Under the pieces are notes generated by a model that saw only the letters and a list, made by a program, of their open reading frames with translations, searched no databases and was not told where the DNA came from. Shown here one piece after another: positions 1 to 64,000 of a stretch of DNA of 64,000 bases. Made by a program: the position numbers and the translations under genes. This DNA comes from Mobula hypostoma. Lineage: Eukaryota. The stretch covers positions 164,860,001 to 164,924,000 of the forward strand of contig NC_086097.1 of the NCBI RefSeq assembly GCF_963921235.1, read 5' to 3'. Numbering within the stretch: the first letter of the stretch is position 1; each line of letters begins with the position of its first letter.

Positions 1-1727
1 AATGTCTCAGCCTATGAGGACAAGCATACCAAATGCACATTTTCCCTCTGTTTCTTTCTCTCACTATGAAGTACTAAGCAAAAATCCTTTAGTTAAACAT
101 CCAAGCCAAAGGAAAGACCATTCCATAGTTATCCTGATGAACACTCTGTGAACCTTGTGGCTTTCATTGAGATAATTTTGTATGTTTCAACAATTTTTAT
201 GTACAGAGAGCTTCACTTGAACATCAACATCTTTGCCTGTTATGGAATTATGGAGTACCTGGAGTGAGGTGAAGGGTGCAGGTCTGAATGTGAGGGCTGC
301 GGATAATATGGAGGGTTGAGTATTAGGTACAAGGCTGATATGCGGTAGAAGGCTTGAATTACTGGCATCTGCATCAAGCCTGCAAACTGAGATCAGATCA
401 CACTGCAGCAGGAGAACATGTTACCTAGCAACACAAGGTGTGTTCTACAGAATAAGGAATCAAACAGGAGGAGAAATAGATGAAAAATTTAATATTAAAC
501 TAAAAAGGACATTTTTGGCCTCAAGGAAGAAGACTAGCAAGAAGGTAATTGCTTATTTTTTAGCTTAAATGCCAAACTGGGAATTTCAAATCCTGCTAAA
601 TAATTGAAATTAAAGTCTACTTTTTCCAGCCAACAGGACCAACAATGTTCATGAGGCAATGGCCCAGAGTCAAGGAATAATCCAGGTGATAATTTAGGAA
701 AATACAGGCCAATGATCTCTTTCTGAACTTTGGTTAAATTGTCAGTAAAGCATGTCATAATTTCAGACACAGCACAAGTTTAATATGTGACAGCAAAGCT
801 GGGAGAGTGAATTTCTGACGTGCAGTGCGATATTAGGCTTCTGCGGAGTATAATATTGAAGTGGATTTATCTGCATTTGGAGTAAATATACTTAATCACC
901 TCTTTGATTTACAAGAGACAAGTTAGGTCAATCCAATGAACTCTCCAAGGAATCTTGATGTTAGTCCCACCAGCTAGGAGTCAGATCAGTGTTGTTCCTT
1001 AGAGAAATGACAGGTGCTAGGAATAAAAGGTGGTATCTCAAAAGCTATCATGCAGGGAAAAAAAGCGTGACAAAATTAAATGCTGCAGAATTTTGGAATT
1101 CAGCTAAAAGAGTAGGGAAGTAATTGATGAGGAATCATGAAGCAAAATGCATGAAGTTTCAGGAAATACTAGTGTACCAGCACTAAACTGCAGTGGACTC
1201 GCATGGGGTCACTGACACTTCAGTTATATTTAGGAACTGTCTGACTTAAACATTGAAGGGTAGAACTTTACAACGCTGAAAGCCATTTGTCAACCATAGC
1301 TGTGAGAAGATCCATCCAAAATTCCCTTTATAGGTTTTATTGTTTGTGTCAACCACACACTGTGGCAAATTATGCTCTAACACCTCCCTCTGTAAATAAA
1401 TCCCACCTCCCAACCTATTTCCACACTCTCAGTTAAAATCATCACTGAATTCTCAGATAGAAAATTACCACTCTCAAAACCCATCATCAGTTAAAAAAAA
1501 TCAACTAAATCTCTAAGCCTATTGTTAATGAATATTCACAATAGCTGCAGTACAAAAAGTTTTTGATTGGTTGAGAAGAGTTTTTTTGATTTGAAGACAT
1601 GGAGCTCTTTCTTCACAATCCTATCACCATCTTTACGCAGCTTTGTTGTATGCTCTCCATAAGTGATCCAACTTCAATAATTATATTGTTTAGTTCAAGG
1701 TTATAATTTCATTATTGCTCATACTTA

Positions 1728-2288
1728 CACTCAGTGGCAACTTTATTAGGTACCTCCTGCTCCTAATAAAGTGGCCATTGAGTGTATGTTCATGGTCTTC
1801 TGCTGATGGAGCCCATCCAGTCCAAGATTTGACGTGTTGTTTATTCAACAATGCTGTTCTGCACACCACAATTGTAACACGTGGTTATTTGAGTTACTGT
1901 CACCTTCCTGTCAGCTTGAACCAACATGTCCATTATCCTCCGACCTCTGTCATTAACAAGATATTTTTGCCCACAGAACTGCCACTCACAGAATTTTTTT
2001 TGTTTTTTGCATCATGCTCTGTAAAGTTTAGAGAGTGCTGCACATGAATATCCCGTGATATCAGCAGTTTCTGAGATACCCAAACCACCCCATTTGATTC
2101 CGACAATCATTCCATGGTCAAAGTCAATTAAATCATACTTCTTTGCCATTCTGACATTTGATCTGAACAAAATCTAAACCTCTTGAGCACATCTGCATGC
2201 TTTTATCCATTGAGCTGCTGCCACATGATTGGCTGATTAGAAATTTATATTAGCAAGCAGGTGTACCTAATAAAATGGCCACTGAAGG
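1728..2288. mobile_element. Non-autonomous Tc1/mariner-type DNA transposon (MITE)
   Basis: Left TA + CACTCAGTGGCAACTTTATTAGGTAC; right end GTGTACCTAATAAAATGGCCACTGA is the inverted copy; extra internal TIR copy at 1762-1786; no transposase ORF. Confidence 0.75.
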
Positions 2289-3529
2289 CACTGTTACTCC
2301 TTCACAGGATATGGCAGTCACTGGCGAGGCCAACATTTAATGGAGACACAGGAAGCTATAAATGCTGAAATCACTGCTGGAGGAACACTGCAGGTCAGGC
2401 AGCATTGTACAATGAAATGGACAGTTTCAGGACTAGACCATTTGTCTAGACTGAGAGGTAAGATAGCCAGTATAAAATGATGAGGGAAACTCATGCTTTC
2501 ATTTTAAGTATTATTTCATTTGTTTAGAAGGGATAGGGCATAAAACATATCAGGAATATTTTTCAGTGCTGGTTTTATGAGGATAAAGGAATTTGCCAAT
2601 GAAATTTCATGGCATCATTTTACTGACAATTCTCTGTGCACAAGAATGGCTCCACTCAGCAAATTCAGCCTATGAGCAAATTTCATTGGATGTTTCTAAT
2701 TACACTGACTATAAATACACTGTTTGTAATATGAATTAGAGTGTTCTCAGACAGCATAAGAGACGATGTGAGGCGATAAAACAGAAAATAAAAGGTATAT
2801 ATAGAAAGAAAATAATTACTCTGGTCAGGGATTCTGGTATAAATGGGTATGACCTTAAAATCAGAGCTTGTTTGTTGAAGCTCAGTGAGAATGTTGAAGT
2901 TGCTCTGGAGAAGAATTAACTTAAACACGTCTCCATCTGAAAGGGCAAAATGCACATACACATTTCGTACATCTAAGCAAGCATGACACTCTACATGTGC
3001 TTTATAATATCGGGGTGCGAGTAGGCTAATAACCCCACTGGAGACCCCTGCACACACCTTCGATTCTTTCCTTCAGATGCTGAGGCTATATACATTTTTA
3101 AAATGTTGACATTAAGTAACATGATCAGGACGGATGATTCAAAGCGCATCAGCAAATAAGAGCTTTAAAGAAGCATATTGTAGAGGTGGGGTGTGGGGGT
3201 CAGGAGCTGAAGAATAATAAGGAGAGTGGTGTGATGTTTAGGGAGTTTGAGAGCTTAGGGTAGGAATTGGTGACATACAGGTGCTCATAAAAATCAGATT
3301 TCTAGACCGTGATATTTCTACTAATTTGACTACCTGCACTGCATTTTCTCTGAAAATATAATACCTTTATTCTGCATTCTACTTATTTTCCTTCTTGCTA
3401 CGCTGAAGTATTTAGGTACAAAATGATCTGTCTGGATGGCACGCAAATAAAGGTTTTTCCACTGTATCTCATTTTCCAATTACCAGAGGAGAAAATGCTG
3501 AGATAGCTAGAAAGACAAGTAAATGAACA

Positions 3530-3675
3530 GGAGACAAAGTAGGGACACATGAAGCACTGCAGATGCTGGAATCTGGAGCAACAAACTGGAAGTTGGAGGA
3601 ACTCGGAGGAGGCAGAATCCGTGGAGGGAAATAGATCATCGGCATTTTGGGTTGAGACCTTTCATTCAAGTAAGT
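3530..3675 (-). repeat. Old Penelope pLTR fragment with degenerate hammerhead motif
   Basis: CTGCAGATGCTGGAATC...GGAGGAACTC...TTTTGGGTTGAGACCTTTCA resembles the Penelope terminus at 18555-18655. Confidence 0.55.
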
Positions 3676-3777
3676 CAGACCCACGCCTTGAACACATTTT
3701 CAGGTTGGATTTCCCAGTGTGGTGGGGTTTCTGCCTGGTGAATGATGGTTGAGTTGTTCTGCCCAAAGCAGCCAGGG

Positions 3778-4073
3778 CGCCATGGTATCATATCAGTTAG
3801 CATAATGTATTTGTAGCTCAGGCCGTTCCGAGCTTGGAATTCAGTTCCAGTGCTGTCTGTAAGAAGTTTGTACATTCTCTCCATGACTGCCTGGGTCTCC
3901 TCTGGGTGCTCTGATTTTCTCCTATAGTCCAAGGATGTGCTGGTTCGTAAGATAATTGGTCATTGTAAGTTGTCCTGTGATGAGGCGTGTTACATAGGCG
4001 GGTTGCTGGGTGGGGTGGCGGCGTTGGGCCGACAGGGCCAGTTCCACACTGCATCTCCAAATAAATAAATAAT
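3778..4073 (+). mobile_element. tRNA-derived V-SINE (HE1-like), decayed
   Basis: V-domain-like GGGTCTCCTCTGGGTGCTCTGATTTTCTCCTATAGTCCAAGGATGTG; CR1-like 3' end GGGCCGACAGGGCCAGTTCC; (AAAT)n tail. Confidence 0.7.
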
Positions 4074-7000
4074 ATCAGTGGGCCTGCTGAAGTTACCGGG
4101 CTCCCAGGGATAGCCCTTCCCACTGAGGGACACAACTAAGTCTCTTGTCACAGTCCCACATGAAATGTGGGAAATGTAGCCCCACTACTCTATCTCTTAA
4201 CTCTGCAGATCAGTACTCAGACCTGCAACTGATGTGGCTGTGTAAATTTTAAAATCACACTCAGAACCTTGACACGCCCTCAGCTGCCTTGTACTCCCCT
4301 CGGTACATACTATAATCTCAGTACCGATTACATTTGCAAATCGTTACATTTATTTTGCTATTTATTTTGCTGTTTACTTTGCACACACAAGTTATGCATA
4401 ATTAATGGAAATTTAGGTTTATTTTAACTTATGTCTGTCTTCATAGTGTAACGTACTGTGCTGCTGCTGCAAAAAGCCCATTTTCATGGTGTTTATATCC
4501 TGTGTTTGTAGGCTTACGTCAAGAGTAAACTTGAAATCTGGCAGCAAATCTTCAATGCACAACCTGTCTCTTCAGAAACAAATGTGCCACCAACTGGCCC
4601 CAAGCTATTGTGATATCTGTTCCACACAGCTCTGTGGAAATAAATGGAATATTAGTAGTAGTGTATCCAGCTGGTTTGGAGAAGGATGATCAATCGTTTT
4701 TCATAGCAGAAATACCGATGCTGAACACTGTGAATGGAGCAGCAGAGATGTGGATTTCACTCCACAACGGCAGAGCAGAGTGGTCTACAACATACCACAC
4801 GGTGGAGAGGAAGTAAATGGTGCTAACAACGGCTCATAACAGAGCCCTTAGGACTTGCAGCGAATCGATAATTCAACCATCTCCATGAAACTGAGTGCAT
4901 CAGCTGTGCTGAAAATAGTAACTGAGTCAAGAAGCTGAACTCAGCTTCCTGTTGGGTGGTTCACTTTCCAGAGGATCAATGATTGATGTGTATCTGCTCC
5001 GTGACAAGTGTAGCCCGAAACACTGACTGCTATCCATTATTTACTACAATTTTTAGAAGTACAGTCCACATTATTGATCTCATCCATTGATCTCATATTT
5101 TCTCCTTGTTAAATCTTGAAAGAGGCATTTAAAGCATAATATGTTCATGCACGTGTACACATTGGCGTAATCTCAGATAAGCATGCATCAAGAGGCCCAG
5201 ACAGACAAGAATCTGGGATGCTTGTCCTCACTCCACCCCTGGGCAAGTGGCACCACGTTGTCAAATACTGTTTGCTTCACCCATGTGGCTCCAATCTGTG
5301 CAGAAAATTTTAGCGCTAGAGATCAGCAAAGAACAAACGCCAGCAGGGAACCCCAAATGGAACTCGGCACTCTATTGCACAAAAGAAAACAACAGCATAT
5401 GGGAGTGTATAAATGGAAATTTCAGGCTCCAAGTTATTGGGTAAGACCTGGCAACTTGCTCTCACGCTCTTGACTGTGAGTCAAATCCTTCTCTGTGTTA
5501 CTACACAATTTCACATAGCTAAGTTCTGCTTTGCCTGACAGCAGCATTCTTTCAGACTAAATTAATGGCAGTGGGACAGACATTCCTCAGGACATAAGGC
5601 TCCTCTGAAGTGTCCAATGATCACATGCAGCATCTCAACCTAAAAAGCCAACTGTCTATTCGGAAAGTCTTGCACTGAAACATTAAATGTCCATTTTCTT
5701 CCACAGATGTTACCTGACACATTGGTTTCCTCCAGCCTTTGTGTTGCTCCTGATTCCAGCATCTGAAGTGTCTTGTATCTTCAGACTACAGTACCAAGCC
5801 ACCAAGGAGATATTTTGGAAGAGAGGAAAAGAAAAGCAAAATAGCGAAAAGGAGGAGCACTTTAAAGAATGAAAGAGAGAGCAGAAGTGATTTAGGAAGG
5901 GAATGGTGGGGCTTACGGCTGAGATAGCTGAACTCACAATCGAAGTTCAAAGTAAATTTATTATCAATGTACGTACTGAATATGTCACCATACACAACCC
6001 TAAGTTTCACTTTCTTGTAGGCATTCACAGTAAACACAAAGAAACAAAAGAAACCAAACAAAGTAATAATTAATAAATAAATAATATTGAGAACACGAGA
6101 TGAAGGGTCCTTGAAAGTGAGTCCGTAGGTTGTGAGAACAGTTCAGATTTGGTTTGAGTGAAGTGGACTGAAGTTATCCCCTCTAGTTTCAGAGCCCAAT
6201 AGCTGAGGTGCAATAACTGTTCCTGAACCTAGTGATGTGGGTCCTGATGCTCCTGTACCTCCTTCCTGGTGGCAACAGAGAGAAGTGAGCATGACCTGGA
6301 TGGTGGTGTCCTTGACAATAGATGATGCTTTCAAGTGACAGCACTCCATGTAGATGTACTCAGTGGTAGGAAGGGCTTTACTCCTGATGGACTGGGCTGT
6401 ATCCACTACTTTTTGTAGGCTTCTCCATTCAAGGACATTGGTGTTTCCATATCATGCCATGATGCATTGGTCAACATCATCTCCATCACACAACTATAGA
6501 TGTTTGACATGCTGAACCTTCTCAAACTTCTAAGAAAGTAGAGGCACTATCGTGCTTTCTTTCTACTGGCACTTACATGCTGGACCCAGGACAGGTCCTC
6601 TGAAATGATAACGCAGAGGAATTTAAAGTTGCTGACCCTCTCCACCTCTGATCCCCCTGATGAGGACTGACTCAGACCTCCAGTTTCCTCCTCCTGTGGT
6701 CAAGCGATTATTTTGGAGGGGATAATATTATTGAATGCCAAGCTGTAGTCAATAAAGAGCATCCTGATGTATTCATCTTCACTGCCCAGCTGTTCCAGGG
6801 TCGAGTGAAGAGCCAATTTAATGGCACCTGTTGTTGACCTGTTATGACACTAGACAGGTCCAAGTCTTTGTTTGGATTAAGCATTCTTTGTTTGTTTATA
6901 TAATTAATTGTGGGTTATGTGTAAAAGTACGTGAATGGCATATGTCATTTTGCCACCCTGTCATATTTGTGCTTCTCACTAAATAAAAATGAAGCACACG

Positions 7001-7113
7001 AGTATCCTTAGCTCTGTGCTTTTCTTTTAATTAGTTTTATGTTTTGCAGTTATGAAACAGTTGATATGTTTCATCATAAACCTCTCAAAGTACTTCATCA
7101 CAGTGGATGTAAC

Positions 7114-9961
7114 AGAAAGCAATAATTACTGGACTGAATGTGTTGTATTTGAATACATGCAGCATAAGAAAGAAAATGGACGATCTTGAAATTCAGCTAC
7201 AGATTGGCAAGTATGACGTTGTGGCCATTTCTGAAACTTGGCTAAAGGATGGCTGCCATTGGGAGTAGAATGTCCAAGGATATACCGTGCATCAGAAAGA
7301 TAGGTTAGTAGGCAGAGGAGATAGTGTGACTCTGTATACAAGAAATAATATTAAATCATTAGAAAGGGATGACATAGGATCAGAAGGTGTAGAGTCTCTG
7401 TGGGTTGAGTTAAGAAATGACAAGGGTAAAAGGACCCTAATGACAGTTGTATACAGGCCTCCAAACAGCAGCAGGGATGTGGATTACAAATTACAGCAGA
7501 AGATAGAAAAGGCATGTCAGAAGGGCAATGTCTTGGTAATTGTTGGGGATTTTAACCTGAAAGTGGATTGGGAAAACTAGGCCAGTACTGGACTTCGAGA
7601 GAGAATTTGTAGAATGTCTAAGGGATGGCATTTTAGAACAGCTTGTTGCTGAGCCCACTAGGGGATTGGCTGTGCTGGATTGGGTGTTGTGCAATGATCT
7701 GGAGGTGATAAGAGAGCTTAAGGTTAAGGAACCCTTAGGGAATAGTGATCACAATATAATTGAGTTTACTTTGAAACTTCAGAAGGAGAAACCAAATTCC
7801 AATGTATCAGTATTTCAGTGGAATAAAGGAAATTACGGTGGTATTAGAGTGGAACCGGCCACGGTTGACTGGAAAGGGACACTAGCAGGAAGGACAGCAA
7901 AACAGCAAAGGATGGAGTTTGTGCAAAAAATGAGGGAAGTTCAAGACAGATATATTCCAAATAAGAAGAAATTTTCGAATGGAAGAAGCGCACTACCGTG
8001 GCTGACAAGTGAAGTCAGAGTCAAAGTAAAAGCAAAGGAGATGGTATACAAGGAAGCCAAAGCTAGTGGGAAGATAGAGGATTGGGAAGCTTTTAACAAC
8101 TTGCAGAAGGAAACTAAGGAGGTCATTAGGAAGGAATAGATGAATTACGAAAGGAAGCTAGTGACTAATATCAAAGAAGATAATAAAAGCTTTTTTTTTA
8201 AGTATATAAAGGGTAAAAGAGAGTTGAGGTTAGATTTAGGACCAATAGAAAATGACGCTGGAGATGTTGTAATGAGAGATGCAGAGATGGCAGAGGAACT
8301 GAATGCATATTTACATCAGTCTTCACAGTGGAAGACACCTGCAGTATACTGGACAAATTACGACTGAGAAGGTCCTCAGGAAGCTTAATGGTCTGAGGGT
8401 GGATAAATCTCCTGGATCTGATGGAATGCACCCTTGGGTTCTAAAGGAAGTAGCTGGAGAGATTGCAGAGGCATTAGCAATGATCTTTCAAGAATCGATA
8501 GATTCTGGCATTGTACCAGATGACGGAAAAATTGCAAATGTTACTCCGCTATTTAAGAAGGGTAGGAAGCAGCAGAAAGGAAACTATAGACCTGTTAGCC
8601 TGACATCAGTGTTGGAATCGATTGTTAGGGATGAGATTATGGAGAACCTGGAGGCACGTGACAAGATAGGCCAAAGCCAGCATGGTTTCCTGAAAGGAAA
8701 ATACTGCCTGACTAACCTACTGCAATTTTTTGAGGAAATTACAAGCAAGGTAGACAAAGGAGATGCAGTAGATGTGGTGTACTTAGATTTTCAGAAGGCC
8801 TTTAACAAGCTGCCTCACATGAGGCTGCTTAGCAAGATGAGAGCCCATGGAATTACAGGGAAGTTGCTCGCATAGGTGGAGCATTGGCTGATCAGCAGAA
8901 AACAGGGAGTGGCATAAAGGGATCCTATTCTGGCTGGCTGCCGGTTACCAGTGGAGTTCCACAGGGGTCGGTGTTGGGACCGCTGCTTGTTACGATGTAT
9001 GTCAGTGATTTGGACTATGGGACTAATGGATTTGTGGCTAAATTTGCCAGTGATACAAAGATACGCAGAAGAGTGGGTAGTGTTGAGGAAACAGAGAGCC
9101 TGCAGAGAGACTTAGATAGTTTAGGGGAATGGGCAAAGAAGTGGCAAATGAAATACAATGTTGGAAAGTGTATGGTCATGCACTTTGGTGGAAGAAATAA
9201 ACGTGAAGACTTATTTAGATGGGGAGAGAATTCAAAATGCAGAGATGCAAAGGGACTTGGGAGTCCTTGTGCAAATGGTTAACCTCTAAGTTGAGTCTGT
9301 GGTGAAGAAGGCGAATGCAATGTTGGCATTCATTCCAGAGGTACAGAATACAAGAGCAGGGATGTGATGTTGAGGCTCTATGAGGTACTCATGAGACCAC
9401 ACTGAGTATTGTGTGCAGTTTTGGGCTCCTTATTTTAGAAAGGATACACTGACATCAAAGACAGTTCAGAGAAGATTCACGAGAATGAGTCCAGGAATGA
9501 AAGGGTTACTGTATGAGGAACGTCTGGCAGCTCTTGGGCTGTATTCCCTGGAGTTCAGGAGAATGAGGGGAGATCTCATAGAAACATTCCAAATGTTAAA
9601 AGGCCTGAACAGATTAGATATGGCAAAGTTATTCCCCATGGTAGGGGAGTTCTAGGGCAAGAGGGCACAAATTCAGGGTTGAAGGTCGTTCGTTTAGAAC
9701 AGAGATGTGGAGAAATTACTTTAGTCAGAGGATGGTAAATCTCTGGAATTTGTTGCCACGAGCAGCTGTGGAGGCCAAGATCATTTAAGGCAGAGATAGA
9801 TATGTTCTTGATTAGCCAGGGCATCAAAGGGTATGGGGAGAAGGCAGGGGAGTGGGGATGACTGGAAGAATTGGATCAGCCCATGATTGAATTGTGGAGC
9901 AGTCTCGATGGGTTGAATGGCCTACTTCTGCTCCTATATCTTATGGTCTTGTGGTCTTATG
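7114..9961 (+). mobile_element. CR1 LINE, 5'-truncated ORF2 (APE endonuclease + RT), frameshifted
   Basis: VESLWVEL, VVYRPPNS, VGDFN, LGNSDHN, KSPGSDGMHP, NYRPVSLTS, YLDFQKAF, GVPQGSVLGP; (TCTTATGG)n tail; GTAA duplicated at junctions. Confidence 0.93.
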
Positions 9962-10075
9962 GTAAGTGCTACTGGATGATAGTCATTGAGCCAGGTTACA
10001 ACGTTCTTCTTAGGCACTGGTATAATTGAAGTCTGAGAAACCCCTTTTTACGGGGCATCTCCCAAGAAGTGGTTC

Positions 10076-10877
10076 ATTTTTAAATCTTTTTATAAATTAT
10101 TATTGAAAATCGACAACAAAAAAATACATTAAAATAATCACGTCAATATATCAATATGTATAATAAGAGTCAAACTATTAGCCAAGCTAAACAGTATATC
10201 AATAATAAGAAAAAGCAAAATGTTAAAGCTATTTTTTTTTGGAAAAAAGGGAAAAAGGACCCCTGCTAACTAAAAAAAACCCCGCTAACAAAAAAAACGA
10301 GGAAGAAAAACCATTTGGAGCACAAACCCGGAGCTATACGCCATAGAAGCTTCCATAAATCCGCCAACCAAATCCATTTACCCAAGAATCAGAAGGGGAC
10401 GATCTTAATTAACTCAAATCAAATGATAGTAGCAGGCAAAAGAGCCCCACCTTTCCTCAAAGTCAAATTGAGGATCAAAAGTTCGACTTCTGATTTTCTC
10501 CACACTAAGACATAACATCACCTGAGAACCACTGTATCAAAGTGGGAGCAGAAGCATCTTTCCATTTTAATAAAATAGCCCTTCTAGCCAATAATGTAAC
10601 AAATGCAATTACATGTTGGTCTGATATAGAAATACCATGAATATATTGAGGAATTATACCAAACAAAACTGTCAATTTATTAAGGTATAATTTTTAAAGC
10701 TTTAGATATTGTAGAAAAAATAGATTTCCAAAACTGTTTCTATACAGAACACAACCAAAACATGTGTCAATGTAGCTATCTCAGTTTTACATCTGTCACA
10801 CTGACTATTGACATTAGGAAATATTTTAGACAGTCTCTCCTTTGTCAAATAATAACAATGTACAATTTTAAATTTAG
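10076..10877 (-). mobile_element. L1 LINE 3' fragment
   Basis: ORF2 C-terminal Cys-rich motif FKIVHCYYLTKERLSKIFPNVNSQCDRCKTEIATLTH; 11-bp TSD AGAAGTGGTTC at 10065-10075 and 10878-10888; A-rich tail. Confidence 0.85.
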
Positions 10878-10958
10878 AGAAGTGGTTCTTTAGCCCCTTA
10901 TTAGTAGCCACCGGACTCAGTGGTGAAAAGAACCACCTTCCTCAAGCTCCATACATCT

Positions 10959-11312
10959 GGCTAGTTCTATTCCACTTGAAAAAATTACTTATAATTTAAG
11001 AGGTAAATATGTAACATTTTTGAATATTTGGCGCCCTTATTTACAAAAGATAGGATGGCATATTTAAGTGCTCCGATAAAGACTTTGGTCACTTGGGGAA
11101 AGTAACGAATAATTATACCAAATTCATTTTGAATCCCATGGAGCATGTGGAAACCTTCCAATAACCAGGCAGTTCTTTTCTTTTTTTTTCTTTTTCTTTC
11201 TTTTTAGGTAGGACTATATATGGGGGGGGGGGAGGGTTAAGGGGAGGGGGGAGGGTAGATTCTTTTTTTCATGTATTCTTTTTGAAAATTCAATAAAAAT
11301 TATATTAAAAAA
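10959..11312 (+). mobile_element. L1 LINE extreme 3' fragment
   Basis: ASSIPLEKITYNLRGKYVTFLNIWRPYL (L1 ORF2 C-terminus); G-rich 3'UTR, AATAAA, poly(A); 15-bp TSD AAGCTCCATACATCT at 10944-10958 and 11313-11327. Confidence 0.85.
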
Positions 11313-12604
11313 AAGCTCCATACATCTAGGGCCAGTATGACTTGGGTCCCACCAGAACTGGGAAGTTGTGATGTCTCGACCACCCAAATTCCAACCTGTG
11401 TGAAGATTGTCCCCAAGTAATTAGCCGTCAGTAAGAAATAACAGATTGTACACTGCATACAATTATAAGTATATGTAGAGATGTCAGCTTTATCAAACAG
11501 TTAGAAGGAAAAATGAAAGTAAAATTAAAAGGGCCCATTACAGTTAACCCAGTCCAAATATGCACACAATTTGGAGCTCATCTTTAAAGTTGTCTTTACC
11601 TCACACGATGGACATACGGTCTGCAGGAAAACACACACCACCTTCTGAATGCCACTCAAAATCCATTTCAAACAAACAGGCTCCCCCACAGGAGTATTGG
11701 TCCTTCCTCCTTGAAGCCATTCATCTGCACCAAGCACCTTGTGCAACAGGGATGCCATCTTCAGCTACCTTCCCTCCTGTCTTCTCCCAGTCCCTGCCAA
11801 AAAAGACTTCGACCCGCACCAGTGTCCATCACAAAAACCTCTCCACCCAGCATTCTCTTGAAACTTCTCCCAATTCCACCATCCTGATTGGCTGACACAA
11901 CATTCCTAAGTTGAACAATATAGTCCCTTATCTTTAGCTTAAACCCAAACATGCTGCAAGTAGAACAGACTGCTCTTACAGAACTGCTAAAATGAAATAC
12001 CTACAGCATCACAGTAAAAATTTTAACTGGAGGCGTTACACCTGCTTGAAGCAGATGGGTACTGACAAAGTGAGAGGTTAAAGATATTGGTGAAAAAACC
12101 AGCCAGCTGATCAGCACAATCATTGATATAATGGCAACTGAAAGCAAAAAGGGTCAGAATTAAAGGAATTAGAGGCTACAGAGCTGGAGGATGTTACAGA
12201 GGTCAGGAGAAATGAGGTCAGCTCAAGGACACTTTCTATCTCACTTTTATCAGAATCTTGAATGAGCCTCTTGTATAGGAAGATGGAATCTTGACCTCAA
12301 ATCTACCTTATGATCTTGCACTTTATCATTTATCTGCAGTGTGCATTTTTAGTAGCTTTTGCACTTTATTCTTCATTGTTATTGTTTTACATTATTCTTT
12401 CTCAATGTGTAATGATTTGATCTATATAAACAGTATGCAAAACAAGCTTTTCACTGTGTCTTGATACATATGTTAATAATAAACCAATACCAATAAGTAG
12501 CTTCTAATGTACAGGTGAGTTGTAGAATCTGCGGAATGATAAAAAGGTATGCTACAGACTCGATGGGCTGAAGAGTCTGATTCTGTTCTATATCTCCCTG
12601 ATTC

Positions 12605-13005
12605 TAATGAAGATTGAAAGGGTGCAGAGGAAACTTACAAGGATGTTGCTGATATTTGAGAATCTGCGTTGCAAGAAGATGTTGAATAGGATAGGACTAT
12701 ATCCCAGAAGCAAAGGAGAATGAGGGGAGATATTATCAAGGTATACAAAATTATGATATATATAGATAGGCTAAATATATGTAGGTTTTTTTTCCCTATG
12801 GTTGGGAGAGGTTAGAACTGGAGTTCATAGGTTTAATGTGAACATTGTAGCCTTTATGGGAAAATTGAGTGGGGACTTCTTCCCCCAGAAGTTGGTGTGA
12901 GTGTGGAACGAGCGACCAGTGGATGTGGGTTCAATTGCAGCATTTAAGAGAATTTGGATACGTGCATGGACGAGAGGGGTACGGAGAGCTATGCTCTGGA
13001 TGCAG
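12605..13005 (+). mobile_element. Old CR1 3' fragment
   Basis: IERVQRKLTRML and RMRGDIIKVYKIM remnants. Confidence 0.65.
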
Positions 13006-13179
13006 GCTCAGGCATGGTAAGTGTCACTGTCAGAGATGTACCAAAGGTCAGAAAGAGACAATGTAAGGAGCAGCTTCAGGTAAGGCCAGTCTTTCCCAGC
13101 TGCACAGGCACGTTAAGTGTTGGCATCAGAGGCCTAATCTTAACAGCAAGTAAAAGGAAGGTAGGGTCAAGCAGAGTGG

Positions 13180-14365
13180 GCATTGTAGAAGTGTCCCAGT
13201 GATAGAGTGGGAAGGCTTTGGCTTAACAGGCACCGGCGAGGACAGGATGAGGTACAGATAGGAAGAGGTAAGACTATATTTTAGTACGGAGTAATCAGGA
13301 TGGAGTGCTCCTCCTGACAGATGTGGGGATTCAGGATATCAGGCAGTTTCCTTGATTACTACATCTCCAGGAAGTTCACCCAACTTCCACTCATGACTGA
13401 CCAGGTCAAGGAGTTGGAGCTGGAAGTAGTTGTACTCGGGGAGGCTGAAGACATTATAGCTGAGACTTTTGAAGAGGTGGTCACACCCAGAGTACTGGTT
13501 TTGGACAGTAGGTGGGTGACGACCAGGAGAGGCAAGGGGATTAAGAAGCCAGTTCAGGGTTCCCCTGTGGCCATTCCCCTCAACAACAAGTTTACCTTGT
13601 TGGACACTGCTGGGGCGAGGGGGGTGGGGTGGGATGAACCATCAGATCACAGCAGCAGCAGCCAGGTGGGTGGCACTGTGACTGGCTCTGAGGCTCAGCA
13701 GGAAAGGGTAAAGTTAGACAATGCAGGAGGCACCAGGAAGGTGTGTTGGCATCCAGGTGCTGGGGTCCAGGATATCAGGATATATTGGAGTAGCTGCAGG
13801 ATATTCTCAAGCGGGGGGAAGAGGGTGAATAGCCAGAGGTCATAGAGTATATTGGCACCAATGACATAGACAGAAAAGGGGAAGAGGTCCTACAAAGTGA
13901 GTAAATAGAGTTAGGAAAGAAGCTGAAGAGAAGTTCCCGCAAGGTAGTAATCTCCAGATAATTCCCGGTGCCATAGGCTACTGCAGGTAGGAATGGGATG
14001 ATAGACGGATGAATGAGTGGCTGCGGAGAGAGTGCAGAGGACTGGGTTTCTTGGATTATTGGAACCTTTTCTAAGGAAGGAGTGACCTGTACAACAGAGA
14101 TGGGTTGCACCTGAACTGGAGGGAAACCAATATCCAGGCCACGAGGTTTTCTGATGCTACTCTGGAAGGTTTAAACTAGTGTTGCAGGAGGCTGGGAATC
14201 ACAGTCCCAGGTCATTAAGTGAAGGATCAGACAGGAAGGTAGCTGTCAGGGAAAGTATTGAAAGGCAAACTAAAATAACAGGTATGACGGGTCAGATAGT
14301 TTGAAGTGTGTATGTTTTAATGCTTGGAGTATTATGGGTAAGGGTGATGAACTTAGAGCATAGAT
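13180..14365 (+). mobile_element. CR1 5' region: decayed ORF1 (zinc finger/leucine zipper + SGNH esterase) and ORF2 start
   Basis: QVKELELE, WVTTRRG, GSPVAIPLNNKFTLLD, VCWHPGA, IGTNDI, DGLHLNW, then LKCVCFNAWSIMGKGDELRA. Confidence 0.8.
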
Positions 14366-16172
14366 CTAAATGTGGAGGGATATGGACATTGTGTAGGTAG
14401 GAGGGATTCACGTTTAGGGGTTTTTGATTTGTTTTTGATTTACCTTTTAGCTAGTTTGGCAGAGCAGTGGGCAGAAGGGCCTGTTCCTGTGCTGTGCTGT
14501 ACCGTTCTATGTTCAAATGAGGCTAGGCAGAAAGACAGGTCGGCATGAACTAGATGGGCTGCAAGGCCTGTTTCTGTGCTGCAGTGCTCTATAATAGCAC
14601 AGAAATAGGGAGATGACCAATGTTTAAAGATAGGGATTAGGAACAAAAACAACTTGTTTCAAGGAGCACAGTGCTGATGGAGGAGAAAGATTTAATATTC
14701 TATAGGACAGTGCAGTCTTGGATGATTGAAGTTGGGGAGGAATTGGATTCTGGACAGCAGAGCACTGAAGTGGTTGGGTTTGGAGCTGCCAAAGGGTTTT
14801 AGCAACAAAAGGCTGAGATGAGCAACAGAGAGGCAAACGTAAGTAGCTCAGAAACAGTGAAGCTGCAGGCAGTTTGGTCAGCCTCTGGCAGTGGTGTGGG
14901 CTGGGGACTGCCTCAATATGGTCATGAATGGAGTTTGTAGAATGTCAGGATTCAGCGAATGGAGGAAATGCTGTTTCTTCCAATACTGCATTTGAAATAA
15001 ACAATGTGAAAGGGGTCAGGGGAAATGGCACTGACTTGGAGCTCAGTGTTATCAGCGTGCATGGAGACTTGATGAATTTTCACATGAAATCAGCAATTGG
15101 CAGCAAATAGAAACAAAATTAAAAGGGGAATTTTTTAGCTTCTTCTGAGATTCTGAGGACAATAGTGTGGGAATGGGAAATGATCTATTGTAGAAAATTC
15201 TCTGAAATTAACTAAGCTATCTCATACAGCTGAGGAAAGCTTTTGGAGGAGGACTGAGTGATTGGGTTATGCCTTTAGTAGTAAAAATGTTAGGCAGTAC
15301 ATTCACAGATATGAAGGACCATGACAAGGCCCACTCCCGTGTTGTGGAAGGAGTCGAAACCTAATGGTCAGGTTTAAAAGTGCAGTTGTGAAGAAAGCGG
15401 AAATGAATGGGAAGAGGCAGGAGAAGGTAGAGTTAAGAGGCTACTAGAAGTAGCCATAACAAATGAGTACATTGGTGTAAATGGTTTCTGTTTCACTGGT
15501 GTCTCCTAAAATGATCAAATGTAGATTCCTGTGCACAGCTCAGAAATTCATAATGTAAGAGGACTTTTGAGGCAGGGATGGTTTGCAAGGTTCAAGAGCG
15601 GACATTTTGTAAAGGAGATATGGTAACAGGGGGTCCCAAAGGGAAGACAACTACAGTAAAGAAAAGGGAAATGTTAATGAGATGGGACAGCGTGATACTG
15701 AGGAAGGGAAGTTGGGAGGTTGATATTTTAACTGAAACAGTGTTGGGAGAAGAGGATGAGTAAGCCTTATCCATTAGACAAATTCAGAGAGGGCTTCAGG
15801 GGAGGTAGAAGGGAAACTAGAGATAGAAGAGAGGAGATGGGTTCCTTCTTGAAGATTACCTCAATGGATGAGGGGAAAAGGAGGTTACTAAGATGGAGCA
15901 AACCCTAAATGAAGTCTTCCCTGTTACACATGTTAAAACAATGAGCTGACAAATACAGCCATGTTATATTTATGTTAGATCTAGCTTTTCACTGGGCTAG
16001 GGTCTTTTTTCCACAGTTTCTGAGCAATTCACATTTTTTTCTTTACAAAGAGTACCAAATACAGTGGATTCCAGTTAATTGAGACTCACAAGGACCAGTG
16101 CATTTTGGCCCAATTAGCCAATGTTTCATGGGAATAGTTAAAAAAAGACAAACTACCATTTAAACAAGGCAA

Positions 16173-17180
16173 TAAAACCATAAGATATAGGAGCAGAAGT
16201 AGGCCATTCAGCCATCGAGTCTGCTCCACCATTCGATCATGGGCTGATCCAATTTTTCCAGTCATCCCCACTCCCCTGCCTTCTCCCCATACTCTTTGAT
16301 GCCCTGGCTAATCAAGAACATATCTATCTCTGCTTTAAATGACTTGGCCTCCATGGCCGCTCGTGGCAACAAATTCCACAGATTTACCACCCTCTGACTA
16401 AAGTAATTTCTCCGCATCTCTGTTCTAAACGGCCGTCCTTCAACCCTGAATTCGTGCCCTCTTGTCCTAGACTCCCCTACCATGGGGAATAACTTTGCCA
16501 TATCTAACCTGTTCAGGTTTTTTAACATTTGGAATGTTTCTATGAAATCTCCCCTCATTCTCCTGAACTCCAGGGAATACAGCCCAAGAGCTGCCAGATG
16601 TTCCTCCATATGGTAACCTTTTAATTCCTGGAATCATTCTCGTGAATCTTCTCTGAACTGTCTCCAACGTCAGTATATCCTTTCTAAAATAAGGAGCCCA
16701 AAACTGCGCACAATACCCCAAGTGTGGTCTCACAAGTGCCTTATAGAGCCTCAACATCACATCCCTGCTCTTATATTCTACACCTCTAGAAATGAACGCC
16801 AACGTTGCATTCGCCTTCTTCACCACTGACTCAGCCTGAAGGTTAACCTTTAGGGTATCGTGCACAAGCACTCCCAAATCCCTTTGCATCTCTGCATTTT
16901 GAATTCTCTCCCCTTCTAAATAAGTCTGCCCGTTTATTTCTTCCCCCAAACTGCATGACCATACACTTTCCAACATTGTATTTCATTTGCCACTTCTTTG
17001 CCCATTCCCCTAAAGTATCTAAGTCTCTCTGCAGACTCTCTGATTCCTCAACACTACCCACTCCTCCACCTATCTTTGTATCATTGGCAAATTTTGCCAC
17101 AAATCCATTAATCCCATAGTCCAAATCATTGACATACATCATAAAAAGCAGTGGTCCCAACACCGATCCCTGTGGAACTC
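16173..17180 (-). mobile_element. CR1 3' fragment (same subfamily as 7114-9961)
   Basis: RT C-terminal ORFs LGPLLFMMYVNDLD, KFANDTK, LYKALVRPHL, FSQRVVNLWN; matching 3'UTR. Confidence 0.92.
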
Positions 17181-17279
17181 AGTAAATAAGAGAAAATAAA
17201 TAAGTAAATAAGGATTAAGTAAAAGTTATGTAATTAAATGAATTACAGAATAAATTAGAATACTGTCAATATGACTACA

Positions 17280-18544
17280 TGTAACACCCTGGTTAAAATT
17301 TTGGTTTATTATTGACACATGTATCAAGACACAGTGAAAAGCTTGTTTTGTATACTATTTATACAGATCAAATCATTACACAGTGCATTAAGAAAGAATA
17401 ATGTAAAACAATAACAATGCAGAATGAAGTGTAAAAGCTACTTAAAAGTGCAGTGCAGGTAAACAATAAAGTACAATATCATAACAAGATAGATTTGAGG
17501 CCCATTCAAGATTCTGGTAAAAGTGGGATAGAAGCTGTCCTTGAGCTGACCTCTGTAACATCCTCCAGCTCTGCAGCCTCTAACTCCTTTAACTCTGACC
17601 TTCTGTACATTCAGTTGCCATTACCTCAATGATAGTGAAGATCAACTGGCTGGTTTGCTCACCGATACCTTTAACCACTCGCTTCAGCAGTCTGAGGTAC
17701 CCATCTGCTTCAGGCAGATGTAACGCCCTGGTTAAGATTTTTACTGCAATGCTGTAGGTATTTCATTTTAGCAGTTCCGTAAGAGCAGTCTGTTCTGCTT
17801 TCAGCATGTTTGATTTTGAGCTAAAGGTAAGGGGCTATACTGTTCAACTTAGGAATGTTGTGTCAGCCAATCAGGATGGTGGAATTGGGAGAAGTTTTGA
17901 GAGAACACTGGGTGGAGAGGTTTTCATGATGGACACCGGTGTGGGTCGAGGTCTTTTTGTCAGGAGCTGGGAGAAGACAGGAGGGAAGATGGCTGAGGAT
18001 ATCATCCCCGTTGCACAAGGCGCTTTGTGCAGATGAATGGCTTCAAGGAGGAAGGACCAATAATCCCGTGGGGGAGCCCATTTGTTCAAGATGGATTTCA
18101 AGCGCTATTCGGAAGGTTTCACACACACTGTGGGTCCAGCACGTGAGCTAAAGACAACTTCAAGATGAGCTCCAATGTATGTGCACATTTGGACTGGGTT
18201 AACTGTAATGGGCCCTTTTTATTTTTCCTTTTCTTTTTCCTACTAACTGTTCGATAAAGCTGACATTTGAAAATATGCTTTCTTTATAATTGTATGCAGT
18301 GTACAATCTGTTTTCTCTTGCCAACAGCCAATTGCATGGGGGTGGTATTTACACAGTATTTGCATAGATTGGGGTTTGGGTGGTCGAGACTTCCCAATTT
18401 CCCCGTTTTGATGGGACCAAGTTATACCAACTCTAGATGAAAGGAGTTTAAGAAAGGGTGAATTTCTTACTCCTGAGTGCAGTGGCTGCAGGCAAGGAGC
18501 TAACAAGCCACATCTCTAGAGACGCCCAGTAAAGAAGGGTTTCA
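17280..18544 (+). mobile_element. Solo LTR (full copy 17719-18544) with duplicated first ~22 bp at 17280 and a captured ~420-bp insert between them
   Basis: TGTAAC...GGGTTTCA termini; outer flanks TACA (17276-17279) and TATA (18545-18548); homologous to 10036-12040 in opposite orientation. Confidence 0.8.
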
Positions 18545-18554
18545 TATAATGCTA

Positions 18555-20849
18555 GCAACACACATCAAAGTTGCTGGTGAACGCAGCAGGCCAGGCAGCA
18601 TCTGTAGGAAGAGGTGCAGTCAACGTTTCAGGCCGAGACCCTTCGTCAGGACTAACTGAAGGAAGAGTGAGTAAGGGATTTGAAAGTTGGAGGGGGAGGG
18701 GGAGATCCAAAATGATAGGAGAAGACAGGAGGGGGAGGAATAGAGCCAAGAGCTGGACAGGTGATAGGCAAAAGGGGATACGAGAGCATCATGGGACAGG
18801 AGGTCCGGGAAGAAAGACAAGGGTGGGAGACCCAGAGGATGGGCAAGAGGTATATTCAGAGGGACAGAGGGAGAAAAAGGAGAGTGAGAGAAAGAATGTG
18901 TGCATAAAAATAAGTAACAGATGGGGTACGAGGGGGAGGTGGGGCCAAGCGGAAGTTAGAGAAGTCAATGTTCATGCCATCAGGTTGGAGGCTACCCAGA
19001 CGGAATATAAGGTGTTGTTCCTCCAGCCTGAGTGTGGCTTCATCTTTACAGTAGAGGAGGCCGTGGATAGACATGTCAGAATGGGAATGGGATGTGGAAT
19101 TAAAATGTGTGGCCACTGGGAGATCCTGCTTTCTCTGGCGGACAGAGCGTAGATGTTCAGCAAAGCGGTCTCTCAGTCTGCGTCGGGTCTCGCCAATATA
19201 TAAAAGGCCACATCGGGAGCACCGGACGCAGTATGTCACTCCAGTTGACTCACAGGTGAAGTGTTGCCTCACCCGGAAGGACTGTTTGGGGCCCTGAATG
19301 GTGGTAAGGGAGGAAGTGTAAGGGCATGTGTAGCACTTGTTCCGCTTACACGGATAAGTGCCAGGAGGGAGATCAGTGGGGAGGGATGGGAGGGACAAAT
19401 GGACAAGGGAGTTGTGTAGGGAGCGATCCCTGCGGAATGCAGAGAGAGGGGGGGAAGGAAAGATGTGCTTAGTGGTGGGATCCTGTTGGAGGTGGCGGAA
19501 GTTACGGAGAATAATATGTTGGACCCGGAGGCTGGTGGGGTGGTAGGTGAGGACCAGGGGAACCCTATTCCTAGTGGGGTGGCGGGAGGATGGAGTGAGA
19601 GCAGCTGTACGTGAAATGGGGGAGATGCATTTAAGAGCAGAGTTGATAGTGGAGGAAGGGAAGCCCCTTTCTTTAAAAAAGGAAGACATCTCCCTCGTCC
19701 TAGAATGAAAAGCCTCATCCTGAGAGCAGATGCGGCGGAGACGGAGGAATTGCGAGAAGGGGATGGCGTTTTTGCAAGAGACAGGGTGAGAAGAGGAATA
19801 GTCCAGATAGCTGTGAGAGTCAGTAGGCTTATAGTAGACATCAGTGGATAAGCTGTCTCCAGAGACAGAGACAGAAAGATCTAGAAAGGGGAGGGAGGTG
19901 TCGGAAATGGACCAGGTAAACTTGAGGGCAGGGTGAAAGTTGGAGGCAAAGTTAATAAAGTCAACGAGTTCTGCATGCGTGCAGGAAGCAGCGCCAATGC
20001 AGTTGTCGATGTAGCGAAGGAAAAGTGGGGGACAGATACCAGAATAGGCACGGAACCAGATTGTTCCACAAACCCAACAAAAAGGCAGGCATAGCTAGGA
20101 CCCATATGGGTGCCCATAGCTACACCTTTAGTTTGGAGGAAATGGGAGGAGCCAAAGGAGAAATTATTAAGAGTAAGGACTAATTCCGCTAGACGGAGCA
20201 GAGTGGTGGTAGAGGGGAACTGATTAGGTCTGGAATCCAAAAAGAAGCGTAGAGCTTTGAGACCTTCCTGATGGGGGATGGAAGTATATAAGGACTGGAC
20301 ATCCATGGTGAAAATAAAGCGGTGTGGGCCAGGGAACTTAAAATCATCAAAAAGTTTAAGAGCGTGAGAAGTGTCACGAACATAGGTCGGAAGGGATTGA
20401 ACAAGGGGTGATAAAACAGTGTCGAGGTATGCAGAAATGAGTTCGGTGGGGCAGGAGCAAGCTGAGACAATAGGTCGGCCAGGACAGGCAGGTTTGTGGA
20501 TCTTGAGTAGGAGGTAGAAACGGGAAGTGCGAGGTGTGGGAACTATAAAGTTGGTAGCAGTGGATGGGAGATCCCCTGAGCGGATAAAGTCGGTGATGGT
20601 GTGGGAGACAATGGCCTGGTGCTCCTTAGTGGGGTCACAACCGAGGGGTAAATAAGAGGAGGTATCCGCGAGTTGTCACTGTGCCTTGGCAAGGTAGAGG
20701 TCAGTACGCCAGACTACAACAGCACCCCCCTTATCGGCGGGTTTAATAATAAGATTAGGATTAGTGCGGAGGGAGTGGAGAGCAGAGCGTTCCGAAGGAG
20801 TGAGGTTGGAATGGGGACAAGGTGCCGTAAAGTCGAGACGGTTGATGTA
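18555..20849 (-). mobile_element. Penelope-like element (RT + GIY-YIG endonuclease), 5'-truncated, probably inactive
   Basis: MDVQSLYTSIPH, GVAMGTHMGPSYACLF, YIDN in place of YIDD (20002-20013), VYYKPTDSHSYL; GIY-YIG GVTYCVRCSRCGLLYIGETRRRLRDRFAEH; frameshift near 20058; 11-bp TSD ATATAATGCTA at 18544-18554 and 20850-20860. Confidence 0.93.
18617..18654 (-). ncRNA. Minimal type I hammerhead ribozyme motif in the Penelope 3' pLTR
   Basis: Reverse complement TAGTC-CTGACGA-AGGGTCTCGGCCT-GAAA-CG-TT-GACTG: intact CUGANGA and GAAA core, stem I AGUC/GACU, GUU triplet, palindromic ACGU stem III. Confidence 0.7.
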
Positions 20850-22428
20850 ATATAATGCTATTAGTTCCTAATCATTCTCGATGGAGGAAGACATCCAGTG
20901 TATGCTGCGTATCCCTTTGACCGACTGAATGAACAAAATCAGCACAGACAACTTGTGCAGATTATGAACTATTTTCATAAAATGCTTTCAACAATTGTAT
21001 TTTCCAAATTTTCATTTTCTTTGTAACATTCAAAATGATTGTCAATATCATAGATTCTCTATAGTTTCAAATTTGTTGAAGCAATGAAATTGTTTCATTT
21101 TCATTCCCGATCATTTCTGGTACCTCCAAGCCCTGAATGCTTGAAACTGCAGAGAGCAAAACAATTGTGAGTTGTCTTACTGCTTATATCTCACCAACTC
21201 AGTGACAAAAATCACTGCTTTGGGAACACAAACACACACAACTGATGCTATTTACAAATGGTTCACTCCAAGCATGGTGCAGTGTCTATTGGTCACACAA
21301 GTGCACGTAGCTGATGATAGTTAGACTGTTCATCAACAGTCTTCTATCACAATCAAGTAGCACAGTGTCTGCAGTAAAAGAAGGGAATCCCAGCAATTTT
21401 CTCAATTAGTTTTTGTTATTTAGGAGTTGTCCAAAAAAACAGCTGCTCTAAGCAAGCAATGGCCCGATTAACCGTATTGACACATAGCCTGCAGAAGTCA
21501 AGACTAATATTTCACTCACAGTAGAGAATCATATCCCACTGCAACCAGCCTTCAAGTGTACAGCTGTGAACCAACAGCCCAGAGAAAGCCACTCACACTC
21601 ATTGGGATCTGTGGCTCTCTAGCCTACAAAGACTCTACTCAAATATTACTACTAAACAATTCAACAAGTTGATGTCTGTTGCAGCTGTTGCAAGAACAGT
21701 TCATTAGTGTTCAGCCCACAAATCCCAGATTCCTTTTTACTGAGAACTAAAAGCTGAAACCTCCATTATGCCTGGCTTTCACTCTTGGAACTGCATTCCA
21801 CCACATTCTGCACTTCTTACCTACATTAACCCCGAACAGAAAAATGTTAAGTTATTTTACTCTTTTTTTTTAAGGAATTCAACCACATCTAAGTGTTTGG
21901 ACAGAAATGGAAGAATATTCCATTGTTATGGCTTAAGGACAGCTTCTACCCTTAAGACTATTAAATAGTTCCCTGGAACACTACGATGTACCTCATTGTG
22001 AGCTTGCAACTCACTGTTTACCTGCACTGCAATTTATTTGCAGCTGTTACACTCTATTCTGCATCAATTACCTCGTACTACCTCAATGCACTGTGTAATG
22101 AATTGATCTGTATGTGACAGTAATAAACCAATCAGCTTCCCTACACCAACAAATTGCAGAGAATGAAGAAAGCAAAGCATGGGCAATAATCAAACAATCT
22201 TTCCGCAAGTGCCAATGCCCGTACCAGGAGAGATCCACATCACGTAAAACCTATAAGACCATAAGACACAGGAGCAGAATTAGTCCATTCAGCCCATTGA
22301 GACCCTCCACTATTCCATCATGGCCAATTTGTTAGTTCTCTCAATCCCATTCTCCTGCCTTCTCCACAAAATCTTTGACACCCTTACTAATCAAGAACCT
22401 ATCAACCTCTGCTTTAAATAAACCCTCA

Positions 22429-23090
22429 TAGAAACATAGAAAATAGGTGCAGGAGTAGGCCATTCGGCCCTTTGAGCCTGCAGCGCCATTCAGTATGATC
22501 ATGGTTGATCATCCAACTCAGAACCCTGTATCTGACTTCTCTCCATAACCTCTGATCCCTTTAGCCACAAGGGCCATATCTAACTCCTTGAATACAGCCA
22601 ATGAACTGGCCTCAACTGTTTCCTGTGGCAGAGAATTCCACAGATTCACCACTCTCTGTGTGAAGAAGTTTTTCCTCATCTCGGTCCTAAAAGGCTTTCC
22701 CTTTATCCTTAAACTGTGACCCCTTGTTCTGCACTTCCCCGATATTGGGAACAATCTTCCTGCATCTAGCCTGTCCAATCCCTTTAGAATTTTATACGTT
22801 TCAATAAGATCCCCCCTCAATCTTTTAAATTCCAGCGAGTATAAGCCTAGTCGATCCAGTCTTTCACCATATGAATGTCCTGCCATCCCAGGAATCAATC
22901 TGGTGAACCTTCTTTGTACTCCCTCGATGGCAAGAATGTCTTTCCTCAGATTAGGGGACCAAAACTGCACACAATACTCCAGGTGTGGTCTCACCAAGGC
23001 CTTGTACAACTGCAGTAGAACCTCCCTGCTCCAGTACTCGAATCCTCTTCCTATGAATGCCAGCATACCATTCGCCTTTTTCACCGCCTG
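22429..23090 (-). mobile_element. Young CR1 3' fragment (same subfamily as 37556-39790), inserted in an older CR1 tail starting near 22250
   Basis: 188-aa ORF nearly identical to the C-terminus of the 697-aa ORF; 10-bp TSD TAAACCCTCA at 22419-22428 and 23095-23104. Confidence 0.92.
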
Positions 23091-23139
23091 GTTTTAAACC
23101 CTCAGCCATCTATGGCAATGAATTCCACAGATAGACCAC

Positions 23140-24300
23140 CCACTGGCTATGACCACCTTTACTGCCATGATGAGGCCACTCTCAAGCTGGAGGAGCAACA
23201 CTTCATATTCCGTCTGGATAGCCTCCTACCTGATGGCATGAATATCAATTTCTCCATCTTCGGTAATAAGGACATAAGAAATAGGAGCAGGAGTCGGCCA
23301 TCTGGCCCATCAAGCCTGCTCCGCCATTCAATAAAGTCACGGCTGATCTGGTCGTGGACTCATCTCCACCTACCTGCTTTTTTTCCATAACCTTTAATAC
23401 CCCTACTATGCGAAAATCTATCCAATCTTCTCTTAAATATATTTACTGAGGTAGTCTCCACTGCTTCATTGGGCATAGAATTCCACAGATTCATCACTCT
23501 CTGGGAAAAGCAGTTCCTCCTCATCTCTGTCCTAAATCTACTCCCCTGAACCTTGAGGTTATGTCCCCTAGTTCTAGTCTCAGCTATCAGTGGAAACAAC
23601 TTCCCTGCCTCTATCCCTTTCATAATTTTATGTTTCTATAAGATCTCCTCTCATTCTTCTGAATTCCAGCAAGTACAGTCCCAGGCAACTCAATCTCTCC
23701 TCATAATCTAACCCCCTCATCTTTGGAATCAACCTGGTGAACCTCCTCTGCACTGCCTCCAAAGCCACTATATCATTCCTCAAGTAAGGAGACCAGAAGT
23801 GCAGACAGTACTCCAGGTGCAGCCTCACCAGTACACTGTACAGTTGCAGCATAACCTCCCTGCTCTTAAATACAATCCCTCTAGCAATGAAGGCCAACAT
23901 TCCATTTTCATTGATTCCCCGCTTCTCTTCCCTCTTCTTGAATTCCCCACTCTAACCCCCCTCTTACTTGCCTAACTCCTTCCCCAGATGCCCCTCATTC
24001 TTCCCCCTCTCCCATGGTCCAGTCTCCTTTCCTATCAGATTCCTTCCTCTCCAGCCCTTTACCCTTTCCACCTATCAACCAGCTTCTTACTTCATCCTCC
24101 TGCCCCCCACACACCTGGCTTCACCTATCACCTTCCACCTTGTACTCCTTCCCCTACCCCCACATTTTTACTCTGGCTTTTTCCCTCATCCTTTCCAGTC
24201 CTAATGAAGAATCTCAGCCTGAAACATCAACTATTAAATGATTTCCATCGATGCTGCCTGACCTGTGGAGTTTCTCCAGTATTTGGTGTGTGTTACTCAA
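23140..24300 (+). mobile_element. Old Penelope 3' fragment (GIY-YIG C-terminus, 3'UTR, degenerate hammerhead), split by a CR1
   Basis: LYCHDEATLKLEEQHFIFRLDSLLPDGMNINFS at 23155-23260; pyrimidine-rich UTR from about 23905; CAGTCCTAATGAAGAATCTCAGCCTGAAACATC near 24196. Confidence 0.75.
23266..23905 (-). mobile_element. CR1 3' fragment
   Basis: MLAFIARG...LEFRRMRGDLIET and RTRGHNLK...FSQRVMNLWN ORFs. Confidence 0.9.
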
Positions 24301-24464
24301 GGTCAGCTTCCTTCCCACTGTTAATAGACTCTTCAAAGGACCCTTCATATGCTAAAGCTGAGCTCTTGATCTGGTTCATCATGGTCTTTGCACGTTATTT
24401 ATTTACCTGCACTGCCCTTACTCTGTTGCTGCTACATTATATCCTACATTCTGTTTCCAGTGGT

Positions 24465-24775
24465 AGGGTAGACTAGAACGAAGTAACATAGCCTTAAAAT
24501 TCAGGGCAGTAGATTTGGGATGGAGATGAGGGGGAATTGCTTTACCCAGCGAGCAGTGTATCTGTGGAATTCTCTGCTAAGTTAAGCAATAGAGACTGCC
24601 TCATTAAGTATATTTAAGACACAGTCATATTGATTCTTGCACAGTAGTGGCATTAAGGGTTATGGGGGAAAGGCAGGTAGGTAGAAATGACTGTATGGCC
24701 AGCCATGATCTTATTGAATAGCAGAGCAGGCTCGATGGGCTGGATGGCCTACTCCTGCTCCTATTTCTTATTTTT
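24465..24775 (+). mobile_element. CR1 extreme 3' fragment
   Basis: Decayed FTQRAVYLWNSL segment and CR1 3'UTR GGCCTACTCCTGCTCCTATTTCTTA. Confidence 0.7.
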
Positions 24776-24799
24776 GATCTGTTGCAAAAGCTTATGGTT

Positions 24800-25045
24800 T
24801 CAAATCACAGTCCAGAAGCCTTTGCACAAAAATATAACCTGATGCTTCAGTGTACCACTGAAGTAGTGTGACAGTGTTCAGATGCTATATTTTGAAATAA
24901 AAGATATATCCCCATTTACTAGATAAATGATCCCTTCGAACAATTTAGGAAAAGGTCAGGATTTTTCAGCCCAGGGTCCAACCCAATAATTATTTGCCTG
25001 TCAGCATTTTAAAAAATAAAGTATAAATATAGCTGGTCATTATTG
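24800..25045 (+). mobile_element. Highly decayed Deu-domain SINE (SacSINE1/AmnSINE-like)
   Basis: Partial resemblance to the remembered consensus: CCAGAAGCCTTTGCACAAAA..CTGATGCTTCAGTG..CTGAAG..AAATGATCCC..CTGGTCATTATT. Confidence 0.4.
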
Positions 25046-25061
25046 TAGTGGTAGTTAACAA

Positions 25062-28000
25062 TGTTACTCCTCTGCCACTCAGTTAACCACTTCCAAATGG
25101 GAGGAGTTCACAGGCAGGGTTATCAGTAAAGTTCAGCTGAGTATCCTGCATGCTGGCACCCTGGTGTTCTCTGCACAATCCCTCAATAACGAACGCAACG
25201 TGGCGTCAGGAGTGTTTGCTTGTCGATGAATCGGTGCTATAGTCCAAGTGAAAACCCCAACTAGAAATAAGACTGTTGTTGTTCATATATATCTTTAAAA
25301 AATATCCAGAGACTTAGCAACATCAACTGCCTTTGCTAGTTTGCTAACTGCATGAGCTGAGAAGCAGCCAGGGTTGTTCAGCAATGCCTTCAGGCTGCAC
25401 CCAAAAGTGGATACATTGTAATAATCTGTGGGCCACTAGCCTGGAGAAGTGCACAGAAACACAGACACAGAGAAATCAGAGAAGTCAGTAATACTTAGTG
25501 TGAGAAAAGAAAACTTCTGTAGTTTCGACAAGTAAAATAATAATAAACAAACAAACAGGAAAATGGAGTAACTACCTGCAGCACCTACATCTTCTTAACC
25601 AATAAAGCCATGGAAGAAACTTGATTTTTTTTTAAACCAGGAGATTTTGAGAGCTGGCTGAGACTCAGAGATTTAGGGCTGCAAGCGAACTCACTCAGGC
25701 TTCAGAAGAGCATCATATAAGCACACTGATACACTGCATAGGTGACAAATGCACAGAAAAAGGAGTACAAAACAGTACAGGACAAAGTCAGAACATTTCA
25801 CAGGAAAGTGCATGTGATATATGAGAGGGCAAACTTCAATTCCAGAAAGTAGGAGCCGGATAAAAGTGTATGCTCTGTCAGACAACTGTGCATATGGAAA
25901 TCTGAGAGATGAGCTCACTGGAGACAAGATTGTTGTTGGGTTACTGACTTGTGGGCAAATGTGGGCAAATCTCACACTAGAGAAAGTTATTACTATGATC
26001 ATGTAGAGTGAGAATGTTTGTCAGCAACAGGCAGAACTCAGGCATGAAAACGATACTGAGGTAAAGCTAGAAGGTGTAAAAAGGTAGGGTACAAATAAGG
26101 TGCAGTCAGAAAGACTACAGAAAGAGTTGACAGTAGAGCTCTGCTCAAACAAAACCGACAAGCGAAACAAGGAGCAGGTAAACAGTCCAGCTGTGAAAAA
26201 TGCAGCAAGTCTCCATTCCATGTCAAAGAGCTCTGTCCAACAAACAAAGTGAGATGCCACCAATGCAATAGAATTGACCATTATAAAAGCCAGTGTCATT
26301 CAAAAACAGTTCTTCAGGAGGTCAAAGACAACCATGATTCTGACAAAGAGTTTTCCTTGGGGCTCAAGAGTCAAATAGGCAAGCTGGTGTACTGGCTCAG
26401 TTGTAAAAATGAGGCAGTGATGTTCATTATAGACACTGGGGCAGATGTCACAGCCATCCCCGAATGTCTGTTCACAAACCTGGTGAGAAAACAGGCATTA
26501 CGTAAGACCCAACGAAGAAAGTGGTCATGGGGCCAGGGAAACATAAGCTCAGTGTGAAAGAAATGTTTACTACTTCTATCTGTAAAAAAGAGTAACATTT
26601 AAAAGAGGATGTCCATGTAGTTCTGAATCTCTTCTCACCACTACTGGAATGACATGCCATCGAGAAGATGAATCTCATTGATGAGAAAATCTACAGATGC
26701 TGGATATCCAAGCATCACATTCAAAATCCTGGGGGAGCTCAGCAGGCCAGGCGGCATCAGTGGAAAAGAGTCAACCGTCAACATTTCAGCCCTGAAGGTT
26801 GGAGGTGAAGTTGTTAGATCCTCTGTCTTCAGAGGGAGCACAACCAGATTCAAACAAACTGGCAGGAGTTCGGAACACAGAACAACTTTTGAATGCATCA
26901 GAGATCTGCAGTTTCCTCGGTGTGGTAAACCAGCTGGGAAAGTTCATTCCAGATCTGTCAGAGAATAAACGGCTACTACATAAACTCCTCTCTTTGAGAA
27001 ACATTTGTACCTGGGACACACCACAGGAGGTCTTTCTTATCACTTAAAGCTGAGCTTATCTCCCCGCCAATATGGTGTTCTTTGATCCAAACAAACCAAC
27101 CAAGGTCTCAGCAGACACTCCTTCATTTGGCCTAGGGGGAGTGCTCGTGCAACACTGCAGAGGTGTATGGAAACTGGTAGCATATGCATCAAGAGCATTG
27201 ACTCCACCTGAACAGCATTACCCAAATTGAAAAGGAGACTTTGTGGACTTGTGAACACTTCAGCTGCTACTTGGTGAGCACTAAAGTCCTACTTGAAACA
27301 GACCACAAGCCACTTGTCATCCTCCTCAGCGCGAAACACTTGGATGACTTACCTCCACGTCTACAAAGAGTCAGAATGAGACTTACGCAATATTGTTATG
27401 ACATTGATCATGTCCCCAGCAAATCTTCCACAACGCTAGACACGCTGGAGAATGCCATGCAAAAGTAAGTGGACGGAAGCTGACTCCACCATCAACATCT
27501 ACTAAGTTCATGTATGTGAAAGCTTTCCTGCATCACAGAGTAAACTGGATGAAATTCACACTGAGTAGAAAAAGGACCAAATCTGCAGCAAGGTCATGCA
27601 ATACTGTAAGCATGGATAGCCAGCTGTTCCAAGAAAAGCTCAAACTCAGACCTTGCTGGTTTGAAAGAGACACACTCATCATTCTTGATGATGTGCTGCT
27701 AAGGGCTCCAGACTCATTATTCCTGCCCTTATGCACTCCAACATCATGAGTGAAATCCACCAAGGACATGAATTGACTTTATTACTTACATCCTTCATGA
27801 GGAGTAAAAATCTTTACATTCCATCTCCATCTAAATGTGCAATGTGCAATTATAGTAATTTATAATAAATATTATTTACAACAGGATAGTCAATACAACA
27901 TAGAAATACAGTTGTGTCAGTGTGAATTAAGCAGTCTGATGGCCTGGTGGAAGAAGCTGTCCCGGAGCCTGTTGGTCCTGGCTTTTATGCTGTGGTACCA

Positions 28001-30560
28001 TTTCCCAGATGGTAGCAGCTGGAACAGTTTGTGGTTGGGGTGACTTGGGTCCCCGATGATACTTCGGGCCCTTTTTACACACCTTTCTTTGTAAATGTCC
28101 TGAATAGTGGGAAGTTCACATCTACAGATGTGCTGGGCTGTCCGCACCACTCTCTGCAGAGTCCTGCGATTGTCGGAAGTACAGTTCCCATACCAGGCAG
28201 TGATGATGCCAGCCAATGCTCTCAATCATGCCCCTATAGAAATTTCTTAGGATCTGGGGGCCATACCAAACTTCTTCAACCATCTGAGGTGAAAGAGACA
28301 CTGTTGTGCTTTTTTCACCACACAGCCAGTATGTACAGACCACATGAGATCCTCAGTGAAGTTTATGCCAAGGAACTTAAAGCTGTTCGTCCACTCAACC
28401 CCAGATCTATTGATGTCTATAGGGCTTAGAATATCTCCATTCCTCCTGCAGTCCACAACCAGCTCCTTTGTATTTGTGATGTTGAGGGAGAGGTTGTTTG
28501 CTTGACACCAATGAGTCAGGGTGATGACTTCCTCTCTGTAGGTTGCCTCATTATTGTTTGAGATTAGGCCAATCAGTGTAGTGTCGTCAGCAAATTTAAT
28601 TCGCAGATTGGAGCTGTGGGTGGTGACACAGTCAAGGGTATACAGAGAGTAAAGGAGGGGGCTCAGTACACAGCCCTCAGGGGCACCTGTGTTGAGGGTC
28701 AGAGGGGCAAAGGTGAGGAAGCCCACTCTTACACCTGCCAATGATCTGACAGGAAGTCCAGCATCCAGCGACACAAGGCAGGGTGAAGGCCGAGGTCTCA
28801 GAGCTTCTTATCAAGCTTGATGGGAATTATGGTGTTGAATGCTGAATTGTAGTCCAAGAACAGTATTCTCACATAAGCATCCCTCTTTTCCAGATGTGTA
28901 AGGATGGTGTGTCGAGCTGTGGCTATTGCGTCGTCTGTCAATCGGTTGTGTCGGTAGGCAAATTGTAGTAAGTCCAGTGTGGTTGGCAGATGACCAGCCT
29001 CTCAAAGCAATTGCTTATTGCTGAGGTGAGTGCAATAGGACACCAGTCATTCAAACATGTTATCTTTGTCTTTTTAGGTACAGGGACAATAGTTGATGTT
29101 TTGAAGCAGGAGGGCACTCTACACTGGGAGAGGGGGAGATTAAAAATGTCAGTAAACACACCTGCCAGTTGTGCCGTGCACATCCTGAGTACTCGCCCTG
29201 GGATGCTGTCCCGTCCCACAGCCTTGCGACTGTCCACTCGTTGGAAACACCTGCGTACTTCAGCCTCATAGGTGACCAAGCTGCCGGTCCCATCATCTGC
29301 AGGTCTCCTCAGGGGCTCAGTATTTGTGACATTGAATCAAACAAAAAAAGATTTAGCTCGTCTGGGAGAGAAGCAGCAATGGTGGAAACTCCACTGCGTT
29401 TAGCTTTGAAGTCTGCGATGGTGTGCAGACCATGCCAGCCCTGTATGTGTTGATGGTGGAGAGTTGTGTCTGAATCTTATCCCTACATTATTGTTTCGCT
29501 GCCTTGATGACTTTGTACAGATCGTAGCTGCATTTCTTGAGCTCTCGTTGATTCCCGGCAACATAAGCTCTGTCTCGCACGGTAAGTGCTGCTCGTACGG
29601 AACTGTTGATCCAGGGTTTCTGGTTTGGAAAGACCCTGACCAATTTCCGGGGACATCATCCTTGAAGCACTTCTGGATGAAACTCGTGACCCCTTCTGTG
29701 AACTGGGAGATATCCTCATCACGAAAGACATTTCAGTTGATGTCAAAGCAGTCCTGCAGCATGGAGGCCGATTGGTCAGACCAACAGTGGACAGTTTTAA
29801 CTATGGCCGCCTCTTGTTTCAGCTTCTGCCTGTACTTTGGCATCTGAAAAATGGAGGAGAGATCCGATTTTCCAAATGGGGGGCAGAGGAGCATTTTGTA
29901 AGTGTTGCGGAAGGGAGAGTAGCTGTGGTCGAGTCTGTTATCTCCCCATATGCTCACCTGGATGTGTTGGCAAAATTTCAGTGAGACTTTATTCAGCAAA
30001 GACATCAAGGCATCGAAACATGCTGCCCAAGAGCAAGGCAATCCATGCTATGGCCTGATCTGAGTACATAACTGGGAGATTATGTAAAGCAATGTGAAGC
30101 ACAGAAATCTGCACAAAAATAATGATGAACCTCTGTCCCACAGAATTCCCAGACTTTCCATGGCAAATTGCAGACACAGACATTGCTGTGCTGAAAAGTG
30201 ACAAATATCTTCTCACTATTGATTACTACTGACGGAATGTTGAGGTGTCCAAGTTGCCCTCTACGTCCTCAGCAGCAGTTACACAGCACCTGAAAGCTGT
30301 ACTCGCTCACCATGGAATAGCAGAGACACTTGGGTCAGACAACGATCCACAATTTCCCCTGGGATCAATAAAGTATGACTATGACTAATTCAGCTGCTCA
30401 GAATTCAAATACTTTGCTAGGGACTATGATTTCAAACACCAGACAAGCAGCCCACCTTACCCACAGGCAAAAGGAGAAGCGGAAAAACAGTGCTAACTGT
30501 TTAGAGTCTCCTACTGAAGGCAAAGGATGCCTGCAAAGCCCTGCTAGCTTATCACCCAAC
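25062..30560 (+). mobile_element. Decayed Ty3/Gypsy LTR retrotransposon (short 5' LTR, gag-pol remnants) with nested Rex1 and a Penelope piece near 26685-26795
   Basis: LTR about 25062-25200, PBS TGGCGTCAGGAGTG at 25201; gag CAYGNLRDE and knuckle CHQCNRIDHYKSQC; protease IDTGADVT; RNase H VAYASRALT and ETDHKPL; integrase SDNDPQF and PYPQAKGEAE. Confidence 0.85.
27770..30043 (-). mobile_element. Rex1/Babar LINE, 5'-truncated, frameshifted
   Basis: Endonuclease end (LDHSYS, PPFGKSD); [50 protein letters not shown]-terminus KKAQQCLFHLR, RLRDSFFHQAIRLLN. Confidence 0.92.
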
Positions 30561-30562
30561 AG

Positions 30563-32875
30563 GTTAAGATGGCGCTAAATGGCAGCTCCTTTGCTTGTAT
30601 CTTTGGAAACAGCTCTATTTCTATCTTTGATATCTCTTTTTTTTCCCTTTTCAAGGTTTTTTTGAAGATCCTGACCTGGAGTTACATTCCAACTTCTGAA
30701 TGGGAACAGGGCCGCACGACCAGCCACTTTTTGATATGCCAAGGACGTGACCTGGAAGACTAGTGCACCTTCAGGGTGTCGGATTTTCGTTGGTCTGGAA
30801 TGAGTTGATTCAAGGCCAGTGTCCCTGACTGAGGCGTCGCGAGAAAACACGGAACATCGGATGCTATGTGCCAATTCTGTAGGCACAGAGCTTGGAAAAA
30901 GCGACGCTACAGACATTTATCATAAATCAACGAGTTGCTTGTTATATCTCCCTTCTCACTGTGAAAGGGGGACACTCCTTTTTCCCTTATTATGGAGAGA
31001 GAGAGAGCGAGCCTGTGGTATGTCAAATTACCGGGTGAATGAGTAGTCTTTGGAATACTGCAACTCTGGGTCTTTTATTGATGCTTTGCTGCACGCTTGA
31101 GTGCTCAATGGACGGCGATGATGCTTTTTTGTTGGTTGGGGGAGGGGGGGATCGTTACCTAGCTGTTGCTTGTGCATGGGAAGGGGATGCTGGGGGGATC
31201 TTTGGGGTTCTAACATTGAACTCTCCTTCATTCTTTAGGGCACTCCTCTGTTGTCATGGATGTTTGCAAAGAAAAGTGTTTCAGGATGTACAAACCCCAT
31301 TTTCAGAAAAGTTGGGATATTTTCCAAAGCGCAATAAAAACAAAAATCTGTGATATGTTAATTCACGTGAACCTTTATTTAACTGACAAAAGTACAAAGA
31401 AAAGATTTTCAATAGTTTTACCGACCAACTTAATTGTATTTTGTAAATATACAGAAATTTAGAATTTGATGGCTGCAACACACTCAACAAAAGTTGGGAC
31501 AGAGTTAAAACAAGATTGAAAAGTGCACAGAATATTCAAGTAACACCGGTTTGGAAGACTCCACATTAAGCAGGCTAATTGGTAGCAGGTGAGGTATCAT
31601 GACTGGGTATAAAAGTAGCGTCCATCAAAGGCTCAGTCTTTGCAAGCAAGGTTGGGTCGTGGCTCACCCCTTTGTGCCAAAATTCGTGAGAGAATTGTTA
31701 GTCAGTTCAAATGGAACATTTCTCAACGCAAGATTGCAGAGAATTTAGGACTTTCAACATCTACAGTACATAATATTGTGAAAAGATTCAGAGAATTCAG
31801 AGACATCTCAGTGCATAAAGGGTAAGGTCGGAAACCACTGTTGAATGCGTGTGATCTTCGAGCCCTCAGGCGGCACTGACTAAGAAACAGTCATGCTACT
31901 GTGACAATTATAGCCACCTGGGCTCGGGAGTACTTCGGAAAACCATTGTCACTCAACACAGTCCGTCGCTGCATCCAGAAATGCAACTTGAAACTGTATT
32001 ACGCAAGGAGGAAGCCATACATCAACTCTATGCAGAAACGCCAGTGAGTTCTCTGGGCCCGAGCTCATCTCAGATGGACCGAAAGACTGTGGAACCGTGT
32101 GCTGTGGTCAGATGAGTCCACATTTCAGCTAGTTTTGAAAAAATGGGCATCGAGTTCTCCGTGCCAAAGATGAAAACGACCATCCAGATTGTTATCAGCG
32201 AAAGGTGCAAAAGCCAGCATCTGTGATGGTATATTAGGATTTTAGAGAGACATATGTTGCCATCAAGGCGACATCTCTTCCCGGGACGTCCATGCTTATT
32301 TCAGCAGGACAATGCCAGACCACATTCTGCACGGGCTACAACAGCGTGGCTTCGTAGACACAGAGTGCGTATGCTTGACTGGCCTGCTGCCAGTCCAGAT
32401 CTATCTCCTACTGAAAATGTGTGGCGCATCATGAAGAGGAGAATCAGATAACGGAGACCACGGACTGTTGAGCAGCTGAAGTCTTCTATCAAGGAAGAAT
32501 GGACAAAATTTCCAGTTGCAAATCTACTACAATTAGTATCCTCAGTTCCAAAACGATTAAAAAGTGTTATTAAAAGGAAAGGTGATGTAACACAATGGTA
32601 AACATGCCTCTGTCCCAACTTTTGTTGAGTGTGTTGCAGCCATCAGATTCTAAATTTGTGTATGTTTATAAAATACAACTAAGTTGGTCAGTAAAACTAT
32701 TGAAATTCTTTTCTTTGTACTTTCGTCAGTTAAATAAAGGTTCACGTGAATTAACATATCACAGATTTTTGTTTTTATTGCAATTTGGAAAATATCCCAA
32801 CTTTTCTGGAAATGGGGTTTGTATATTGCATACATTTCTCTGACAGTAAACATACCTATTGAACGTATTGAACCT
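30563..32875 (+). mobile_element. Non-coding retroposon (LINE-derived), interrupted by the Tc1
   Basis: Begins AAGATGGCG (LINE-type 5' motif); ends with a short tandem (CTATTGAAC)-like tail; continuous across the Tc1 TA site. Confidence 0.4.
31291..32821 (+). mobile_element. Tc1 DNA transposon (DD34E, IR/DR type), near full length, inactive
   Basis: TA TSD at 31289-31290 and 32822-32823; TIRs of about 210 bp (CAAACCCCATTT..AAAAGTTGGGA) with internal direct repeat; HTH ISQRKIAENLGLSTSTVHNIVKRF; WSDES, FQQDNARPH, SPDLSPTENVW with 34 residues between D and E; several stops and a small deletion near 32233. Confidence 0.95.
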
Positions 32876-32924
32876 CTTGTGGATGGAGATAGTCCATCAG
32901 AGCTGTCAATGGGCCAGAGACTGA

Positions 32925-34330
32925 GAACAAGCCTGCCTGTTGGCTCATCAAATCTGCTCTGTCATTTCCCTCTCAGCCCAATCCCCTGCCTTCTCCCTGT
33001 AACCCCTCAGGCTTTGACTAATCAAGAAACTATCAACATCTGCCTTAAATATACCCAATGACTTGGCCTCTACAGAAGTCTGTGGCATGAATTCCACAGA
33101 TTCACCACTCTCTGGCTAAAGAAGTTCCTCCTTATCTATGTTGTAAATGTACATCCCTCTATTCTGAGGCTATGCCCTCTAGTCCTGGACTCCCCCACTA
33201 TAGGAAACATCCTCTCCTCGTCCCTCTGTTGAGACCTTTCAACATTTGATAGGTTTCAATGAGATTCCCTCCCCAACCCCCTAATTCACCTGAATTCCAA
33301 TGAGCCATCAATCGGTCCTCATATGGTAACCCTTTCATTCCTAGAATCATTCTCGTGAACCTACTTTGAACCCTCTCCAATGTCAGCACATTCTTTCTTC
33401 GATATGGGGCCCAAAACTGCTCACAATACTCCAAGTGAGGCCTTAACAGTGCCTTATAAAGCCTTAATATTACATTGTTGCTTTTATTTTCTAGTCCTCT
33501 CGAAATGAATGATAACATTGCATTTGCCCTCCTCACCACCCATTCAACCTGCAAATTAACCCTTAGGAGTCCTCGAGCAGGATTCCCAAGTCCCTTTGCA
33601 CCTTGGATTTTTGAACTTTCTCCCCATTATAAAATAGTCTATACTTTTATTTCTTCTACAAAATTGCATAACCATACACCTTCCAACACTGTATTCCATC
33701 TGCCGCTTCTTTGTTTATTCTCCTAATCTTTCTAAGGTCTTCTGCAGACTCCCTGCTTCCTCAACAGCACCTGCCCCTCCACCCATCTTTGTATTGTCCA
33801 CAACTTGGCCACAAAGCCATCAATTCCATCATCCAAATCATTGACACATAATGTAGAAACGCAGACTCTTGTGGAACACCACTAGCCACAGGCAGCCAAC
33901 CAGAAAAGGTTCCCTTTATTCCCACTCATTGCCTCCTACCAGTTAGCCAATGCTCTATCCATGCTAATATCTTTCCTGTAATACCATGGCCTATTAACTT
34001 GTTAAGCAGCCTCATGTGCATCAGCTTCTCTAAGGCCTTCTGAAAATCCAAGTAAACAACATCCACCGATTCACCTTTGTCTATCCGGCGTGTCATTTCT
34101 TCAAAGAATTCCAACAGATTTGCCAGGAAAGGTGTTCCCTTAATGAAACCATGGTGACTTTGGCCTATTTTATCATGTGCCTCCAAGTGCCCCAAAACCT
34201 CCTCCTCAACAATTGATTCCAACATCTTCCCAACCACTCAGGTTAGGCAAACTGGCCTATACTTTCCTTTCTTCTGCCTCTCTCCCTTATTGAAGAGCGA
34301 AGTGACTTCAACAATTTTCTAGTCCTCCAA
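32925..34330 (-). mobile_element. CR1 RT fragment, decayed
   Basis: VGKMLESI..VDVVYLDFQKA and LYKALLRPHLEYCEQFW ORFs. Confidence 0.88.
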
Positions 34331-34519
34331 CACAAGGGAGAAAACCTTGAGAAAATGCTTCACTGGTGGTAAAGAGCTTTGGAGTGTGCAGTGGTCATAC
34401 AACATATGCTAAAGGAAGTAATTATTTATTTCAAAAACCTATAAAACAGCAGATGTTGCAAATAGGCTAAAACATAAATTGCTGGAAACACTCAGCAGGT
34501 CAGGATGTATAGAAGATAA

Positions 34520-35045
34520 AAGCAAGGGTGTACTGCTGAGGTTTTATAATGCATTGGTTAGACCACATCTGGAAAATTGTGACTAGTTTTAACCTCTGTA
34601 TCAAAGGAAAGATGTCCTAGCCCCAGAGAAGGTCAAGAGGAGGTTCTTACCTGGGAATTAATGTCTTAACATATGAGAAGCATTTGGTGTCACTGAGCCT
34701 GTATTTAATGGAGTTCAGAAGGATGAATGGAGATCCCATTGAAAATTACCAGATACTAAAGACCAGGATAACATGGCCACACAGAGGAAATTTCCACTAG
34801 TGGGAGAGCCTAGGCTCCAAGGGCACAGCCTGAAAATTAAAGGATATCCCTTTAATACTAGGATAAGGAAGTATCTCTTCAACCAGCTAGTCACTGGGTA
34901 TATTTAAGGCAGGGACTAATATGTCTGGTAAGGGAATTAAGGATTTCAGGGAGAAAGTGGGGGAACAAGGCTGAAAAAGTCAGTCATGATTGAAAGGTGG
35001 AGCAGACTTGATGAGCCAAATGTCCTGGTTCTGCTCCTACATCTA
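34520..35045 (+). mobile_element. Old CR1 3' fragment lying between two oppositely oriented Penelope pLTR pieces
   Basis: FYNALVRPHLENC remnant and CR1 3'UTR; pLTR-like sequence at about 34440-34505 (-) and 35115-35190 (+). Confidence 0.6.
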
Positions 35046-37555
35046 ATTGTCATCAGGAAGGGGAAATAGCATTAGTGTTTTGTGTAATCAGCCATTCATC
35101 AGAAACCATGATGACTTCTGACAAAGGGTCTTTGACCTGTTGTTTCTCTTTCCGCAAATGTTACCTGGCCTGCTGTGTTTTTTCAGAAATGTATATTTTA
35201 TTAATTATTTACTTTACTTGATTTCAGAAATCACAAGACAATCTTAAAATGCAGAATTGATAATGAATTATTTTCAAACCATTTCAGCATGGTGGTCTGA
35301 TTAATGGCAAGATATCTTCATTTAATATCACTTTGTGAAGGTGAATCCAACATTTAGGCTTAGTAGTACATTACTGCAGGGCAGTGACAAATAAAGAGAT
35401 ACCAACAGTTCCGGAGCCATTACTCGTCATTCACCATTGATGATTTTCAGCATTGTTTTTCTGTTCTGTATCAGATCATCTGCAACATGTTTTGCATTTG
35501 AGGCAGTTATTTTCTTCCATTCCCTCTGTACATTCAGTCCTGGTACATTTTAAATTCCTGAGGAGACATGCTACTAAATTATTAATGGAAATGCAATTTA
35601 ATAGGTCAATGAGACTTCCTGGAAACTAATGCAACGACGTTAATGTGATTTCTTGCCAAATATATTTCTATTTCCTTAATGATATTGATTGTGTTCAAGG
35701 TTTTGGAGGACATATTAAACGATGCTAAGTGCCAAAAAAAGCCTGAGTGTTTTTCAAGCTATAAGGCCAGATCAAAGTCACTGGATTGATTTCTCTTACA
35801 ATAGGTTTTCACATTACCATCATATCAACCTAGATACTGTAAAACATGAGATGTTAGTGCATCATGTCTAATATCCTTGCCAGTCACTATAAGGAAGCAC
35901 GTGAATTTTATTAGAGTCTCCCACTTCTTTGCTGCTGTTTCATTCATATGCACAATTATCTTGTCATTTTCTGCTATTCCTTAAAAACACTAAATTACAT
36001 ACTTAGGTCTGTCAGTAGACCATTACAAAGCAGATATATTTCAGAACTATGAAACTATTTTCAGTAACAAAACCTATCAGAAGGTCACTCTAAGCCATCG
36101 TTGACTTAAATCATTTTGGGGGTCACTGGATGGGATAAGGCTAATGTGGTTCCACTTTTCAAATTTATTATCAAAGTACATATATATCACAAGATTCATT
36201 TTCTTTCAGGCATTCAAAGCAACTACAAGAAAGTCAATATAATCAACTCAAACCCATTTGTGCAAAATGTGAAAAGGACAAAAAAGCTGCAAATACAAAA
36301 AGAAAAAAAAAGAAATAATAATAATAAATAAATAAATAAGCAATAAATATTGAGAACATCAGATGAAGAGTGCTTGAAAGTGAGTCGATAGGTTGTGATA
36401 ATAGTTCAGTGATGGGGTAAGTGGAGTTGAGTGAAGTTATCAAAAGCCTGTTGGTTAAAGGGTAATCCCTGAATCTGGTGGTGTCGAACCTGAAGCTCTT
36501 GCACCTTCTTCCTGATTGCAGTAGCTAGAATAGACCAGGCCAGGTGGTGTGGCCCCTTGATGATGGATGCTGTTCTCCTGCCACAGTGCTCCATGTAGAC
36601 GTGCTCAGTGGTGGGGAGGGTTTTACCGGGATGGACTGGGGCATATCCACTATATTTTGTAGGTTTTTCCATTCAAGGGCATTGGTGTTTCCATACCAGG
36701 TCATGATGCAACCAGTCAATATACTCTCCACCACACATCTACAGGTATCCGTTAAAAGTTTTAGGTGTCATGCTGAATGTTTGCAAACTTCTACGAAAGT
36801 AGAGCCACTGCTGTGCTTTCTTCGTAATTGCACAATGCTGGACCCAGGACAAAACCTCTGAAATTATAACACCAAGGAATGTTTAAGTTGCTGATCCCCC
36901 AGTAAGAACTGACTCGTGGACCTCTGGTTTCCTCTTCCTGAAGTCAATAATCAGCTCTTTGGTCTTGCTGACATTGAGTGAAGGCTTGATGTTGTGGCAC
37001 CACTCCGCCAGATTTTCAGTCTCGCTCCTATATGTTGATTTTTCACCACCTTTGTTTCAGCCAGTGACCGTGATGTCAGCAAATTTAAATATGATATTGG
37101 AGTTGTGCTTAGCCACACAGTCATAAGAATAAAGCAATTAGAACGGGGGGCTCAGCACATAGCCTTGTGGTGCACCAGTGCTAATAGAGGTTGTGGAGGA
37201 AATTTTGTTGCCAATTCAAACTGATTGAGGTTTGTAAGTGAAGAAATCAAGGATCCAGTTGCACAAGGAGGTATTGAGGCCAAGTTCTTGAAGCTTATTG
37301 ATTAGTTTTGAGGGGGTGATAGCATTAAATACTTAGCTGCAGTCAATGAAGAGCATCCTGATGTATACATCTTCACTGTTCCAGGGTTGAGTGAAGAGCC
37401 AAGGAAATGGCATCTGCCATTGACCAGGAGGCAAACTGGAGTTGATCCAAGTCTCCTGTCAGACAGAAATTGATATGTTTTATTATCAACCTCTCAAAGG
37501 ACTTCATCATGGTGGATGTAAGTTGTTGATAGCCATTGAGGCCGGTTACCATGTT

Positions 37556-39790
37556 AGAAACATAGAAACATAGAAAATAGGTGCAGGAGTAGGCCATTCG
37601 GCCCTTCGAGCCTGCACCGCCATTTATTATGATCATGGCTGATCATCCAACTCAGAACCCAGCCTTCCCTCCATACCCCCTGACCCCTGTAGCCACAAGG
37701 GCCATATCTAACTTCCTTTTAAACATAGCTAATGAACTGGCCTCAACAGTTTGCTGTGGCAGAGAATTCCACAGATTCACCACTCTCTGTGTGAAGAAGT
37801 TTTTCCTAACCTCGGTCCTAAAAGGCTTCCCCTCTATCCTCAAACTGTGACCCCTCGTTCTAGACCTCCCCAACATCGGGAACAATCTTCCTGCATCTAG
37901 CCTGTCCAATCCCTTTAGGATCTTATACGTTTCAATCAGATCCCCCCTCAATCTTCTAAATTCCAACGAGTACAAGCCCAGTTCATCCAGTCTTTCTTCA
38001 TATGAAAGACCTGCCATCCCAGGAATCAATCTGGTGAACCTTCTTTGTACTCCCTCTATGGCAAAGATGTCTTTCCTCAGATTAGGGGACCAAAACTGCA
38101 CACAATACTCCAGGTGTGGTCTCACCAAGGCCTTGTACAACTGCAGTAGTACCTCCCTGCTCCTGTACTCGAATCCTCTCGCTATAAATGCCAGCATACC
38201 GTTCGCCTTTTTCACCGCCTGCTGTACCTGCATGCCCACTTTCAATGACTGGTGTATAATGACACCCAGGTCTCGTTGCACCTCCCCTTTTCCTAATCGG
38301 CCACCATTCAGATAATAATCTGTTTTCCTATTTTTGCCACCAAAGTGGATAACTTCACATTTATCCACATTAAATTGCATCTGCCATGAGTTTGCCCACT
38401 CACCCAACCTATCCAAGTCACCCTGCATCCTCTTAGCATCCTCCTCACTGCTAACACTGCCACCCAGCTTCGTGTCATCCGCAAACTTGGAGATGCTGCA
38501 TTTAATTCCCTCATCCAAGTCATTAATATATATTGTAAACAACTGGGGTCCTAGCACTGAGCCTTGCGGTACCCCACTAGTCACCGCCTGCCATTCTGAA
38601 AAGGTCCCGTTTATTCCCACTCTTTGCTTCCTGTCTGCTAACCAATTCTCCACCCACACCAATACCTTACCCCCAATACCGTGTGCTTTAAGTTTGCACA
38701 CTAATCTCCTATGTGGGACCTTGTCAAAAGCCTTTTGAAAATCCAAATATACCACATCCACTGGTTCTCCCCTATCCACTCTACTAGTTACATCCTCAAA
38801 AAATTCTATGAGATTCGTCAGACATGATTTTCCTTTCACAAATCCATGCTGACTTTGTCCGATCATTTCACCGCTTTCCAAATGTGCTGTTATCACATCC
38901 TTGATAACTGACTCCAGCAGTTTCCCCACCACCGACGTTAGGCTAACCGGCCTATAATTCCCCGGTTTCTCTCTCCCTCCTTTTTTAAAAAGTGGGGTTA
39001 CATTAGCCACCCTCCAATCCTCAGGAACTAGTCCAGAATCTAACGAGTTTTGAAAAATTATCACTAATGCATCCACTATTTCTTGGGCCACTTCCTTAAG
39101 CACTCTGGGATGCAGACCATCTGGCCCTGGGGATTTATCTGCCTTCAATCCCTTCAATTTACCTAACACCACTTCCCTACTAACATGTATTTCGCTCAGT
39201 TCCTCCATCTCACTGGACCCTCTGTCCCTTACTATTTCTGGAAGATTATTTATGTCCTCCTTAGTGAAGACAGAACCAAAGTAATTATTCAATTGGTCTG
39301 CCATGTCCTTGCTCCCCATAATCAATTCACCTGTTTCTGTTTGCAGGGGACCTACATTTGTCTTTATCAGTCTTTTCCTTTTTACATATCTATAAAAGCT
39401 TTTACAGTCCGTTTTTATGTTCTCTGCCAGTTTTCTCTCATAATCTTTTTTCCCCTTCCTAATTAAGCCCTTTGTCCTCCTCTGCTGAACTCTGAATTTC
39501 TCCCAGTCCTCAGGTGAGCCACTTTCTCTGGCTAATTTGTATGCTACTTCTTTGGAATTGATACTATCCCTAATTTCTCTTGTCAGCCACGGGTGCACTA
39601 CCTTCCTTGATTTATTATTTTGCCAAACTGGGATGAACAATTGTTGTAGTTCATCCATGCAACCTTTAAATGCCTGCCATTGCATATCCACCGTCAATCC
39701 TTGAAGTGTCATTTGCCAGTCTATCTTAGTTAATTCATGTCTCATACCTTCAAAGTTACCCCTCTTTAAGTTCAGAACCTTTGTTTCTGA
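37556..39790 (-). mobile_element. Very young 5'-truncated CR1 LINE
   Basis: Uninterrupted ORF2 from the truncation point to the stop; (TTCTATGT)n-type tail; 5-bp TSD ATGTT at 37551-37555 and 39791-39795. Confidence 0.96.
37652..39745 (-). CDS. CR1 ORF2 reverse transcriptase (697 aa, endonuclease domain absent)
   Basis: KSPGPDGLHP, NYRPVSLTS, YLDFQKAFDKVPH, GVPQGSVLGP, KFADDTK all intact; frame stays open upstream to 39790 (SETKVLNLKRGNFEG). Confidence 0.9.
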   Translation of the reverse strand: MRHELTKIDWQMTLQGLTVDMQWQAFKGCMDELQQLFIPVWQNNKSRKVVHPWLTREIRDSINSKEVAYKLARESGSPEDWEKFRVQQRRTKGLIRKGKKDYERKLAENIKTDCKSFYRYVKRKRLIKTNVGPLQTETGELIMGSKDMADQLNNYFGSVFTKEDINNLPEIVRDRGSSEMEELSEIHVSREVVLGKLKGLKADKSPGPDGLHPRVLKEVAQEIVDALVIIFQNSLDSGLVPEDWRVANVTPLFKKGGREKPGNYRPVSLTSVVGKLLESVIKDVITAHLESGEMIGQSQHGFVKGKSCLTNLIEFFEDVTSRVDRGEPVDVVYLDFQKAFDKVPHRRLVCKLKAHGIGGKVLVWVENWLADRKQRVGINGTFSEWQAVTSGVPQGSVLGPQLFTIYINDLDEGIKCSISKFADDTKLGGSVSSEEDAKRMQGDLDRLGEWANSWQMQFNVDKCEVIHFGGKNRKTDYYLNGGRLGKGEVQRDLGVIIHQSLKVGMQVQQAVKKANGMLAFIARGFEYRSREVLLQLYKALVRPHLEYCVQFWSPNLRKDIFAIEGVQRRFTRLIPGMAGLSYEERLDELGLYSLEFRRLRGDLIETYKILKGLDRLDAGRLFPMLGRSRTRGHSLRIEGKPFRTEVRKNFFTQRVVNLWNSLPQQTVEASSLAMFKRKLDMALVATGVRGYGGKAGF

Positions 39791-40112
39791 ATGTTCTTCA
39801 TAGGTACCTGTATAATTGAAGCCTAGTTGAAGCAGAAGGGCACCTCAGATGGCCAAAGCAAGAGATTAAAGATATCGGTGAACACTCCAACCAGTTGATC
39901 AGCACAGGTCTTTAACACTCGGCCAGGTACTCAGTCTTTTCAGTGACTTCCCATCTTTGTGGTACAAGGGTCTTGGTGGTTTCTATCAGCATTGCCCTCT
40001 AAGATACAGGATTTAAGCCAGTAAGTTAAGAGAACAAAGTGTTTTATACATAAAGGAATTACAAATAAAGAACATTGCTTCACATTAAAATTAGATAGGT
40101 TAAAATATAAAT

Positions 40113-40259
40113 AGATAGCCAGACAGACAGACAGATTTAGAGATAGAAAGTGAGATAGAGATTGAGATAGATAGATAGAGATGGAGATATAGACAGATAG
40201 ATATAGAGATAGAGATAGATGGATAGATAGATAGTGATAAAGATAGAGAGAGAGAGAGA
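40113..40259. repeat. Compound (AGAT)/(AGAC)/(AG) microsatellite
   Basis: Directly visible imperfect tandem repeats. Confidence 0.9.
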
Positions 40260-40477
40260 TTCATGAGCTGTGGATGAGAAAGGTCTATTCTACTACTGGG
40301 CAATACTTTATTCTCAGCAAACGTGACTATAAATTAACTATCTGTGTACTATCTTACTACTGGTATGGAATTTTGCTGTGTGTAAATTGACTGTCGTGCC
40401 TGCTCTTACATTTTACAAGGTCATGATTGAATTAGACAAATTACACAATTAATAATCTGCTTGATTATATCTGAATC

Positions 40478-40854
40478 TGGGAGGTGAAGTGGAGATACAT
40501 CTCTACCAAAGGAGGTGTAAGGCAATCCTTCCCTCTGCTAGCCTGCAGATCACCCTTGGGCAGGCTGTAGCACCTGCTTAGCCCCCTGATCATGGTCACA
40601 TGAAGCCATAGGAGCAGGTGGTGTATGGTTGTATGAGCAGCTGGTGCAGATCACAAATCTTGGTTATGTGACCACTAACGCCAGAGAGACAACCTCTGAA
40701 AAGTATCGATAATGGCTGAGGTCACCTGTCTTATAAAGACGCTGCCCAGCAGAAGACAATGGCAAACCACTTTGGTAGAAAATTTGCCAAGAATGATCAT
40801 GGTCATGAGACCATGATCACCTACATCATGACACAGCAAATATCAATGATGATG
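40478..40854 (+). mobile_element. Short non-coding retroposon, probably an RTE-mobilised SINE
   Basis: 11-bp TSD ATATCTGAATC at 40467-40477 and 40855-40865; (GAT)n tail; AGAAGACAATGGCAAACCACTT motif like RTE 5'UTRs. Confidence 0.7.
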
Positions 40855-41459
40855 ATATCTGAATCCAAAAATCCACTGAACACAAACTTAAATCCTAAAC
40901 CATAACATCCTGGGTTAGAGAGCTGTGAATAATAAGGCATCTAGTCAAATACCAGGCAATATCATATCAGAATGCTCAGAGAGAGCGATGTTTTCTTCAC
41001 AGGAGCAGTATTTGGTGGTGAACCATGAAAGCTAAGTTGCAAGATTTATTGATATGATTTCACTTCTTTCTTTCAGGATAGAAAATTCTGCATAGCGCAT
41101 TCCAAATACTTGCATATTGTGCCTTTTCAGACACCTTGAGATAAAAAGATATTACGCCAAGAGAAAGAATCAACAGTCTTGACAGTCCTGTATTTCTGTT
41201 ACTTGAATAAATAAAAGTACCAACTCCCTGGTCTGATAATATGGACTCTTGACGTCACAATCTACCTTGTTGTGGCCTTGCCTCTCATTGACTGCTTACA
41301 CAGCACTTTCTCTGTATCTGTAGCACTTTATTCTGGACTCTGTTATTGATTTCCCTTGTACTACCTCAATGCACTAATCTGATGAAATGATCTGTAGGGA
41401 AGGCATCCAAAACAAAGCTTTTCACAGTATCTCAGTACCTGAAATAATAATAATGATAA

Positions 41460-42010
41460 AAACATAATGAATAGAAAGAACTTAAGGAGTACTGAGGGCA
41501 GAGGCATCTTGATGTACACGTCCACTGACCCCTAAAGGTGACATCACAGATATATGAGATGTTTAAGAAGGCAACTAGTGCTGAAGAGTAGTTCTGGTCA
41601 CCAAACTATATGGAGGACGCAATTGCATCGGAGAGACTGCAGAGGAGACTCTCAAGGTTAAGGAGAGTGAATAGTTAGGCTGGGTTTGTGCAAAAAAAGC
41701 TTAGCTGGCATCTGATTGAATTATTCAATATTCTTTGGGATATAAAAAGGCAGTTATAGGGATATCTAAAATTAGTGGGTATAGGCTGGAGGTATCAGCT
41801 CCAGAGTGGATGTAAGGAAGAATATTTTATCCAGAAGGTAGTTGAAATCAAGAATGTACTATGTGAGGGGGTGGTGTGGGAGAGACTCTCACGATACTTA
41901 AGAAGTTTCTAGAGGAGCATCTGAATGCCAAGACATAGAAAGCTAAGAACAAAATGTTGAAGATGAGATTAGTTTAAATGAGTACTTAATGGCTGGCATG
42001 GACTGCTGAA
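41460..42010 (+). mobile_element. Very old CR1 3' fragment
   Basis: FWSPNYMEDAIASERLQRRLSR and FYPEGS-like remnants, CR1-like tail. Confidence 0.5.
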
Positions 42011-44050
42011 TTGGAGGTCCAGTTTTGGTGCTGATTGACTCTGTGACTCTTGCCAACATTGTTCTTTCCAGATTCCCATAGGATGGAAGGGATGACAAGT
42101 TGATCGAAAACTTGGTGGGAGAGTCTCTAAAGAATCTTTACTCAACAGTGAGAAGCAATGGAGGTCTCCATGGAATAACAATGTTGCAAACAAAAACGTC
42201 ATAATTGACTTGATGGTGCCAGAACCTGGACTGGAGCTTCTCTGTAACAAATTAACCAGAAGTGAACTGAAAATGAAAAATGTTGCCATGGTCTACTCCA
42301 AAAGAAATACAAATTAAGCACTCATTGTGAATGCTTTGCTCTAGTTCAGGGCACATCTAATGTTCTCACAGACACACCAGATGAATAAACTGGCTTCAAA
42401 ACTTGGGTATAACAGAGGTAGAGGAAGCACCTTAAGATAAGAGATCATATGTGTTGGTCTGGCTACACAACCTTTACTCCAAAAACATGATAAACAAAAG
42501 TTTTTTGCTTACTATGGTAGCAGCTACATTTAAAGTATTTTATCAGATGTTGACAGAAAACAGATCTCCAGTGGCATTTGGGAGAAACTTTGAGCTCATA
42601 GGCTGTTGCTGAAAGACCATGGAGCTTTTCCTGTATTGACTTGGCAACAGCCACAGATAACTACTGCCAGAATGAAGCATTCACTCTGCTTGTGCCTTCT
42701 ACCAACAATATGGACCCCAGAGAGTACAGTGACTATCATGATTCAATTCTGAAGCAAGACATGTACTTTTGTAAGTCAATAGAAAGGAACTAGCAGCAAA
42801 ACTGAGACTCCTCACAAAATACCAGCTCCATCTTATTGTTACAGCAACCCTGCCAGAGGAGAGGGCTATTGGCTGCTGTTCCACATAGTTTACGAATTAA
42901 TTGCAGAAAGAAACTTATTTGGTTCAGCTCCTTGAGATATAACATTTATGGCAAACAAAGGTATTAGCACCATTTTGAAGACATTTTGTATGGTTGGGAC
43001 TGAAAGCTTGTTCCATTTTACTATGTGGCTTTCTTTGCAGAGAAATAGTTTTGTATCAATTCCAAACAGACCAGAATTTTACAAAGTCCGTACTAGGTAT
43101 AATCATCCCTCCAGACACTAAGTTTATGCATAGAAAAAGATGAAAGAAATGCAAAATAACCAAAATGATTAGGGACTTTTTCAGATTCTGAAAGACAAAT
43201 TGATGTTCATGATAAGCTGATTCAGAGAATCAGGCTGTTGGGCTTGCTTAGTTTCATGGTAAATAAGAAAACAATAAATTAATATGATTTGCTGTAGCAT
43301 TGACTATGGCTACGGAAAGGTCACACACCATACCCCAACCCCACCAGTGCTCACCTGTGAATAAGATTTGTTCTTCATCATGTGTCATTCCAAAGAAACT
43401 TCACCCTCCACCTATACTTCTCAGAAATAATGGATCAAGTCAGGCCAGATGTCTGCAATTACAAAAATACCACTAGCCAACCTTTCTAAATTTTCCAGCC
43501 ATTGCAGTCCTCCTACTTGATGGCTCATGGGGGCGGGTTGGTGTGGATTTCAAGCAATAATACTGGACAACAAAGATTTTGCTTCCTGAATACTTTCAGG
43601 TGTGTCTTATAGACTCTGGGCTGCTGATCAAGAAAATCACCATAAAATTTCCCTACCAAGCACCATTATTTTGAAATCGCCTATATTTGTTACTTCAATT
43701 CATAATTCAAGTCAGAATAACTGATGCCAAGATTAAGGAAGGCATTTTTGTTGGTCCACAAATCAAACAATTCATTATGACAGGCAATTCAACAACTTCT
43801 AGCAGGACTGGAGAAAATCTGATGGAAGACATTCAAGGACGTTGTTGAAAATTTTATTGACAGCTACAGAGCACCAAACTACTTGCAGCTGGTTGGCAAC
43901 ATACTTCAAGCATATAAAGTACAAAATGTCACTAAAGATTCATTTTCTGCACTCCCATTTAGACTTCTTCCCTGCAAACCTTGGTGCTGTCAGTGATGAG
44001 CATGGTGAAAGGTTTCACCAGGACGTTGTGATCATGGAGAAGTGGTATCA

Positions 44051-44545
44051 TAGTCATAGTCATAGTCATACTTTATTGATCCCGAGGGAAATTGGTTTTC
44101 GTTACAGTTGCACCATAAATAATTAAATAGTAATAAAACCATAAATAATTAAATAGTAAGATGTAAATTATGCCAGAAAATAAGTCCAGGACCAGCCTAT
44201 TGGCTCAGGGTGTCTTACCCTCCAAGGGAGGAGTTGTAAAGTTTGATGGCCACAGGCAGGAATGACTTCCTATGATGCTCTGTGTTGCATCTCGGTGGAA
44301 TGAGTCTCTGGCTGAATGTACTCCTGTGCCCAACCAGTCCATTATGTAGTGGATGGGAGACATTGTCCAAGATGGCATGCAACTTGGACAGCATCCTCTT
44401 TTCAGACACCACCGTCAGAGAGTCCAGTTCCATCCCCACAACATCACTGGCCTTATGAATGAGTTTGTTGATTCTGTTGGTGTCTGCTACCCTCAGCCTG
44501 CTGCCCCAGCACACAGCAGCAAACATGATAGCACTGGCCACCGGA
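44051..44545 (-). mobile_element. Rex1/Babar 3' fragment inside the Chapaev3
   Basis: ASAIMFAAVCWG..INKLIHKASDVVG..SHPLH..RKSFLPVAIKLYN; (TAGTCA)3 tail; TATCA duplicated at 44046-44050 and 44546-44550. Confidence 0.85.
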
Positions 44546-44636
44546 TATCAGGGCAACTGGAATCCATCAATGCTGCAATACACATCAAAGTTACTGGTGA
44601 ACGCAGCAGGCCAGGCAGCATCTCTAGGAAGAGGTA

Positions 44637-44674
44637 CAGTCGACGTTTCGGGCCAAGACCCTTTGTCAGGACTA
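44637..44674 (-). ncRNA. Hammerhead motif, G8-to-A core mutation (predicted inactive)
   Basis: Reverse complement TAGTC-CTGACAA-AGGGTCTTGGCCC-GAAACGTC-GACTG. Confidence 0.6.
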
Positions 44675-44982
44675 ACTGAAAGAAGAGCTAGTAAGAGATT
44701 TGAAACTGGGAGGGGGAGGGGGAGATCCGGAATGACAGGAGAACATGTTCCACGAAAGGATATATGGCTGTGATAGCGAGTCTAAGTCAAAATGTGGTCG
44801 AAAAGTTGAAGAGCCGAAGAAATTACAGATGGGGAGCAGTGAGAGATGGTTTCACTGAACTCCCGTCGAAGAGAAGATTTAAACTTCTTCAGTGTAGGCA
44901 TCACCAGAAGAGGCTTCGTAGTAGTGAATTTAAAAACATAAACACGAGGAAATCTGCAGATGCTGGAATTTCAAGCCGCAGT

Positions 44983-45020
44983 TAGTTCTGACGAAGGGTC
45001 TCAGCCCGAAACGTCAACTG
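44983..45020 (+). ncRNA. Minimal type I hammerhead ribozyme motif, intact core
   Basis: TAGTT-CTGACGA-AGGGTCTCAGCCC-GAAACGTC-AACTG; predicted cleavage after C45015. Confidence 0.75.
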
Positions 45021-45382
45021 TACCTCTTCCTAGAGATGCTGCCTGGCCTGCTGCATTCACCAGCAACTTTCATGTGTGTTGTTTGAAATTCCAGCATCTG
45101 TAGATTTCCTCGTGTTTATATTTTTAAATTCACTACTGCGAAGCCTCTTCCGGTAATGCCTACACTGAAGAAGTTTAAACCTTCTCTTTGATGCGAGTTC
45201 AGTGAAACCATCTCTCACTGCTCCCCATCTGTAATTTCTTCGGCTCTTCAACTTTTCGACCACATTTTGACACAGACTCACTATCACAGCCATATATCCT
45301 TTCGTGGAACGTGTTCTCCTATCATTTTGGATCTCCCCCTCCCCCTCCCAGTTTCAAATCTCTTACTAGCACTTCTTTCAAT

Positions 45383-45420
45383 TAGTCCTGACGAAGGGTC
45401 TCGGCCCGAAACGTCGACTG
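45383..45420 (+). ncRNA. Minimal type I hammerhead ribozyme motif, intact core
   Basis: TAGTC-CTGACGA-AGGGTCTCGGCCC-GAAACGTC-GACTG; stem I AGUC/GACU, stem II GGGU/GCCC with CUCG loop, GUC triplet; predicted cleavage after C45415. Confidence 0.8.
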
Positions 45421-47954
45421 TACCTCTTCCTAGAGATGCTGCCTGGCCTGCTGCGTTCACCAGCAACTTTTATGCGTGTTGCTTGAAATTCCAGCATCTG
45501 CAGATTTCCTCGTGTTTCCATCAATGCTGGCCGATTATGGATGGACACTTAAAGGAAACCTCAGATGCTGAGTACAAATGAAAATCATCAACAAAATATT
45601 TTTAGCTTAGTTGAACTATTGCAAGGGATCAGCACCGTTATGCAATTAAATGCACTATATTCAATAAAAGTAATTTCTTATTTCTCCAAATTCCTATGTG
45701 ATACAAATAGTCTGAAATTATATTTGTGTTCAGCTTCAGACAGTCTATCATAAATAAAGAAATAATTTTGAGGAAGCAACACTTGGAAAAAAATTGTCCT
45801 CCAGAGTAATCAGATCCTGTTCCCAGTGAACCGCTAAGGTTCCAATTCTCAGCTTAATGTCAGCCAACACCATTTCTCTTTGCATCTATACCATGTTTTA
45901 ATTTAAAGTTCCTCCCATGAGACTTACGCCCACAACACTATTAACGTGCAATTTTAATTCTGTTTGCTTTCCATCTGTGTACATTTGCAACTGTCTCTCT
46001 TTCCCCCCATGTCCATTCATAAAGGCTGACAATTTCTGTTGCAGAACCATTTTGTAGTGAAGTCACTTCAGTGCCACTGAACAGAGGGTCAAGTTCTTAA
46101 AGGAGCAAATGAAAGAATCTATTCCCTGCTGAGAGTAAATATTTGCTCCCACAAAGTGCAAATTTGTTCACTGCTTTAAAATTAAAAACAGATGGATCTA
46201 AATCATGTTTGTAGGGCAGAAAGAGCACTCTGGAACAAGGTTCAAAATGTCAAGTCCCAGAAGGGTTTGTTCCTATCAATCACTACTTCATTTAAAAATG
46301 GAGCAAATGAAGAAAATAAAGAGTTACAAACTGGTTAGGAAAAGGTTGGCGTCTGCAGAAATTTTAATTTGTTGGGTTTTGCAGAGGCATGTTAAACATG
46401 TGCACATGTGCCATAAGACAACTTTGTACAGAATTTTGGCTGACTGGGTGGGACAATTAGGTGGGATAATCCTTTTATAACACCCCTTTCTTCATACTCT
46501 TGGGGGTATCCCAAGTATTCCATTGTATACATTTCCTGTGCCCCAGTCACTGAGAATAAAGTTTCTTGGAACATGTTACATATGATTGATCAGTGGGCAC
46601 ACAAGCTTAAATTTTCTTTGGACTCAGCAAATTTCATAGGAAGAATAGCCTTGTTATTTTTTTAAACAAATCTTGCAGCAGTGTAAGCTAATGTGGAATA
46701 TAACCATGACATCTTATAAATTTCAGTAAATCAGCTTTGCCTGAAGTGGGTCTCAGATGACCCTCTGCAGAGTCAGTGTAAAGTGGGGAGCTTACATTCC
46801 AGCTTACAGTAAAAACAATAAAAGTGCACAAATTGTCTTCAGAACAGAAGCAAGCTGTACATTCATTTACCATTTGGAGAGATTTGAGTTGAATCATTCC
46901 ATTTTCTGATAGATCAAGCTTACTCTACCTGGTTAACCCACACATACAAATCAGGTGTGGTACTAAATTTGCACTGCTTTCTGCTCACTATGCACCATGC
47001 ATGGTCAGAGTAGGAACACACAAGCACACAAAGGCAATCTATACCTTTACAAGGAGGTTGGCATTGTGTCCACAATAGGTGTGAATATTTTCTCTAGAAT
47101 TCAGTATGTAATACGGCACCAATCTGATAAAGACTTTGCATAGAATTTTGCAATCCTTTCACTCCAACATGGGACAGTCACTTCGAGCAGTGACACAAAT
47201 AAATTGCAGCATGCGATAACCAATGATTCAGCTTCCAATTCCATGTGGACAGCTTCCACCAACAGGCTGAGTACTGAGGTCAAACTCCAGACTTCTGATA
47301 CACTGCTGTCATCATGGATGCTCGTCATTGAAAGAGTTCCCAGGACATTACATCTTTCCAGCAGTCTCTTCTCTGACAGATTGTTAGGGTTACTGTGTGA
47401 TACCATGTCTGGAGTACAGCCATTGCTCTGCAAAGAACAATGCACTAAAGTAGATACAGTATGTTGAATACTACCAGGTTACTATTGCCCATATTGTCAG
47501 TCCTCCAGTCCAAACCATGACCATTCTCTCAGAAAAATACAGTCAGATGTGGTCTCCAGTCAAGGGACACACAAGACTACACTTCCTACAGTACTTGTAA
47601 ATTGAATTTAGTAGCTTTAGTCCAGCTGCAATTTCATAATCGTTCTTCCTGCTTGTATCTAACAAAAGAAAATGCCTGATCCTTCACTGTACTAAGCTCT
47701 ATGCCCCATGCATTAATGTACAGAGACACAATCACTTTCACAGTCCTTGCCATGTCTTTCTAACTTTGCCTTATGTTGGAGTTGGCACATTTTGCTCACA
47801 ATTTCACGAGCAAAGCACAAGGCTCATGTTGAATTTCAGGAAGGAACGTAACCGAAAATATCAATATGGCCCCCTTTTCACTTTAAATGCACAATCATGT
47901 TCAATTGCACGGGGACATTTGATAGGTCATGTAGGAGGTACAAGAGAGGGCAGA

Positions 47955-48138
47955 TACAGGAATCAGGAGCCACGGACATCTGTTGGAACTCAGCAAGTCA
48001 AGCTGCATCCGTAGGAGGAAAGGAATTTCCCATACATTCCTGATACAGGTTTTCAACCTGAAATATTGACAATTCCTTTCCTCACACAGATGCTGTTCAC
48101 CACACTGAGTTCTTCCAGCAGACTGTTTGTATCTCTGA
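47955..48138. repeat. Old inverted pair of Penelope pLTR fragments
   Basis: GGAACTCAG..GCATCCGTAGGAGGAAAGGAATT is mirrored by AATTCCTTTCCTCACACAGATGC..CTGAGTTC, with a degenerate CTGAT..GAAA motif in between. Confidence 0.55.
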
Positions 48139-48140
48139 TA

Positions 48141-49735
48141 GGTCACTATTTATCGAGGATGTGCTGGAGCTTTTGGAAAGCATCAAGCTGGATAAGTCTC
48201 CAGGACTGGATGAGATGCATCCCAGGCTGCTGTGGAAGGTGAAGGAAAACATTACTGAACCTCTGGCAATGATCTTTGCATCATCAATGGGGACGGGAGA
48301 GGTTCCGGAAGATTGGAGGGTTGCAGATGTTGATCCCTTATTCAAGAAAGGGAGTAGAGATTGCCCAGGAAATTATAGACCAGTGAGTTTTACTTCAGTG
48401 GTTGGTAAATTGATGGAAAAGATCCTGAGAGGTAGGATTTATGAATATTTGGAGAGATATAATATGATTAGGAATAGTCAGCATGGCTTTGTCAAAGGCA
48501 GGTCGTGCCTTACGAGCTTGATTGAAATTTCTGAGGATGTGACTAAACATGTTGATGAAGGTAGAGCAATAGATGTAGTGTATATGGACTGCAGCAAGGC
48601 ATTTAGTAGGTACGCCACGCAAGACTTATTGAGAAAGTAAGGAGGCATGGGATCCAAGGGAACCTTGCTTTGTGGATCCAGAATTGGCTTGCCCACAGAA
48701 GGCAAAGAGTGGTTGTAGACAGGTCATATTCTGCATGGAGGTCGGTGACCAGTGGTGTGCCTCCGGGACTTGTTCAGGGACACTTACTCTTCATGATTTT
48801 TATAAATGACCTGGATGAGGAAGCGGAGGGATGGGTTAGTAAATTTGCTGATGACACGAAGGTTGGGGGTGTTGTGGGTAGTGTAGAGGGCTGTCAGAGG
48901 TTAGAGCAGGACATGATAGGATGCAAAACTGGGCTGAGAGGTGGCAGATGGAGTTCAACCCAGAGAAATGTCAGGTGGTTCATTTTGGTAGGTTAAATAT
49001 GATGGCAGAATATAGTATTAATGGTAAGACTTTTGGCAGTGTGGAGGATCAGAGGGATCTTGGGGTCCAAGTTCATAGGGCACTCAAAGCTGCTGCGCAG
49101 GTTGACTCTGTGGTTAAGAAGGCACATGGTACATTGGCCTTCATCAATCATGGAATTGAGTTTAAGAGCCAACAGGTAATGTTACAGCTATACAGGACCC
49201 TGGTCAGACCTCACTTGGAGTACTGTGCTCAGCTCTGGTCACCTCACTACAGGAAGGATGTGGAAACTATAGAAAGTGTAGAGGAGATTTACAAGGCTGT
49301 TGCCTGGATTGGGGAGTATGCCTGGATAGGCTGAGTGAACTCAGCCTTTTCTCCTTGGAGCATTAGAGGATGAGAGGTGACCTGATAGAGGTGTATAAGA
49401 TGATGAGAGGCATCCATCATGTAGATATTCAGAGGCTTTCTCCCAGGGCTGAAATGGCTAACACGAGAGGGCACTATTTTAAGGTGCTTGGAGTAAGTCA
49501 GGAGGCGATGCCAGGGGTAAATGGTGAGAGAGTGGTGAGTGCGTGGAATGGGCTGCCGACAACGGTGGTGGAGGCGGATACTATAGGGTCTTTTAAGAGA
49601 CTCCTGGATAGGTACATGGAGCTTGGAAAAATAGAGGGCTATGGGTAACCCCAGGTAATTTCTAAAGTAAGTACACGTTCAGCACAGCATTGTAGGCCGA
49701 AGGGCCTGGATTGTGCTGTAGGTTTTCTATGTTTC
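48141..49735 (+). mobile_element. CR1 RT fragment to 3' end, frameshifted
   Basis: KSPGLDEMHPRLL, NYRPVSFTS, SKFADDTK, LVRPHLEYC; TTTCTATGTTTCT tail. Confidence 0.92.
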
Positions 49736-50038
49736 TGTTTAATTAGAATCTAAATCTTTGGACATCTAAAGATTACTTGAACAGCAAATCAAAGGCTTTC
49801 CTGTAATCTACAGAAATATAGAAATATTTCAAAAATTGGATCACCATCCAAAAGAAGTGATCCAGTAATTTAAGTTAAAAAAGGGAATTAGCAAGTAGTT
49901 CAAGGTCCCTTTAATATCACTGACAGGAACCTCTTTACACCCTTTATTGCTGTGCTTTGATGTGAAATATTAAGAAGGAATGTAGACTGGAGCTCAGATG
50001 CACACATTGGATTCAAACAACCACTGTACTCAGAATCA

Positions 50039-51073
50039 AGCAAAACACACAAAAGGACTCTTGATGAAGGGTCTCGGCCCGAAACATCGACTGTGCTCCT
50101 TCCTATAGATGCTGTCTGGCCTGCTGCATTCCACCAGCATATTGTGTATGTTGCTTGTGTAACCGGGTGACCATCGGATCTTATTCAGTATCGTTAAAAG
50201 TGTACTTAGGCATCCATCCGGGTAATGCTAGAATAGTTGTCTGTGCCTTAAGGGAGACAGTGATGTCATTACGCACACGCGGGATATCAGGGAGACCATT
50301 TCGCTTTCTGCTGAAGACGAGGTAAGGTGTTGGAATCTGGTCTCTCCGAGGGTGTGCTGGGCATGGTGAGGAAAGGTGAGCATTAATTGACGATATCCAT
50401 GTGAATTAATTTATTCTTGCTGGCGAATTGAGAATATCGGTAGTTTGACATGTTTTACATGTGGATGCTTTAGATTTTCTCGAGTGAATGACTCAACGCT
50501 GGATTGCATGGCTTGGGCAAAGTTCCTCACCATCCAAGTAGGTCAGGCTTCCTGTAATTTAACTACCAGGCAATATCTTGTAAAATTTGTGCCAAGGAGT
50601 ACCTTTTGTCTAACTTTATTGTATCAGGACTGATTGTGCATGTAACCGCGTAGCGTGAATGTTTATCTCTGTTCGGAAGTTCAGCTGTATGTATGTCTTA
50701 GATGAGATGTATTCGCTTACATTTTTCACTGTTATGTATAAGATACAGGGTGGGTGGAATTCTAATATTGTTTGTATTGTGTTCCTTCAGGATTGCCGCT
50801 ATCATATTTGTACCGTATTAATTCTGGTATTTTTATACTGCACACGCAATTCTGTCCATACACAAGGGTGTGAATCGGAAGTTAAACTGAAATTGTAGCG
50901 GCAAGAACTGGTTGTAAATTTCTTCGTTTTGTTTCACGACCCTCCTCTGGCACTTAAACATCGAAAACCGATAAAGAAATTAAAACCCGAAAGTCTTTGT
51001 TGTCCTGAGCGTGTACTTTTTCCCAGGCTACAAAACTTGAATTTCCAGCATCTGCAGATTTCCTTATGTTTGC
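50039..51073 (+). mobile_element. Short Penelope pLTR insertion (mutated hammerhead at about 50058-50093), split by a solo LTR
   Basis: 11-bp TSD ACTCAGAATCA at 50028-50038 and 51074-51084; TTGATGAAGGGTCTCGGCCCGAAACATCGACTG; sequence resumes CTTGAATTTCCAGCATCTGCAG after 51035. Confidence 0.8.
50158..51032. mobile_element. Solo LTR (875 bp)
   Basis: TGTAACC...GGCTACA termini; CTTG on both sides (right copy offset by AAA); interrupts an otherwise continuous pLTR. Confidence 0.7.
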
Positions 51074-51694
51074 ACTCAGAATCATGTTGTTCTCTGGTGC
51101 TTCCAATTGTTGGGAGGCGGACATAACTCTTTACTAACACAGTACATCACATCGTATGTCTGGTGGTCTGCAGGGGAAGCCTTTTATTAACACAAACTGT
51201 CCTCATTTTGTCCAAAAGAAGACTATATCACAGCACTGAATTTCTCTCCAATTGTCTTGCAAAAAGTTACAGGCTGTGATGATGTCATGGGCTACATACA
51301 GTATTGGCCATTCAATTCTCAGCCATTTCCTTACCATACAAATTGTTTAAATCCTTTGGAATAACTGCAGAAACGAAGGGTTTGAAATGAAAATATTTTG
51401 CCACAAGGGAAGTTTCTTCATGGTATGGGGTAAAATGTTGAGCTACAGCAGAGGAAAGTTCAGTTTCAAAAGGGCTCCACCTACCCCAGAATGGCTAGTG
51501 CTGACACAGACCCTGCATTGTATAAAAATAATTCCCCAGGGCTAACATCCTTTAATTTGGAGGCCCCTCAAAAAATCAGAGGTCATACAAACAATTATCA
51601 GCACAAAATATAAAAACAGTGATAACTTTGAGTGAAAGAATAATTGTTTCATTTTTTTAGAGTAACACACACACAATGCTGGAGGAACTCGCTC

Positions 51695-52490
51695 AATGCT
51701 AGCAAGACCAAGGAGCTGATTAGTGATTACTGGAGTCCTCATCATTGGATCAGAGGTGGTGGGGGTCAGCAACTTTAAAGTCCTCAGTGTTATCATTTCA
51801 TCGGATCTGTCCTGAGCCATTACAAAGAAAGCATGGCAGCACCCCTACTTTCTTAGAAGTTTGCAAAGACTCAGCACGTCATCTTCTATAGATGTGCGAT
51901 GGAGAGTATATTGACTGGTTGCATCATGACACACTATGGAAAGACCAATGCCATCGAATGGAAAAACCTATTCAAAGTAGTGGATATAGCCCAGTCTATC
52001 ACGAGTAAAGCCCTTCCTACCAGACAGTACATCTAAAAGATACAGAGTCACAGGAAGGCAGCATCCATCATCAAGGACCCTACCACCCGGGCCATGCTCT
52101 CTTCTTGCTGCTGCCATCAGGAAGGAGGTACAGGAGCATCAAGACCCACACCACCAGGTTCAGGAACAGTTATTACCCCTCAACCGTCAGGCTGTTGAAC
52201 CAGAGGGGATAACTTCCCTCAGCTTCACTCACCCCAACACTAAACTGTTCCCACAACCTATGGACTAACTTTAAAGGACTCTTCATCTCATGTTCTTGAT
52301 ATTTATTGATTATTCACTTATTTTTAATTGCACTGTTTGTCGTCTTTTGCACCAGGGTTGTTTGCTTGTCTTTTGTTTTCAGTTTTTCATTGATTCAATG
52401 GTGTTTCTTTGTATCTACTGTGAATGCCCCAAGGAAATGAATCTCATGGTTGTATATGTACTTCGGCAATAAATTTACCATGAACCTTGA
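51695..52490 (+). mobile_element. Decayed Rex1/Babar-type 3' fragment
   Basis: LNASKTKELI, FYRCAMESILTGCI, LLPSGRRYRSIKTHTTRFRNSYYP; AATAAA with short repeat tail. Confidence 0.8.
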
Positions 52491-52491
52491 A

Positions 52492-53140
52492 CTTAGCAAG
52501 TCAGGCAGAATATGTGGAAAGGAATAACGAGTCGCTGTTTCAGGTCGACCCTTTGTCAGGGCTGGAAAGGAAGGGGGAAGAAGCCAGAGTACGACGGTGG
52601 GGAAGAGAATGGAGTACAAGCAGGAAGGTGATAGGTGAAGCCCGGTGAGTGAGAAGATGGGTGGGTGGGCGGGGGGTTGAAGTGAGAAGCTGGGAGGTAT
52701 AGGTGGAAAAGGTAAAGGGCTGAAAAAGGAGGAATCTGATGGGAGGGGAAAGTGGACCATGGAAGAAAGGGGAGGAGCAGAGGCCCCAAAGGGAGGTCAT
52801 CGACAGGTCAGGAGAAGAGACGATTAAGCTAGGACCTAGAATAGGGAATGGAAAAGGAGAGGTTGCAGAAGGGGCAGAAATTACCAGTGGTTGGAGAAAT
52901 AGTTGTTCATGTAATTAGGTTAGTGGCCACCCAAAGAGACCCCACACCACCGTGATCCAGAACAGTTATTCCTGAGAGTAGCCTCATTGCGGCAGTAGAG
53001 GAGGCCACAGGCCAACAGGTCGGAAGGGAATTGGGACTGGGATTAAAATGTTTGATCACCAGGATATCCTTCCTGTTGCCAAAGGAGCAAAGGCGCTCAA
53101 CAAAGTTCAGCAAATCTTCGTTGGGTCTCTTGCCAAGCAG
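52492..53140 (-). mobile_element. Old Penelope 3' fragment
   Basis: Purine-rich UTR and degenerate hammerhead like 18555-19150; FVERLCS..RKDILVIKHFN GIY-YIG remnant. Confidence 0.7.
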
Positions 53141-54729
53141 TCCAACACACAAACTGGTTCATTTGTAATTATTTTTACCATAGCTTGCAATATGATGATG
53201 TCAAAGTAGGTCAGAACAGCAATAATGCACAGCTGTTCCAGATGCTCTCTGACCTGCTAATGCAGTGCTAGCGTAATGAGAACCAGCAGCATTTTTTAAT
53301 GTTGACAGCTCAGCCTAGTTTGCGCATAAATTGTAGTTGAAGCCTCAAGAGGCACATTACGTTTAGAGGCAGCCAACTAGTGTAGAAAGCTTTCATTCAA
53401 TGGCTATTTGCTAGGCATCTAATAATGGTTACAGTCTTTTTCCAATTAAATACATTTTGGATCTTGAGGTTCCATAACCCTTGATGGCGTGCCATTACAG
53501 TAACATTCTTTTAGCCAGGTGATTACAGAATGAAACAACTGGGAAGATCCAGAGAGAGCAATATTCTCATTGGTACACTGGATCTGGTTTTCTTTATTCT
53601 TTCTTTATGGATTGGTGGCACCCTATTGGCAGCAAGATCTTTGGGAGATTCTCAAAGACAACAATTTAACAGTGTTTCCAGCAATGTGAGGAATACTTGC
53701 ACATCTTGGGTACTAAGTCACAGTGGAATTTCCAGGCAGCTTTTCCCTGCATCATTCATCAAAGGGAATAGGAGGGAGAGGAATTTGCATTGTACAGGGT
53801 CACAGACACCAGTGGTTGAACTGCAGAAAACTATTTGAACACAAGAGGAAACTGAAGACAGTCCCTTCCTTCTGCCCTGAGCATTCAGCTACTGTCCACT
53901 GTGCTGCCTCATAATGCATAGTTAATCATTTCACTGAGGATTTCAATCTACAAAGCTTTCTTTCATGAAATAGACCACTGTTTTGATATACCGTTAACAG
54001 ACCCACAATTAACACACGCAGAAATCTTCAAAAAATGCTATTTGTTTTTAATAATGTCTCATGTATTTAACATTCATACATACTGTTAGTTTGTTATACT
54101 GAGTAACATCGTTTCCCTAATTCTAACATTTCAGCATCAGGCGATCAAAAGCAATAGTTATACTGTCAGAAACATTTTAGATTAACTCAGCCAGATAGGA
54201 AAGTTTTAGAGGAACATGGAGCAAAAATAAGTAGCTTCAATGGGCATTTTAGTCAGCATGGAAGAGCTGGACTGTTTCTGTGCTGTATGAATCTGTGGCT
54301 GGGTGACATTCGTGTATACGACAGTATCTTCATCACAGCCACAATCAATTCCTGTTCTCCCTCAGAAAGTTTTATCCTATAGGAGGAAAACGGGTGGATT
54401 GGATGTGAGACTTACTCAGGAACCCTGGAGGTGAATGAGGTACCTTCACAGAACTTGCATTCTGCAATGGATGAAGTAGCAAGCCATACGAATGGGTAAT
54501 GATTTAGGTGAATTGTAATGTGGAAGGGATTGGCAGAAGAATCAAACACCTTCAAGTTATTAACAGACAGTCCATGCCTCAGCTGAGAGCAGGAGTGGTC
54601 AGTGAGTGAGTGAATATTAAAAAAGTAGAAGATATAGAAAACCAATAAAAATTAAATACTAAAAATAAAATAAATCATGTATGTACTTACTCTTAAACTT
54701 TCCCACGACCTAATTCAAGTGAATAGGTT

Positions 54730-57251
54730 TGTAGGGTAACATATTGGTGGAAATGTACATAATTCGCAACCACCAACATTGACACAAGGAATTCTGCAGA
54801 TGCTGGAAATTCAAGCAACACACATCAAAGTTGCTGGTGAACGCAGCAGGCCAGGCAGCATCTCTAGGAAGAGGTACAGTTGACGTTTCGGGCCGAGACC
54901 CTTCGTCAGGACACATTGGTGGCCCAAATACTCTAGGATGATCCCAGAGTTATTAAATCTGTCAGCCAATGCAGTCACTTCGAAACTGCCAGAGTTTGGG
55001 GAGCAAAATGCCCTTGTTTGATTTGTACAAGCCAAGGCCCAATCTCCGTCAACAACATCAAATATTTCTAGGTAGCAACAACACTCAGTAACTCCATGGC
55101 TGCGAGAGTGGTGAGTCTACTTGAACACCTGCCTGAACACAATAAATACCGATTGCTGAGAACTCATCTTTTACAGACCGTTGCACTACCGGAGTCTGAG
55201 CTCACCGAACACTTACTCTCCTTGCCTGGCCTTGGCAATGCTACACCGTCAGAGCTAATGGACCACATGCTGTCTCTCCTGGAAAATCACCATCTTTGTT
55301 TTACTTTTCAAGAATTCTTCAGTGAGAGTAAGAGTTTGGCACGGACTAGAGGGGCTGAGATGGCCTGTTTCTGTGCTGTAATTGTTATATGGTTATATGA
55401 TTCATGCAGTGAATGCTTAATCAAGTTGCATAGCTCTTGCTACTGCACCCGTGAAGAACTATAGGGAGTTTGCTAAAATGGCCAATAGTCTACACTCAGG
55501 TAGGTACCTCCTCCTTTCTCTACCTCAATAAGCCCCCAATATAAGGACGCCAGCAGCTGCAGAAGAGGCCTGTGATTTTACCACGTTCGCTTTGGTACAA
55601 ATGTCAGGAAGTACAAACCACCTTGCAGCTTCGACAGTACCAGGGCATCGGGACATCAGAGATCCATGAACACCATAGGTTCCAGCCATCAGGGCTGTCT
55701 ACTGTTCATTGCGGACGCCCTTTCAGGGTGACGCGTCCTGTGTGACATGGGTGCTCAAGTGACTGTCCTGCCAGCATTGTCTATTGATGAGAAAGCAAAG
55801 AGCAATGAAACCTGCCAACAGCCGAGGATCCAGACTTACGGACACGACGGGTGATGCTCTGCCCCAGTGGCAACATTACACATGGCAGTTTGTCCTGGCT
55901 AAAGTGGCTAGACCTCTGCTCGGTGCAGATTTCCTGTGTGCCCAAGAACTATTGGTCAGTCTTAAGAACTGCTGGCTTGCGGATGTCAAGAATTTTGGGT
56001 CGTTCGCCTGCTCCCCGAGTAAGTTCCCCACAACGACTCTGCACCACCGCATGTGAGTTTACTCGACTGCTGGTCGGATTAGCCCCTGGGCCTTGCCTCT
56101 CCATATGATCCCTAGGTCTGATGGTGGTTGCTGCCCATGTGACAATTATCGATGCCTTAACAAGGCCACCACCCCTGATCATTACCAGTCCCACGCATCC
56201 AGAACTTTTGGTATGTTTAACTAGAAAGTTAATTTTTTCCGAAGTCTATCTAGTTACGGGCTACCATCAGGTGCCTGTGTGCTCGAAAGACATTCCCTAA
56301 ACAGCTGTAATAACCCCGTTTGGCCTCTTTGAGTTTCTGCACATGCTGTTTGGGCTGAAAAATGCAGCCGAGACTTTACAATGGCTGATGGATTCTGTAT
56401 TGAAGACGGATTTTCTCTTTGTTTACCTGGATGACATACTTGTTGCCAGTGCATCCAAATCCAAACACAGATCTCACCTCCGCACACTTTGAGTGCTTAA
56501 ACCAACACTGGTTGATTATTGACCCTGATAAATGCCAGTTTAGGTTGTCAACCATTGACCTCCTCAGCCATCACATCTCTGCAGAAGGTAGAAACCCCCC
56601 CCCATCAAAAGTAGCTGCTATGATAGATTTCCCACCACCCCGCTCAACTAAAAAACTACTAGAGTTTTCAGACATGGTTAATTTCTGTCACCACTTCATT
56701 CCACAAGCTGCTGAACTTATGTTCCCTGTTCCATGTTTTGGAATGGGGAGAAAAGACCTCTATCATAGATAAGAGGGGTAAACCAGAACGTATTTTGGTA
56801 GTTCGCCTTAAACAGGCCCACCAAGATTTGGAGGACTCCGCTGCCATGCTCCTAGTGTCACAACTTGGCCATGAACGTTTCAACACACCTTTGGACGAGC
56901 CAGAGGCGCCTGCTGTTACTCCGTCTGTGGAACATAGGACACAAGCTGGACGGCTCGTCTGAGCTCTGACAGGCTCACAATGCCGGTTTTGACGTATTCC
57001 AGGGGGGTGGGGGGGGAGGAGTGCCGGGTGTAGGGTAACGTAATTGATGGAAACGTACATAATTCACAACCACTGACATTGAGTTGCCATTTCACTTTAA
57101 GAGGCTGAACTGAAATGATGATGTCATTACGTAAAGTACTTCTACCACACTTTGCCTTCAGTGTTTGGAGTATAATAAATGAATTGCTATAGTTTTTCTT
57201 AAACATAAAACACCTCCGCCATTTTTATTTGCAAAAACCTACTTGATAACA
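54730..57251 (+). mobile_element. Decayed, internally deleted Ty3/Gypsy LTR retrotransposon
   Basis: 5' LTR stub 54730-54781 matches the start of the 3' LTR 57029-57251 (TG..CA); PBS-like TTGGTGGCCC; gag KLPEF..WFVQAKAQ; protease LCDMGAQV; RT GYHQVPV, TPFGLFEF, VYLDDIL; G-rich PPT at 57001-57021. Confidence 0.88.
54782..54912 (-). mobile_element. Penelope pLTR fragment with intact hammerhead core (54877-54912)
   Basis: Reverse complement GTC-CTGACGA-AGGGTCTCGGCCC-GAAACGTC-AACTG..; nearly identical to 45385-45516. Confidence 0.85.
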
Positions 57252-57924
57252 ATCGCTATGCCAGCATGAAGTTGTGGGGTCAAATGCAAAGAGCATCCAT
57301 TGGTTGATTGGTCTCCCTCTGGATGTACAGTTGAGCCCAGCTGCAGAGATGAGAGTTAGGAGAATAGCATTCGGCTTCCAGTTCGACTTGGAGATTCACC
57401 TCCTACGTACAGATGACCTGGATGTACTAAGGAGTGGCTGACAGTTGTTGGTTTTCTTTGTACCAACCAGCCATCAATAAACACAGTTCAAACGAGAACA
57501 GGATACATTAGGCAGTGCTAGTCAATTGTCCTTGCATATACACTGCCCAGCCATTTGTGTCAAGTTTTGTCCAAACAAATTTAAAGAGAAATCTAGGAAC
57601 TAAATTACTCAAAATTACCTTTTGCAAATCCATGGAGTAGTTGAAGCGAGAAGTCAGATCCAAAAAGTATGCATGGTTATATCAAAAGAATGAGATGAAA
57701 TAAAGAGAGAGGAGGCTCATTTTGTTTATAAGTACCATCATGGGGCCATTGGACAGAATGGCCTGTTTCTGTGCTGTAAATTTTCAGAACTTTATGCTTC
57801 TTACACTCCAGAAGGTAATAAATGTATTAGAAGAATAACGCATTATTTTATGAATTTCTAGGCTAGAGATCTTTCTCGGCCCATTAACCTGAAGTAAATC
57901 TTTCAGACATGAGCACATAAATTA

Positions 57925-58730
57925 GACCTTAAAACCACAAAACATAGGAGCAGAATTTGGCTATTCTGCCCACTGAGTCTGCTCCACCATTCCATCATGG
58001 TGGATTTATTGTCCCTCTCAGCCCCATTCTCCTGCCTTCTCCCCATAACCTTTCACACCCTGACTTCTCAACAACCTATCAACCTCTACTTTAAACATAC
58101 TCAATAACTTGGCCTCCACAGCCATCTGTGGCAATTAATTCCACAAATTCACCAGGTTATGCTAAAAAACCTCATCCTTATTTCTGGTCTAAATGGATGT
58201 CCCTCTATTCTGAGGTTGTGCCCTTTAGTTCTACAGCCACAATAAAAAACAACTTCTCCACATCTAGGCTTTTTAATATTCGATAGGTTTCAATGAGATT
58301 CCACCTCCCCCCCCCCACCCCAGTTCTTCTAAACTCCAGTGAGTACAGTCCCAGAGCCATCAAACACACCTCATATATTAACCCTTTCATTCCTGGGATC
58401 ATTCTCATGAATCTCCTCTGAACCCTCTCCAGTGCCAACACATATTTTCTTAGATAACCAAATCTGCTCACAATACTCCAAGTGCAGTCTGACCAGCGCC
58501 TTATAAAGGTTCAGCATTACATCTTTGCTTTTATATTCTAGTCCTTTTGAAAAGAATGCTGATATTGCATTTGCCTTCCCTACCACCAGCTTGGCTTGTT
58601 AGTTAACCTTCAGGGAATCCTGCACGAGAACTCCAAAGTCCCTTTGTACCTCTGATTTTTGCATTTTCTCCCTGTTGAGAAAAATAGTCTACACCTTTAT
58701 TCCTTCTACCAAAGAGCATGACCATATAGT
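57925..58730 (-). mobile_element. CR1 3' fragment
   Basis: LYKALVRLHLEYC and LERVQRRFMRMIPG ORFs; CR1 3'UTR. Confidence 0.85.
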
Positions 58731-59054
58731 GCAGGGAAGTATATGTTCATATATTTTGATGGAAAAAATAAATAATAACATATTCCATTAGCCATTGTTT
58801 TATGCACAAACTCCATAAAAGTGTTAGACTGTGTTAGACATTATTTCCAGCTGAAAGTATGCCCACTGGGAATTTGGGTGAGAGATTTCCTTGTGATTAG
58901 TACTTCTGGTGTTCATCATTATCAGATGTGTATCTAATAACATCATTGCTCACTTGTGCAGCCACATTTTCCACCCATACAATGGGAACTTCAGGGAACA
59001 ACCTGTAAATGAAATAAGATAGGGATCAGATCAGAACACACCATTCCACTCTCA

Positions 59055-59559
59055 GTGGGTGTTGTCTACATGAATTTTAGTAAGGTATTCAACCAAGGTC
59101 CCTCATGATCAGCTCGGCCAGAAGACTAAGATGCATAGCATCCATTGTGACTTGGCCACTTGGATTTAGAATTGATTTGCCCATAATACACAGAAGGTAG
59201 TGGCTGATGGTTCTCATACTAGTTGGAAGTCCATGACCAGTGATGTTCTGCAGGGATCTGTCCTGGGATCTCTGCTATTGGTGATATATGGAAATGACAT
59301 GGATGAAAACATGGATTGGTGAGTTAGTGAGTTTGAAGATGACAGAAAGATTGGAGATGTTGTGGATAGTGTAGATGTTTGTTAAGGGATACAGTAGGAT
59401 GTACATCGGTTGCAGATGTGGAGACAGAAATGAAATGGAATTGTATCCAGGCAAGTGTAGGGTGCTGCACCTTGGGAGATCAAACGTAAAGATAAAGTAA
59501 CAGATGATGGCAGGACCCTTAACAGTGTTGATGCACAGGTGGATCTTGGAGTCTACATC
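59055..59559 (+). mobile_element. Old CR1 RT fragment
   Basis: VVYMNFSKVF, VLQGSVLGSLL, FEDDRKIG remnants. Confidence 0.7.
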
Positions 59560-60944
59560 TGTTGAGAATTTAATATTTCAGTAGTATTTGAGTAATATTG
59601 TAAATATGTTTGATTAAGCATTCTTGTTCATTTAAATAATTCATTGTGGGTTAAATGTAAAAGTAAGTGAATTGCATATGTCATCATGCCACCATGAGAT
59701 ATGCTTAAAGTAAAAAATGAAGTTAGACCAACAGACACAAAATCCTTTGGCAGGATGAAGGGTTTCGGCGTGAAACGTCGACTGTACTCTTTTCCTAGAT
59801 GCTGCCTGGCCTGCTGAGTTCCTCCAGCATTTAATATGTGTTGCTCAGATTTCCAGCATCTGCAGATTTTCTCTTGTTTGAGATAAGTTAGATACTCATT
59901 TTGGACTCTCGTGTTTATCTTCCAATTAGTTTTATGTTTTGGAGTTACAAAACATAACAGTGACAATGAAGCTTATTCTTTTAAATGAACCCAAGACAAC
60001 TACCTGCCTGTGGAAGCAAAGGCTTTAAAAAAATGACTTTAAAAGAGCAGCACAGCACGTGTTCTTTGGAAGGGAAGACATGATCAAATTTTTTAAAAAG
60101 GCAGAAAATGGGAAGAGTTCATATGTTCATAAACAGTGAGTACCAGGTGTTAATACTCATTAAAAAAAGAGCAGAAATGGCTGGCTACATCAGAAAAATT
60201 GATGTATGTTCCATTATACAACAGATAACTGGATTTTGTACACTGAGGAAACTGAGCAGTATTTTAAAGCAAATGGAATAGCCCATGAGAAACAAGTACC
60301 AGTTTTATTGAGTGCTTTGTTTCCTTAGGAGTTTGACTGCTCCAACCAAAACAGCAGAAATTAGCTTTGCTGATATCGTGAAAGTAATGCAGAATCAAAA
60401 GGAAGAGGAGTCCACTTCAGCATATGTGTCTGAATTGAAGAGATTGTCTGAGAATTGTCATTTCAGTAATGGGCTTAATGATACACTGAGAGTTTGTTTA
60501 GTTTGTGGAATCTTTCAAGAAAGCAATCGAAAACAGCTCCTGACTGAAGCACAACCTACATTTAAAAGAGCAGTTGAAATTGCTGTATCAATGGAAACAG
60601 CAGACAAAGACACAACTGAGTTGCTGTCAGGAATGAACGTGAGCGTGAACAAAATCGCAACGTCTGAACAGAACTGGCCTGGCCGAACAAATTATGCTAC
60701 AGTACTGTTGTGGCAGGGGCTCACAGCACCAGACCAATGCAGGTTTAAAGGTGAAACTTGCAGAAAATGCAACCAAGTAGGACACATAAAAAGAGCATGT
60801 TGGGCAGACAAAAATAAATGGACTGTACAGGGAAGAGAAATAGATAAAAGGACAATTTTCAGTTTCAGAAAGAACACTAATCTGCATGCTGTTGATGAAA
60901 AATCTGATAATAATGAGAGTGACACAGGACTGGGTCCTTATTGA
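59560..60944 (+). mobile_element. Gypsy 5' LTR (59560-59959) + decayed gag; LTR carries a Penelope pLTR insert (59728-59884)
   Basis: TG..CA LTR, related fragment at about 6870-7060; gag EQYFKANGI, YVSELKRLSENCHF, knuckle CRKCNQVGHIKRAC; insert flanked by 8-bp TSD AAGTTAGA (59720-59727, 59885-59892). Confidence 0.82.
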
Positions 60945-62062
60945 GGGGACAATGGTGGAAAGGGTAAGCAGCTTCTGTTTCTAGACATCAACATCTCAAA
61001 GTATCCATCCTGGACCCAACAAGAGGGCATGTCAGCAACTAAACTGCATTAGGAGTTTGAGGAGATTTGGTACGTCAACAAAGACTCCAGCAAAACTTTT
61101 ACAGATATATCATGTGGAGCATTCTGACTAGTCACATCAGCGGCTGGTATGGACGTTCCAATGCACAGGATCACAAGAGGCTGCACAGTGTCATAGACTC
61201 AGCCAGTTCCATCACGGGCAGAAGCTGGCCCACCAGTGAGGACATCTTCAAAAGGCAGTGACTCTAGAAGGTGGCATTCATCATTAAGAACCCCTACCAT
61301 CCGGGACATGCCCCCTTCTCAATACCGCCAGAGGGAGGAGGTACAGGAGCCTGAGGATGCACATTAAATATTTTAGGAACAACTTCTACCCCAGCACCAT
61401 CATATTTCTGAATGGTCCATGTACCCATGAACACTGCCTTGCCGTTCCTCTTCTGCGCTACTTATTTTTTATTGTAACCTTTAGTAATTATTGTTGTACT
61501 TAGGGGTGCATGAGGTGTCCAGGGAGATGTAGCACCTCTGGTGAAGGCGTTTGCCATGTCCAGTCTGGGGCAGCTCACTCACCTTTGGTCCTCACCAGAC
61601 ACTCAGCTCTCAAGCAGCTGTTTGCTTGCGACAGCAACCACAGCCTGGTACACTGCTTTGACAGGCAGGCTAAAGCAGGTGAGGGTAGCTGCTGGGCCTC
61701 AATGCCCCTGTGAGACAGGGACATGCCTGTCCTAGCACGTGACGTCAGCTCCAACAGACTAGGCAGGTGAGATCTACAATGAGGTCCAACGGCCAGGAAG
61801 GTGGCTCTGCAACACTCTATGGAAAATAGAGGGCATGGCAAGGCTGAAGAACTCATGGTCATCCACGCAACCAAGGAAGACCCCAGTTGTGAAGACTACT
61901 TGTAACAATGGACCCAGACCTCTGAGGTCAGGAGAGTGGAATTGCCCCAGTGCAATGACCTTTCCACTTTCAAAACTCTCCCATACAGCTCTCCGTCACC
62001 TGCCACAAAACAACAAATTTCATGACATATATTTGTAATAATAAACCTGATTCAGATTCTGA
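60945..62062 (+). mobile_element. Decayed Rex1/Babar-type 3' fragment with an unrelated ~490-bp insert (about 61500-61990)
   Basis: LQQNFYRYIMWSILTSHISGWYG..SASSITG; AATAAACCTGATTCAGATTCTGA tail. Confidence 0.65.
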
Positions 62063-62735
62063 TCAATAATGTGGTAGTAGGAAGTTTCATTAAAATTACA
62101 TACGTAATTGAAAAGCAAATGCAACATAGTGTGATGACAAGCCATGTCAGAAACAAAGGGGCTCTTGTTCACAGTCAGACTACAATATAATGTGTAATGT
62201 CACCAGCTTGTTGACGAAAACAAGACAGATTCATGCATTATCAAATGCAAGCATTTGATCATTGAAGGTTGATACAGAGCTGTGTCGATACAGACCTGCT
62301 ATTAAGACCCAGATCTTATGTTGCATTGAGCTAGACAATAACAGTATGTCAAGGAGGAGGTTAGCAGGTAATTGAACGCATTGATCACCAATCATTAAAC
62401 TAATGAATGAGCCAAATGACTCACTGGGAAGTTTGATCTGCAAACTCTAATGAAAGAAGACAATAGAAATACCAAAACTGAATACAGATAGAAGCTTAGA
62501 AATTATTCTTGCTGATAACGATGAATGCGTAATGTGTCTCTTTGAATTTTCTACATTTGCTAATTTAACAGGTGTATTGGTGAAGCCAGGTTGATGAAGA
62601 CTTATTCTGGCCTTGCCAGATGAACATATTGCACTTTGCATGACCCAGCTGTCCCATGAGACATCGTAGTTAAGGGCCTGGATGTACCTCAGCATCTTTG
62701 CATTGCTGAATCCACGTTAATTTGATGATATACGG

Positions 62736-62835
62736 TCCTGGTGAAGGGCCTCGGCCCGAAACATCAATTGTTTACTCTTTTCCATAGATGCTGCCTGGCC
62801 TGCTGAGTTCCTCCAGCATTTTGTGGGTGTTGCCC
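62736..62835 (+). repeat. Penelope pLTR fragment, hammerhead core mutated (CTGGTGA)
   Basis: GTCCTGGTGAAGGGCCTCGGCCCGAAACATC..GATGCTGCCTGGCCTGCTGAGTTCCTCCAGCATTTTGTG. Confidence 0.75.
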
Positions 62836-62837
62836 CT

Positions 62838-63050
62838 ATTTTAATCCTAGTTTAATCACAGGACAATTTTAATGACCTATTAACCTACCAATCAGTACAT
62901 CTTTGGTCTGTGGGAGTAAACATGAAGACCCAGATTTAACACGCGTGGTCACGGGGAGAATGTACAAACTGCTTATAAGCAGTGGCAGGAATTGAACCCA
63001 CATCGCTGGTATTGTAAAACGTTGTGCTAACCACTACACTACTATACTGT
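62838..63050 (-). mobile_element. V-SINE, decayed
   Basis: Reverse complement has tRNA-like A/B boxes (GTAGTGGTTAGC..GGTTCAATTCC) and a V-domain (CTCCCACAGACCAAAGATGTAC). Confidence 0.7.
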
Positions 63051-63055
63051 CTCAC

Positions 63056-63850
63056 AGAGGAACTCAGCAGGTCAGGCAACATCTATGAGAAGGAATGGAC
63101 ATTGATGTTTTGGGCTGAGACCCTTCATTAGGAATGGAAAGAAAGTGGACAGAAGCCAGAATAAAAGCAGAGGCAGAGGGAAGACCACAAGCTGGTGGCT
63201 GATAGACGAATCCAGGTGAGAGGAAAAAGGTAGGAAGGAGGGATGTGACAAAGATGTGAGAAGCTGGAAGGGGATTGGCAGAAGAGGGAAAGGAATGAAG
63301 AAGAAGGAATCTGATAGGAGAGGACAATAGACCATGGAATAAAGGATTTGGAATCAGAGGGAGGGAAGGTGTGGGTGATAGACAGGTTGTGAGGGTGGAG
63401 GTGGGGGAGAGAAGGGAAAAAGGGCCAGAGGGATAAGGGAAAACAGTTTGGGTGAGGGGAGGTGCAGAGGGATGGAGGGGACTGGTTACTGGATGAGAAA
63501 TTGATGTTGATGCCTTAAGGTTGGAAACCATAAAGGTGGAGTATGAGTTATTGCTCCTCCCATCTGTGTCTGGTCTCGATGTGACAGTAGAGGAGGCCAT
63601 GGATAGACATGTTATGGTGGGGATGAGAATTGGATTAAAGTGGCTGGCCTCTGAGTGATCCTGGCTGACACAGTGGATAAAGAAAATGTGCTCAACAAAG
63701 CACTCCCCCAATCTGCATCAGGTCTCACCAATGTAGAGGAGGCCACCGGGGAGCAAACAGGCCTAACAGATTCAGATGTGAAATGCTGCCTCACTCAGAA
63801 GGACTGGTTAGGGCTCTGAATGGTAGGGAGGGAGGTGGTGTAGGGACAGG
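63056..63850 (-). mobile_element. Old Penelope 3' fragment (GIY-YIG remnant, UTR, degenerate hammerhead), followed by an inverted pLTR piece at about 63920-64000 (+)
   Basis: MRQHFTSES, GECFVEH, ASHFN remnants; CAGTCCTGATGAAGGGTC at 63968 cut by the window end. Confidence 0.78.
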
Positions 63851-64000
63851 GCTGTAGGAATAAGTGTTTGGTGGGATATGCAAATGTTGGGTGAAAGGTG
63901 AATCTAGGCCTGTTCATATTCTCACCATCCGCCCACCTTTCCTTCTGGCTTATGCCCTCTTTCTTTCCAGTCCTGATGAAGGGTCTTCGCCCAACACATC

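Follow-up and report, generated by a model that had tools for sequence, protein, structure and literature searches.

Insertions of EN+ Penelope-like elements have been described as partial tandems with an inverted, 5'-truncated partner, a tail of 30–40 bp and a target site duplication (TSD) (PMC8557442, PMC3846280, PMC11167929), and one internal deletion derivative of a Penelope element, mediated by microhomology, is on record (PMC3846280). The reverse transcriptases (RTs) of these elements are the sister group of telomerase (PMC8557442). In vitro, an anole Penelope RT initiates at two internal sites next to each other, and both strands are nicked and extended; the first 172 nt of the ORF are required, with hammerhead cleavage being dispensable (PMC11167929). 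Minimal hammerheads of low activity are present in fish Penelope elements, for which circular templates were proposed (PMC4209133). PMC8557442 and PMC11167929 both describe the way in which the tandem and inverted ends of Penelope elements are built as unresolved.

Metazoan retrozymes have been defined as expressed, self-paired circles, with Penelope elements as their likely mobilisers (Cervera and de la Pena 2020, PMC7229834). The preprint of Li, Clavereau and Pollet 2026 (10.64898/2026.07.22.740005) concludes that the retrozymes of animals are non-autonomous derivatives of Penelope elements; the same work reports retrozyme repeats with a mean of 363 bp in one cartilaginous fish and suggests local tandem amplification. 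The Penelope origin of retrozymes is thus already published, having been proposed in PMC7229834, and the first origin of retrozyme units from Penelope elements is an open question according to the preprint. Reiterative copying of a linear RNA into tandem cDNA is known from the DRT2 reverse transcriptase and from telomerase (PMC12039810).

Architecture of the insertion at 44563–45529

The stretch of DNA analysed here, referred to as the window, comprises 64,000 nt of contig NC_086097.1 of Mobula hypostoma. At 44563–45529 it contains a fold-back of ~940 bases, in which inverted arms of a ~3.5-kb Penelope element of presumed Neptune type lie head-to-head within a 13-bp target duplication. Both copies of the duplication, TCCATCAATGCTG, are read on the plus strand (44563–44575 and 45517–45529), in line with a preliminary description of the locus. 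The left arm (44575–44976, minus strand) consists of one permuted 400-nt unit, as described earlier, plus a 2-nt GC overlap, and the right arm (44979–45516, plus strand) extends over 1.35 units. The inversion point between them is formed by two bases matching neither arm (44977–44978). The inverted arms are alike over 400 nt with 94% identity, and a 139-nt direct repeat is spaced by exactly 400 nt. The unit itself measures 400 bp and has a GC content of 0.445.

Positions in the parent element are given on the scale of a natural full-length copy (L044, with a period of 3513 nt), in which q1 matches window position 44979; q37 is the last base before the hammerhead cut, and ~q178 is the first of the ORF. 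On this scale the left arm runs through q103–335, a deletion joint, ~q3450–3513 and q1–104, and the right arm through q1–335, the joint, ~q3450–3513 and q1–138. The outer (3') end of the left arm coincides with RT start site 1 and abuts the target duplication. Correspondingly, the outer end of the right arm coincides with RT start site 2, which is site 1 extended by a 35-nt tail; the optional Penelope tail between the two start sites (PMC11167929) is located at 45483–45516 on the plus strand.

In both arms the same deletion joint, already recognised in the preliminary description, fuses the ORF start to the 3' UTR (44742–44745, minus strand, in the left arm; 45313–45315, plus strand, in the right arm). 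At the right-arm copy, ~3.1 kb of the element is missing, the joint shows 1 nt of microhomology and a G precedes it. The stretch of 53 codons ending at this joint (45156–45314, plus strand), which had been noted as an ATG reading frame, indeed represents the first 53 codons of the parent ORF; however, it is not open, as stops interrupt it at codon 12 in the right arm and at codon 40 in the left arm.

The two arms differ at 25 of 402 sites (21 transitions, 10 differences at CpG) and yet share a private variant, which is found in 2 of the 170 family pieces covering the site, namely these arms alone. A second rare variant in the arms is carried by 3 of 44 family pieces. Separate decay in combination with a shared private variant identifies the arms as one old insertion made from one template and not as an assembly artefact. 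The probability that the fold-back was created during assembly is close to negligible: the pattern of arm differences, the permuted ends and the 13-bp duplication speak against it, as do the 11 head-to-head pairs counted within 1.064 Mb of unselected sequence and one run X1 contig, which reads through the left-arm joint, with 42 letters on one side, 60 on the other and 5 differences. No public contig spanned the insert or bridged the inversion point, a result that is uninformative for short-read contigs possibly derived from other species. In its present form the locus is a dead relic without sign of function.

Two minimal type-I hammerhead motifs are situated on the plus strand at 44983–45020 and 45383–45420, with predicted cuts after 45015 and 45415. 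The GUC sequences of the two cores end at these positions, 400 nt apart, which agrees with the spacing given previously. The corresponding motif of the left arm (44637–44674, minus strand) is predicted to be dead due to a G-to-A exchange in the CUGANGA core at 44664. Assignment as hammerheads is based on the motif and on the description of minimal hammerheads in PMC4209133, and a scan of the whole window with Rfam gave 0 matches at gathering thresholds. Folding of the 400-nt unit was no better than that of shuffled sequences (z of −0.23 for the linear strand and −0.26 for the circle), and co-folding of both hammerhead stretches did not yield a clean dimeric ribozyme. Decay of ~3% per arm may have weakened any fold of the unit. 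Tandem copies had also been claimed; there are two same-strand motifs 400 nt apart, but the right arm holds 1.35 units, and Tandem Repeats Finder called no array in it.

A separate copy of the parent family is located at 18554–20848 on the minus strand and comprises RT, a CX4CX2C linker, GIY-YIG and the terminal repeat. The terminal region of the insertion matches 18554–18726 with 90–91% identity, confirming the relationship seen before. The matches to RVT_1 (E 3e-4) and GIY-YIG (E 1.6e-4) both narrowly miss the Pfam cut-offs, and in the translated stretch 18856–20094 the CX4CX2C motif precedes the GIY-YIG match. A CX2-5CxxC motif between RT and endonuclease marks Neptune and Nematis in comparison to the Penelope/Poseidon clade (PMC8557442); the parent is an EN+ Penelope-like element and, judging from its linker motif, of Neptune/Nematis type. 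The copy at 18554–20848 is 5'-truncated and lacks leader and ORF start. It thus belongs to the family, as had been stated, but is not the parent or direct source of the insertion.

Full-length copies of the family with a period of ~3.5 kb were recovered, and a young subfamily is represented by copies that are 99% identical. The 1.064 Mb of unselected sequence contain 59 terminal-repeat pieces (at least 84% identity), whose 3' ends are distributed bimodally, 28 near q103 and 31 near q139, and by eye 10 of the 11 head-to-head pairs use one of each 3' site. Such pairs of 3' ends are the known tail signature, so that fold-back, tail and TSD are ordinary for this class of elements (PMC11167929, PMC8557442, PMC3846280). 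The 5' ends of the same 59 pieces include eight at q5–8, two at q105 and none at q35–41, the region of the hammerhead cut.

The insertion therefore has in common with those of other EN+ Penelope-like elements the head-to-head arms, a tail on one arm, the TSD, a minimal hammerhead in the terminal repeat (pseudo-LTR) and internal deletion, and its interpretation as an internal deletion derivative made by a Penelope RT, put forward in the preliminary description, is supported. Unlike the described insertions, it carries its joint twice, and this joint occurs nowhere else. A literature search outside subscription journals and Repbase returned no account of locus-private joints repeated within Penelope insertions.

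Deletion joints across the genome

A pattern across the joint was searched in 3.48 Gb with 1 and 2 mismatches allowed and had no match beyond the two arms. Further tandem or permuted copies, for which a genome-wide search with the junction had been suggested, were thus not found. Since the joint is present at this locus alone, it does not define a retrozyme family.

Related deletions were collected in two ways. A DNA search with the unit, in which 40 of 5837 candidates were scored, retrieved 30 loci; two are the finding itself, seven continue into the ORF and 21 are other hammerhead-to-hammerhead deletions, with joints that are nearly all different. Three gapped patterns, which detect only little-mutated copies with joints inside a narrow range, gave 27, 24 and 2 matches, corresponding to 47 independent loci once repeats were removed. 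In total, at least 65 loci carry a joint, and the 64 that pass the quality cut fall into 52 automatic types, or somewhat fewer (~50) by eye. These counts leave out duplicate retrievals of one locus, the one of 65 joints below the quality cut and two further copies of L145 and L151, judged by eye to be segmental duplicates. From the numbers of matches, the genome would contain ~100–200 such deleted loci, about a thousandth of the family.

The joints occur on old, intermediate and young subfamily backgrounds, and a few types recur. Loci with the same joint differ by 5.3%, compared to 5.4% for any pair (non-CpG sites; loci were grouped as same-joint by unit length, some of these pairs being accidental), and show no excess of common rare variants. 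Moreover, L014 and L017 belong to different subfamilies but carry the same joint, and this also applies to both arms of L130. The proposal that the unit propagates as a retrozyme is not supported, given these unrelated same-joint loci, the confinement of the present joint to a single locus even with two mismatches allowed and a unit that is not self-paired.

Microhomology of at least 1 nt, typically 1–3 nt, is present at 45 of 52 joint types against a null expectation of 50%, an excess inflated by the three references used. A G lies just upstream of the joint at 28 of 64 loci and in 20 of 52 types (null 17%; p ~8e-7 and 3e-4, respectively), and this excess is spread over several different G positions. 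The left-side ends of the joints are discrete (q303, 307, 312, 321–329 and 335), and the landing sites q277–340 belong to the initial 170 nt of the ORF, in the stretch that the anole protein requires. Splicing was rejected as source of the deletions, given the heterogeneity of the joints and the absence of GT-AG ends. Selection for a 400-nt unit was likewise rejected, because the spacer lengths in the pattern matches fill the whole searched range. A cap origin of the G excess is unsupported, no extra G being evident at 16 plain 5' ends.

Loci that repeat their own joint

At 12 of the 65 loci the joint is present twice, six times in tandem (L002, L010, L017, L019, L054 and L055) and six times in both inverted arms (this insertion, L015, L128, L130, L141 and L173). 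Eight such cases are among the 47 pattern-found loci, which were not chosen for repeats. All 12 repeated joints agree to the base, with a shifted T run in L055. It follows that the template was traversed more than once; for the present insertion, the suggestion of repeated copying is sustained by the private variant in both arms and by the same pattern at 11 other loci. The joint of L015 is likewise private to its locus. Seven of the 12 carry recurrent joint types, and that of L054 is present, with one mismatch, at two more loci, so that some multi-pass joints are not private.

In five of the six tandem loci, the start lies downstream of the end on the scale of the unit, so that they hold sequence that a one-unit precursor lacks. 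Their repeats are therefore not the result of later unequal crossing-over and were written during reverse transcription. L002 directly abuts its TSD, and L017 consists of 2.1 copies of 407 bp, which Tandem Repeats Finder calls as an array. The L017 array has the form counted by the pipeline of Li et al. (10.64898/2026.07.22.740005), whose preprint proposes local DNA amplification after insertion, whereas the tandem loci of this genome suggest that the repeats form in the course of reverse transcription.

It is very improbable that the joint arose by a single jump or deletion and was doubled at the DNA level, either by second-strand fold-back at integration or by later gene conversion between the arms. 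Palindromes are prone to gene conversion, a tendency that would favour such a course. Self-priming has moreover been proposed for inverted Penelope copies (PMC3846280). However, each arm is permuted with respect to the other, the left arm has RT start site 1 at its outer end, directly next to the target duplication, and the tandem loci cannot be derived in this way from a one-unit precursor.

Variation between passes is observed at two loci. One arm of L149 contains two joints that differ from each other but both land at q306–307, and L052 has a joint, with 12 unmatched bases, on one pass only and lacks it on the following pass. These changes are counted for jumps during copying. At eight loci (L004, L005, L009, L010, L012, L052, L054 and L126), the partner arm continues past the joint position without a deletion and shows the same subfamily haplotype. 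No private variant tying the deleted arm to its undeleted partner was detected at these eight loci, which leaves room for two RNAs per insertion; a variant first taken to link both arms of L054 was withdrawn, as the wider background has it in 38 of 85 pieces. Two pieces have a rare variant in common in 11 of 103 within-locus pairs versus 693 of 34705 between-locus pairs. Among the 81 leader-bearing pieces at deleted loci, three begin at q36–38, at or next to the cut, one of them in a 4-nt overlap with its inverted partner, and two begin at RT site 1.

A template closed by the hammerheads would offer one route to such repeats. An earlier deleted copy with two hammerheads may have been transcribed and cut twice, and the 400-nt circle, or a multimer, copied in rolling-circle mode by the Penelope RT, with the source copy being lost or residing on an unassembled haplotype. 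We regard this as possible but rather unlikely. Circular templates are proposed in PMC4209133 and PMC7229834 and would render the joints identical to the base on each pass and the left arm exactly one unit; potential sources with a single joint and two hammerheads are common among the retrieved loci, and the recurrent joint types at seven multi-pass loci as well as the three pieces starting at the cut fit the same scheme. On the other hand, a search with the joint pattern found no source copy for this locus or for L015, and none was present for the young L017 among the young-subfamily matches. Same-joint loci lack kinship, the joint changes or is dropped between passes at L149 and L052, the unit is unstructured and none of the 59 unselected 5' ends lies at the cut site. 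In addition, minimal Penelope hammerheads cleave poorly in vitro (PMC4209133), and Xenopus dimers were cut in 1 of 9 cases according to 10.64898/2026.07.22.740005. The one-unit arm does not separate a circle from a jump, since a stop is expected of any RT that comes back to its starting point on the same RNA. Furthermore, RT site 1 is also a stop in ordinary copies (2 of 59 begin there), which makes the previously emphasised match to exactly one circle weak as proof.

Closure at the joint instead of the hammerhead cut appears improbable as well. Here, a protein-protected RNA fragment with its 5' end in the 3' UTR and its 3' end in the ORF start would have been ligated into a private circle, around which the RT travelled. 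Such a fragment would account together for private joints, base-identical repeats, discrete left-side ends and the one-unit arm. It leaves the microhomology in 45 of 52 types and the excess of G without a reason, and two events would be required for the two joints of L149.

Proposed repeated copying of one RNA and relation to retrozymes

The best explanation, which we judge to stand at an even balance between right and wrong, is that the RT ran off the 5' end of the RNA and re-primed in the ORF start of the same RNA, repeatedly. Two observations stand at its beginning: within the 13-bp target duplication both target ends are joined to element 3' ends, at sites 1 and 2, and both arms go back to a single template. 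Two RT molecules, one for each nicked strand, would begin at the upstream start sites of one RNA, the 5' end of which may have been located in the 3'-UTR part of the terminal repeat at parent position ~3450. On reaching this end, each RT would jump to position 335, where 1 nt could pair and a probably added C could pair with a G, at a landing site inside the stretch that the protein is expected to hold. As neither the RNA end nor the cDNA end would change, every jump would produce an identical joint. The left cDNA would halt on reaching its own start, giving one unit, and the right cDNA would continue until it reached the hammerhead's outer edge, where stops are common. The hammerhead would then be a passenger, whose cutting is not needed, and the product a dead-end by-product of retrozyme shape.

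Microhomology and the excess of G fit a cDNA end, perhaps with an added C, that pairs again in the ORF start. The 16 plain 5' ends without extra G leave the added C without independent support, and both signals would also be inherited from a jump one generation earlier, in a lost source copy. Against run-off and re-priming it has to be held that base-identical repeats are more simply explained by a covalently closed template.

The insertion resembles metazoan non-LTR retrozymes in having a unit in the range of 150–450 bp, a GC content below 50%, one type-I hammerhead per unit, a long TSD and kinship to Penelope terminal repeats. In contrast to these, it belongs to no family, comprises 1.35 units and has a minimal instead of a canonical hammerhead and no self-paired fold. 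It is a Penelope deletion derivative that resembles a newborn retrozyme unit without the family or the structure of a retrozyme, and it likely represents a possible birth route for ribozyme-bearing repeats and not an established retrozyme. If re-priming by jumps holds, the insertion would also resemble the products of DRT2 and telomerase, where tandem cDNA is made from one linear RNA by a jump back via short pairing. Unlike DRT2 and telomerase, with their fixed template and function, the joints described here vary by event, and the products look accidental.

What is new are locus-private joints repeated within single Penelope insertions, at a dozen loci with their own joints (the joint of L054 being found elsewhere, too). 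Private joints serve as molecular tags: seen twice and in one insertion only, they indicate that one template was copied repeatedly, by both primed strands. These tags make the question of circle or jump directly testable in the existing in vitro Penelope system. It is likely that the enzyme of the element can copy one short RNA stretch over and over. Tentatively, and at somewhat less than even probability, Penelope RT may thus perform reiterative repeat-addition on its own RNA in vivo, yielding head-to-tail hammerhead units of 380–430 bp with event-unique joints, of which about a hundred footprints would be present in this genome, and may in this way supply the raw material of animal retrozymes, with no need for an earlier genomic deletion or for a circle made by the ribozyme.

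Surroundings of the hammerhead in the fold-back

Directly ahead of the hammerhead in the fold-back (44575-45516), a pyrimidine tract is followed by a tandem AG (CAG, TAG; 44979-44985 and 45379-45385), an arrangement that resembles a splice acceptor. Many short copies of the family start at this position, and in the Penelope element of Drosophila virilis an intron has its end at the corresponding place (PMC4209133). Within the first hammerhead copy (44983-45020), stem I carries paired changes on both sides, from C-G to U-A, by which the stem is kept. Since one of these changes falls at a CpG, their pairing by chance is plausible.

Short copies and joints elsewhere in the family

Positions marked q refer to a full-length Penelope parent copy. 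At 51037-51073 the window contains an insertion consisting only of the tail, which runs from the second reverse transcriptase start site back to the first (q105-141); another such insertion was found in the unselected 1.064-Mb sample. The short minus-strand copy at 54782-54912 (q7-137) begins at the hammerhead's outer edge and is apparently flanked by a short target duplication. Also on the minus strand lies an open stretch of 730 codons (37652-39844), which appears similar to the reverse transcriptase of a CR1-type LINE.

In the insertion L149 (L149:1236-2905), a 13-bp target site duplication encloses the whole structure; one arm holds two differing deletion joints, from about q2666 to 307 and then from q3390 to 306, and the inverted arm ends near q3396. 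Both arms of L130 (L130:1300-2057) carry 303/3416, the commonest joint, yet differ at three subfamily-type sites, which suggests that they derive from two templates bearing the same joint. Larger internal deletions, or fusions of a 5' part with a terminal repeat, are found at L038, L039, L040, L045, L046, L047 and L048, with left ends spanning q375-1806; in several of these the downstream piece starts again at q6, the hammerhead outer edge. Near-identical insertion structures at separate places (L150 and L151; L145, L146 and L147) are probably segmental duplications.

A young array and a recently active subfamily

At least 24 copies, comprising L067-L080 and further matches, share 98-99% identity across 410 nt and represent a recently active subfamily; the 14 copies retrieved (L067-L080) extend 1.8 kb into the ORF. 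The young tandem array L017 (L017:1140-2010; G000:C22), at 99% identity to the active subfamily, repeats a 407-bp hammerhead unit 2.1 times; it has a 13-bp target site duplication, and its 18-bp tail end is duplicated. Within the Mobula hypostoma genome, L017 is the best candidate for cleavage and RNA tests.
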